Shown here in pieces: positions 1 to 64,000 of a stretch of 64,000 nt of DNA (the first letter of the stretch is position 1; each line of letters starts with the position of its first letter). A program made the translations under genes and the position numbers. Origin of the DNA: Schmidtea nova. Lineage: Eukaryota. The DNA is taken from the NCBI GenBank assembly GCA_044892505.1, contig CM097883.1:134974001-135038000 (forward strand). The letters run 5' to 3'. The notes beneath the pieces are model-generated. The model saw nothing but the letters and a program-made list of their open reading frames with translations, was not told where the DNA came from and ran no database searches.

Positions 1-3000
1 ATTCCGTACAGTTGGAAGTTCATTATACAAAGGTAGTGCAGAAAACTTTCAAATAGTATAATAATGCCGAGCTTTAGGAAGAGGTTGTTAAACTTTTGCG
101 AGAGTTAGCGCATGAATTCGATGCAGCTTGGTTGTGGGAAGTATTGCGTCATGTGTATAAATTGGTTATTCCAATTTATGAAAGGAAAAGAGATTATGAA
201 CAATTGGCAGAAATTTATCAGCACATGGCAGCTGGGTATATAAAAATCAAAAATGCCGAATCTACAAATCAGAGAATTATCGGTTCATTCTACCGTGTGG
301 TCTTGTACGGCAAAGTGAGATTATTATTAAATATTTTTCTTTAGCCCCGAATTTTCTCAGCCATTTGATAGCTTAGCCGGAAAGGTTTTCATTTATCGAT
401 TAGACAGTGGTAAACAGTTTTGTGTTGTTCGCGAAGAATTTCAAAAGTTATTTTCCAAAAAATACGGGGCAAGTAAAGTGCAAATGCTTGTTGAGAACCA
501 CATAGATCGCTCAAAACTCGATCCAGAAATGGCGTCGATTCAAGTAACACATGTTGAACCGTTTTTCAATGAAGACGAAGAATTAGAACGTCACAGCATG
601 TTTGAAAGGCAATACAACATTTCCAAGTTCATGCTGGAAACTCCATTTGTGAAAATGAATCGTTAGTATTTATTGTTGTTTAAAATATCTCGATCTTTCT
701 AATTGAATTTTCAAGCCCCTTTTATAAATTTTCAAAAAACAAAACAAAAATATATCCCTTTGAATATTGTCATTGTGTAATTTATCGACATATAATCCTC
801 ATTAAAATTTTACAACAATTTAATTTTATTCGACAAACAAAAATTTTATATTATTGTGACCTAAATATGGAATTTTCTTTATTGAATGATGCATAATTTA
901 TTCAATTTCACCAAATATTTATTTGTATTGGTATATAATCAACAATAATAGTCTTTCTAGCGGTAATTAGATTTCGGAAGACATATGAACATATAATGTA
1001 ATTTTTTATTAATTAATTGACAAAATATCGAGCATCCTTAGTAGTAGAAAAAGAGCTGCATGTAGCTCTCTCCCCAGTGACTCCAAGATTTGATAAACTT
1101 TGTACTAATAAAAAAGCACATCTATCGACGATAGACTATCGTATTAAAAACAAATAAATTAAATATTTATTTACATTTTATTTATTATTTTATGAAATAA
1201 CAGAGGAGGTGCCAATAAAAGTTTTTAAAATGTTTGGGAGCGTCGTATCATAAAGTTTTGAAACCACTGGCATAGATTATATTCTACATCATTTATTTTT
1301 TATCCTTTGATCTCTTTTTCTATTATCATTTTATATAATGACTATAAATCAAAATTGTTTTTTATATAAATCACACGATTTTTCCGGAACAACCTTTTTC
1401 AAGTACACACTTGAAAAGAGTTTGTAACGAAAATTCGAGTGTTCTATATAAAAAAAGAATTTTGATTTATTCTTTAGATAAAATAAAAAAATTTCTCACT
1501 GTCTCTCTTCCAACTTGTAACTCAAAAGCAATTTCTCTAACAGAGGCATGATGATTCTCATCAAGAATTGCTTCAATCTGGTCATCTATGTCACAGGAAG
1601 GTCGTCCACTTCGTGCGTTGTCCTTTACGTCGAAATCTTCCGCCTTGAATTTGGCAACCCATTCATAGCATGTTCGAATACTCACTGTTCCTTCCACCTA
1701 GTGTGTTGTTGATTTCTTTTTCGATGTCTCTGGTTGATAGGCCTCGTTTTCAGCAGTAGTAAATTAGTTTTCTAACGTCTTCGCGATTAAAATCCATGAT
1801 GTTTTCAATTTAAAGCCAAATTCTTCATAAACGGAAAAATACAATATAAACAAATTAAACAGTTTCATTAAAATGACATTGATATTCTTAGATTTTTTTA
1901 ACTAAATTTCGTTTATAACATCAAAAATTATCCTTCTTTGTGTCCACAAAATTTGAAATATATGGTATGCATAGATCTTGAATGGCATTAATTTTTCTAA
2001 CTGCAGAAACTTTTCGGTCAAACCTGTATAGAGTTAAATCAGATTGATTCATAATAAAAGACATAATATCCATAATAATCTTTATTTAAAATCTACACCT
2101 ACTATACTAAATATTAGCACCCTAATAATTTATAAATCGACATTGTTAAGATTATTGGTTCTTCTTTAGTCCTGTGCCATTGAATATTGACTGCTTTTTA
2201 TACAATATTCAGTGGTGAGGGGGAAATAAATAATAAGAATAAACAATAAGAATATTAAACATTGAAGAAAAATCTCATCATACCATCTTATTTAACCAGT
2301 TGTGTACAAACGTTATGTGGACGATATTTTTTTGGTTTTTGAGAGTCGTGAACATGTAAGGCCTGTTTTGAAGTACATGAATAGTTTGCATACGAACATT
2401 GAATTCACTTATGAGAAAGAAAAAATGTCATCGATTGCGTTTTTGGATTTACTCATTCAACGCTAATCGAAATATGTGACTAAAATAATAGAAAGTCGAC
2501 TGATACTGATCTGTATAATACGCCTGGGACTTTTTGTGAATTTAAATATAAGAGGAATATGGTGACAGGATTGGTGTTTCGTGCTTATTATCTTCAACGT
2601 TTGTTAATTCAGTAAAAAGTATCGAGGTTTCTGTTGAGTTCTTACTTAAAAATGGCTACTCTAAATCTTTCCTTGAGAGGATGATAAAAGTGACTGGATA
2701 AATTGATGCTGAATTCAAATGATCTTGGAAGGGGTGTTCTGGATCTAAGGTGCCTATTGATTTTGATGAAAGTACTTTGTCAGTTTCGAAAAGTGACAAA
2801 AACGATCTAATGGCACTGAGTCAAAATATGTGTAGTATTGAATTATTCTGAGGACTTCACAGAATTTAAGCATAAGATTCTCAAACATGTAGATAAGGAT
2901 CAATATAGGATTGTTTCAACGTCTTAAAAAGTTAGCAGTATGTTCACTAATAAATGTCCAATGCCATTTGGTTTGTGTTCTGAGCTCGTGTATCAATTTT

Positions 3001-6000
3001 CATGCAATGGTTGTAAAGCAACATACATTGGAGAGACCGTCGGTCATCTCTGCACCCGAGTTCTTGAGCATTGCCGACTAAACGGACTGAGTATTATTAG
3101 TGATCATTTTAGGAAATATGTCAGTAAAAAATAGGTATCTCTGATTTTAAAATTAATCCAAAACGTTTGAGTAATTATTAGAAACGAATATCTTGTGAGG
3201 CATTGTTGAATAAATCTTTAAATACAAAAATAATGCTCAAGTTGCCGGTTAAACATATATTTTGAATTTGTTTAAGTAAGAGGGTGTTGCATGTTGTCAA
3301 TTGTGTTTTTTGTATAATTATGTTTGTGTTTGAGAATATTTGAGAATATTTTAAATTTTGTGTTTCTAAAGTTTTTTTTCCATTTTGATAAAAAATTTTT
3401 AATTAAAAAAAAAAATATTTTTTATATAAAGAATTAATTTAAACAATATTTAAAATAATAATTGTGAGATGTTTAAAAATATTCTAAAGATTTTTATAAA
3501 ATTATTTTAAGAAAAAAAAGTATTTTGCAAAGAAAACATCTCGTTTAAAATAAAAAAATTATCAGTAAAGATTTTAATAATTAGAATATTTATAATCAAA
3601 TTTAAAATTTACAATAAAAAGTTTCATTAAAGTTTTTATTAAATATATAGGTTTATTAAAATTTGGTTGAAATTAATTAAAAATCGTATATTGAATATAT
3701 GAATGAATGTTATGTATGAAAATTCTGTCAAGAAAAATTACATATTTATTTGAATCTCCTACCGTTGTTTAAATAATTGTGGTAAAAAATACAGTTTTAA
3801 AATTTTGTTAATTTAATGATTGATGCAATTAATACCCGAAGTTCAGGAAAAGAAGTTACTAGCAATAATAATAAAAATAATCATAATAATAATAATAATA
3901 ATAAAACAATAATCATAGTCATAATAATAAATAATTATCGAAAGTAGGATACTGACTACTTTCATACAATATTCAATGACGGGGGAAACTATAGAAGAGC
4001 CGTATAATCATCCGTCAATCGGTCTTCCTTGCTTTGATTCATCAATAACTGACATTCTTCCACTTTTGAATTCACTAATCCAATAATAAATAGTTCTATC
4101 ACATGGACAGTCTTCTTTATACGTCTCTTGGAGCATTGCTAATATCTCTAATCTTGAAGCCTCGCGCATTACAAAAAACTTAATCACCGACCGATATTCA
4201 ATGCTTAAAATTGCCATATTTTGAATGATTAAATATTTGCTCTAAACAAATATTGGTTAAATAAAACAAAATGAAGATTTCTAATCTTTTATAAATTCTC
4301 TACAACGGAAACATAAAGTTAATATAATATCTCTTATTTTTGATATCGAGTGCAGGTACTTCGTGAACCAACCACGTATCTTCCCTACTATTACTAATGA
4401 GGCATTCCACGGAGTCCTACATCGACGAATGCAAGATTTTTTCTTGATTCTTTTATTAGTTCTTCAATTTTCTTTTCCATATAAATTGGTGGTCAGCAAG
4501 AGTGTGGTATTATTGACCATACTATAGTCCGCATTTCATGTCGAATTAATTGTGTAAACCCAAGTTAAAACTTCGATGTCATGAAATTTTCTCAGTTTTC
4601 TCTGATCACTCTTTCAATTGTTTTATTCTTTTGACTTGACGGCGTCATCGGTGCTTTATTTATTCGTCTTTCGTTTGTATAGATTTTGTTTATTATTGTA
4701 GCTTCTATGTTTATCTCCAATAATTTTACTTCAAATTTTTTCATTGTGCAAGCACCACCTATGAATTCGGGTTTGATAGCTTTTACGATTATTATCGAAA
4801 TTCTTTTTTGGTCTTTTGATTCCATGTGTCTTGTATCGTCAAATATCCCATTGATTCTTCTCCAGTAATAATATTCCTCTGCGTTGAAGTTTTGATCTTC
4901 CAATTTTCTCTCTCTTGTTCTTTCTCTTTACTGTTACTGTATGGTCCTAATGAATTTAAGTCTATATTATTTAATAATAACTTACTCCATAATAAATTAT
5001 TCCAATTTCTTCTCTTCTCCATTTATTTCTTGATCCAAAATGTATTTTCTCGACTTCACCGACGAAATGAAACCCATGAAGTCTCTAATGTTTTTTTCTT
5101 TATCTCTTATCAAAGGGATATTTTATCTATTTTCTATATCAGGGCTTCTTAAACTATGAGGTGCGACCCCAAACCGGATCGCTTATCAAAATCCTGATGT
5201 CGCGAGATTTAAATGTAAAATATTTAAATACACGTATTTAAAATAAAATTTAAATGTTTTATTACCAAACCTGAAATTTTGATGAAAAATACAGAATATA
5301 ATATTTGTAACTATAATAAATACAATTTAACAACTTTTTGTTCAATTTTTAATTTTATATTTTTGTATGTTTCTAAACAAATTCTAAACCTAATCAATAA
5401 ATCATCATAAAATATTTATAAATCTTTATTTTATATTTATATGGGCTCACCAAAAAAATCCACAATCGTGAATGAAAAAAGTTTAAGAAGCTCTGTTTTT
5501 TATCATTGTTTTTGGATTTCAAATTGTGCATGTTTTCAGTATCTTCTCGTCTTGTTGATTATTTTTCGTCTTTGATTTGGTCGTGATTCTTCGTCGCATA
5601 TTAAACATTTATTTTCAAGTGTGAAGTCAAATCTTCTGGTCCCTTTTTCAGCACAGCAAAAAACAATCACATACCGATAATTTTTGAATTGGTACGGTAG
5701 ATAGACCACTACTTTCATTATATAGTCTTTTTGCTATATTCTTCATAGACACAGTCGATAGTTTTTTCTGTGAACCTTTTACTGTTTTCTATTTTCTAAT
5801 AAATTGTTCTCTCGAGAATTTTTCTTTTCTTTCTTGGTGGTATTGTAAGCTTCGTTATGATTCTCTTATTGGATATTCATCTCTTCGCGATTGATAATGG
5901 TTTATTGGCTCTTCTAATCGTCTTGGTGATGTTGTACACCTTGTATATTACATTTGGTGCTGAGGATTCATTTTTCCTCCTTCAGTTACAATCGCATATG

Positions 6001-9000
6001 TACCCTGATCGATAGCTTTAACATATTCAGATTGACAGCTCACATTTACATTACTTTCATAAATATTTGCTAGCGACCTTGTTTCTTCAATGTCTGTTTC
6101 AGACTTTGTTAATAAGAGTTCCATCAATTTCACATCTAGTGCTTTGTTAGCAATGAGGCCTTGTACAATGTCTGCTTCCTTTTGTTGCTCATCTTCTTCT
6201 TGTTTCACAACTACTTACTCTTTGATTTGTATATTTTAAGTGTTTAAAAACTACTTATTGGCTTTTGTGTCCGTGGATTAGATGTTTTATATCTCTCCAC
6301 AGTGTAATACTTTGTCTGTTTATTTTTATTACATAACTATTTGGCATGGAAAATGTTAAATTTTGCCATGACTTTTAATTTTAATTGACATGACATATTT
6401 CAATGTTATTTAAAAATTGACTTTATCATACATTTTTGAAGAGCAGCAGAATCGCATAAATTGCTTAAAATTTAGCTTGGCTTTTTCGTTTATGATTACG
6501 TATATTTTTACCCACTTTTATACTGCAATTATATTATCTAAAATTTTTTTATATATTTTGTCTTTATCTCAAGTAATAACTTTATTAATTTAATGCAATT
6601 CAATTACATTACATTCGTTTTATTCGTCGTCTAAGCGATTCTGGAAACATTGGTCATCCATGGGAATAAAAACCCGTGTTGCGTTGTATAAAGAATTTCT
6701 CATTTTCAAATTTTGTATATCCCATATCTTAGTAGGTTTTACCATATCGGAAACTATCTGAAAAAATGGTAATTAGAATTGTTTAAGTCATCTGTGAAAT
6801 GTGGTGGTGGGTTATATTTACATTCAAAGACTTAAAATCTTTTGAACTGTGATCTCTACACTAAGTTGTCTCTCGTTGTCGAAATAAGAAACAACTCTCT
6901 TCTAATTTGCCAAATAAGGTTGCGTTTCTTGGAGTTAAAGTTAAAGTTTGAAACATTCAGAATTTTACTTCTAAATGATGGTTCTAGCAATTCGTAGTAC
7001 AATACTCATTTATAATTACACTAATAATAACCTGGTTTATCTACACTTTCAGAAGCTGGTGATATTTTTCTTTTAAGAACAACAATTCATTTTCTTGGCG
7101 TTTCTATTCTTGATCCATTTTCACCCCTTGCAATCAATCATTCAAGAAACGACTATTTTCTGTGCTTATCTTAGTTCATTTTGTTCATTAGTATTTCTTG
7201 AGACTCTCAAACGAATGGTATGGATACAAATCCTAACCTTTTAGTTTGATCAAACACAGTTTAATTATATACCTGATCTCTAAATGTTAAAATAGAATTT
7301 AATCAATCAGAATCCTAAAGATTTTGGTATCAGAAGGTCTTCCAAAATACTCTTTATCACCAGATAGAAATTTAGCGAACAACCACTTGTTAGTTCGTTT
7401 GGTGACTGTATCCTCTTTAAATATATTATACAAATTTCGAGTTACTTCTGTTTCAATTCATAAAAGCTTGAGTGTACTATGCATCCTCTCAATATTCTAG
7501 ATTTCAGTTTTATTAGCTTATTAAATATACTTACCAAATTTTGTCCAATAAAAAACGACAGAATTTTGTCTTATACATAATTTTTTGAAATTGATAAATA
7601 AAAAATATCATTCTTATAAAAATCATATCTAAATATTGAGGTTTTGCATTTCTTTTATGGGTAGCTACGTGGTTTTTATTCTGCTGGTTGCATCTACGAG
7701 AAACATTTTCCAACCTTGACAACTTCAATATATAATGAGGAAATTAACTCTAATTCACTTTCGTCAAGACTTCCATTCACTGGAAGTCCAAAGAGCTTAA
7801 TCAAGGCATGTATGGAATTATTAGACATTTTTAATTGATATTTTACGTAATATTCCATCTTTGAATAGATGTTGAACACGAGTCTCTGTGGCAAAATTAC
7901 AGAGGTTGGTGGCATTGTTTGCGTTTGTCTCCCTATTATTAGTATTCGAATTGATATATCATTACATTAAATGAATTCTGATTATTGGGAGTGATATTCC
8001 ATCCATATTTTTAATTATTACTAATTACATAACTATCATGACTGTCATACAACCTAGCTAATTTTATAATAATCGACGAATAATTTTTTTAAAATTTTCA
8101 TTGTTTTTAATTTAGTGTGTGAAAAACAATGAAAATTAATTAATTAAATCTGAATAAGATTAATAATTTTGATGTCAATAATTTCCATAACGGCATGACT
8201 ACTAATTTTTTTGGTTGTTTGGTACACAATATTTCAGCATAGCCTTTATCAAGTGCAAATACACACTTGATAAAGACTGTGCCGAAATATTGTTTACTTA
8301 ATAACCAAAAAAAGGAACCCATAAAAACAAGTTTTTAATGTAACTCTTTCTTTTTCTCATGTTCTCGGTTAATTTTATTGTTGTTTCATTGTTTGGTAGT
8401 TTCTTGGCAACAGTAAATTGAAAAATCACATTGTTTCAAAATTTTTCAATTTTTCAATGGAATAATTTGTGGGCCACCACGAGTCTTCTCGCAAATTTTC
8501 AGATCGATTGGATATCGGGAAGTGGGTTTAAAACCGATCCAAAGTTTGACAAGAAAACAAACAGAAATTGGAAGTTAAAAGAAAGAGTTAAAAAATCTTG
8601 ATTTATAGTCATACCATTATGGAAATTATTGATATAAATAAAAGTAGATCAAAGGTGAAACCAAAAGATAACGAATCATAAAAATAATATTAAAATAATA
8701 TTTTACTTATAATTTGTCAGTAAAATATCAAGTGAAATTTTTTCAATATAAAATTTATTTGAATTATGTGTAATGAAATTAAAGTTCAATAAAATGAATA
8801 GTTGTATTATTTTCTTAAAATTTTAATTATCAAAATTGAAAAATTGTTATTATTAGAAATTTTACCCATTAAAATACTGTCATTCGTGTTGGAAGAGGGT
8901 CATTATTATTTAAGACGAGTATTATGACAGTTTATCGGGGAAATTCTTTTTGCTTAGCATGAATATTAATTTATGACCGCATGGAATGCACAAATTTTCC

Positions 9001-12000
9001 TGATTGAATTGGTTTGTTAATTTTACAATAAGAACATAAATATCGCAGTTAAAAGTTAAATTGTTGTTTACCTCTTCACAATCTATATAAATATAATCTG
9101 AATTTTTCTATTTTAATCCAGAACATGACATTGATGGAGTATTGAAATCGAAACAAACAGATGACCTTAGTATACAATGGAAACGGAGGACAATTTTAAC
9201 GGTAGAAGCAAGTTTTCCTCACCTGAAGCGGCGGCTTGAAGTTATCAGTATTAAAGAAATTGATTTTTCACCCATTGAAAGAGCTATTGATGAAATCCAA
9301 TTGAAAAATCGACAGCTAGCAACGCATCTTGCATACAACAAATCGACAACGATTTCCAAATCTTCCAGTTCCTCGACGGTTTCAAATTCCAATCAGACAG
9401 TTGGTTCCAGCCAAGCTAGAGCCAATAATATTCCATTACTAATGGACATGCACATGTCGGGTGCTCTTCTTCCTCAGGTCAATCAGGGTCCAATGGCTTA
9501 TGCTAGGGTATTCTTGCATAAGGAAAATCAAGCCAATTATTCTCAAGAGAAAGTGAAGCAACTGAAAATCCAATTCATGTAAGCTTTTAAAATGTTGATT
9601 TGTTTATTTACTAATTATAATTCGGGAAATGCTTATTACAATATTTATATATGCAAACAGTGGATAATTTGCATTACACTCCTCAGCTTTGGTACATTTC
9701 CTACTCAACCCACTCAAATGGCTTATATTAATCAAATTTGATAGTATTGTATATTGTATATCGCCCCAGGCGATTTCCTTGTCTCTATAGTTATGGAATT
9801 CCACTGAGTTATTGTTATTAGCAATTTCTATTTTGATTTTCTTACAATTATTTCCTTTCTCTTTGTGGCAGGTTAAATTCTACCATATTCACTCTCAGTA
9901 AATGTTCTTTGTTGGTTTTCTATTAGATTTAATTGAAATTTTACATGTCTTGCTTATGTTAANNNNNNNNNNNNNNNNNNNNNNNNNNNNNNNNNNNNNN
10001 NNNNNNNNNNNNNNNNNNNNNNNNNNNNNNNNNNNNNNNNNNNNNNNNNNNNNNNNNNNNNNNNNNNNNNNNNNNNNNNNNNNNNNNNNNNNNNNNNNNN
10101 NNNNNNNNNNNNNNNNNNNNNNNNNNNNNNNNNNNNNNNNNNNNNNNNNNNNNNNNNNNNNNNNNNNNNNNNNNATAAGACCAGGTCTTATTTTCGAGTA
10201 ATATAGGATTCTACAAATGTAAAAAAAATGAAAATAAGACCCTGGTCTTATTTTCGAGGGGTCTTATTTTTACAAAAAAATGAATATGAATTTATAAATT
10301 AAAAGTAAGTAATAAAAATTATTTATTATTAATTTATAATGAATCAATATCATCATTATCATTAGTGTCAATTGAATTCATTATTTCAACATTGGAGGAG
10401 TATAATATGTCTTTTAGTTTAGTATTTAGTAACTCCTCGTTCAAATTTAATAAATAAAATTATTTTATTTAATAAATAAAATTACTTAAATAAAATTAAT
10501 TCATGTAAACCATTTGATATTCTTTAAAAAATTAATAGAAAAATAATGATCACTGTCTTTTATTTTATAATCATAGAAAATAAATTTTAATTTTAAGGTA
10601 AAAAAATAAAAAAATGCTTGAAAATAAAAAAATGAAAATAAGACCCCTCAAAAATAAGACCGGGGTCTTATTTTNNNNNNNNNNNNNNNNNNNNNNNNNN
10701 NNNNNNNNNNNNNNNNNNNNNNNNNNNNNNNNNNNNNNNNNNNNNNNNNNNNNNNNNNNNNNNNNNNNNNNNNNNNNNNNNNNNNNNNNNNNNNNNNNNN
10801 NNNNNNNNNNNNNNNNNNNNNNNNNNNNNNNNNNNNNTATTTACTTTAATAATAATAATATAAAATGATGATTTATCGTTAGCAGCATTAATAAAATACA
10901 CCTTATTCTGTTTTTACACCAATTGTTTTTACACTAATACGATTTAACACGAATTGCTTTGTTTTAACACGATTTTCAATATGTTTTCAATACTATTTTT
11001 CCATTCAGCCAATATCTTTTTTTACACGAATTTTTTAGAAACGTATCTATGGTATAAAAACAGAATTAGGTGTAATATTAAATAAATAATAATAATAATT
11101 ATTATTATTATTATTATAAAATGGTGATTCCTTTTTAGCAGTATTAAGTATAAATAAACTAATAGATAACAAAAAAAGCCTTTGCTGCAAAATATAATTA
11201 ATTAATAATCAAATATATATAATTAATTTCGATTAATAAAATATATTTTGCAGCAAAGGCTTGTNNNNNNNNNNNNNNNNNNNNNNNNNNNNNNNNNNNN
11301 NNNNNNNNNNNNNNNNNNNNNNNNNNNNNNNNNNNNNNNNNNNNNNNNNNNNNNNNNNNNNNNNNNNNNNNNNNNNNNNNNNNNNNNNNNNNNNTATAAA
11401 CTATTCTTCTATTTTATTATTATTATTATTAAATAGTTTTATTTAAATACTATAAACTATTCTTCTATTTGTAGAAAATTCATATTAAATCTTCAATTTG
11501 TGCAGAATTGAAATTGTTTACTTTGGTTTTTTTCAAGATTTCTTTATTTTCTGATTAATTGATGAGATATATAAATTTACAAATTTAAATCTCTTTATTG
11601 ACTAACTGACGTTTTACTTTCCAAAATTTGAAATAGTTCAAGAATTTTCTTTATTTACATTGACTTCATAACTTCACCTTTTTTAGTTTGCAAAAAATTC
11701 ACAAAACGCCAAATATTAATTTATTCAAATAAGCTTTCTCAATAATTTATGATTCAATATTTTCTGTCTCTTTTATATTTATAATAATTCCTTTTCCTTT
11801 TTGTCCGCATTCCAATTTTTTCTCTTTTATAGTTTGATATTGAACGACACTTATTGTTAATTTTCTGGTCCATCTCCATACATTACATTAACATTAAAAC
11901 CGATTGGCAATTAAAATTTCGGTATTTTTTGGGCTTTTACTTATCCGCTTTTAAACTTATTAACCTGTTAACCGGGCTGGGCGTATTATTACGTCCAAGC

Positions 12001-13741
12001 ATAAAAATGATAATAAATTTATGTTAATTATTTATTGATTACTACCATGAATAGTACAAATGTGTAAAAACAATAAACATGCATCGGGTGGGCCTATGAC
12101 CAATCTTCAGTTGCTGTTACGTCTTAGCAATTCAGTTGCAAAAGCGCCCGGTTAACAGGTTAATATTTAGTTACTTTCTTTATATATTGTGTAAACAATC
12201 GATTTTCTTCAATTTTTATCTCATTCTTCTGATTTATTTATTATCCTGATTTCTAGAGGTCTCCACCAAATAACTTTTTTTCACAATCATTTATTTCCCT
12301 TCAATTATATTAATAGCTTTTACTTTTTTATTTTATCCATCCTTAACAATATTTATATTTCATATATTCGCATCCTATTTTTTAATATAATCCATATTAC
12401 TAATAATAAATAAACAACACCTTTTTTAAAATATAATATTGCAATTCATTTCGATGGCTCAGCTCTCATCATCAGGCTATAAACAAATTCAATAAAATAA
12501 AAATTGATACTATTTATACGATTATTAGTGATTACATAATCACAAGCGCACTATCCAATAAAACGTTTATTAACCCTAGTAAAATTACTTAAAAACTCAA
12601 AATGCTTGTAGATTTTGCATTTTGTATGTTTATTTTATAATTAAATGATTTTATCATCAAAGCCTCACAATTCACACATTCATAATAATTTCTAAAACCC
12701 CTAGACAATGTTTTGAAATTGTAAATGTCAATAATTTTCTTATATATCTTATTATGCTCAATAATGTTCCTCTTTCTGCTCTTTCTGGCATGCTCTTGAA
12801 CTCGTGTACAGAGGTGACGGGCAGTCTTTCCAATGTATGTGGCATTAACCCATTACAAGTAAAACGATATACGAAATCAGAACACAGACCAAATGGATCA
12901 CAGATTTATTACTGAACATGTCTTAAACTTCAGTAATAAATCTGTGACGCCATTTGGTCTATGTTCTGATCTCGTGTATTGTTTTACTTGTAATGGGTTT
13001 AATGCCACATACATTGGACAGACTGCTCGTCATCGTCAAGAGCATTCCAGAAACATCGGAAAGAGCAATAATATTGAGTATAATAAGATATGTAAAAAAC
13101 ATTGATATTTCCAATTTTAAAATACTGTCTAGGGGTTTTATAAATTATTATGAACGTGTGAATTGAGAGGCTTTGATGATAAAATCATTTAATCCTAAAA
13201 TAAATATACAAAATGCAATATCTACATTGGATTGTGCACATGTCATTATGTAATCACCAATAAACGTATAAGATCAATTTTTATTTTATTGAATTTGTTT
13301 ATAGCCTGATGATGACAGCCGATCCGTCGAATATATTGCAATAATATATTTTTAAAAAAATGGTGTTCTTTTATTTATTTGAATAAATTGCCATTTTTAT
13401 TTAATAGTTTAGTTACTAATAATGAATATTATAATTTAAAGGGAATTTCTAACGTTGTGCTATTTACTGTTACGTGACTTTTATGAGTTAATGTCTCATA
13501 TTCAAGAGCTAAAATATAAAGCAATGCTCGAAGCGCTGGATAATTATAGATTGGATTTGAGTAACCTGATCAAAGAAGAGGTGAATATATATATATATAT
13601 ATATGTATATAATGTAATTCCTGACATCGTCAATAGATCAATGTATTTGAGGATATCTCGGTCATTTCAACGTCTGCGTTGTCGGACGATGTGCAACGGA
13701 GTTTACAGAAGCGCAGCAGTCATGAAAATGGCAGCATTTGA
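1..13741 (+). CDS. DOCK: Dedicator of cytokinesis protein, DOCK-C/D (DOCK6-11/zizimin-like), C-terminal DHR-2 GEF domain; 5'-partial, spliced
   Basis: Exons <1-32, 78-314, 361-661, 9122-9578, 13442-13580 and 13637-13741 join in phase through GT-AG introns of 45, 46, 8460, 3863 and 56 nt; stop TGA at 13739-41. Motifs LVIPIYERKRDY, FYRVVLYG, IQVTHVEPFF, ETPF, QWKRRTILT..SFPHLKRR, SPIERAIDEI and QVNQGPMAYARVFL match DOCK9-11/6-8 DHR-2. The exact paralog is not resolved. Confidence 0.92.
1075..1269. mobile_element. Degenerate hAT-like MITE
   Basis: Imperfect terminal inverted repeats CAGTGACTCCAAGATTT / AAGTTTTGAAACCACTG; no convincing TSD. Confidence 0.3.
1467..2026 (-). mobile_element. mariner 5' fragment (TIR plus HTH part of transposase, decayed)
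   Basis: TA followed by TIR CAGGTTTGACCGAAAAGTTTCTGCAG at 2026. ATG at 1797 gives MDFNREDVRKLIYYC*KRG, then SIRTCYEWVAKFKAEDFDVKDNARSGRP..SVREIA, typical of the mariner N-terminus; stop and frameshift present. Confidence 0.85.
2290..3240 (+). mobile_element. Penelope-like retroelement 3' fragment (RT C-terminus plus GIY-YIG endonuclease), decayed
   Basis: RYVDDIFLVF..YMNSLHTNIEFTYEKEK..IAFLDLLI from ~2310, then ELVYQFSCNGCKATYIGET..LCTRVLEH (ORF 2940-3134); several stops. Confidence 0.85.
4008..4376 (-). mobile_element. mariner 5' fragment
   Basis: TA plus TIR CGTGGTTGGTTCACGAAGTAC at 4376; ORF 4008-4217 EYRSVIKFF..RTIYYWISEFKSGRMSVIDESKQGRP is a mariner HTH. Confidence 0.85.
4400..6350 (-). 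mobile_element. Highly decayed Gypsy-like LTR retrotransposon remnant (gag-like and integrase-like pieces)
   Basis: IVQGLIANKALDVKLMELLLTKSETDIEETRSLANIYES resembles Gypsy gag; INKAPMTPSSQKNKTIERVIRE resembles the integrase HPQSNG..ER region. Weak similarity recognised by eye only. Confidence 0.35.
5140..5495. mobile_element. hAT-type MITE (356 bp)
   Basis: TIRs CAGGGCTTCTTAAAC / GTTTAAGAAGCTCTG; 8-bp flanks TTCTATAT / TTTTTTAT (6/8 match). Confidence 0.7.
10175..10674. repeat. pogo/Tc1-like inverted repeat block with AAAATAAGACC subrepeats, bounded by gaps
   Basis: AAAATAAGACCCTGGTCTTATTTTCGAGGGGTCTTATTTT (~10231) is mirrored by AAAATAAGACCCCTCAAAAATAAGACCGGGGTCTTATTTT (~10635). Confidence 0.55.
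10899..11072. mobile_element. Tc1/mariner-type MITE, copy 1
   Basis: TA TSD; TIRs CACCTTATTCTGTTTTTA / TAAAAACAGAATTAGGTG; homologous to 41693-41882 in the opposite orientation. Confidence 0.8.
11964..12159. mobile_element. piggyBac-type MITE (196 bp)
   Basis: TTAA on both sides; perfect TIRs CCTGTTAACCGGGC / GCCCGGTTAACAGG. Confidence 0.85.
12437..12481 (-). ncRNA. Candidate minimal type I hammerhead ribozyme (Penelope-associated)
   Basis: Minus strand reads UAUAGC-CUGAUGA-U-GAGAGCUGAGCCAUC-GAAA-UGAAUU-GCAAUA. Core CUGAUGA and GAAA are present and stem I pairs 5/6. Confidence 0.45.
13300..13343 (+). ncRNA. Candidate minimal hammerhead ribozyme, core-defective copy
   Basis: UAUAGC-CUGAUGA-U-GAC-AGCCGAUCC-GUC-GAA-UAUAUU-GCAAUA. 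Stem II GAC/GUC and a palindromic helix III are present, but one A of GAAA is missing. Confidence 0.4.
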
Positions 13742-14049
13742 TATTGATTTTATTCCTAACTTTTGATTTTTTCAAATGGTGCAACGTCTTCATGGATGAG
13801 TTCTATGAGGTATTCATAGCCAATATTGTGCTGACTGGTTTTTATTTTGATGCTGTTCACTGGCCATGATGATGATGATAATAACTATGATTTGTTTTTA
13901 TTACCGACACTGACAGACGAGATGACCCATACCAGAGATTGTAATTATTTTAATAAATTATTGTTTCTTAACTCACATTTTTTACCTGGAATAATTATCT
14001 CAAACTTCACAATACAGATTAAATTGAAATAAACAAAACGTGAATTATA

Positions 14050-14800
14050 TGGGGTAAGACCAAAAAGTCCTTTGACACGCATAGAAATAATAAAGTTAGT
14101 GGAACCAAATACATTAGTATCAAAAAGACAGATATGTAGGATTTATTTCTCAACATAACTTCCGATATCACTGATGAACTTTCACCAACGGTCCACCATT
14201 GATTTCAAAGCCATTTCGAAGAATTCTTGTCCTTATTCTGTAAGATATTTCTCCGTTTTCTTCCAAATCATGCTTTGATTCAAATATTTTATGTCTCAAA
14301 TATTTCTTCAGATAATTGAGCAGCCAAAAATCAATATGTGCAAGATTTGGACTGGATGGTCCAACTGCACAAACCCAAATATTGCGATTACTTCCTTTGT
14401 GAATTGGAGCGTTGTCATGGAGCAAATAAAGGTCTTGGATTCATTTACATCGTATGGTCATTGATAAAAGTGGTCTAGTACTCTGAGTTGATGTTGCGTT
14501 GGAAAAATCAACCTTAAAAACTCCTTTTACAATCTCAAAATGCACTTTACATCGCCCATTTGCGATGTGAATTGCCTGAACGAAACACCTTTTGCGGCTT
14601 CTCTCAGGTCCTGTTCACTCATTAGATTCTCGTCTAGAGTGCGGTATGTAGAGATTGATAAATGTTTCATCCTTCGTCACCATATTTGCCAGAAATCTTT
14701 TATAATGCCAATAAGTAAATGTTTGCACAACTATTATTGTGGAATCTACGCAAGTAATCCATATTTGTGTGATTTTCATTATCTAATACCTTGAAAAGTT
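14050..14800 (-). mobile_element. mariner 3' part (DD34D catalytic domain plus TIR), decayed
   Basis: FLANMVTKDETFINLY.., LHDNAPIH and SSPNLAHIDFWLLNYLK motifs; TA plus TIR TGGGGTAAGACCAAAAAGTCC at 14050. Confidence 0.85.
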
Positions 14801-14829
14801 TTCAGTTTCTTCCGTGAATAAGAAATTGA

Positions 14830-15050
14830 TATTCAGTTGATTCATATTCTGATTTTTTTCTGCAGCTTAAGTACTAAATTCGGCTGAGTCTGGTGTGTAA
14901 AATGAACTGGCTTTAAAAGTGCATTATGCCGTTTTTTGCATTGTTTGTGTGAGTTGTTCCATCACGCACAGCTTGGGAGCAGTCGCAAATATCGTTTGAA
15001 TGAAGTGCGCCTCATCATCATCATCGTTGTCTCCGTCTTCCAAGGAATTT
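14830..15050 (-). mobile_element. Possible MULE transposase C-terminal remnant
   Basis: Fragments like HTNNAK..HNALL resemble the RTNNxxEGWHN motif; heavily decayed. Confidence 0.3.
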
Positions 15051-16795
15051 ATCTTCGAACTCGTTGAGAATTAAGTTGACTAGGATATATTTCGAGTTAT
15101 AACAGTTCTTCATAGAAAACACTATTATCATTGATTTGAATATAAGCTAATATTTTGAAGAGGTTGCTTTGTGGTTGAGTCTTCTAGTACATCAGTTCTC
15201 TTGAATTTTGCTTCAAATACACTATCTAATGTGTAGGTGGCAGCCATTAATTTTATGAAGGTTCAGACTTATCTAGTCGATCAGTTGTTGCGATGGTAGT
15301 TTCAATATCGCTACGTTAGCTTTATGATATCGGCCTTTAGAAGAAAGATCGCAACATCTTTAAATCTTCTTCTTCATTAGTTTTTTTTATCTAACTGATT
15401 AGGAAATTCTTTAGAAATCAACATTCTCAGATTTTAAAAGTTTTATCATTTCTGAACAAAACTTTGAAAAAAAATTAATTAAAAAATCTAATACAAATTA
15501 TAATGATGACGATTACAAATTTGTGTGAATTTACTTTAAAAATTAATAAAATATTTGATAAATGTACATATCTAATTAAAGTAAAGGTAATATTACAATT
15601 TAGAATATAATTTAAATTAAATTAAAGGTTGAATGTAAAAATTTTTGAATAAATTAAATAAAAAATTTGATTCAAATCGACTGTGTGCCGGATTTGGTTG
15701 TTATGGAAACCGAATGAATCAAAATAAAATAGATAGCCGTTTTATATAATTTTACACGGTTTCTTTTTTACAAATTATCTTAATCTATTGTATTCTTTAA
15801 GACATAGAAGTATATAAAAAATCTGACTTCCAAAATAAAATATACGTCACAATTTTCTTATAATCGTGTTTCATTTAACACTTAAATTTGACAATATTTT
15901 TGAGACCTCCCTAACTTCAAATAATATGTAATCGTAGACCCAAAAATGTACACAACTGCAATTCTTGTTACAATTGTTCTAAATGTCATTTTTTAAATAT
16001 TTTTGGCCTTTTTCCAATAATATTTTAATGAATCTGAAATTCATGTTTGACTTCTGTACAAAAACTTAAATTGTCCTTTTTAAATTATAAAATAAACATG
16101 TTTAATAAAACTGGCATAACATCCTACTTAATATAGAATTTTTCATCCATTGCTGGACTGTCCAGCAAACCCACCGCAGTCATTTATGACAAATCATGTT
16201 TTTATAAATAACCGAGTATTTAAGTTTGTATTGAGAATTCATTGATTCTGCTTGTTTATATTCCGGGAGCATAACAATTATTATTGCAAACGCAATTATC
16301 CTTTTTATGTGCGGCCCTTGACAAGTTTGGCGTCGTTAATGCAAACGTAAAGCAATTTAGGTTGTCAAGGACTGGTCTAATAGTTTTATCTTTGAATTTA
16401 AGTGTTTTTTAATCAGGTAATGTTATTTTATTGTTAAACTGTAAATATTTTAGTCCTTTTCCAAATTTTTTTTATGAAAAACAACGATTTCAAATTTCCA
16501 AAGTTTCGTCTGAATATTCAAACAACTGGGACATTTGGAATTCTAATATTAATGAAAATATTGTCCATGTATTTTTCAAATCATATTAATATATAATATA
16601 TAAATGTAAATATTTTTATTAATTAATAAAATTATTTATAATTTATAATGAGTTTTGAAACTCCTTACATATGCAATCAAGTTCAAATCAATAATTTGAA
16701 TATTAAGTAAAAGTTTATTACAAAAACGTTTATTAAAAAGGAACACTATTAAATGCGAAAGTCACACTAATAACTGAAAGACTATATATCTTTAT

Positions 16796-17660
16796 GGCGC
16801 CCGACTTTACCGCCGCGACATAACCACCGTTGATATAAGCGCCGCTGTTAAACGACGACAATGCCGCTGCGACAATACCGCCGCCGACATAAGCGCTGGA
16901 AACCAAAATAAATTTTTAAAAATTTTTTATACAGTTTGTAGGAATGCTGATAACTTCGATTTTAATTTTTTTGTTTGAAAAGTAATATAAACATATATCA
17001 TTTAAACAAATTGACTAAATCAGAGAAAGTTGTTGTCGTGGAATTGATATATATCATATATAATTTCTACCATTAGGACTGTGAATAATACATTGATGAA
17101 TCACAAAATGCACTTTCCAAAAATGCATTGATGTTTCATAAACTGTAAACGATACTCGAGTATTTTGAAAAATACTTGAGTAATACTCGTAAATTATAAA
17201 TGATCAAATATTTCAAAAAAAATTAAATGTTACTTTATGTCGTTAGCTTAGAGTATGGCGGTAGAAAGGTTCAAGTAAAAAACGTCAAAGACATTATGAC
17301 TAAGAGGAATGCTTTTGCGGTTAAATGATAACACTCCCAGCTGTAGAAAAACAAAAAGGGCTTCCCAGCCAATTTACTGCCAGGCAATATTTTTTGCATT
17401 GTATTGACCGTCAATATTATCTAAATATCGAAACGGACTCGCTGACTATTGCTGCAGCTGTGTCCTTATTGATAACACTAAACCGTCCGTGGGAGTTTTA
17501 ACTCCCATAGTTCCATACGTCCCATAGTTTTAACTAAAACATCTGTATAATATGTACTTGTAAAATAAAATTTTGTATGGGGCGGTGGTTTTGTCGGCGG
17601 CGGCATTGTCGCAGCGGTTTTGTCACGGCGGTTTTGCCGGCGGGGGTATTGTCGATCCAG
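16796..17660. mobile_element. Foldback-type non-autonomous element with GC-rich tandem subrepeats in its TIRs
   Basis: ACCGCCGCGACA-type arrays at 16800-16900 are mirrored by TGTCGGCGGCGG arrays at 17580-17660; no clear TSD. Confidence 0.6.
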
Positions 17661-18399
17661 CATCTCCATTTACTATTTATTACGATTAATAATGAAAATA
17701 ATTTTAATTTGCGTGAAATGAATTTTTTTTATCGAAAACTCGGTTTGATTTTATATTTTACATGCAAAGTGTGGCGCTTTAGCAAATGTAATTAATGCGC
17801 TTGTAAAAGTCATCTAGTTGGTATAAAAATTACTAATAACTATGGGAATGTAAATACATTTAAGGACACTTTATGAATTTTTTGAAAAGTAATAAATTGC
17901 AAAGGTGGAACTAAAATATTTTGCGCCTAGAATAAAATATAAAATTTTCACCATCTCTTATTTTTTCATTGTTTATATTCATTGAATAATAATCATAATT
18001 TTAATTAAAATAAGTATGGGTTGAGTTTTGTTTATGTATACTTACATTCTGTGTGAACTTAAACATTTGATTTTAAAACATAATAAATACCGTCACAAAT
18101 ATAGTCCACACAAGATTAATTTATCTTTATTCAATCGACACAAACTGGTAAATTAGGTCAGTAGTTCCCAACCGCATGACAAACTTTGAAATCAGACTTT
18201 TTCTGTGCTCCATAAAATCATAATAGTGGGAAAATGACTTCCTTTTAACATAGAAAATCCCTGAATATATTCAATAAAGATAAAACCATGTCTATTTATT
18301 TGGCACATACAATTTTAGAAGCATCCAAAATATTTTTTGTGGCCTACCTGAAATTTGAGATGGTCTATTTTTGCAATGTGGCCATAGGTTGAAAACTAT

Positions 18400-19600
18400 C
18401 AGAATCAAGTAATTAAAATATGATTTTTCGAATGTTTCCCTTTAATTGCTAAAAAGAAAACTAAGTCGTTGACACGATCCTTCTTCACTAAAGCATGCAA
18501 ATATAATAAATTAGGCTTTAATTTTCTAAAAGGAACACAGCTTACAGTCGAAAGAGTGATTATTAATAGAATATGACGTGCTAATGAATTTATTTACTAA
18601 AGCGCATATTTGGAAATGCATCTCTTCCATATAAAAAATAAAACCAAGAAGGTTCTGAAAATTTCTGGCATAACTTCATTCCGGGTTCTTACGCAGCATT
18701 TTACAATCTTCAGTTTATATACTTAGTGCGTATCCATTGATGTTTGGGTCGTAGAAATTTCAGCTATTTAGATAAATTTCATCGTCATTTGTTTTGAAAA
18801 AAGAACTTTGACACACAATAGAAATACAAATTTTGTGTTAAATGATTTAATCGTAAAATTCATGTTTAGATTGTCTGGCAAAGTCTTGTGTCTCTTGCTA
18901 GTTTTTCAGGCATCATCTAGCGCAATTCTTTTGTTGGCCTTGATCAATTAAGTTATTCAACTTAATCTTACTTTCTCTACAATATCTTGACCTAAATCAT
19001 ATCGAAAACGGACAAATTCTTATGCAATGGTTTTATTCAGTTAAAGTTATAGCAGGATGTTTTAGTCGATTTTGAACACGATCAACTCAACATTTTTACC
19101 AGTGTTTTACCTAAAAAAGCAGCCTTGAAAATATTTTATTTCAGAGTTTCTATAAAGACTATTGAGCTTAAATAATTCCTGATATGTCGATGTTTATAAG
19201 TCCTGAAAGCATATTGAATGGTGTTTAAAATAAACAAATTTGAGCTGTTGTTTCAAATGAAATTTGCCCAAGAATATCTGTGTTAAAAAGATTTTGATAT
19301 GACATTCGTACTACAAACATTTGGCAGCAAATGTTAAAGTCTTTGGAAAAAGTAAAGAAAATATGAAATGGTATATATCGGCGACCCCTACATTTTATGT
19401 GAATCACACAGAGTAATTATATGATCCGGTAATCAAACTTACACTCATTTACATTTGTTTATGGAATTTGAATCAAGACACACAAATTTTGGGAAATTAT
19501 TTGCTAGTCAGTGAATTGCATGATAACAACTTCATGGTCCAATCAAAATGCCCAACACATTTTGAAAAAAACTTTTGTTGAGTTATTAATTTGAGTCGGT
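18400..19600 (-). mobile_element. Decayed hAT transposase remnant
   Basis: LIITLSTVSCVPFRKLK..LYLHALVKKDRVNDL near 18470-18580 resembles the hAT dimerization motif (LPVTVASAERSFSKLK..RLNGL). Confidence 0.4.
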
Positions 19601-20751
19601 CTAGTTTCTGACTCCTCGTGCTCCGTCAATTAATAAAATAACTCAAACCCAACAGAATAAATTTTTATTTATTTCTTTCTAACAATTTACAACAATTAAA
19701 ATTAATACAATTTTCTCAAGTTTCTGCACACACCTTCTGACCTTTTTTTCTAAGCGATAGGAAAAAGCGATAGTTTATCATTGGGAGATTGCCCTTTCTG
19801 ATACGCTTGATTTGCTAATGTTTCTTTTACAACAACTTTCCTCTAACTTACCAAATCTTTAACTTTACTGACAATTTTCTTCGACCAACTGGCAATTCTG
19901 TGTTGTTTCCGTGCGGGCTTGGCGCCAGGAATGAATCAATGGGGGCAATTACTGATACTGGTGGGGCAACCCCTTAAATTTTAAATTACAAAAAATACGG
20001 TCCTGTCGACATTTGTCTTATTGTCTGCGAGTATCATCCTATATTTATCATCATATTTAGAACCCTTTGCTCATCCATATATCAAATATTGATAGATAAA
20101 AGCCAATATTGGTATATTCTACTTTAACAATACAAGAATATAAAAAACACATGCATCATGTGTTCAACAGCAGTATAAATGCAGGCTTTACAAAATCAAA
20201 CGCCGAATACTCTCTTGAAACAATGGTAGAACATATTCGCAACTGACGAGCTTCGATTCTTCCTTCTCATAAGCTAATAACGCTAGGTCTAGTTTTCTTT
20301 GCACAGCCTTGCACTTTCAGTAGGGCGACATCTGGTTTATCCAAAGAAACACGTTAACTTTTTATAATATACAAAGTTGCAACACTTACCCTTATAGATC
20401 ACAATGCCTTGCAATGAATGCCAGCTGTCACACTGTAGTAACATGGTAGACACTTGCATAGACAATGTATACACCTCTAACAAGCCAATCCTAGAAGAAG
20501 TTATATGTCGATCACTGATTGATTTCAAAGTGATATTATAAGTCTGCGCGTGTATGAGAAGGGCTATAGTGTTATGAGACTACATTCATAAATAAGAAAG
20601 ATTGTATTATAATAGAGGCGGTGAATGGTGAATTCAGTAGCCTGAGATGTGTGAGCAATCAGAACATACTCTATTTAGAAAACAGAAAATAAATTCTAAA
20701 CAGCAGTGTTTGTCATCGTAGTAGAAAAATAGGCACATAAATTTTTTTAAG

Positions 20752-22827
20752 GGTTCTACCCCAAAAGGCCGACAGACAAAAGGCCGACAGACAAAAGGCC
20801 GACACGGACAAAAGGCAGACAAATAAAAGAACACTTGTAATAGCAAAAACTATTAAATAAAATCGGGGGATTCCTGGAAAATTTTTGATTTAGAATTTGA
20901 TTTAAAGAATTCTAAATCAAAAGTTTTCCAGGAATCCCCCGATTTTATTTAATAGTTTTTGCTATTACAACTGGGTTTTTTTTGTTAAAAAATGGTTTTT
21001 TGTTAAAGAGGTAATTATTATTTTAATTAGTTTAATGAAATGAAACATATATTTATATAAATTAAAGTAACTTAAAATTGTTAGTCAGTTAAACAGGGCT
21101 ATTTTAATAATTCAGTTAAACATTTTTAGTGCGTTTTTAGTAATTCAGTTGGGCATTTTAAGTGTATTTCTAAGGTAAGGAGAAAATTTATCTTTGATAA
21201 TATTAATATCTTTTATCTTTGATAATATTTTTATTATATTTTTTAGCTTTATTTAATTGAACTTTAAATATGGATCAGCAGACTGGTGAAATTTGTAAGA
21301 TTATTGAGTCGCAAAAGGGAAAAAATGATTGTTGTCAACGGTTATATAATGCAAGCATCGTAGTCACACATCAGTAGGGCTAAAAAGTGGAATTTGTTGT
21401 AATTGGCGAGCATGCACTTTTTTTATAGATGGCGTACATAAACTACGAAGTTCAACAAAGCACAACCATGCGCCAGATGCATCTAACCAAATTGTTATTG
21501 CTGAAGTAAGAGAAATAAAGAGCATTGCTTAGTCATGTCAAGATCAGCCGAGTCGAATAATTCAGGCGGTTACTAATCAAATGGGTACTGTATCTCGGTC
21601 ACAAATGCCATCAAATGCAGCATTAACAAAAATGATCAAAAGATCTCAAAACCGAAACAGTCCACGAGAACCAAATACACTTGCTGAATTAATAGTTCCC
21701 AATGATTTAAAATTTACTACCAAAAACAAATTGTTTTTGTTGAGGCAGAGTGATATTAGTAATGAAAAAGTCCTTTTATTTTCTACAGAAAATAACTTGA
21801 AGAAACTTGCAGAGTCCAATTACTGGATAATGGACGGAACCTTCAAAACTGCTCTTAATATTTTTTTACAGATATATTCAATTCATGCTCCTGTAGGTGG
21901 GGAAGAAAATTCTAGAATACTACCATTGGTATATTTTGTGATGTCTCGTAAATCAGAAGAAGCCTACAAAAGAGCCTTTGAAGATTTATGTGATTCTTCC
22001 GCCGAATACAATATTCAATTAGTTCTTTCATTTATAATTACTGATTTTGAAAAAGCAGCATTAGCAGAATTTCCAGGTGCAATAAATAAAGGATGCTTTT
22101 TTTACTTGTGCCAAAATATTTGGCGAAAAATACAAAATAGTGGCTTAGCAAGATTGTACGGAGACGACGAGAACTTTTGCCTTTTGATGAGACACATTGG
22201 GGCACTTGCTTTTCTACCAAGTTCAGAGATCATAGAAGTATTCGAAAGAGTTAAGAGTATCTTACCCGATAATGCTGCTGAGGTGGTTTCATGATTTGAT
22301 GAAAATTATGTGAATGGCCGCATAAGACGCATTTACAGAAATGGTACAGAAGCACGTGTTCCGCCACTCTTTCCACCAGAAATGTGGTCAGTTTTCGAGA
22401 ATAATAACATAGGCTTCCCTCGAACCCAAAACAAAGTAGAGGGAGGGCACAGGAGATGGCAGTTATTAGTTGGAAGAAATCATCCTGGAGTATTTCACTT
22501 AATTAAAGAGTTGAAGAAAGAACAGGAGCATGTCGAAGCAGAAATAGAAATTATTCTACGTGGTGAGCCCCGTCCTACACGCAAGAAGCAATATGTTGAC
22601 AGAGATGAACGGTTTGTAAATATTTTAAATGACCGACACAATCGTTCTGTGATTGATTTCCTTCGTGGAATAGCTCACAATTTAAATTATTTCTAATTTG
22701 TAATTAAATGTCGGCCTTTTTTTGTCTGCCTTTTGTCCGTGTCGGCCTTTTTTTGTCTGCCTTTTGTCCGTGTCAGCCTTTTGTCCATGTCGGCCTTTTG
22801 TTTATGTCGGCCTTTTGTCCGTATACG
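20752..22827 (+). mobile_element. Mutator-like (MULE, Phantom/foldback-type) transposon with FLYWCH-like and MULE transposase pseudogene
   Basis: Exact 9-bp TSD TTTTTTAAG (20743-51, 22828-36); TIRs built of ACAAAAGGCCGAC repeats. ORFs 21581-22294 and 22310-22696 carry MDGTFKT, LPLVYFVM, ITDFEKA, GCFFYLCQ and RTQNKVEGGHRR and are in frame across one TGA. N-terminal W.C..C..HNH region is frameshifted. Confidence 0.92.
20835..20970. repeat. Near-perfect 136-bp hairpin inside the MULE
   Basis: Arms of ~63 bp (TTGTAATAGCAAAAAC...GATTTAGAATT) with one mismatch and a 10-nt loop. Confidence 0.9.
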
Positions 22828-23049
22828 TTTTTTAAGACATCTTGGTTTGGGGGGGCATTTTCCTTTTCAGGAGGGGTATTGCCCCTAAATGCCCCCCGTG
22901 GCACCGGGCCCGTTTCCGTGCCACTTTTATAGTTTTCCAGCTTGTCAACAAATTGGTTATGTTTGCTGACTTGAGATGAAATTAGATTACGAATTGCAGT
23001 AATTTGATTTTTGTTGATTAGAATTTGTTATAATTCAATTTTCTTGCTT

Positions 23050-23200
23050 GGGCAATCCACTAGCCCGCATATCTCATGCCCTCGGGCTTCCCCTTGGCTC
23101 GAGTTTTCTACATATCCAATAAATTATTCATTAATTTTTATTTAATTTCTATTTATTGAATATTTTTTTTCTGGGGACCCCCGTTGATATTTTATTATCA
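23050..23200 (-). repeat. Dispersed repeat family (GGGGTCC..AGAAA / GGGAAGCCCGAG), copy 1
   Basis: Aligns by eye with 35600-35840 (-) and 37420-37570 (+). Confidence 0.55.
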
Positions 23201-23493
23201 TATTCGTACTCATCTACCAATTTTCCATCCGTACATACCAATTTCCCCCGTAATATGTTAATTTTTAATTTTTTCAAATTTTTTAATTAATATTTTTTAC
23301 TCATTTATTAATAGTGAATTTAATTCTTTTCGGCCTTTTTATCGATTTTCCTTCAATCCTTTATTTCGATTCAAAAGTGGGAAGTTTAAAATTTTTAATT
23401 ATATTTTAATTTTATATATCATGTGTGTATGTGTGTTTCTGATTAACATGAATTCATTCTTATCATATGAATAGCTAATAGATTTTCTTTACC

Positions 23494-23884
23494 TTAGATT
23501 AATTCTGGCAATAAAACTATTTTAGCCCCACTCTCAACAATTCTAGATTGTGGCCCATGTTGTTTACACTATATCCGGCATATATACTGTGATATTGTAA
23601 TAATCGTATTTAATTATGAAGAGTGAGAGGCAGTAGCGTAACCAGCGTAAACGGGTAACCTGGTCAACTGACCAACATTCTGCAGGTGTATTGGATTCAA
23701 CAATTTTTGCGCCAAGCAAATCCAAGCAAAAGCAGCTGCCTATGACTAATATGAATAAAGAGATTAACATAAAAATATACCAAGGCAAAATTTCTAACTA
23801 CCAAAAATTTAAGAAAAATGGTGCGAACGGATGAATGAAAAAGGTATGATACTAACCTTCAATTGGTCTACGATCCTCTTCCAT
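23494..23884 (-). CDS. Candidate small spliced transmembrane protein gene
   Basis: Exon 23857-23884 (MEEDRRPIE) with a GTTAGT donor and a 63-nt intron joins in phase to exon 23660-23793 (EILPWYIFMLISLFILVIGSCFC..). The 3' end is ambiguous: a third exon 23494-23568, or read-through to 23564. Confidence 0.45.
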
Positions 23885-25039
23885 AGATAAGACATTTAAA
23901 GAATCATTATTTTAAAAGGGTATTTCTTACATAAATTTTAGTCTAGTCAAATAATCAGATAAACTTTGTTTTAAATGAGTAAAGATTTTACAGTCATAAT
24001 TAATAAATTTATTTTGAATAAGTCTATTTAATTTGATTAATTTATTTATTAAAATATTGAGATTTGTGTATTAAATATGCTTGTAAATTTTAAGTATAGT
24101 ATCATGTTCTCAAAAAAGATTTCCTTGGTGGGCCTGACAGCACACAAATGGGATTTGATAGGTACTACATGCTATAATTAAGGTTTCCATAGTAAACAAT
24201 TATAAAGAGGAGTTGCATAATGGTTACCAATTTCCAAGCGACTAAGTAAAAAAGCTAAAAATTATTTTAGCATTTACAACTTATATTTTCACTTTTGATT
24301 CCAATTTTCTTTTTCAAAATTTTTGTATTTACTCTTTTTTAAAAGCCTGTCGAAAATTTATGTGCATAATTGGGTTATTTTAGATTTGGTGGACATTAAA
24401 TTGGCTCTGACTCTGTATGTTTCTTAGATAATACAAACAACCCAACAAATAGTTAATTTTATTTGGTTAATAACAAATTTTTTACAGCTGTAATTTAAAT
24501 CCACTCGAAGGGTAAATAACTGATAGGCAAACAATTTCAAGAGCATCCTACTTTTGTCGTCCTTTGCTGTCTTCGACTAAAATGGCAATTTGATTAAAAT
24601 TAGTTGGTTTTAAATACTACTTTATTTTCATCAATCATTGCTGAAAACCCAATAAACTATTTACTATGTGATACCTCCATATTTCATACACAACGGACTT
24701 TCCTCTTTGAATCCAACATGTGATTTCGCCGCTGTCACATTTAAGTTTTACAAACTGTCTAATCTGAGATTTTTTGTCTCCCCTACAACAATGATTGGTA
24801 AGATTACTTAACCGCCCTACCTCTTTGAACGAGCGTGACTCGTCGTCAAAAAACTTCCCGGATCGCAACAAGTAGAGTGACGCTCGTTCATACAACAAAA
24901 GACGTTCCCTAGACCCACAAAACGAGCGTTACTCGTTCCTTGTAGTTATCTAGGTACCTAGTATGTTACATTGATATATGCTAATGATCAATAATATATT
25001 GTACAATAATATATTGATAATAATATATTGTATAGAGTG

Positions 25040-25354
25040 GTGTTGCAATATTTGGATAAATATCACTCTCCAGAATTTTCTTCAAAGGGAGGCAGACCAT
25101 CAAGTACTCCAAACCCTTTACGTCTCACAGAGAGGCATTTCATTGATACGATTCCGCCGACGCAAAACAAAGCGGGACAGACCAGGCGTTGCGTGGTGTG
25201 TTGCAACAAAACTGATGAAAGGGGGAAGAAAGTCAGAAGAGAGACGAGATATTGGTGCCCAGATTGTGACGTAGGATTGTGCATTCCATGCTTTAAATTG
25301 TATCACTCTAAAAAGATTTTTAATAATAAATGTAAAAAAATATTATTTTTTTAA
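25040..25354 (+). mobile_element. piggyBac transposase C-terminal cysteine-rich domain fragment (PGBD4-like)
   Basis: PLRLTERHF..RRCVVC..RRETRYWCPDCDVGLCIPCFKLYH; no upstream DDD domain. Confidence 0.88.
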
Positions 25355-26547
25355 TTTATGATGAGTTCCCAACCCCTGACTTTTAGGTAATATTTGGTGT
25401 GTATGTATTTATTATATAAAAGGGTTTTACGACTTATTATTGTCAAAAATGACCATAACAAACATTATTATCTTGTTAACAACAAAAAAAACCTGATGAT
25501 TTTTTTACCTACCTAGTGGAAAAAACCCAAAGGCTTAAATGATTATTGAGATCAATTAATTAATTTATTTGTATTTTTGCTTTAGTTTTTCCCAGGGAAG
25601 TCCTTATCACTGTTAAATAAAAATAATTTTATTCGTCTTCAACTTTCAATTTGTCGCTGGTTATTAGTTTTCCCCAAACAAATATTAATTTTTATACTTT
25701 TTAAATGTTTAATTAATTTTCCTCATTTCTCATTTCTCTTTAATTTTTTTACAATTGTATACAACCTTAACAACTTTTAATCTTGCTTTTTTTGATCTAA
25801 GTCTTTATAAAAAATTAAAAAAATTAATAAAAATTAAAAGCTTTTAAATTTGATTTAAAATTAAAATTTTTCTATTCAAAATTTTGCGAAAGAATTGCAT
25901 TCTTTCAATTGTCTAGTAATGATTTTCAGAATAAATGCCTTATAAACAACCTAGCCACCGGTGCACTTTGGCCTGGCGGTTCAGTGACTTGTTCACTAGA
26001 TTGTGCAGTTATTGATTTTCATTTAGATCTTTATCATGGTCAATAAATAAACAAATTTGCACATGAAAATTCACTTTGAAAATTACTTTTAAAATACGCT
26101 GTCAAAATTTATTTAACATTATAAATAACATTTAATGTAATTAATTGTGTAAACATCTTAATTATAGGTTGATGGTGAAGAGGCACGCTGCTATTCATCC
26201 GTTGCTACCGGCTAAGGCAACCCTTATTACGATTTGAATTATTTTTAAATTTGTTTTGGTTCTTGGGGTTATTTTTGGAAAATTTTCGAAATAACATCTA
26301 TAGACAAATTTAACTATTTTTATGACCTCATGAAACCTAATTGTCTATAATAAATAATGTGTCTATTATATATCAGCTGCATTGCTTTTGGTTTTAATAA
26401 CATTCATAATAACATTCATAATTTAAATTCTAATATTTATTAATTCAAAATATTCTCTTTTTTCTCAAAATATCTACAATTTATTATTAAACAACATGTA
26501 ATTTCTATCAGTGAAAGACAATGCTTAAATAAGGAATTCGATAACTA

Positions 26548-27050
26548 CGTGGTGCGTCCAATAAGTACTTAGGCTCGGCAAGAAATAATTACTTTTTAAA
26601 ATGGATATTGCAGGTGATTATATTTAAACATGTAGAGGGAATGAAATGTGTTTTTGTTTTTCTAAGTTATTTTGGTTTGTAAAAGAAATTACGTTATTTC
26701 ATTATTGAGTCAAGAAATGTCAGATAATGTAGAATTTTGGATTGTTAAAAATTTCTGCTTTTAAAGAAAACTAGTAGTCAAGAAATTATTCCATAACTGC
26801 AAGAGTGAGTGCCGTTGTAAACCAATCGGTGATTTGCAGCAGGATATGACGGATTTTCATACTTTATATCCCAAAACATTTTATGAAAAGGGTATTTTGG
26901 ACTTGGTGTCATTATTGCGAAAATGCATGGAAGTTCATGAAGCTTACATCGAAAAATAAACCTTTACATATTGCTTGTTTGTTGCTTATGTTTAAATAAG
27001 GTCGGATGCTTATTTCTTGCCTAGTTTAAGTACTTATCGGGCGCACTACG
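26548..27050 (+). mobile_element. Internally deleted mariner (503 bp)
   Basis: TA TSD; TIRs CGTGGTGCGTCCAATAAGTACT / AGTACTTATCGGGCGCACTACG; retains the C-terminal FYEKGILDLVSLLRKCMEVHEAYIEK*. Confidence 0.85.
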
Positions 27051-27685
27051 TAGCATTATTTTATTTACATTTGATCTTTCATATTTAATTTTTTTGAGAA
27101 AATTATAATCAATCCAGCCCATATTTTCGGAACAGCTTTTTTCTTGAAAAAGACAATGTTGAAAATTTGGGTTGAATAAAAAAATGTTTTTGATATAGTC
27201 TGATAAAAATGAAAATAAATACTATTTATGAATTTTTTATTAAATACTAGCACTGTAATCCGACATAAATGACGGAGGTAAAATAAATGCTAGGTTTTAT
27301 CTGTTTTCATAGACTTTTTTTCGAATTTAAGAAAAAAGATAATTTTAATTAATTTTAAAATTTATCTTAAAATTAAAATAATAAATTGAAAGGCGTAAAT
27401 ACAGACTAGATATGTTTATTAAATACAGATCTTTATTAAATACAGTAATTCGCAAAATTGTATTTTGCTTTTTTGAATATTACAACATACGGCTTTAGAC
27501 TCCACAGAAAATTATCAGTAAATTCATTTCTCTTCCATTATTTGCAAATTATTTTTAATTTATTTTCTCTTCATTTCCATTAAACTATCAGTCAATGAAC
27601 TTTAACTTGTGGCTCAACAAATAATTTTTTTTTAATTATATTATTATTCTTGTTATTTTTGCAGAAATCAGCTTTTGTATTTTAA

Positions 27686-28143
27686 GGTGTCCGGACAGAA
27701 TTACACTGGACAAAATTACACGGGACAAAATTACACAGAAGAAATTACACACACGAAAATTACACTAAGACAAAATTACACATTTAATTTGTTTGTGTTT
27801 TTATAATTATATTTTTATTATATTTTTATATTTATTAATTCATATACCACTAAAATTTAATTATTCCAACCCTTAAAATACAATTTTTTATTTTTTCAAA
27901 AAAAAAACATCAAAACTTACTTAATCCAACCCTTCAAAAAAAAAGGTTTTATATAAAAGAATTCATAAAAGAAAATTCATAAACACAAAAAAATTAAATG
28001 TGTAATTTTGTCTTAGTGTAATTTTCGTATGTGTAATTTCGTCCTTGTGTAATTTCTTCCCTGTGTAATTCTGTCTATGTGTAATTTATTCTGAGTAATT
28101 TTGTCCCGTGTAATTTTGTCCAGTGAAATTTCGTCATGTAACC
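27686..28143. mobile_element. Mutator/foldback-type MITE with AAATTACAC tandem subrepeats
   Basis: 9-bp TSD GTATTTTAA / GTATTTTAG; GG..CC termini; long TIRs made of ~15-17 bp units. Confidence 0.85.
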
Positions 28144-28434
28144 GTATTTTAGCTTATTGTTTATTAAATGTATACATATTTATACAATGATTATTATTAA
28201 TATGTCAAATCACAAATTTTACCAAAGTACATTTTACACAATCAATTTTTTTTCAGATGAAAACATTTTATAAATTCCTATTGTTCATATTTTTGGCAAT
28301 TTCCTGCTAAAAGTGTTAATTAAAATTCGATAATAAATAAACTAAAATAAAATCTTATTATTAAATATAAATTGATTACCAACGCATTTCCTTCATTGCC
28401 AATGTGGCTCATGAAAGCCATAAGTTTGAACACC

Positions 28435-28937
28435 TAGGGCCGGCTTTAACTGGAAGCGGTGGATGCAAAGCGTCATGCGCTTCTTGTAAAAGGCGCCTTA
28501 AAAATATAATTTTAGTCTCTATTTAATATGTAAAAAACCATTAAAAATTTTTTTTTAATTTTTAAGTTTTTTTAAATTTTAAAGTTATATATACGACAAA
28601 TTAGAAATACATAATGTAATTGATGAATTTGCAAGTTTAAAAGCAAGAAAAGTAAATATCTAGAATAATAGTTTTGTCTGCTTTTGCACAAAACTTTATT
28701 CATTGTATGATATGTCACAGAATAATATTATTTCAATAAAATAAAAAATATGTAAACAAAATAAAAACTTTATTTTACTTGAAAAATAATTATTATTTTT
28801 TAATATATTTTCATTACAAATTTAACATTGTCCATTGAATTACGTCAAGTACAAATAACCAATAAATTAATACTCCGAGAAAATGGGCGTCTAAAATGAG
28901 TTTCGCATCGGGCGCTACTAATGCTAGAGCGTGCCCA
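28435..28937 (+). mobile_element. hAT deletion derivative/MITE
   Basis: Imperfect TIRs TAGGGCCGGCTTTA / TAGAGCGTGCCCA; internal NVIDEFASLKARKVNI* is typical of a hAT C-terminus. Confidence 0.6.
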
Positions 28938-31149
28938 TTCTAAATTATCTGCATGTCTTTATTAAATGTTATTTTATAAGTTGAATTTATTGACCTATAC
29001 TTTATGAAAATGAAATGAAAAAATAATGCCAAAATAGTCATAATAGCTTATTAATTTTTGTTTTAATGAAATAAACTATTACTTTTAAAAAGTAAGTTGT
29101 TATTTTCAAAATTTACTCACAAAATAGATTTGAAAGCATTCATTTGTACCTCAAAATTGAAACAAACTCAAATTTCATGATTTAACTTCACAGTATCTTG
29201 TGAATCGTATGCCAAATACGGCGATGGTCACATAGGGCGTTGTTACTATTACTCACTTGTATGATTACTTTGCACTGACTAATCTAGGTATATTAACGTA
29301 ACTGTATCAATACAGAATTCGTGTCGCCTTTCAATAGATAGACGAAATTATAAATAATATTTAATCACAAAATACTTCTTGATGATTTATTATTTGAACC
29401 GTTAGGTCCTGAAAATATTCCTAGGATTAATGCAGTTGTCAATATTTTTCTTTGTACAAATAAAATAATTTGAAGTAAAAATCCCCCAAAAATTTATTAC
29501 ATGTTGCAAAACCTAGTGCAAATTTTTGATGACATAAAAAAATTTTTCGCCGAAAAAAAATTAAAGACTACTTTTTTTATTTATCAAATATAATACGATA
29601 TACGGCAACAAAAATTTAATTACCAAAAACCTTAATCGTAATCAATCAAATTTTTTTTTATTTAAAACTTACCTCGGCAATATTTGTAGCTAATTCAACA
29701 TCGGCTTTTTTACTTCTATTTTCATTATTTCATGTCAGTGGAAATCGCTGATAGCCAAAGCAGAGGCAGGACATGGCAATAATGCATGCGGTGAAATTTA
29801 TAGATTTGAAGAATTATTGACTTAATTTCATTTTATAAATAAAATAATTGGAAAATACTCAGTCTATTTTATATTAACCTCTTTGGTTTTGACCCGGAGT
29901 CTCCGGGTTTCGGCAAGTGGTATACGGGCACCAGGTTTAGGCATTAGTTATCCGAGTAGTGCTGTATATCCCGAACGTAATTATTATGGAATGTATATGA
30001 TTATATTGTGTTGTTACTATAATTTTAGTGTATTATGTTATTATTATATTGTAGTATAATTTATTTATAATGGAAATCTGTTGAGCTCAGTCGAGTCTCC
30101 TGTAAAAATGGTATCGGGACAGCTGGGGTGGATGTTATGTATGTGTGTATGTCGATATTATACACGAATAATAAGCAATAAATAACTAACAATTTACCTT
30201 TATAAATTTTATATTAAAAAAGTCACAGAAAGATCAGTACTCACGAAAAGGTACGATAAATAAATGGTTGATCTTTCTGAATTTTCTTTTAAATTGATCT
30301 TCTGCTTTTCTTAAATTTAAATATTTAGTTTTCTCGTTATTTGCTATTTTTGTTATTCCAATTCCTTAGCAATTTTTAAATCGTTTTGGGTTTTTCTATT
30401 TAATTTTCCTATTTTAACTTTGGTTTCTATAGTTAATTTATTTTCTTTAATTTCTAAATCGATTTTTTTTATTTTCAAACTTTATTATTTTAATTATTAT
30501 AATTCCTGTTTTTAATAATTATTTACAATTCTAATAAAAAACGAAAATATACAATAAAAGAGGGTCGCTATGCGCCTAAACATAANNNNNNNNNNNNNNN
30601 NNNNNNNNNNNNNNNNNNNNNNNNNNNNNNNNNNNNNNNNNNNNNNNNNNNNNNNNNNNNNNNNNNNNNNNNNNNNNNNNNNNNNNNNNNNNNNNNNNNN
30701 NNNNNNNNNNNNNNNNNNNNNNNNNNNNNNNNNNNNNNNNNNNNNNNNNNNNNNNNNNNNNNNNNNNNNNNNNNNNNNNNNNNNNNNNNNNNNNNNNNNN
30801 NNNNNNNNNNNNNNNNNNNNNNNNNNNNNNNNNNNNNNNNNNNNNNNNNNNNNNNNNNNNNNNNNNNNNNNNNNNNNNNNNNNNNNNNNNNNNNNNNNNN
30901 NNNNNNNNNNNNNNNNNNNNNNNNNNNNNNNNNNNNNNNNNNNNNNNNNNNNNNNNNNNNNNNNNNNNNNNNNNNNNNNNNNNNNNNNNNNNNNNNNNNN
31001 NNNNNNNNAAAAATATATAATATTGAAAATTAGAAATTCACAACTTATATGCAGAACATGTCGAATTTTAAAGAGGTCCGTAAATTAAATAAATTTTATT
31101 TAAGTTATAAATATAAGTTATAAATTGATATTCATAGTTTGAAAATTAT

Positions 31150-33170
31150 TTATTTCGGAGAAATATAGAGAAACAAAAATACTGCGACTGACAAACAAGA
31201 AGAACAATTAGGCATTTCAGAAGCTCCTAAAAAGAGACACATTGACTATGAATGTACATTCTAAGATGAATGGTTACGAAGAGATTATTATTGCAAATGG
31301 CTGGAAAATTCATAATAAAACATGATGGAGGAAAGTCATGAGAATTCATTCTAAGAGCAAAAAACGTTTTACTGCGGTAAAATCTATTCAAGAAAATCTA
31401 TCCAAAAACAAATTCACCTGTTGATGTAAAAGTTGCAATCATAGAATTGTTACAAATTTACCCGGCTTGAATACATAATCGCAGTTATTGCAGCATGGAT
31501 TGTGGAATGCAAATCAATTCGGTGTTACATTTGCATTTCACAATTGGGAAAAAATCCATTGTGCAGGCCAAAAGCCGAAGCAATTTAAAGTAGTTCTTGA
31601 TGAACTTGAAGTCAATGACGGTTAAGGGATTCCATTCCTTTTTCCTTGACAACCGAAACATCCAACAAAAGTAAAAAAAATGTTCGCAATCGTACTTCAG
31701 TTTTTTTTCATTTTTAGCCCTTTCGCGGACAATGACGTGTATACACGTCATACTACTGCGTCATACTACCTCAACTAAAAAAGTGCGTCCGCGAAAGGGT
31801 TAGAAAGGTATTTGAAATAGAATTTTTGACTTTAAAAGATACAAACAAATATTTTGAGGCTATTATTTTTTTTTTATTATTTTTTAGCTATTATTTATTA
31901 TTAATTATTTATTTGTCTTCAAGAATATAAATTTGACTTGTCAAATGTAAATCCTTATTCATGATATAACGCATATGCTAATGGCGACAAGAATAAATAG
32001 GGAGTGCTGGTAAATCGGTAATAATTTTTATATTGATTTATTTTAATTTGCTTTCTTAACATTGGCTTATTTTAAATGTTTTCTTAAAGAGCAACAAAAA
32101 CTACATAATATCTAATTTTTATGAAAATTCCTCCCGCGACTATTCAAATTAATATTCAAAGATTATGAAAATTGTCAGCAATACAAATTTATGCCTAATT
32201 TTGTTATTCTCTAACTCCTCGTGTTTTTTCTTTATAAATCAATTGACAAAACGCCACATAGAGCAATTTATGTGTCTCTTCAAAACAGTAAATCACAAAT
32301 GTTAATGACTTGCACTCGTATGTCTTTAATTTATTTGTTTTTTCTCTATTTATTTCCCCATGGACTCCTCACTAAATTTGTATTATTATATTTATGTTTG
32401 TCTCTTCATTCGGCGTTTACCCATGCCTATATCACGTGAAAAATATTAATTTTTGATTTTTCTAATATTTTAATTAATTTTTGTACTTAAATATTTTGAT
32501 GTTTTTAACGATATTTTTCTCGCTTTTATTTATATGATTTTTTGTATCAAACCCAACAAAAACTGTGTACAAAATGTAAAAATGTATAGCCTATTTCTTT
32601 GGTCAATTTTTGAATTATTGCTTGGTAATGTGGTAATTTAATAACCAGCTAGTAGAATTTTTATTGCCAACAAACGGCTCGCGTGAGCTGGACCAAGCCG
32701 GCTACTGCACATTGCTGAGAATAAATCTCTATAAAAATATTATTTGACCTTAATTCGAAAATTTTGAAAAGTAATTGTAATCGCTATGTAATTAATAATG
32801 CGGCCAAACACAAATGTAAGATCTTGTCTCTAGATGTTGAAAACTTGGTATTAAAAATTTATGCTCAATTTTTTTAGGTCTAAAAGAGTTAAGGCTAAAA
32901 GATTGCTTTGATTTTTTTTTGGAATTGGAATTTGAAAAAATCATTCGACACGTAATAGTGAGACTCTGGAAAATTGTTATGCCTGGTTAACGATAAAACT
33001 TTATTTTGTACAACAGGGTGTTGAATATAGGCACAAAACCATTTGAAAATTCATGAAGGACAGTGAAGATGAGATTTGAGACTATGATGATAATTTGTCT
33101 TCAGTGGAACGTTATATTTACTTTGTGCATGATTTTATGGAACTTATGAATCAGCATATTTTACTATCTT
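31150..33170 (+). mobile_element. Decayed hAT-type transposase remnant, interrupted by a piggyBac MITE
   Basis: Fragments ECTF*DEWLRRDYYCKWLE, LCRPKAEAI and NNAAKHKCKILSLDVENLVLKIYAQF..IIRHVIVRLW appear in colinear order. Confidence 0.55.
31718..31799. mobile_element. 82-bp piggyBac-type mini-MITE
   Basis: Perfect TIRs CCCTTTCGCGGAC / GTCCGCGAAAGGG; TTAG on both sides; internal palindrome ATGACGTGTATACACGTCAT. Confidence 0.85.
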
Positions 33171-35599
33171 AATTTTCTTTTTGTTTCACCTTTGATCTCT
33201 TCTTATTTATCTCAATAATTTTCCTATTTGTATGACTATAGGTCAAAAATTTTTTTTTGGGTTACAATATGCATTATGCACACAATTTATGAACAAAAGG
33301 TTTATGAATTCATTAAAAAACCAGAAAATACCGATTTTGTTAGGACTGCAGTGTTACAAATGGAAAAGTCTACATAAATAAACAAATTATTTATTATGTT
33401 TATTAATTATTTTTCTTCTTGTCTATTTGGTTATATTTTACATAAAAAATTAATGAGATAATAAGGCATTTGTATTTATTATTTTTATTAATTATGTATG
33501 TTATGTGAATATGAATTAATTACTCTGAGGTCATTAGAATTGTAATTATTTTGTAGGAATTTTGGGATATGATTTTTTATTAAAAATAATTTATATAATA
33601 AAAAAATTAAACATGTCTGTATGTTTTTTGTTCATTCTCTCCGGGCCAGGTTGCCACCTTTCCGGGTGGTACCTAGGTCTGAGTTGGCAAAAAAAAACTA
33701 ATTATTGTTACCTATTGTGCCTCAAGTAAAGTCAGCCCCAACGATACTCATCAATATCAGAATTCATTGACATGAGAAATAAATTGAAAAAATAAACTAA
33801 TAAAAAGTCAGAATGTTAAAATATTTTTTTTAATTTTTATGTTTTCATTATATTTATGTTTATGCATAATATATTTACCCAACATTATCTGTTTATTTAT
33901 TTATTTATTTATCTGTGATTCCGGAACGCTCAAAGTTTACTACGATTACTTTTTTTTATTCAATGTTTTCCACATTTTTTCTTTTTGGGGATTTTTTGAA
34001 GAGAGTTTATGACCATATTGATCTTGGATATACAGGATCTAGATCAAGATCAAGAAACGCAAAAAATGTCAAAATCAAGATTGAAGATGGACATTTGTTT
34101 GGTGACGATCGTGTATTCACACGAAACATTGTGTACAATGAAATTCTTTAGGCCAATCATAATAAGTTGAATAAAATTCTAAGTTAAAAGTTAACAACTT
34201 TAAAAAAAAACATTTATTTTTTTTCAATTATTTAATACTAAAAAATGAAACTGCCAAAAGTGAAAAATTGACTAAGGGGGCGCCTTGGCGCCTTAGAACA
34301 ACCTAGTTTTTAATATTCTTCAACTTTTGATTTCATTTAATTTTAGAAAATAGATCAAGCATATTTTTTATATTCAACAATTTTTTTTCTTTAAAGAACA
34401 ATTCCGAAAATTTGTGCTGAATAGAATAAAATAATTTAAAATTTGTTTTTATATTTTATTTATTTATCTGTATTGAAGAAAATACTAAAATTCAAATTCA
34501 ATTTCTATCAAATTCTAGTTCATAAAAATTCAGTAAAAATGCAAAATCTAATTTGAATACCAACTAATAGAAATAAATAGATAAATTTGCAACATAAACC
34601 AAAGACCCAGCAAAATAAACTTTACTTGTTTTTAAATGTTCTTTCACAATTTCATCAAGTCCAAGCCAAATTCTAGATAAGTATGCTCACTTTTCGTTTT
34701 CAAATAAGAAATTAACATATTGTCGGTCCAGTCAATTTTGAAAATGTCCACGAAAAGACCAACATAAAAAACACAATATACTCCTACAATTATATATCGG
34801 ATCTTACAATTTTTCCGTTTTCTTCGAAACAATGCTTTTTTTAATCTAAACTTTCAGCAATTTGCATGAACCACGTATTCCTAAAAGATTTGAACGTATT
34901 GGGATATGACTTCTCATTGCCTTGGATAGGAGGATTGAAATAAATGGATATCAAAAACTATAGCAATAATAGTAAATGGGCTAACCCTATAACTGGGGAA
35001 TTTACTTATGACGACTATAAAATGACTAATCTGTAATGAAGACTTTTGTCTTACTTGGTACAAGTGGTTAGATGTATTAGTATAGAGCGTGATACTTCAT
35101 ACCGTCTTTGCATATTAGTTATCAAAAGTTACCTGACCATGTGTATTTAATTGAAAATTTTCCTATGAAGAATTTATTTTGTCATACCCAGTTAAAAGTG
35201 TTGGGTTTAATTTTAAGTTGGTATAAATTTATGGTTCCTCGTGCTCTTTTTAAGATTAATTAAAGTCACCTAACACAATAACATTTATTTGAGTTCAACA
35301 CAAAATCTGCAATTATTAATAACACTTTTAAATTATTCTGCACTTTTCTGCGTTAGGAATAGATCTTCCAATGGGAGATCCCCTTTCTGGTACGCGATAA
35401 ATGATTTGATGTGGGTGATACTATCTGTCTGACATGCTTTCCTCTTACTAACCTTTTGGATCACTAAACATTTTTCTTTGATCAACTTTCAAGAATAATG
35501 ATTTTTCTTCCTATTTTTATAGTGTTTCTCTAATTGAATTAATTTCCTTATTTTAATTAAATTATTGGCCAGCGTCTCTCGATCCATTTGTCTAAAAAC

Positions 35600-35840
35600 G
35601 AATTAGAAAATTTTAGCTTCGGGTTGCCCTTACCACTCGGGTTTCCTTTTCCCGATAATCAATTTGTTCGGAGTAATTGGCTTATCTGTTGTTCACCCAG
35701 GCTTCATCTACATCATCCAATTTTCCCGGGTAATTAGATAAGTTTGTTGATGACTCGGGTTTCCCATTAGGTAATAATTTTTTTATTTAATTTGTTTTTT
35801 TCTAAATATTTCTTTCTGGAGGCCCCCTTTGATTTTATAT
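35600..35840 (-). repeat. Dispersed repeat family, copy 2
   Basis: GGGGGCCTCCAGAAAG..AATGGGAAACCCGAG..GGAAACCCGAG on the minus strand, matching 23050-23200 and 37420-37570. Confidence 0.5.
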
Positions 35841-36162
35841 TATTATATTTAGATTCATTTCATCATTTGGCATTGATGCTTGAAAAAAAGGAAAAGTTTA
35901 ATAAAATCAAGTCATAGCAAATTATGTATTTATATAGAAATATTTTGTAGTTTTCGTTGCGTTTTAAGAAAACATTTAAAATAAATCAATATTAAGATAT
36001 AAAAACAATGTATTATACATGTGAATTATGTTTTTACCTACCCAGTGGTGTAGAGATAGTGGGCTATCATGCCACACTGTGCTCAAAAGATACAAGATTT
36101 CCCGAAAAATTTATAATTATATGCGAGTAGGTTGTTACAGATTTACCAGCACACCCCTGCAA

Positions 36163-36164
<2 letters not shown>

Positions 36165-36204
<40 letters not shown>
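36165..36204. repeat. (TA)n microsatellite
   Basis: Uninterrupted TA dinucleotide run. Confidence 0.95.
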
Positions 36205-36207
<3 letters not shown>

Positions 36208-37419
36208 TAAAATGCAATATCAATTTTTTAAGGGGTACCACAAAAGAATTACACACAGATGTACCAAATATGTTGAGATGACTCTGATTTTGTGATTATA
36301 AATTTACATTCTAAAAATTATTTCGTACAATAAAACATTTTAGATGATTATTATAATAAGTTTCATAAAATTTAGTTCAATAACTATTAAAATCTCATAA
36401 AAATTGTTGCTTTTATTGCTATTTTAACAGCAACACAATTGAAATGCTTTTTTGTTTCACCAATCTACCGAACTTTTCTTACACAATTGTGTCAATAATA
36501 TACACGCTATACATTTATGAGCTGTCATAGGCACATCACACTTTTAATTGGCTAAACTCAAGAAATAAACAATGTCTAAAGATGAAAATAGTTGCGATCA
36601 GAGGCGGGACAATTAAAACTTGGCCCCGAGGCAAGGAACAAAATTATCTCTTTTTCAAAGAAATTTGAATACATTATGAAATCTATCCTATCATTGATAG
36701 GATAAAAGTACATTTCTAGAATATTTTTTTGGGTTTTCATGATCATAGTAAACCTAGGTTTTCGTTATGTTTTTTGGTGTAAAAAGTTTAAGAAATGGTA
36801 TAATAAATAGTCAAATTTCGAAAATTTTAGAAAGATTTATTAAAAAATGATCAATAATTTTCATATTAATAATTGTAAGACTATAGATCAAATTTTTCTT
36901 GGTTGTTAGGTATACAATATTTCGGCACAGACTTTATAAAGTGTGTATTTCTGTGCCCTAGGCAGGAGGGGCGCTCGCCTTTCCCTCGTGCTGACTCTGG
37001 TTGAGCTAGAAATTCTAGCAATGCAATTTTCATGATTCAGAGAGTTTAATGTTCGAGGTTTTTCGTTGACAGTCAAAAAAATATGCATAACAATTTACTG
37101 TTTAAAGTAAGAATCAAGTGTACAAATAATGAAAATGTATTTTCACATACAGCTTTATATTTTTACACTCAAATCCCAATTTCTTCAATCTCTCATGTGA
37201 AAAATGCATTTTAAAAATATTTTTGGGGTTGATATTAAAATCACAAAAGTAAAAATAAATAATAGTAAAAGCAAAGAAATATCAAAATAAGTAAATATGC
37301 AAAAATTAATTAAAATTTATCAAAAATTTAATATTTATATTCATTGGAGGAAATGTGTATGGTTAATTGCCAAATCAAAAAACGAACCCAAAAATAATAA
37401 TAGAAATTTAGTAAGGGGT

Positions 37420-37570
37420 CCAGAGAAAATTATATAGTAAAAACAAACTAATTAAAATTAATTAATCGCTCAATGGGAAGCCCGAGACAATGGAAAGCTC
37501 GAGGCAATGGGAAGCCCGAGCACAGCAGAGACCCGTGAGATCAAAGGCGGGAGATTGCGCATGGCAATTA
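37420..37570 (+). repeat. Dispersed repeat family, copy 3
   Basis: GGGGTCCAGAGAAAA..AATGGGAAGCCCGAG twice, then TGAGATCAAAGGCGGGAGATTGC. Confidence 0.55.
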
Positions 37571-38518
37571 GACAGAATCCACCCTAGCGTAAATATAAAA
37601 ATTTATTGATGGACCAATTAAGCCAGAGACTGGGTAACTTTTTGGATTTTGATTAAATTTAATTGCCATTTGCGATATGTATATTAAACAGCGCAAAGTA
37701 AAGGACGAGCGCAAGGAACTGAGAGATTAACTAGAATTTATAATATTTGGAAAACGAGAAATATCATTGCTAGTTCAGTCAAAAAGAATAAGAATTGAAT
37801 ACGTACTTGCGGAATTCGGAAAAGGCAAAAGACGAAGTGAGAAAAGATTTTAGTAACCGTTAATTGAGATTACGTACAAGAAAGGTCCATTACCCATTGC
37901 GTTTTAAGCCCTAACGTGAGAATCAAATCTGAACAAGTGCAAATTGTTGAGTCTAAATCCTATTAATTAAAACAAGTTGAGTTAAAAGATAAATAGGATT
38001 TGTGGTGGTCATCAAACAAATTGTTCTGTGTTGGGTTTTATTGATTTTCGATAATTAAGATATGAGGAGTCAAGTCTTTGAACAGATCTTAAACAAAGTA
38101 AAATAACCCAACAATGTTAAATAAGATATCTCCTGTGAAGTAATATTCATATATTAGAACTCCAAATTGACCTCTCATATCGATTACCTACATTCTTTGG
38201 GAATTTACATATGACCTGCTTTCGGGTTGCCATGGTAAGCGTGATTAAAATGATTTTTAAATCTGACCTACTATCCGAAGTCCTGCTAGTGTATAAAATA
38301 AAATTTGAAACATGCAACCTAAACATCGAGAAAAATAAAATTGCCAATCAATGAAAACAACGAAGGGATGTGCAAAAACCGATAGTAATCAATGTAAAAG
38401 AGTGAAAACAATGAAAACCACACATTTATTACAAAATAATGATCAATATAAAACATGCTGCTGACAGAAATATGATAAGAAGAATCTCCACAAAGAATCA
38501 TGCACAAATGACATCTGA

Positions 38519-41500
38519 CTACTTCAGCAGCCATTTGGTTTTGGTTTTGTTTTTATCCTTCACGTCCAACGCATCCATTGACACCCGGAAATTCGTCTCG
38601 CGATTGCTTTCTTCCCAGGTCAAACGCTGAGCTTCAAAATTGTTTCTCTTGTACTCGATCTCTTTGATTTCGTTCTCTAATTGGTTTCCCATATCTCTTT
38701 CCGTCCGTTCGATCGTCTGCTGAAATTCCTCGAGTTTTCTTGTTTTCTCCGATACCTAATATAGAGATTAGATTTATTAGACTTATCCTGCTAATTAATA
38801 TTATTATTGTGCAAACAAATTCCCCTAACCTTCTGTTGGAATAAATGGTGCATGTCTTCTTCCATTTTTCGGATTTTAGCTTCAAACTCTCGCTTCTCTT
38901 CATCCATTTGACTCATCGGATCTTTGCCGTCAGTTACTCCAAATTGGCTGTCTTTTGCGAAATTGCTCATTTGTTCGCATCGATAGTTTTCGAACAGCAC
39001 TTGATCGGTCGTGTCCTTGATATCCTGGAGATGAGAGCTCAGTAGCAGAGTCCTCAAGGCAGCGAAATCGTTATGTTCGAGATTGTCGACTTCTACCACA
39101 CCCCAGGGATAGGTCCTTCCTCGGATTTTGTTGCCTCCCTTTTCAATGATTATGTTACTGCAGACAACAGCGAACGGTTGACGCTTTCGCTTGATTGTAA
39201 TATCTTTCCAGTTGGTTTCCCGGCCTTTAGCAACCGTGAGTCCCAGAGATATCGCTGCTGCTTCTTCGGGAAAATCGTAGATTTTAATTCCGTTTGTTTT
39301 AATTTGGTAGAGAATGGTTTTTTTGAATTCAGCGCACTCGTCTGGAATCAGCGTGTCGGCTTTTGCAATAATAGGAATAATATTGACTTTGGTGTGAATG
39401 CGTTTCATGAATTCAAGATCGAGTTGTTTCAGGCCGTGTCCGGTCGGCTCAATGAAATAGAGGCAAGCGTGGACGCGATTGTCCACGATTCGATTGCGAT
39501 GGACGCGATTTTGTGCATGCATATACTCCGTATATTTCGATTCTATGTATTTCAATACCGGATTCCAGCATTCAGAATTGTCGACTGAATCACCGAATCC
39601 AGGGGTATCAATCAATGTCAGTTTCAGTGACACTGAGTTTTCAGTGATGTTCACTGTCGTTGTGTTGATGTGGACGGTTTTTTGCGTTCTTTTTGTTGGA
39701 GGCTAAGGAATGTTTGATAATAGTTCATGTAGCTTTATCAATATATAGTCAAGATATCATTGTTATCACACTGTTTTAATAAGCGATGACCCTAATACGT
39801 TTAAAATGTCTATTGAAATTGTTTACAAATGGATCGAACATTCTAGGACATATAAACAGTCATTTTGGAGGTGCTCTTTATTCGAATTTATCACTACTTG
39901 TTAGTTTTAATTAGGGCTTATTTAATTCCATATTAATTAATTCATATTTATAATAGAAATTATTTTATCATTAACATCTCTTATTTTCACTTTTGACCTT
40001 TTCTTTTCTATTTTGGAAAATTTTATTTATAAAGACGATAAATTTTTTTTTAAAAACGAAACACAAATTTTTGGCACTTTAAACAGGCTGTGCCAAATAT
40101 TTGTGTGTTTTTAAAAGAAATTTTATCCAGTTTTTATAAAAATAAATAAAGACCATTTATCTAAAACCCAGGAGAGAATTTGGTAAAAATGATTTCAATA
40201 AAAAAATTTATATTTCTTCACCATTTATTGTTTTTCAATTTCCTCTATATTCATTTCTTTTTTAAACTATCAATCGATATTTATAAAAAATAAAACAATT
40301 AATCGATAGTTGAAAAAAGATTAATTGGTTTTGTAAAATTATAGATTCCCCGATAAAAAATGGAATTTGGATCGAGGAGAGATAAAGTTGCCAGCAGACT
40401 TACTAATTCATTGCGTAATAGATTTAATCAAACATAAAATACGCCCACATTTTTAGTTGTTGATTTACAGTTATTCAATCGCGTTTTTGATACAGAAAAA
40501 TGTCAATTGATTGCATATTTTATGCGTGACCCTCCCTTGTGGAATACTCTAACTGCTTCAAAATATTATGTTAAATAAAATATTTAATACAGAAAATTGT
40601 AACATTAAATCGAATTCTATAACGAAGCATCACAGACAAGTAGAAATCAATAATTAATCTGCAAGTCGGTGTGCAATCTGCTATAAATATACGCGAGAAA
40701 AATAAGCATCATTACTGCTATTGCACATTGCGTGGGGAATTCAATCAAATGCTTGGAACAATCATTAAATGCCAGACAGTGCCGTTCTACTCTATGACAA
40801 ATTCAATAAACACCACTCAAACGATGAAAAATAGTTTCAGAAACCCATAAAAATATTAGATATTTATCGCACAAGTCGAATGTTTCTATATTAAACAAAT
40901 TGTGTAGAAGCAAATGAACTGAATAAAATAAATATTTGAAAGTAATATTGAAAATTTATCAAACGCTGATGAGAAGAGATAATGTGGCGAGGTGAGTATG
41001 AATAGGATGAAACTCGATGCAATTATAGAAAGGTTCCGTCTAGGTATTATTAGTTTAGGAGTTCAGTCTCCAAATTAGGGTGTGCAAAAGGAATGATTAC
41101 AATATGTGTCACATAAGAGAGTTAACAAAATGAATAAGTATCAATGTTGCCTCGAAAACATGCAGAGAAACTGCAATTACAGCAGTTTCGTTCTTAAAGC
41201 AACTGGGAAACCATTATTCGTAGTTTTAGTAAATCTATTTTCTTAAGTACGTTGCATTTTTGGAGCTAAAAATTTGTGCACATTCAAAAATATTTTGAGA
41301 CCACTGGTGTAAGAGACTCGATCAAAAATTAAGTAATTTTTGTTACATAGAGAGGATCATCAACTTAGCTCAATAGAAACATTCGGAAAAGGCTGGTAAA
41401 TTATTTACTCAATTGAATAAATTAGTTTTGCAAAATCTCGGATTCATATATTGTATTTAATACTGAGTTGGAAATTAACGAATTTCAGAGAAAATGAATA

Positions 41501-43865
41501 AAAAAATATTTAATTACCTTCATTTCATTTTTGGTGTTTTTGGATTTTTGATGTTATAAATAATGAATTTTTGTACTGATTTTAAAATAAAATTTGACAA
41601 CATAATCTAGTACTTAGTAATATAAAAATTAAAGAATACATCTTAGATTATGTGTACTCCGATATGTCCTCTTTTAATGATATATATATATATACCTAAT
41701 TCTGTTTTTACACAATAGATACGTTCCTAAAAAATCCGTGTAAAAAAAATATCGACTGAATGGGAAAATAGTATTGAAAATATATTGAAAATCGTGTTAA
41801 AACAAAGCAATTCGTGTAAAAAGAGAAAAAAATTCTTTTTAATACGTGTTAAATCAAATTCGTGTAAAAACAGAATTAGGTATATGTATATATGTATATA
41901 TGTATATATATATATATATATAAATTTCTTACTACGTATTTAGTTCCTATATTATTAGTGACCCTCTTACCACACTAAAAAACCTTTTTATGAAAAAGCT
42001 TTAAAGAGCAGCATTTTCTAAAATTAACAAATTAAATACTTTTTTCAGAAATTTCTAAATTTTATAGTTAATTTATCCATATCCTTCTTCACTGACATTC
42101 AGAATATTTATTGTGATGACATCCTTCGTTCATTTATATAGTCGGGCTTCATAACCACATAACCAATTAACTAAGCATTTTAATAAATTTAAAGTCTTTT
42201 ATTTAACAATTTTCAATTTCTTTTATCTTCATTTCTCTTTAGACTATAAATGGATATTTTTAATTTAATACGAATTTTCAGCAGCCTTTAACAAGTGTCC
42301 GTCTTTCAACCTAACTTTATTTATTATATAATATTATTTTATTTTTAAATTTTCAAGTAATTTTATCAGATGATAATTTAATTTTAAAAAGACAGAAAAT
42401 AGAGGTAATTATAATTTCCTTTCTCTTTAAAATTAAATAATGATACAATTAAATTAGTTAAATATAAAATTATTAATATTCAATTTTATTAATTAGTTTA
42501 ACCAGATATTATGAATGAAAAGTGGTAAAGGATAAGTGAGGATTGGAGGCAGTGAGAAGGTTAAGAGAGTGGCAGTAAACTAACATTATCAAATAATACT
42601 TATTCCCAGTTAAACCGAAGTCCAGCTATCGAATCAACCAAATAACGAAACTGAGCGCGCACTAAATTGATTTAAATATTCACTGAATTACCTATCAAAA
42701 CTTATCAACGGAATCTCAATTTGTATTCAAATCAAAATAATTATCTAATTATATTTTCACTAAAATCCAATTGAATTATGTAACAAACAGAATATATTAA
42801 TTACAATCTGATTACTACTGAAATATCTCGAATTGCTACATATCAATCTAGTGTGACACACACTAGATTGATATGTTATATATTGAAATGAATCGAAGCA
42901 CCCCGAATTTATTTGTTTCATTTTTTTGTAATAATAATAATATAATAAAAATAAAGCACAATATAAAAAATATCGATATCAATATCAATATCAATGATCG
43001 GATTCATATTGAAAATAGTGTGCTACGGTAATAAATTTTTGCTGATGATTCATTGGTGCATGCAACTGCCCAATCAGATTCCAGTTATCATTACTAACTG
43101 AATTATCATCATTATTACTATTATTGTTTTATCGTCGATGTTAATCATAAGATTTTGTGTTTCCGATGTCATCGCTACCTTATTGCAAATGTTACATGCT
43201 CGACAAATCAATAGATCAACTGTATTGATTACTCTAGCAAACACATTCGGTGAATACATGAATAATAATTATGAGAATAAATTTATTTTCATTAATTATT
43301 ATTATTATTTGATTGCTATTTTAAAATTGATCAATGAAAAATTTAATTTAAAAATTTTAATAAATTAATAAATAAGATTACGATAGAGAAAAATAATAAT
43401 TTCCTACCAAATTTTCGTTGTTATACAGTTCCGAGAGAAATAGAGTGTTGACAAAAGTCGATTTGCCCAATCCCGAGCATCCGACAACCATCAGATTGAA
43501 TTCAAATCCATTGAAAAGAGATCTCCTGTATATTTGGTCGGGAAGGTTTTCGAATCCAATATTTTTCACAGTTCTCATTTTTGAATTATCTAAATTGAAA
43601 ATAAAAATGACAATTTTTTGAGGATTATTTCCTATATAAATTTACCGATGTTGCCAGATGGTGATTTAGGTTTAGCTGACTTAGGTTCTACTGTTAATTC
43701 ATTTTCTGTCTTGAAAGTAGTCGGTTCTACTGTTGGGCTAGCATTTACATTGCTTCCTTTTCTTTCATATGGTCTTTCAACTGGAGGTTTTGTTATCTTT
43801 GGAGTAGTAATAACGGTTTCTTTGCTAGTAACACCATTGATTGTTTCTTCTTTGTTACGTTGCAT
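38519..43865 (-). CDS. SEPT7: Septin 7 (CDC10/peanut-type), 503 aa, spliced
   Basis: Exons 43646-43865, 43408-43589, 38830-39702 and 38519-38755 join in phase through GT-AG introns of 56, 3705 and 74 nt. Motifs [38 protein letters not shown] and RGRTYPWG; the SEPT7-type coiled coil [23 protein letters not shown]. Confidence 0.93.
40018..40150. repeat. Degenerate hairpin/MITE in septin intron
   Basis: ..ACACAAATTTTTGGCAC and GTGCCAAATATTTGTGT.. arms extend outward with mismatches. Confidence 0.6.
41693..41882. mobile_element. Tc1/mariner-type MITE, copy 2, inserted in a TA tract
   Basis: Perfect TIRs TACCTAATTCTGTTTTTACAC / GTGTAAAAACAGAATTAGGTA; interior matches 10899-11072. Confidence 0.85.
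42838..42876. repeat. Perfect 18-bp-arm hairpin
   Basis: ACATATCAATCTAGTGTG-ACA-CACACTAGATTGATATGT. Confidence 0.9.
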
Positions 43866-44389
43866 CTAAATGTAAAATTTAAGATATCTTTTTGAAAAAT
43901 CAAAAATTACATTTAGCTGAAATTGCAAATTGTAATAAAATTTGACAAGCAGAAGTTCTTAAATTATACTTCAAAATGTGCGATATTTAAAATTGAATAT
44001 TTAAACATTTTAACAAAAATATTCTTAATAATCAATTATTCTTACTTTTATTAAAATTATTTATTTAATAATTTAAATGGCATAATAATAGTAACAGTCA
44101 CTATACATGTTTAAACTTTAATATTAGAATGTTATATAAACATCATGAAATTTTATTCTTCAAAAATTGTTGAATTCCAAAAATATTTTAAATACGAAAC
44201 ATTGATGGGCTTGATTAATGTCCTAGCTCTATAGCAAGCCTGTAAGAATAACTTTTTTTTATTTTGATCTTGATTTTTTTCAGAATATACTATTGCTGAG
44301 TGGTATTGGTGTTGTTTTAAAACTATTAACGATTCCAGGGGTTAATACCACCCACACCGCAACATAAATATCAATCCATCTCACTAGTG

Positions 44390-44530
44390 CGCCCATAGTT
44401 ATTCCCCAAATAAATATGTTGGTACTATACACGATGGCGAGAATCTAGTGAGCAGATGAGCTCCGTTGAGGAAACTACTCCTCACTAAATTCTCTCTTTT
44501 GGGTTCTAGCTGCGATAGAAGGACTTACGC
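44390..44530 (+). repeat. Structured dispersed repeat, copy A
   Basis: Aligns with 58545-58678: GCGCCC..GTTGG.ACT..CACG.TG.CG..GCAGRTGAGCTCC..AACTACTCC..GGGTTC..GCTGC..AGAAGGACTTACGC. Confidence 0.7.
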
Positions 44531-46066
44531 ATCTGCTTTCTTTTCGGTCCTATCGCATGATTTTCCTCCTAACAATCTATTACTTTTCGCTATCAGTCAT
44601 TACACCTTGATTCCTTCCCAATTATTTCATCAAAATGATGAATGCTCCTGGAAATCCCATTTCCTCTCGCCCAACTTTGGTTCAAGTACGCCGCATTGCC
44701 TAACCCTCCGAAGAGAGTCAGGACGAGAGGCCATTTATTGCCCATCATGACGTGCCTTTATGTATTTTCCCCGGAAGTTTTGAGGGTTTACCCGCGAACA
44801 ATCATAAAATTTTTCGATTCAAAACATTTAGTGAACACCATTCACATAACATGATTACAAATTACCATACACAAAACATACCTACTCACCTACGCGACTG
44901 GCTGGCGAAAATGAAATTCTGCAAACATTTGCTAACTACCTATTATTATTTTATTGTGATTTTTCGCGTCTATTTATACTAAATAGACTGACACCCAAGC
45001 ATTTTCCCATTCAAATAATTATATTATTATTGAAACTCAATTTATTTGTTTCAATAAACGATTATTTATTTAATTTTTTGTAAATTTTATTTTATAATTT
45101 TATTTATTTATTTCTTAAATATTTGTTTTTAATTCCGATAAATGATGTGTGTGTCCATTGTTTTTGTACATTTATTGATTGATTAAAACAATCCACTTTA
45201 ATCTAATTCTATTTTTATTCCTACCTCTGTTATTTTTCTAATATATCAATGGGAATTTTTCCTATACTTTTTACTAAATTATTTTCTTTATTCTGGTATC
45301 AATTTTTTTCTTTGATCATGCTTTTCGTTATTTTGTACTTTATTTTGATCTTCCCTATTCAATTCTCGCGCGGTCCTTCGTGTGTAAATGCGACATGCAC
45401 TTTAATTGTGGGCTCTCTGTTGAGACCCCCTTTTCTATCGTTTAAGCCCTATCTCGACCGACTTATCGAATGTTATCGAACTATTATACTTTACTGTTTT
45501 TATTTTTTTTTTGCTTTAGTTTACTGCGTAATGCTTTATCTGGCGTTTTATACTTGTCCCCTTTCGTATATTTTTGATAAATTCGCACAAAATTTATTTT
45601 CCATTTCGCCAGCCCAACACTATTTATTATAGTCTTATATTTTTCCTCTTAGTGGTTTGTTGACCGTCAATATGACCTTGACGTTGTTATGGCTCCTATC
45701 AACAACTCAACATATAACACATTAGTTTAACCATCTTGTTGCCCGTCGCAATGTAGCGTTGGTTATGCAACAAATGGGTGGATGCCCGCAAACAGTGAGC
45801 GTCGAAAAATTTGAAACTATGATTGACTGAACATCTCCTGGTACATTCATATCAATCAATCATTAAATATTTATTCGACATCACCACTCAACCCATGCGC
45901 GAAAGTTTTATCAAACAAGCATTTGATTTTCAGATGGTATTTAAACTTTTATGAGTTTGAATTTTATCGATTATTTCTTTCTGAATTTTAATTTTAATTT
46001 AATTTATATTAAAAGTTTGATTGATTTTCTTCTAAATACCGGTTTTACATGTACTTATCTCATTAG

Positions 46067-46790
46067 GTTGTCTTATATAATTTTACTAATAATCCTGTTA
46101 AAATTTTACTTAAAAATTTAAATTTTCACCGAGGCGTTAGCAATGGTAAGTTAATATGTATTAAATATACGTTTGGCAATCCTGCATGTTTCTAGGTTTT
46201 TAAAATGTGCAAAAATTTTAATTTTAATATTATATATGGGGCAATATCTTGCCAGTCTCCTGGTCTATTAAATCAACGTAAAACATAAAAATTAAAAATA
46301 AATCTAAATATTTATTCCAGGCACACTGCTAAATTCACGAAATCTGATTGGATTAATTTTTTATGGTAATAGTTTTATTATAATATATCTTATTGATTTT
46401 AAATTTATTTTTAGGTTGGAATTCCAAATCAGATCCAATACAAAAACTGAATCTTATAAGTAAGAGATAGGGATGTTTATACTTTTTTCGTTTATTTAAT
46501 TTATTCAGTTAAGGGAATCATATGATGATTTAATTTCATGGCACCAGGATCTCTGTGAATTATATTGGTNNNNNNNNNNNNNNNNNNNNNNNNNNNNNNN
46601 NNNNNNNNNNNNNNNNNNNNNNNNNNNNNNNNNNNNNNNNNNNNNNNNNNNNNNNNNNNNNNNNNNNNNNNNNNNNNNNNNNNNNNNNNNNNNNNNNNNN
46701 NTTTGTAAGACTTTGTTATGTATACCAAGAAGTTTGTTAGAAGCCGACAGAGTCACCGATTTATGTTGGGACAGTCGGGTTGCCTGCTTA
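46067..46790 (+). CDS. Unidentified spliced gene, cluster of very short exons continuing across a gap
   Basis: GT-AG introns 46146.., 46278-46320, 46366-46414 and 46460... One in-phase path is 46067-46145, 46256-46277, 46321-46365, 46415-46459, 46514-46567, giving ..KFTKSDWINFLWLEFQIRSNTKTESYKESYDDLISWHQDLCELY. The path is not unique. Confidence 0.45.
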
Positions 46791-47465
46791 TGTAATGTAG
46801 GGTTTACAATGATTTAAACTCAGCAAACTTACAACAAAATTTAAATAAAAAGTTATATTTTTATAAAAATTGTATTTAGAGAAAAGTAACAGTCTAAAAC
46901 CACGAAAAGTTACTTCAATATTAATGGAAATATTTCTTTTGGCTCTTTGAATATTCTTAAAGATTAGTCTTAGTTTCAAATGATTTCTCGAATTTTTCTT
47001 TAAAATTTTCAATCTGTTTTCTGTAGAAAATAATTAATTCTTTGATAGTATGTTTGAAATATCTTCTTCAGTTGAAATATCTTCTTCAGCTTCTATCTGC
47101 AGTTTCTTTTCAGTTTATACTTTAAATTTTAGTTAATTCTTCTCTTAATTGGTTCTTTAATTTGTCTTTTTCCTTTTCAGTTTTCTTTTTTTCTGGATTA
47201 ATTCTAGTTTTCGAATTTCAATTGGTCGTAGATTTCGTTTGTTTTTGGTTGCTAATTTGTTTCTTCAATCTTTTATTTTTTAATTTCTAATCGAGTTTTT
47301 TGTCATATTCCTATAGTAATTCATATTACTATAGGAATTGATTTTTTTTGAGTTTTTGAGTTTTGTTTTTTAAATTATTATTATTATTTAACTATAATTA
47401 TTAACTATTATTATTTACTATAAAATGGGGGGAAAGGACATCCACCAGGCCGAACATATTGGTAA

Positions 47466-47478
47466 TGTAGTGCCTTCG

Positions 47479-47554
<76 letters not shown>

Positions 47555-47983
47555 TTAATTATTTTTATATATGATATAAGTATATATTATTAAATTAAAT
47601 ATAGTTTATTTACAAATTGAGTAATGGTTGTTTTAATATTTACAATAAAAATATGGCAAGCAAACAAATTCAAAAGCAAAAATGACAGTTTCGTTAAATG
47701 AAAAGCAGCAAACAAATTTAGATGCAAAGATCACAGTTTCATTAAATAAAAAGCACCAAGCAAATTCAAATGCGAAGATGAAAGATTTATTAAATAAAAT
47801 CACCAAGCAAACTCAAATGCGAAGATGAAAGATTTATTAAATAAGAAGCACCAAGCAAACTCAAATACAAAGATGACAGATTTATTAAATATGTAGAAGG
47901 AAGAAAATCAATGCTCAACGCGCCGAGATTTTTGTTTAAATAAAATTTTATTATTTATAGTAATTTATTTCAGTGTCACTAAA
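47466..47983 (+). mobile_element. Gypsy-type LTR containing a (TA)n tract and 42-bp tandem repeats, followed by a degenerate PBS
   Basis: Starts TGTAGTG, ends CACTAAA, followed by TTGTGTCAGAAC; homologous to 50478-50779 in inverted orientation. Confidence 0.7.
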
Positions 47984-48351
47984 ATTGTGTCAGAACTGAC
48001 GGCTCTCCAGCATCAGAAAGTTATTATTACTTGGTCAATCAGATCCATCCACAGCCGCAACAAGTCGTTTACATCAGCATTATTCACAATCTCGGAGTGT
48101 CCTTGCCTCAACATCATTTTATTCAACCACAATTTACTTTCATTTCATCGGACAATCAGAATCATTTTCAAGTATTATTGGCTCCATTTCCGTTTGCCAG
48201 AAGTAACACTTCAACCCATATCATAAACCCAGTTGCCGTGGCACATCCCAATCATAATCAGAACCAAAAATACACAATTAGTCGACAACTTACCGTAACA
48301 ATGTCAATATTCTTTGTTGCTACTCCGTGCTCATTGCTAGCAGCCTCTCCG

Positions 48352-48461
48352 ACAACTGCCGAAGTTATGCACTCATTCCAACAACATCAAATATCTCAAC
48401 CGAAATACAACTGCCGAAGTTATGCACTCATTCCAACAACATCAAATATCTCAACCGAAAT
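48352..48461. repeat. Exact 55-bp tandem duplication
   Basis: ACAACTGCCGAAGTTATGCACTCATTCCAACAACATCAAATATCTCAACCGAAAT occurs twice. Confidence 0.95.
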
Positions 48462-48599
48462 ACAATAGGTTCACCAATCCAAATGATATGGCAATAAGTA
48501 TCATTTATTATATTTCTATAAATAAAATTTCTTCATATTTATCATAATTTTATATATATTATTTAATTAATATTGTTTTATAAATATTATATTATTTAA

Positions 48600-50457
48600 A
48601 TTTACCCTTCCCAAATTCTCTATCCCGCCTCTCTTCGGCCCTTTAACTACAAACAGCACCCATAATCCTAACCTAGATCCAACACACGATAACGATTCTT
48701 TCGCCAAAACCACACCGATACTACCAGCCTATATTCTCATACGTTTTAATAACATAATACGGGAAATCGCCGTTACTTCGGATCTACACACAGACATTGC
48801 CCAATCGCTTCGCATTGACAAGACCTCATGCTACGTGACGTCCAATGGTTCTTTAGTCTCCTCTTCTACCCAGCTGCAGTCTAATTCAATCTTGGACATC
48901 AACTGTCACATCTTAGGAGGCGGTAGAATCACAACAGAGCCATCTTCCTCATCCGGATTCCACTCCATTCTGTTTTTTTTAGACCAAGACCGTACACCTT
49001 CGTCGTGGTTTTGCATTTTAATAGCCCGCACGTCTATCCTTCCCGAAATCACGCGCAGATCATCTTCTCGACAGTTTACCTGCTGAATTGATATCGGAAC
49101 TGGCACCCAAAATCGCTGACTCCCTATACTCAGAGAATCAATACGGGAACTTAAAAGCGCTCATAGGTTCCAAATACACTTTCTCACAATCACAAGCCCT
49201 GCAAAAACTACTAGCACCACAACGTTATGCAGGCCAACAACAGAGCCTATTTTTGGCAGAGATCATTCGCTCCAACGACACCGCCATACCTGATCTTTCC
49301 AAAAACATACAGCTCTTAAAACATGAATTTCTTTCCGCACTTCCATACCACCTACAAACTTCTCTCGCATTGGTAGACTCGTAAGACCCATACCATCTTG
49401 CTAAAATAGCCGATCGCATTCACGAACTTCAACCCCATAAACCTCGCGCCGATATTTATACATCACCACCACCATCTCTCATCGTGAACGCAACACATAC
49501 ACCTGATAACCCCTACGCTCGCAACGTCGAAAGATATTCCAACCACACATCGCCGTCACATAATGAACAACATCCCAATCACCAACCAACGACACACACA
49601 CAAAACATACAACCCAATAATGACGCACAACTAATTTGCTTTTACCACAACCAATTTAGACAACATGTACAGAAATGCTGCATCGATTGCATGTCCGAAT
49701 TCCGTACACATCAGAATCCAATAATCCCAGTGTGTATTCACCATCACCTCTACAAGAATGAAGCCAGATCATGCCTCAACGGATGCACCTGGCGCACACG
49801 TGACGTTCATCCTTCAAAAAACTAACCCAGTCTTCGGACATTCCTGGACGCCCCGATGACTTACCGCCAGTGAATTCTCTTTCTCACAGCCAACGAAGTC
49901 CAACGCACATACGATCAACTGCGCCAACAAACACCATTTCCGAAATTAATATTGATCCTTCTACATTACAAGTACCTGGCTCTAAATTAATATTTAGTAC
50001 AGCACAAACCACCTCACCACCCACCACACCTCGCACAGCACTAGCATCAACACCCACACCAGTACAAACACCGCCAAGCACACCTCGCACAATACTAACA
50101 CCAACACCAACAAAGACACTACGCACAGCATTACCCACATCACCGCCAACAATATCATTCACAGTACCATCAACAACACGAATAACAATACCATAAGCAC
50201 CGCCTATTTTCTAACACGATGAAGCCAGCGCAGGCAACACGCATGTTCTACCACAGCCATCACAAACCACATTTCATGCACCACATCCAACAATGTCCCT
50301 CGTCACCACAAACAAGGCAGCCCTTACAATTATCTTACCTAGAATTGCCGGAAACTTCACAATCAACGCAGAACGGTTAGAAGAATATGGCCAACCCGAT
50401 CGACGCACCATAACACTACTTATAGACACAGGCTCCTCATATTCAATACTACCTACC
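48600..50457 (+). mobile_element. Gypsy gag and aspartic protease pseudogene
   Basis: Gag: PSSWFCIL, QYGNLKALIGSKY..LQKLL..LLKHEFLSALPYHLQ..LAKIADRI. Two CxxH..C..C knuckles (ICFYHNQF..KCCIDC; VCIHHHLY..SCLNGC) end at KN*. Protease motif LLIDTGSSYSILP lies in the -1 frame. Confidence 0.85.
49816..49850 (+). promoter_or_regulatory. -1 programmed ribosomal frameshift signal (gag-pol)
   Basis: A_AAA_AAC slippery heptamer in the gag frame immediately before TAA; GUC-UUCG-GAC hairpin nested in CCAG/CUGG just downstream; the -1 frame is open to 50196. Confidence 0.65.
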
Positions 50458-50779
50458 ATCCCACTTCTGACACCATTTTTAGTGACACTGAAATAAATTA
50501 CTATAAATAATAAAATTTTATTTAAACAAAAATGTCGGCGCGTTGAGTTTTGATTTTCTTCCTTCTTCATATTTAATAAATTTGTCATCTTCGCATTTGA
50601 GTTTGCTTGGTGCTTTTTATTTAATGAAACTGTGATCTTTGCATTTGAATTTGTTTGCTGCTTTTTATATAATGAAACTGTCATCTTTGCACTTGAGTTT
50701 GAGTTTGCTTGGTGCTTTTTATTTAATAAATCTTTCATCTTCACATTTGAGTTTTCTTGGTGCTTTTTATTTATGAAAC
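50458..50779 (-). mobile_element. Inverted LTR 3' part plus intact tRNA-Leu primer binding site
   Basis: Minus strand reads ..TCAGTGTCACTAAA-AA-TGGTGTCAGAAGTGGGAT (50475-50458), complementary to the 3' 18 nt of tRNA-Leu(CAG/CAA); carries the same 42-bp repeats as the 47466 LTR; cut by a hAT at 50780. Confidence 0.85.
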
Positions 50780-53700
50780 CAGGCCATATTTTAACGTGCA
50801 GTGATAACCAATTTGTGCAGTGATAAAAGGAAATGTATGCAGTGATAAAATGAAATTTGTGCAGTGATAAAATGTACTGTTTTTGTTAGAAATTTTGAAT
50901 TAGCGTGAAGTGTAATGTAATTTCTTATCATCTTGACATTGCTCCCCCGTTAATTTCATGCGATTGGTCCTTATTTCAATCACAGGATAGTGAGGCGCCT
51001 CATGCATAAGCAAAACAGACGTTTCATTTACTGGTAGCATTGAAAGCAACAAACCATGTTTTCCCTCATACTTTCATTTCACTCACACAACTAAGGAACT
51101 TACTTCTCTCTTCTGGAGTACCCCTGGCCTGTAATGTACTTGTGTGCAAACAGCCTATCCAACTGTGACAGAGCCGTCGCGCATGTGTCTCTCTGTCCAT
51201 ATAAATGTATGACCTTATGGAGAGAGTTGTTTGTCTTTCGCCTATCACAGACAGCCCTGTCAAAATATTTAATACAATGTATACACACGCTAGCGATTGA
51301 TAACCCCTACACCCCTAATTCTGATACTTTTAGCTGGAAAGCCTGCAAACGCGATGTGCATTAAAATTGTCCGGCAAACAGAGGGGACTAGCGCACTAGC
51401 CACAAAAGTTTGTCTGTGTGAAGGTGTGAATAGAATTTGCTGATTATGGAATTAGGTTTACATACAACGTTTTTATGAATACAGTGTAGTTTATAAAATT
51501 ATCTAATACGGGAATGGAACCCATGCGTGTGAATAAAATGTGCTTGAATACAGTCTACTGTCTCCTCCCCCTCATTAATTGTTGAAGCATACCCTCCTTT
51601 GGCCCTTTTTAAACAGTAGACTCGCCTACAACCAGTTTGTGAACCACGCACTAAGTATTTTTCCGTTGTCCGTGCATTCATTTTCCAGCATTCAGTTGTG
51701 ATTGAATTAGCTCAGGTGTTCTTGTCGTGTTAATCCAAATGAATATATTCGCTTTTTTTAAACCATCTCCAAACATTTCTTCAGTCAGTGAATTGCACTC
51801 TATTGAATCTATTCCATCAACCAGTTCTTCATGTGTTGTAGCCGGGAACTCCATTGATTATATTGAATCGTCTGACTCTTCATCCATTGTGTAACAGAAG
51901 TGTATTGATCCTCATGTGTCTACTGATTCTAGGTGTGATGTGTCTGAGAATACGGATTCCATTGAAACAACTGATTCTTCGTCTATTGTGCTACAGAACT
52001 CTGTTGATCATAAATCACCAGCTGGCTTCTCGTGCGTCGAAAATGTGCCAAACCACAAAGGCCAGCGCAAACGTGTGTGATGCCGTATTTATATAGAACA
52101 ACAAGACACTGCTAAACGGTTCTGTTACAGGCAGATGCTACCACCAATATGCACTGAAAGTGGGACTGAACATCGAAGCGCGGTAATTAAAATACATTTG
52201 AATAGTGACATCCATAAGGAGAGTTATAAAGCAGCTCGTCTTGCGTCCCTATCAATGTCTCAAAAACTTCAAGAAGTTCCTCTTATTAAATCAATAAACC
52301 AAATTAACACTAATCTTGCCGACAAAATCGGTGGACTGATGTATCATATGTACAATGATGCCAAAATCTATCAATTTCAACCTATTCTTTCCCATCTCGC
52401 GTAGTTGCAGCGGAAATGTCTAAATTATTCCACAATAATGAGCCATTCACTCCTTTCTTATCATCCAACATAGACCTACAATATATTTCTCCTCTGTCAC
52501 AGCACGAGATGATGGAAGCAATCGTAGTGGCGGATATGCCACGCTTCAAGCGTGAGAACGAAACATGTCTTGCTGCCTCCTTCAGGTTTGATTCTTCGAT
52601 GGATCTCACTCAAAAGGAGAACCAGTTTGAACTGATGAAAACGATAAACCCCAATGGCCATGAACGTTTACTATTCATTGGCATCGGGCAAGTCACAAAA
52701 AGTGGAGCAACTGGACATTTAAAGGCAATCAAAGAAGGATCAGAAGAAACCGTTAGCTTTGATGCCTTGTTTAACATAATCACACACTTGTCGACGGATG
52801 GAGAACCAAAAAATGTCAGGAAACATGAAGGTCTCTGGCCTTTTCTTGATCGAGAACGAAAAGAGTGACAAAGCAGTTTGCCCTAACCTAAATCCGTCTG
52901 TGGTGTTCATAGTTCGGCTTCGGCTTTCAAGGATCTATGCAAAAATGTGACAGACATATCTCATTTACTCGAGAAGGTTTCTGGTATATCCACTTATTTT
53001 CATATGAGCGCTAAGCGTTCAACCGAGCTCGAAACAGTTGCCAACGAAGGTGGACTGACAGTTCGACGTCTACCAAAATATTTTGAGGTCCGCTGGGCTC
53101 AGTTCTCTCACTCACTCTTGGATGCTGTTCTCTCTTTCTGGTGAGCTCTAACAAAGTATTTCAGCATAGTGAAAGGTTCTCAAAACAAGAAATTTTGGAA
53201 AATGTTATCGAACAAAACAAATATCCAACTGATGGCGTTCATGGCTGATATACTTTTTCTCCTAACTAATTTTCAAAAGCGGTTGCAGTCTGACTCAATC
53301 ACCATTGTCGACTTGCCCAAATAAGTGTCCCATTTTCTCAAAAGGCTGGAAACTCTACAAGGAAAACCTCTGCTTGGAGGATGGGAAGAAGCTCTCTGCG
53401 AGAATCTTACACCTGAGAATGTTTTACATGGTGTTCAACTTTGGGAAAAAGAACGTCGAATGGTTGCGAGAAATATGTTTGTGTCAGAAGAAAGAGACTT
53501 TTCTGCTGTTTGGCAAGAAACAGTTCTAACAATGAAACATTTCATGGAATCTCGACTTGCTCTCAGTGACACATACACAAATGCCGCCACAAATTTTGTC
53601 ATGTTCAAGGCGAACGATGAGGATATACGGAGTGTTCATCACACATTTGCTCCTGACCTTGACCTGTCAACGATTAATGACCAATTTACGGATGTTTTGC

Positions 53701-54100
53701 AAAGTTGCAACGAGAACAAAAAACCTTTGGAGACACTCCAGCAAATTTGCAAGTCTGAGCAATATGATGAGCTAGCTAAAGTGTTCAGCCGGATTTTGGT
53801 ATGCAAGCCACATTCTGCTGACTGTGAAAGAATTATATCAGCATGCAATCTACTCAAAACTTCTTCTCGCTCTTGTTTGGATAGGAAAACGATTAAAAAC
53901 TATCTGCACATTTTTATGAACATGCCACCTCTCTCTACCTTCGACCCACGGCATGCGGTGATGAAATGGATAAATGCGAAAAACAGAAGAGTCCGAGATA
54001 CTCCAAAGGCTCAAGACCAAGAATGGTCAAAAAACATTTTCATATCCCCCTGTCCAACAGAAAAAACGGAAACACTTGATATGAAATTAAAAAAAGGAAA
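50780..54100 (+). mobile_element. hAT transposon, KIAA1586/ZNF862-like transposase pseudogene
   Basis: Left end CAGGCCATATTTTAAC with four GTGCAGTGATAA-type subterminal repeats. ORF pieces HLNSDIHKESYKA..KIGGLMYHMYNDAK, SFRFDSSMD, STDGEPKN, PKYFEVRWAQF and RILVCKPHSADCERIIS..MNMPPLSTFDP. Right TIR not found. Confidence 0.85.
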
Positions 54101-54699
54101 TTTTGATGCATGTCATGTTTGTATGATTTCTCTGTGTTTATTCTCTTTCTCACACACACGTCCGGTGTTTGTATCAATTTCATTATTATTATCTGTTTAG
54201 TGTTGTTGTTTATATTATTAATCAAACAAATTGGAGGGCATTTCCGATCATTTAACATTCATATTTGAACAATGAGTCTTGGAAAACTTTTAAAGACAAA
54301 AATCTTTTAATTGAAAACATTCTTGTTGCTCGATATAGGTATCGAAAGTGAAAATTAGAGGGAAATGATTTTCCTTTTCAGAACTCTGCTGGTTGTCCAG
54401 CCTCAAATTCCCAATGAGTTGGAAGACCCAAGATCTCTATCTGAACTAGCGGTTGGCAACTGTATTCAATTTCACTTATAGGTTCGGAACAGTAATAATA
54501 AAAACCATCCAAACAGGTGAAAGCAGAAAACTAAAAGGGAATTAAGGTGTGTAAATTGTAAAGTGAACCAGGAGTAATAGACGGGGTGTTATTCGAATAT
54601 GTTTGATAATTATTAGGAGTAGATGTTAATTAGGATACAGTGAATTCATAGAAAGTTAAGCGTTGGTAAATTAAAGAAGACCTTAGAGCAAAGAGATTT

Positions 54700-55300
54700 T
54701 ATGAGCATTAGTCCTTCTATCGGCAGCAGGAACCCGTGAGAGAGAATACAATGAGGAGTAGTTTTGGCAACGAAACTCACCTGCCCATTGAATTCTCGTA
54801 CCTTTGTGTACATTACCAACACAGTTTACCAAGGAGTTACTATGAGTAAACGAGTGAAGGAGATTTAACTTGTTCATGACGGTATGTGAGTTGCGGTAGT
54901 CCCTAGAATCACCAATTTTCAATAACCCATAAACCAATACTCGTAAATAAAGAAAATGAACTTTAACAAGCAGCATCTCATAAGGATAATAAATTGAATA
55001 GTTAAAAGAGTTCGATTAAGTGCGTGACGACAATGGGTATTATACCTTCCATCGGTCGCCCTTGAACCCAACCGAGATATTCGATCAATTATAGTATTGA
55101 CCCACTTGAAGCTCACTTTTTATGGATGTCCACCTACTTGTTACTAGGTGACGGACAAAAAGGTGAATTTGCAACGTTTATACGTAGGATTTTTGAGAAA
55201 TACGCCCATAGTAACCAGTATTTTTTGTGTACCAGCAACTCACCTCTTGTGACACAGGCCCAAAGTAATCCAGCAAAAGGTGTCCAGTGGTAAACTAGGT
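54700..55300 (-). mobile_element. Possible Gypsy integrase remnant
   Basis: KWVNTIIDRISRLG and TTPHCILSHG weakly resemble integrase core motifs. Confidence 0.25.
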
Positions 55301-55650
55301 TTATGTGGTTACTATGAGATTCTGCATAAAATTTAACTCATAATTTTTTAATTAAAAAATTTGGGCAAAAAATTTATGGTCGAACCATACTTATTTTTGT
55401 TAATTTGAATTTCTTAAAAGTTTATTTAACAATTCTTAAGCTGTTCACAAATGTTGGTATCTTATTAATAAAAATAGTATAAAAAATAATGTTTAAATAT
55501 AACATAAATTTTATTTTATTATTATTATTATGATAAATATAAATATTTCAAATTAATTAATTGAAATAATAACTATTTAAATTATTGTACAATTCAATTT
55601 ATACTGAAATAAATCTTTATGTAGTTGTTTAAATAATATATATTTTCGAA

Positions 55651-57240
55651 ATGTCTCTTGCTGATACTATGCTCGAAGACTTTGAGATTGCCCAGCTCGA
55701 GGCGATCAATTCTGGAAATATGGGAGTTTTAGAAGAAGTCGGAGATAATTTCAATATTATGGAAGTAGAATTTTCTTTGGATAAGCCAGTAAATCAAATT
55801 GCCAAATTACAAGATAGTGACAAAGTAAATTTAAATCACTTCATAAAAACACCGAATAATTAAAAAAAATTTATATTTCAGTTAAAAGAAATAATGGAAA
55901 AAATTAAAGAATTCACATCCAAGGACCATAGATCAAGTTACGGGGCATTAGAATCAGATCCAGAATATCAATTGATTGTCAAGTCTAATGATTTAATCAG
56001 TGAAATCGACAATGAAACAAGTGTAATACACAAATATGTGAAAGATATATATGTTACTCGTTATCCTGAGCTGGCAACTGTTGTAACTGATCCAGTAGAG
56101 TATCTGAAAACCGTTAAAACATTCGGCAACAACATCAAAGACGTATCGAAACACACTAACCAACTCGGTGAATTCCTCATTTCAGCAACAATAATGGTTG
56201 TATCTGTCACTGCATCAACGTCAACTGGCACAGAATTACCAGAACAACGACTCCAGAACGTCATTGAAGCCTGCCATATGGCAATTAGTTTACAGAATTG
56301 CAAAAAATTTATCCTCCAATTCGTTGAATCGAGAATGCCGTTTTTCGCTCCAAATTTGAGTACGATTCTAGGCTCATCTGTTGCTGCAAAGCTGATTGGA
56401 CAAGCTGGTGGTTTGGCATCATTAGCAAAAACACCAGCGTGTAACGTGATGAATTTTGGTTCAGCGAAAAAAACCGATGCCGGAGTAATGATGAACACGC
56501 AAACATTGCGAGGCTGTGGATTTATCTATTTCTCCGAGCAAGTTCAGAAATTGCCGCCTGATCTCAGGAAAAAAGCTGCAAAACTTTATGCAAACAAAGC
56601 AGCAATGGCGTCACGAATGGATTTGTTGCACCAGTGCTCCAATGGAGAGGAAGGAATGAAATTCTTGCAACAGATTGAAAAACAGATCGAAAAATGGCAA
56701 GAACCGCCACCAGTGAAACCTATAAAACCGTTGCCAGCACCGATTGATATCCCATCGAAGAAACGAGGTGGGAGAAGGCATAGAAAAATGAAAGAACGAA
56801 CCGGAATGACGGAATTGAGGAAGAGTGCTAATCGAATGGAATTCGGAGGGATTGAAGAGTCGTATGAGAATGAGATTAGTATAAATGCTGGGCGGTTGGG
56901 CAAGACAAATCGGGTGAGGGCGGCAATTGTTGATGCGAAAACGAATGCGAGAGTGAGTAAATCACTCAATCAGAAATTGCAGCGACAGAATCAAGCGCAA
57001 CACGCCATCTGGGGTGGTACGACGACGTCCGTGAAGAAGATATCGGGATCAGCAACGACAGTTGCGTTTACTCCGTTGACAGTAAGCTGCAGATAATAAT
57101 ATTGTATTGGTAGACAATTAGCATTGCTTCAGGGGGTCGAGATATCAAATCCGGTGCCGCTAGAGGGCAGGAATGAGCAAGCGGCGATCGGTATGAAATA
57201 TTTCTCATCAAATGCAGAGTGGGTTCAACTGAAAAAATGA
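55651..57240 (+). CDS. PRPF31: U4/U6 snRNP protein Prp31, 493 aa, spliced
   Basis: Exons 55651-55824, 55882-57081 and 57133-57240 join through introns of 57 and 51 nt. Motifs MSLADTMLEDF, DPEYQLIVKSN, RYPELA, APNLSTILG, TPACNV, KWQEPPP, KKRGGRRHRKMKER, VAFTPL.GVEI.NP and KYFSS. Confidence 0.96.
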
Positions 57241-57650
57241 TTTTTATTTTGTAAATAAATCCAGTTGTTGTTTTTTGAATTTAGTCTGGGTGGGCCGCGG
57301 TTAATTGATTGGATAATTTGGGGAAAGGATTACATTATTTTATTTTTTGAATGTAACAAAATTAATCTCCGCCAAGTCAATATTTGCAGTTTAATTGATG
57401 ATAATCTTGAAGGTTACATCTTTCAATTTAGTCCGTACTTAGCAAATGAATTATTTTGAACGTTTTGAATTTAATAAAATTAATTAAACTAAATAACTAT
57501 TCCGCAAAAATAAAATAAATATCAAATAACATAGAATTGCTATCCATCATTTATGATATGAAGTTTTATTATCCAGTCTCTGATCAATCCATTATCAGAT
57601 TCGCATTAGTTGATACTATGGTCTTCATTTGTCAAAGTAATCTCGGTTTT

Positions 57651-57984
57651 TTATTTTGCATGAGCGGTCCGGATTGGATTTAAGTTACAAAATATGCCTG
57701 ACATCTGGGACTCTTGCTCCTTTAAAGTCCTTTTCAACGCTCGCATTATCAAAAAGTCTTCGACTTGCTTTTTTGAAGAACTTGAATTGTTTCTTACTGT
57801 GTTACAACTTTGTTGGTGATGTTCCTTTCTGTGACATCGCGCTTTATGTTTGTCTAGTTTTTCATTCAGAGGTGTTTTCTAACACCAAATTGTTTTTGTT
57901 GCTCTCCAATTCACGCATCTGTTTATGGGCAGACTTAACATTTCCATCAATTTGTAAGACAATTCTCCTTAATTCGTCCAGTTG
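57651..57984 (-). other. Possible terminal exon(s) of an unidentified coiled-coil gene convergent with PRPF31
   Basis: TTTTAG acceptor then QLDELRRIVLQIDGNVKSAHKQMRELE; the +1 frame continues KTPLNEKLDKHK..AHAK*. Joining them needs a small intron or a frameshift. Confidence 0.3.
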
Positions 57985-58544
57985 CTAAAATTAACTGATA
58001 GTCAAAATTTGGCCCGACCAAAAATTTAATAATTTTTTAAATCAAAATAGGTAGAGTTGACTAAACGTACAATATAATTCATAAGCAACATTCGCCCAAC
58101 ACTCCATTATACGATTCGACTGTCAAATACGATACCATGTCAAATTTCATCGATAATCTAGTCAAGTAAATTATTCTCTTATATACTGATTTTACAATAT
58201 CATTCAGAGTACGATCGACTTTAAATTTCAACCTCCAAAAGAACATAATCCCACAAGTGACAAATCTCAGACTTTCTCAATGATTATATAATTCTTTCAC
58301 CAAACTTTGCTCAATCTCTTTCATTTAAAAACCATAGTAATTTGTATCTTAATTTTCTGTTTTTTATAAAGATGAAAAATAAAAATATAAGTTGATCTTA
58401 TCTAGCCTTTTGTCGCTTTCATATAATTTTAATATAACAAATTTGTTATACAATTGCTGGTTTATTGAGAGGTTCGGAAAATATATTTAACTATCATAGG
58501 GAGACCCTATTCAAAACCATACATAAACATACTCTGTCTCACTC

Positions 58545-58678
58545 GAGCGCCCCTAATTGTTCCTTGTCCAGCTAGGTTGGAACTGCGCACGGTGACGGAA
58601 AAATGATGGGCAGGTGAGCTCCATCGCTGGAACTACTCCCCCAGCGGGTTCATGCTGCCGCCAGAAGGACTTACGCTT
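58545..58678 (+). repeat. Structured dispersed repeat, copy B
   Basis: Homologous to 44390-44530 with different but still paired stems. Confidence 0.7.
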
Positions 58679-58997
58679 CGTGTTGGGTTGGTGCAGTAAC
58701 GAATAGTAGTGAAAATTGAATAATTAATCAGGAAAGGATTAAAGTAAATGAGGAATATAAAAATAATAATAAACAAGTTGAGAAGTGAGCATTAACAAGC
58801 AAAAAGCATAATTAAAACAAAATAAAAATGAAAAAGCGAGAAAAAATGACAAAGATGCGAAATTTGAGTAGAAGTTAGGAAATAAAAAGAATAATTATGA
58901 AATTAATAAGAAAAATAATTATGAATAAACCTAGGATAATAAAATAAATTAATAGGAAAATCGAGCCATTAACCAATAAAAAAGTTACTCGATTCTG

Positions 58998-59043
58998 ATT
59001 GGCTGCCTGAGCGCCAATTTGACTATATAAGGAGGCGCTCAGG
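58998..59043 (+). promoter_or_regulatory. CCAAT (reverse) plus TATA promoter-like module within a 10-bp inverted repeat
   Basis: ATTGG at 58998, TATATAA at 59024, flanked by CCTGAGCGCC / GGCGCTCAGG; probably an LTR-type promoter. Confidence 0.4.
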
Positions 59044-60488
59044 ACAGTCAAATTAATGTCATTTATACCAGAACAACCAGTCACTTATAGCTACAACATC
59101 GAAATTTTTCGCATAAAGTACGTATTTCACATCGATTTCACCACAACACACGGAGGACGAAGCACTAATCCAATTTTCACAGAACAATTTGTAAGTGTTT
59201 GTGCATTGTAAATGAAATACATTTTTCTATGATAAACATGCCTTCGTTCTCTACATTTTAACTATAGATAATGCGAGAGTCCAAGCGATCAATGGATTGT
59301 CGGCTCTCCAGGGAGGTCTCCCTCAGTTTCGGGCTTCGGCACGGGGCGGAGATAGATATCTCTGTAGAAGATCTTTTTATGTTAGTACATGATTTTCTAG
59401 ATCGGAAGTGGTGAGGAATGCCGAAACCGAGTGTCATTGAGTGCAAAAGTTTAATATCTAATATACCGATAAATAAATAGGCTAATACTCAGCGACAAAC
59501 ATGTGTGATGAAGTAGCGAAATGATCGCCACAGAGATCGTACGATCATAGTTTTTGTAGCAAATCGAAACCCAGTTTCTAGAAGGTAACCCGATATCCAG
59601 CTTAGTAAATAACCGAAATGATAAATTCCATTTTACCCAATTCAGGAAATGCTTCCGTCTAAGTCTAGAGACGCTAGCAACTAAACATAATAATTTTATC
59701 CACCTATTCCCAACCTAAGTTCGCAATATTCACGATAGAAATTAAAATACCAACTGACTAATAATAAGTTAAATTCCAATAATAGTGCTGAAATTGATAG
59801 AGAAGGCAATCTAGATTTTTCAAGTACAACTCGTGAAACGGCATTAAAATTTCAACCATAAAAATGTAGGCGAGAGAAATCCCGAGGAGGTAAGGGAAAT
59901 TAAATTACTGCAAACAGAAGTCCACCCCCTTGAGAATTTGAAGGGGAAATAACAGCAACTCAAAACCACTTGACATCTGCCAATCTGTTAATGAGTATGC
60001 GCCAGAATGTATACGATGTGAAAAATCTTAGATAATCTCGGGGAGAATTTGTTACCACTCCTGGAGTGAAGTAGCGCTGCGGAGTAATTTCAAGTGATTG
60101 TACCCTCTTCACAAGAATTTTCATTGACTCGAGTATCATGTGAAACGAAATTGTTAGAATAATCTAAATTAAATTAAATTCACTTGACACCAACGACAAA
60201 CCCAATTAAATTTACCGCAACTTCCGATGCTGTCTAAAACTAATAACTCAGTGAAGTCAACCCAATTAATTAATTGATACAAATTAAAGTAAACACTTAG
60301 TATTGTGATACCCACAATCAGAGAAAAGTCTAGAAGGGAACATAGCAAACCCAAGTGAGTGAACTCCTTCGATTACTAGTTATAACCCTCAATACCGGGT
60401 AACTGGACAAATATAAATTGACACCGAAGTAGTGTTCTCGATAACTATCTATAAATTATTTTGATGTTTTAAATTAGCATCTAGATAG

Positions 60489-61147
60489 ATCATGGAGAAA
60501 ATCTGTTTGCATATACAAGGCAGAACAGACGATGCTAACCAAAAGACATCCGAATATCAGGATCCAGAAGTCAGAGAAAACTTCCTCGTATGGGCGTTTC
60601 CGTTAAAAAACATTCCGACCGATTTGGCGAGGCAGATCGTCGAGGAACAGCAGATTTCTTTCGTGGACAAAGGGATCATTCTGCCCTTCAATCTGCATCG
60701 AGACAGCACGGATAATATCATTTGGCATTGCAGTTCGGGCTGTCCAATTGACGTTTTGATTGGTCAAAGGTTATGTGTGTGTAATAACTTTGATATATAA
60801 ACAATAATCTTTCATTCATTATTCACTTTAACAAATATAAAACATTTAAAATGAATACTATAACAAGTTTTATGAACAAAAACCCTAGTGACAAAGATAA
60901 TAGTAAATTTATTTTCTAAATTATTATCATTTAGTATTAATTTAGGTAATATCAATAATTTAATTGGGACTTCAATTTAAAAAATGTGGAAGAAAATGGT
61001 ACTTAATCTTAAACATAATATATTATTTAATTTTTACTTTAGGTGATGTAAATATGACTGAACTAACTACCGTACAAACTAAGATTATTAGTGACGAAAA
61101 TAATATGAATAATGGAGTTATACCTGATGTGGTATTGAATGACCAAT
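60489..61147 (+). CDS. Exons of an unidentified gene
   Basis: GC-richer open exon ~60489-60769 (MEKICLHIQGR..WHCSSGCPIDVLIGQR) with a donor; second exon 61043-61147 with TTTAG acceptor and GTAAGT donor. The junction phase is not cleanly resolved. Confidence 0.5.
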
Positions 61148-61336
61148 GTAAGTATTGATTAATTTTAATTAATTTGATTATATTTTAATTAATTTAGTAA
61201 ATAAATATAGTAAAATATTNNNNNNNNNNNNNNNNNNNNNNNNNNNNNNNNNNNNNNNNNNNNNNNNNNNNNNNNNNNNNNNNNNNNNNNNNNNNNNNNN
61301 NNNNNNNNNNNNNNNNNNNNNNNNNNNNNNNNNNNN

Positions 61337-62461
61337 NNNNNNNNNNNNNNNNNNNNNNCAATACAATTTAATAAAAATTTATTCTTTTTAAATACAAATT
61401 TGAAAATCTACTTTACCAAAATAACTTGTTATTAAAACAAGTTATTTTATTTTTAATAAATACTATAATAAATATATAAATATTTATTATTGGAGGCACT
61501 ACAATGGCCCACGCCGAAGTGCGCGGAGCGTATGTAGAGCCATTGCAGTGGTGGAGTGCTTGGTAATTGAAGTGTTCATTGCTTTGAGTGATTGACTGGT
61601 TGGAGTTCTGAGTGCTTGGAGTTCGTGGCTCTTTAATGATTGGAGTGCGTGGTGCTTTGAGTGCTTGGAGTGCGTGGTGCTTTAATGAATTGTACTGCGT
61701 GGAGCTTTGAGTTATTGGTGCTTTGAATGCGTGGTGCTTGGAGTGTGTGATGCTTTGAGTGCTTGGTGCTTTAATGATTGGAGTGCGTGGTGCTTTGAGT
61801 GCTCGGTGCTTTGAGTTTTGAGTGCTTTGAGTGATTGGAGTGCGTGGAGCTTTGAGTGATTGGAGTGCTTGGTGCTTTGATGATTGGAGTGCGTGGTGCT
61901 TTGAGTGCTTGGTGCTTTGAGTTCTGAGTGCTTTGAGTGATTGGAGTGCGTGGAGATTTGAGTGATTAGAGTTCTTGGTACTTTGATGATTGGAGTGCGT
62001 GATGCTTTGAGTGATTATAGTGCTTGGTGCTTTGATGATTAGAGTGCGTGGTGCTTTGAGTGCTTGGTGCTTTGAGTTCTGAGTGCTTTGAGTGATTGCA
62101 GTGCGTGGAGTGCGTGGAGATTTGAGTGATTAGAGTTCTTGGTACTTTGATGATTGGAGTGCGTGATGCTTTGAGTGATTAGAGTGCTTGGTGCTTTGAT
62201 GATTGGAGTGCGTGGTGCTTTGAGTGCTTGGATTGCTTGGTACTTTGAGTGCGTGGTGCTTGGATTGCTTTGATTTGTCGCTTCTGACACCAATTGTAGC
62301 GATGTTGAAAGAACTACAATACAATTTAATAAAAATTTATTCTTTTTAAATACAAATTTGAAAATCTACTTTAACAAAATAACTTGTTATTAAAACAAGT
62401 TATTTTATTTTTAATAAATACTATAATAAATATATAAATATTTATTATTGGAGGCACTACA
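61337..62461 (-). mobile_element. TRIM-like non-autonomous LTR retroelement with satellite-like internal region
   Basis: 167-bp 5' LTR 62295-62461 (TGTAG...CTACA); PBS TGGTGTCAGAAG at 62292-62281; 3' LTR visible at 61359-61503 with 144/145 identity, the rest lying in the gap; no coding region. Confidence 0.8.
61555..62275. repeat. Hierarchical tandem array (TGAGTGCT/TGGTGCTT/GATTGGAGTGCG subunits, ~155-165 bp higher-order unit)
   Basis: Read directly; the higher-order block 61888-62040 recurs at 62042-62205. Confidence 0.9.
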
Positions 62462-62547
62462 ATTATTATTATTATTTTTATTTTTAAGGTACTCTTTATC
62501 CAAAATACTGTAATGAATCGAACCACAGTATTAACTGTCACAATACT

Positions 62548-63417
62548 ATGAGAAAATATTATAAATTGAAGCATTGTGGACAGAAATATTATGTTTGCCC
62601 AACATGTCAGACATTTGAATCTATATCCTATACTAAATTCTATGATCGTCATAGTGATCATTTAAATATTTTCAAAAATACCAAACAATTTGTTATGAGA
62701 AATATTGTTAAAAGGAAAGCATTGGTTTCACAAGACTCAAGACCTATTAAAATAAGGAAAGAAACCACCTCTGAAAATCTTTCAAAATACCATGAAGATA
62801 ACCTTATGTTTGGAGAAGGTGTAAGTGTTTCTCAAATTAATGATGAACCTGTGATAGAATATGATTTAAAAGGATCTCACCAATTTATCAAAATGAATAT
62901 TTCAAGATATAATGTCAGGGAAATAGAATTGCCAAATTCGTTGTTGGATAAATTAAAAATAGCCATATCTAAAATGAAACAATCAAAAATTCAATTTGGT
63001 ATTCAAGCAGAATTTGAAAAGGAAGGAGAAAATCAGATTGTATGCTTATCCAATCGTGCTGTCTATATTAATCCAACTTTTCTTGACGAAGGCATTAAAA
63101 AGTTAAATGAAAAAATTGAGTTATTGACTCATTTAGGAAGTGGATGGATATTAACTCGGATTTTAGAAGTTAATTTTAAAGTGGTAAAGGTCTCCAATAT
63201 CTCAAGATTATCGGGGCATAGTAAATTATTTACGCCTAAAGGATTAATTGGTAAAAAAGCTATTGTCAATGTTCAGAATTCAGATGATTTGTGTTTCATC
63301 TATAGTATTTTATCAATATTGAAATATGATGAAATCAAAGAACATAGAGATAGACCCACAAAATATTTACCATATATGTGTTGGGCCAAAACGCAATTTG
63401 TTTTAATAAAACGATAA
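62548..63417 (+). mobile_element. Polinton/adintovirus-type protein-primed DNA polymerase B, N-terminal region, truncated
   Basis: Uninterrupted 289-aa ORF with LGSGWILTRI, KGLIGKKAIVNVQNSDDLCFIYSILSIL and R..KY, characteristic of the N-terminus of Polinton-like pPolB. Similarity stops near 63378, where TGTTGGG, a possible LTR start, begins. Confidence 0.8.
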
Positions 63418-64000
63418 CCCCATAGGTAGAGAACGCGCAAGATTCCATTTTTAACCTTAGCTTCCATTAAAAATCCAACAATTAAGTGGAAAACACCAAA
63501 AGGTGAAGTGGAATCAAAACACATCAACCGGTAGAGTAAGCGCTAACTGCGAATTTATAAATATTTTCACTGAAATCTCGAAAAAAATTAAAAGCAGAAT
63601 GTTTGGAAGCTAGAATAGGCAAAAAACCCATGGAAAATGCCCATAAAGAACAGAATTTTGTCATAAACCTTCAAGTGCAGAAAAATTAACACAATTCTGG
63701 AGGAAAATTGTGAATTTATCACAAAATTTCACATTTAACAATAGAAAGAATTAATATGGATCGAATATCATAAATTGAATCAAATCGAACAAATTTCGAT
63801 TCAAACATAAAAATTTTGAATTAAAATAAATTATTTATAGTTTATAAAAAATTATTATACAAAAATATGGAATTAATTTTCGGAAAATCATTAGAATTAA
63901 TTTAGAAAAAATGAAGAGAAAATTCTAGAACAATTTGTTTTATTGCACTACCGGAGATAGAGAAAATTTGATGGTATATATACCGCCATCAAAATGGCAG

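Follow-up and report, generated by a model that had tools for sequence, protein, structure and literature searches.

Animal TRIMs are few, and their helpers are mostly unknown. Among flatworms, ta-TRIM of taeniid cestodes has LTRs of ~198 bp, a non-coding interior of ~590 bp and a Leu-tRNA PBS (PMC4558846). The element described here resembles it as a flatworm TRIM with a Leu-tRNA PBS and a putative PPT a few bases from the LTR; it differs in that the account of ta-TRIM, in the parts bearing on structure, describes no minisatellite interior and gives a 15-nt PPT and, in E. multilocularis, mostly 4-bp TSDs (PMC4558846). Similarly small and non-coding, with two LTRs, are PbTRIM of ants (480-781 bp, LTRs of 152-184 bp, Leu PBS; PMC3532108), biv-TRIM of bivalves (PMC6934838) and the animal elements Helenus and Ajax (PMC10886601), and tandem and solo forms occur among them (PMC3532108, PMC6934838, PMC10886601). 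A variable minisatellite body does not figure in the relevant parts of these three descriptions. Within the literature, repeat databases aside, we recognised neither a planarian TRIM of this kind nor an animal TRIM with a minisatellite body. Animal TRIMs as such are on record for cestodes, bivalves, ants and a number of further phyla, so that the new system which an earlier note on this DNA held possible is not supported.

Plant LTR elements such as Retand and Dasheng reportedly carry internal tandem arrays. They are comparable to the present family in that short arrays of variable length sit in dispersed elements, whereas the plant elements are large and some of their arrays became satellites; in the present family it makes up almost all of the element and is probably linker-derived. 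Arrays of plant LTR elements are an established source of satellites, as illustrated by those derived from Ogre (PMC7004042), which also speaks against a new system.

The window, that is, the whole stretch of 64,000 nucleotides that we analysed, belongs to an AT-rich animal genome of 1.25 Gb. The element lies on its minus strand at 61337-62461, with a total length of 1125 bp and the following features.

62462..62466, no strand: 5-bp TSD, matched at the opposite end, within a (TAT)n microsatellite
62295..62461, minus strand: 5' LTR, 167 bp, TGTAG..CTACA, AT-rich, internal palindrome at 62373-62409
62293..62294, minus strand: AT dinucleotide between 5' LTR and PBS
62281..62292, minus strand: PBS, a 12-nt complement of the 3' terminus of a genomic tRNA that we read as Leu(CAA)
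61551..62272, minus strand: minisatellite body; C/A-rich words of 7, 8 and 9 bp, locally duplicated (periods 16, 49, 106 and 164)
61497..61550, minus strand: predicted RNA hairpin, arms 61539-61550 and 61497-61508, enclosing the G-tract and the start of the 3' LTR
61506..61533, minus strand: 3' motif common to the coding helper families, the gag-only derivative and the sister TRIMs
61508..61515, minus strand: G-tract at the position of a polypurine tract, with a private G>T at 61511 in the window copy
61337..61503, minus strand: 3' LTR, 167 bp, a single mismatch against the 5' LTR

Much of the first description of this locus holds. The two 167-bp LTRs with ends TGTAG..CTACA have exact coordinates and one mismatch over their full length, the left LTR being completed over its initial 22 bp from the copy in the genome assembly (G000, locus L001). 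The interior, put at ~790 bp without an ORF, measures 791 bp, and its longest ATG-started frames encode 26 aa in sense and 24 aa in antisense; stop-to-stop frames of 100-238 aa are present only by virtue of the scarcity of T and G in the sense strand. The tRNA-Leu-type PBS is likewise borne out by the match of its 12 nt to the genomic tRNA that we read as Leu(CAA). An AT dinucleotide identical to the one next to the PBS also stands just ahead of the 3' LTR, and we infer that these spacers are the two bases trimmed by integrase from the cDNA ends. ATTAT flanks both ends of the copy, as proposed for the TSD; the insertion site is a (TAT)n microsatellite, so that the TSD of this copy is uninformative by itself. 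The 16-bp palindrome within the LTR (62373-62409 and 61415-61451) is kept in the window TRIM and in a sister family, TRIM-B. Helenus and Ajax differ in having LTRs with tRNA or 5S pieces (PMC10886601): for the LTR-borne tRNA, 5S or hammerhead pieces that mark Helenus, Cassandra and retrozymes, there was no Rfam match in L001, and no tRNA was found in the window.

Our preferred reading, to which we give a probability of about 85%, is that the element is a young TRIM of several hundred copies, likely mobilised in trans by a CHCC-type Gypsy family, likely primed in the ordinary way by a tRNA and a G-tract, and filled with a minisatellite of variable repeat number that was likely born from a linker. 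No new transposition mechanism is revealed.

The family was delimited by genome-wide patterns and by inspection of individual copies. An LTR search of the genome gave 922 candidates, of which the best 40 were scored. The exact G-tract/LTR junction pattern has 266 matches and the exact LTR-start pattern 502, with none for either reversed control, and they recover 24/32 and 29/32 sampled copies. These counts correspond to ~280-350 elements, and the count of the repeat word permits up to ~450; the copies are dispersed over three large contigs, and the family is present in read contigs of four runs from one study. We analysed 44 independent single-unit copies, leaving aside tandem, chimeric and duplicated loci (L031, L033-L038, L159, L095-L108); both ends could be defined in 39, which are treated as complete, and the sample, drawn from best BLAST matches and exact patterns, favours young copies. 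Among the complete copies, 37 have a 5-bp TSD, 15 have identical LTRs and 31 have at most one substitution between them, in agreement with the initial view of a young, multi-copy, TRIM-like element. The variation in array length that the earlier note suggested looking for is extensive, as the internal sequences range from 130 to 1423 bp and all 44 differ from one another.

Complete elements measure 476-1753 bp (median 1007). The family fits a TRIM size bound of <4 kb (PMC4558846) and is similar in size to TRIMs of 1172-1449 bp (PMC4717578), the window copy measuring 1125 bp; a stricter wording of <1 kb (PMC6934838) covers just 19/39 complete copies. Three-LTR tandem forms, known from plant TRIMs (PMC4717578, PMC13570524), occur at L035, L036, L038 and L159. 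With LTRs, PBS, a PPT at the level of the family, TSDs, a non-coding interior and small size, the sequence features support its classification as a TRIM. That a local tandem duplication, a decayed fragment or a misassembly should merely resemble an LTR element has next to no probability: the window copy does sit in a microsatellite amid other repeats with a TSD that says little, but hundreds of dispersed copies on three large contigs have distinct 5-bp TSDs, a PBS and footprints of tRNA copying. Whole TRIM copies are also found inside tandem duplications of 16.4 kb (L094-L108) and ~1.6 kb (L120-L121), where they form part of macro-repeat units.

Minus-strand priming can be followed through the primer itself. 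In 45/56 TRIM rows the PBS agrees over 11-12 nt with the 3' end of a tRNA gene (Rfam tRNA). From its anticodon arm and long variable arm we read this gene as an intron-bearing Leu(CAA), which we also take it to be by similarity; ARAGORN gave three different anticodon calls for it and did not place its intron. The tRNA 3'-end pattern has 802 matches genome-wide, and among the matches listed most fall in one tandem array (L116, G000:C2 from 300.51 Mb), whose ~900-bp unit contains one gene each for tRNA-Gln, tRNA-Gly and the intron-bearing primer tRNA. Six dispersed matches to the 3' end received no gene call. A full 18-nt tRNA complement is present at 61 sites, including five independent TRIM insertions (L085, L086, L093, L094-108 and L120/121) and 7/30 loci of helper type, and in both kinds of locus the sequence after it resumes in exact register. 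In LTR replication the end of the primer tRNA is copied during plus-strand strong-stop synthesis. Since such a copy is what this step is expected to leave, the 18 nt are a direct footprint of tRNA-primed reverse transcription followed by normal second strand transfer.

A further tRNA copy lies elsewhere in the window, within a decayed element of the CHCC Gypsy clade at 47466-50780 (71-76% to the gag-only derivative and to L058). After its gag-protease part comes an LTR in inverted orientation, which contains 48-bp tandem units and has the full 18-nt copy at 50459-50476; the arrangement looks like plus-strand strong-stop DNA joined the wrong way round.

For the plus strand, the earlier note had seen no classical polypurine tract and suggested non-standard priming. 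The window copy reads GGCGTGGG before CCAT and the LTR start TGTAG, a variant found in 1/63 junctions, while the family tract GGCGGGGG is read exactly in 50/63; at 61511 the family base accounts for 15385/15625 of the depth in read contigs of run X1. The absence of a classical tract was in part an effect of this private substitution. It is right insofar as the family tract is short, with five G, a longest pure purine run of 5 and two pyrimidines at its end. The G-tract and its C(C/T)AT-TGTAG junction recur in the coding helper, and the same G-tract is found in a second coding family, the gag-only derivative and TRIM-B. Among 13 metagenome relatives chosen at >=50% integrase identity, 11 end in 5-7 G, CTA(T), TGT, the other two contigs ending too early; ten of the 11 have a classical tract, with an A-rich purine run ahead of the G-run, and the closest (75%) has the same motif as the window TRIM. 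Because its position is constant in the helper and these relatives, as a comparison of the PPT position had been meant to reveal, we take the G-run as the conserved core of the PPT of this clade and the putative primer site. Short or impure tracts have precedents in the 7-bp PPT of biv-TRIM (PMC6934838) and in that of Tf1, which ends in CAA (PMC11042837). Plus-strand priming is thus likely to be standard and based on the G-tract, and the shared junction in a helper devoid of the long hairpin and in 11/13 relatives argues against the non-standard start.

The hairpin over the edge of the 3' LTR, first given as an 11-bp stem at 61498-61549, is indeed predicted there, with a stem of 12 bp spanning 61497-61550 (-27.4 kcal/mol, z -2.99 against 200 shuffles). 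The long stem is the most stable predicted fold in 41/55 TRIM junctions, where the mean fold energy is -26.9 vs -14.9 kcal/mol in the helper, and it is predicted in 2/2 copies of another sister family, TRIM-C, with a different arm sequence. Among junctions ending at the same base it was found in 0/17 of the helper, 0/3 of the gag-only derivative and 0/4 of TRIM-B, so that its conservation, which the earlier note had proposed to examine, extends to most TRIM junctions and stops short of these relatives. Stem-loops that pair the beginning of U3 with sequence ahead of the PPT have been reported for Sire elements and HIV, and there the account has the PPT exposed in a loop (PMC3601003). In the window TRIM, by contrast, the predicted fold places the G-tract in a paired stretch, and the long stem occurs in TRIM lineages only.

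These stem-loops, the frequency of the fold in the window TRIM and TRIM-C, and the fact that 4/8 distinct substitutions in the left arm keep pairing would all suit a functional hairpin that directs a non-standard plus-strand start or favours the TRIM over its helper. We consider such a function improbable: the long stem is absent from the helper, gag-only and TRIM-B junctions, 12/60 copies have a stem mismatch, young TSD-flanked ones included, and within the family no two-sided compensatory change was seen. Nor does the arm change more slowly than the spacer (8 substitutions over 14 sites and 5 over 10). Template switching can perfect imperfect palindromes, and such an event would give the same picture. 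A smaller stem between a pyrimidine stretch and the G-run is predicted in the helper and several relatives. The folding predictions make it likely that the long hairpin is a dispensable extension of this smaller PPT hairpin, and as the helper lacks it, its RT does not need it.

The machinery is likely to come from a coding CHCC-type Gypsy family, which would supply packaging, reverse transcription and integration in trans. A pattern of LTR end plus PBS has 1184 matches genome-wide; from those lacking a paired G-tract/LTR junction match we drew 36 loci, 19 of which belong to a 5.8-kb family with LTRs of ~596 bp. This family has at least 491 copies (491 exact genome-wide matches), a reading frame that encodes RT, RNase H and integrase and weakly matches the gag domain DUF7041, two CX2HX9CX3C knuckles in Gag, a Leu-type PBS and 5-bp TSDs in 12/15 cases. 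This family and the TRIM agree in the first 10 bases and the end of the LTR, in the AT spacers, in the PBS plus the next six bases and in the ~28-nt motif before the 3' LTR; the middles of the LTRs are unrelated, similarity being confined to the ends (score 40 vs a shuffle maximum of 32). The same ends are carried by the second coding family (L058), the gag-only derivative, TRIM-B and TRIM-C. Since the second coding family and the gag-only derivative share them, the helper is not unique, and on these sequence grounds the 5.8-kb family is probably the main one. Similar criteria, namely shared LTR start, PBS and TSD length, paired ta-TRIM with its helper lennie, which is not reported in intact form; the family found here is abundant and young, and its relatives form chimeras with the TRIM (PMC4558846). 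No helper was found for PbTRIM (PMC3532108) or biv-TRIM (PMC6934838), in contrast to the likely one of the window TRIM.

By its architecture the helper resembles the CsRn1 clade (CsRn1, PwRn1, AgCR), with whose members it shares the CX2HX9CX3C Gag knuckle, the order PR-RT-RH-IN, a single or frameshifted gag-pol and the GPF motif in integrase (PMC2582038). Described members use tRNA-Trp and make 4-bp TSDs, as opposed to the Leu-type PBS, 5-bp TSDs and two knuckles of the helper (PMC2582038); because of this difference in PBS and TSD we class it as no more than CsRn1-like, on the Gag knuckle. The nearest named proteins are 39-44% identical, and no named CsRn1 reference was among the matches. The helper pol frame already stops ~60 nt ahead of the LTR, which ruled out the 3' motif as its terminal part. 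The helper LTR contains a captured-looking piece of a nuclear-receptor zinc finger in many copies (L045:3881-4378, Pfam zf-C4, E 8e-08).

Several derivatives accompany the helper. The gag-only derivative, 3.6 kb long, has at least 40 copies, all 40 scored matches being 99-100% identical, and is very young (loci L155, L156, L124-L152); both it and the second coding family (L058:8272-9156) have a leader that weakly matches Ig V-set (E 0.004). TRIM-B has 15-bp units and an LTR 86% identical to that of the window TRIM over 111 bp, and TRIM-C has 21-bp units. Chimeras join the window TRIM to the gag-only derivative at a 4-nt microhomology (L037), to TRIM-B (L031) and to a leader piece (L091). Such products would be expected from RNAs sharing particles. 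The insertion at L031:1950-4430 is a single TSD-flanked unit, in which four 360-bp units, each made of a TRIM-B LTR, the 18-nt tRNA copy and the inverted 3' end of the window TRIM, precede a hybrid of window TRIM and TRIM-B; it is likely an aberrant product of reverse transcription.

The body of the element was initially described as 8/16/24-bp subunits in ~160-bp higher-order repeats; the building blocks are instead words of 7, 8 and 9 bp, and the ~160-bp unit is private to the window copy. In the window copy 79/84 parsed words are of 7, 8 or 9 bp, and such words cover 79% of array bases in 32 copies. Periods of 16, 24/25, 49, 106 and 155/164 are found in the window copy, while across 42 arrays the dominant period takes 21 different values, 164 being that of the window copy only (1/42). 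The higher-order periods are local duplications, and there is no fixed higher-order unit. Base composition is skewed (A 0.38, C 0.36, G 0.11, T 0.15), and the arrays fold less than shuffles do (-39 vs -48 kcal/mol).

How the arrays change is visible among related copies. Blocks of 25, 49, 115 and 155 bp separate the window copy from its nearest relatives. Fifteen segmental duplicates of one insertion, all with the same TSD, measure 919 (nine), 968 (two), 1017 (three) and 1066 bp (one), in steps of 49 bp to which repeat collapse or expansion in the assembly could contribute; since all derive from one insertion, the array must have changed at the DNA level afterwards. In another set of three segmental duplicates the array is unchanged (580 bp in all three). 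All four 5' array types were found with two LTR types, and two markers ~40 nt apart are fully linked in 43/43 typed copies. The combination of array and LTR types points to exchange inside the array, which likely takes place during reverse transcription, as the copies concerned keep matched LTRs and TSDs.

We also considered whether the repeats act as antisense tethers to the PPT/LTR junction of the helper. Duplex energies beat those of shuffled arrays (p<0.05) in 2/15 segments only, and against a shuffled target there was no advantage either. A frequent word at 61551-62272 agrees with the reverse-complemented LTR start at all bases but one, with 12 such matches vs 0.1 in shuffles; with negative pairing tests, this complementarity is one post-hoc coincidence.

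The origin of the array is clearest in TRIM-C, whose repeats are traceable to a gag-protease linker: positions 29-694 of its 753 match the gag-end/linker of decayed gag-pol elements at 73-79% identity, and in 10/30 loci, all decayed gag-pol elements, the segment lies between Gag and protease with 2-6 copies of the 21-bp unit. In TRIM-B the 15-bp units are mostly in frame and encode an Ala/Pro/Ser/Thr-rich chain like that of gag-protease linkers. The array of the window TRIM has the base make-up of such linkers, and its 7-mers are shared with TRIM-B above shuffles (p 0.004-0.03, 3/3 copies). Direct alignment to TRIM-B beat shuffles in 1/3 copies only; no 7-mer sharing above shuffles was seen with the linkers at hand, and its parent was not found among coding elements and linkers, alignments to which were no better than shuffles. 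On balance, composition and shared 7-mers tip slightly towards a gag-protease linker origin for the window TRIM as well. Locus L037 had been considered as an array growing out of a gag-pol linker and was rejected, as 29/30 loci continue differently and L037 is a chimera.

The three sister TRIMs and the gag-only derivative all keep C/A-rich sequence that is linker-derived or linker-like, and even the shortest TRIM copy keeps several words. It is conceivable, if doubtful, that the C/A-rich RNA of the gag-protease linker would serve as packaging signal of the clade, repeatedly captured by miniature parasites, and that the TRIM arrays, far from being filler, would be its multimerised, tunable Gag-binding words.

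The earlier note further proposed a mobile satellite seed, in which the array would escape the LTRs and grow into long tandem blocks. Once inserted, arrays do grow and shrink by whole units, tandem duplications of 1.6 kb and 16 kb carry entire elements, and plant LTR arrays gave rise to satellites (PMC7004042). The distribution of the repeat word nevertheless makes this very improbable here. A 25-mer of the word has 981 matches genome-wide and 1.8 per sampled element, which is consistent with 280-450 elements. Among the matches listed, the first 100 of the 981 (first 212 Mb, contig C1), 33/33 clusters lie inside elements, all between or beside the PBS or 3' motif, and the longest array among the copies examined is 1.4 kb. 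Free arrays, such as plant elements have formed, were absent from these first 100 matches, a search that a diverged satellite lacking the word would escape. The body is a minisatellite, not a satellite.

Under our preferred reading of a trans-mobilised TRIM, the LTR would drive an RNA that is co-packaged with helper RNA. The tRNA read as Leu(CAA) primes the minus strand, as its footprint documents, its last 18 nt sometimes becoming fixed in new copies. To judge from conservation, RNase H would leave the G-tract as plus-strand primer, two bases short of the LTR; integrase inserts with the 5-bp duplication seen in the TSDs. The array gains and loses whole units after insertion, as seen among duplicates, and may be reshuffled by template switching between co-packaged RNAs. 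The young TRIM and its likely helper share one genome with two sister TRIMs, a gag-only derivative and chimeras of these elements, and this genome also has primer-tRNA footprints and a route from coding linker to mobile minisatellite that can be traced in one sister TRIM. The packaging needs of TRIMs and the rise of tandem repeats inside LTR elements become testable in an animal.

The remainder of the window is varied. A 309-aa open frame of high read depth at 62488-63417 starts 27 bp from the element and has no Pfam match; we take it to resemble the region upstream of Polinton-type DNA polymerases. Host genes or exons for Prp31, a septin and a DOCK-family DHR-2 exon lie at 55660-57240, 38791-39702 and 9097-9582. 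Decayed DNA transposons at 21533-22696, 25010-25354 and 52000-54200 are of MULE, piggyBac-like zinc finger and hAT type, and minisatellites of 15-17 bp, some in inverted pairs, are found at 17581-17654, 20762-20829, 22708-22822 and 27694-28139.
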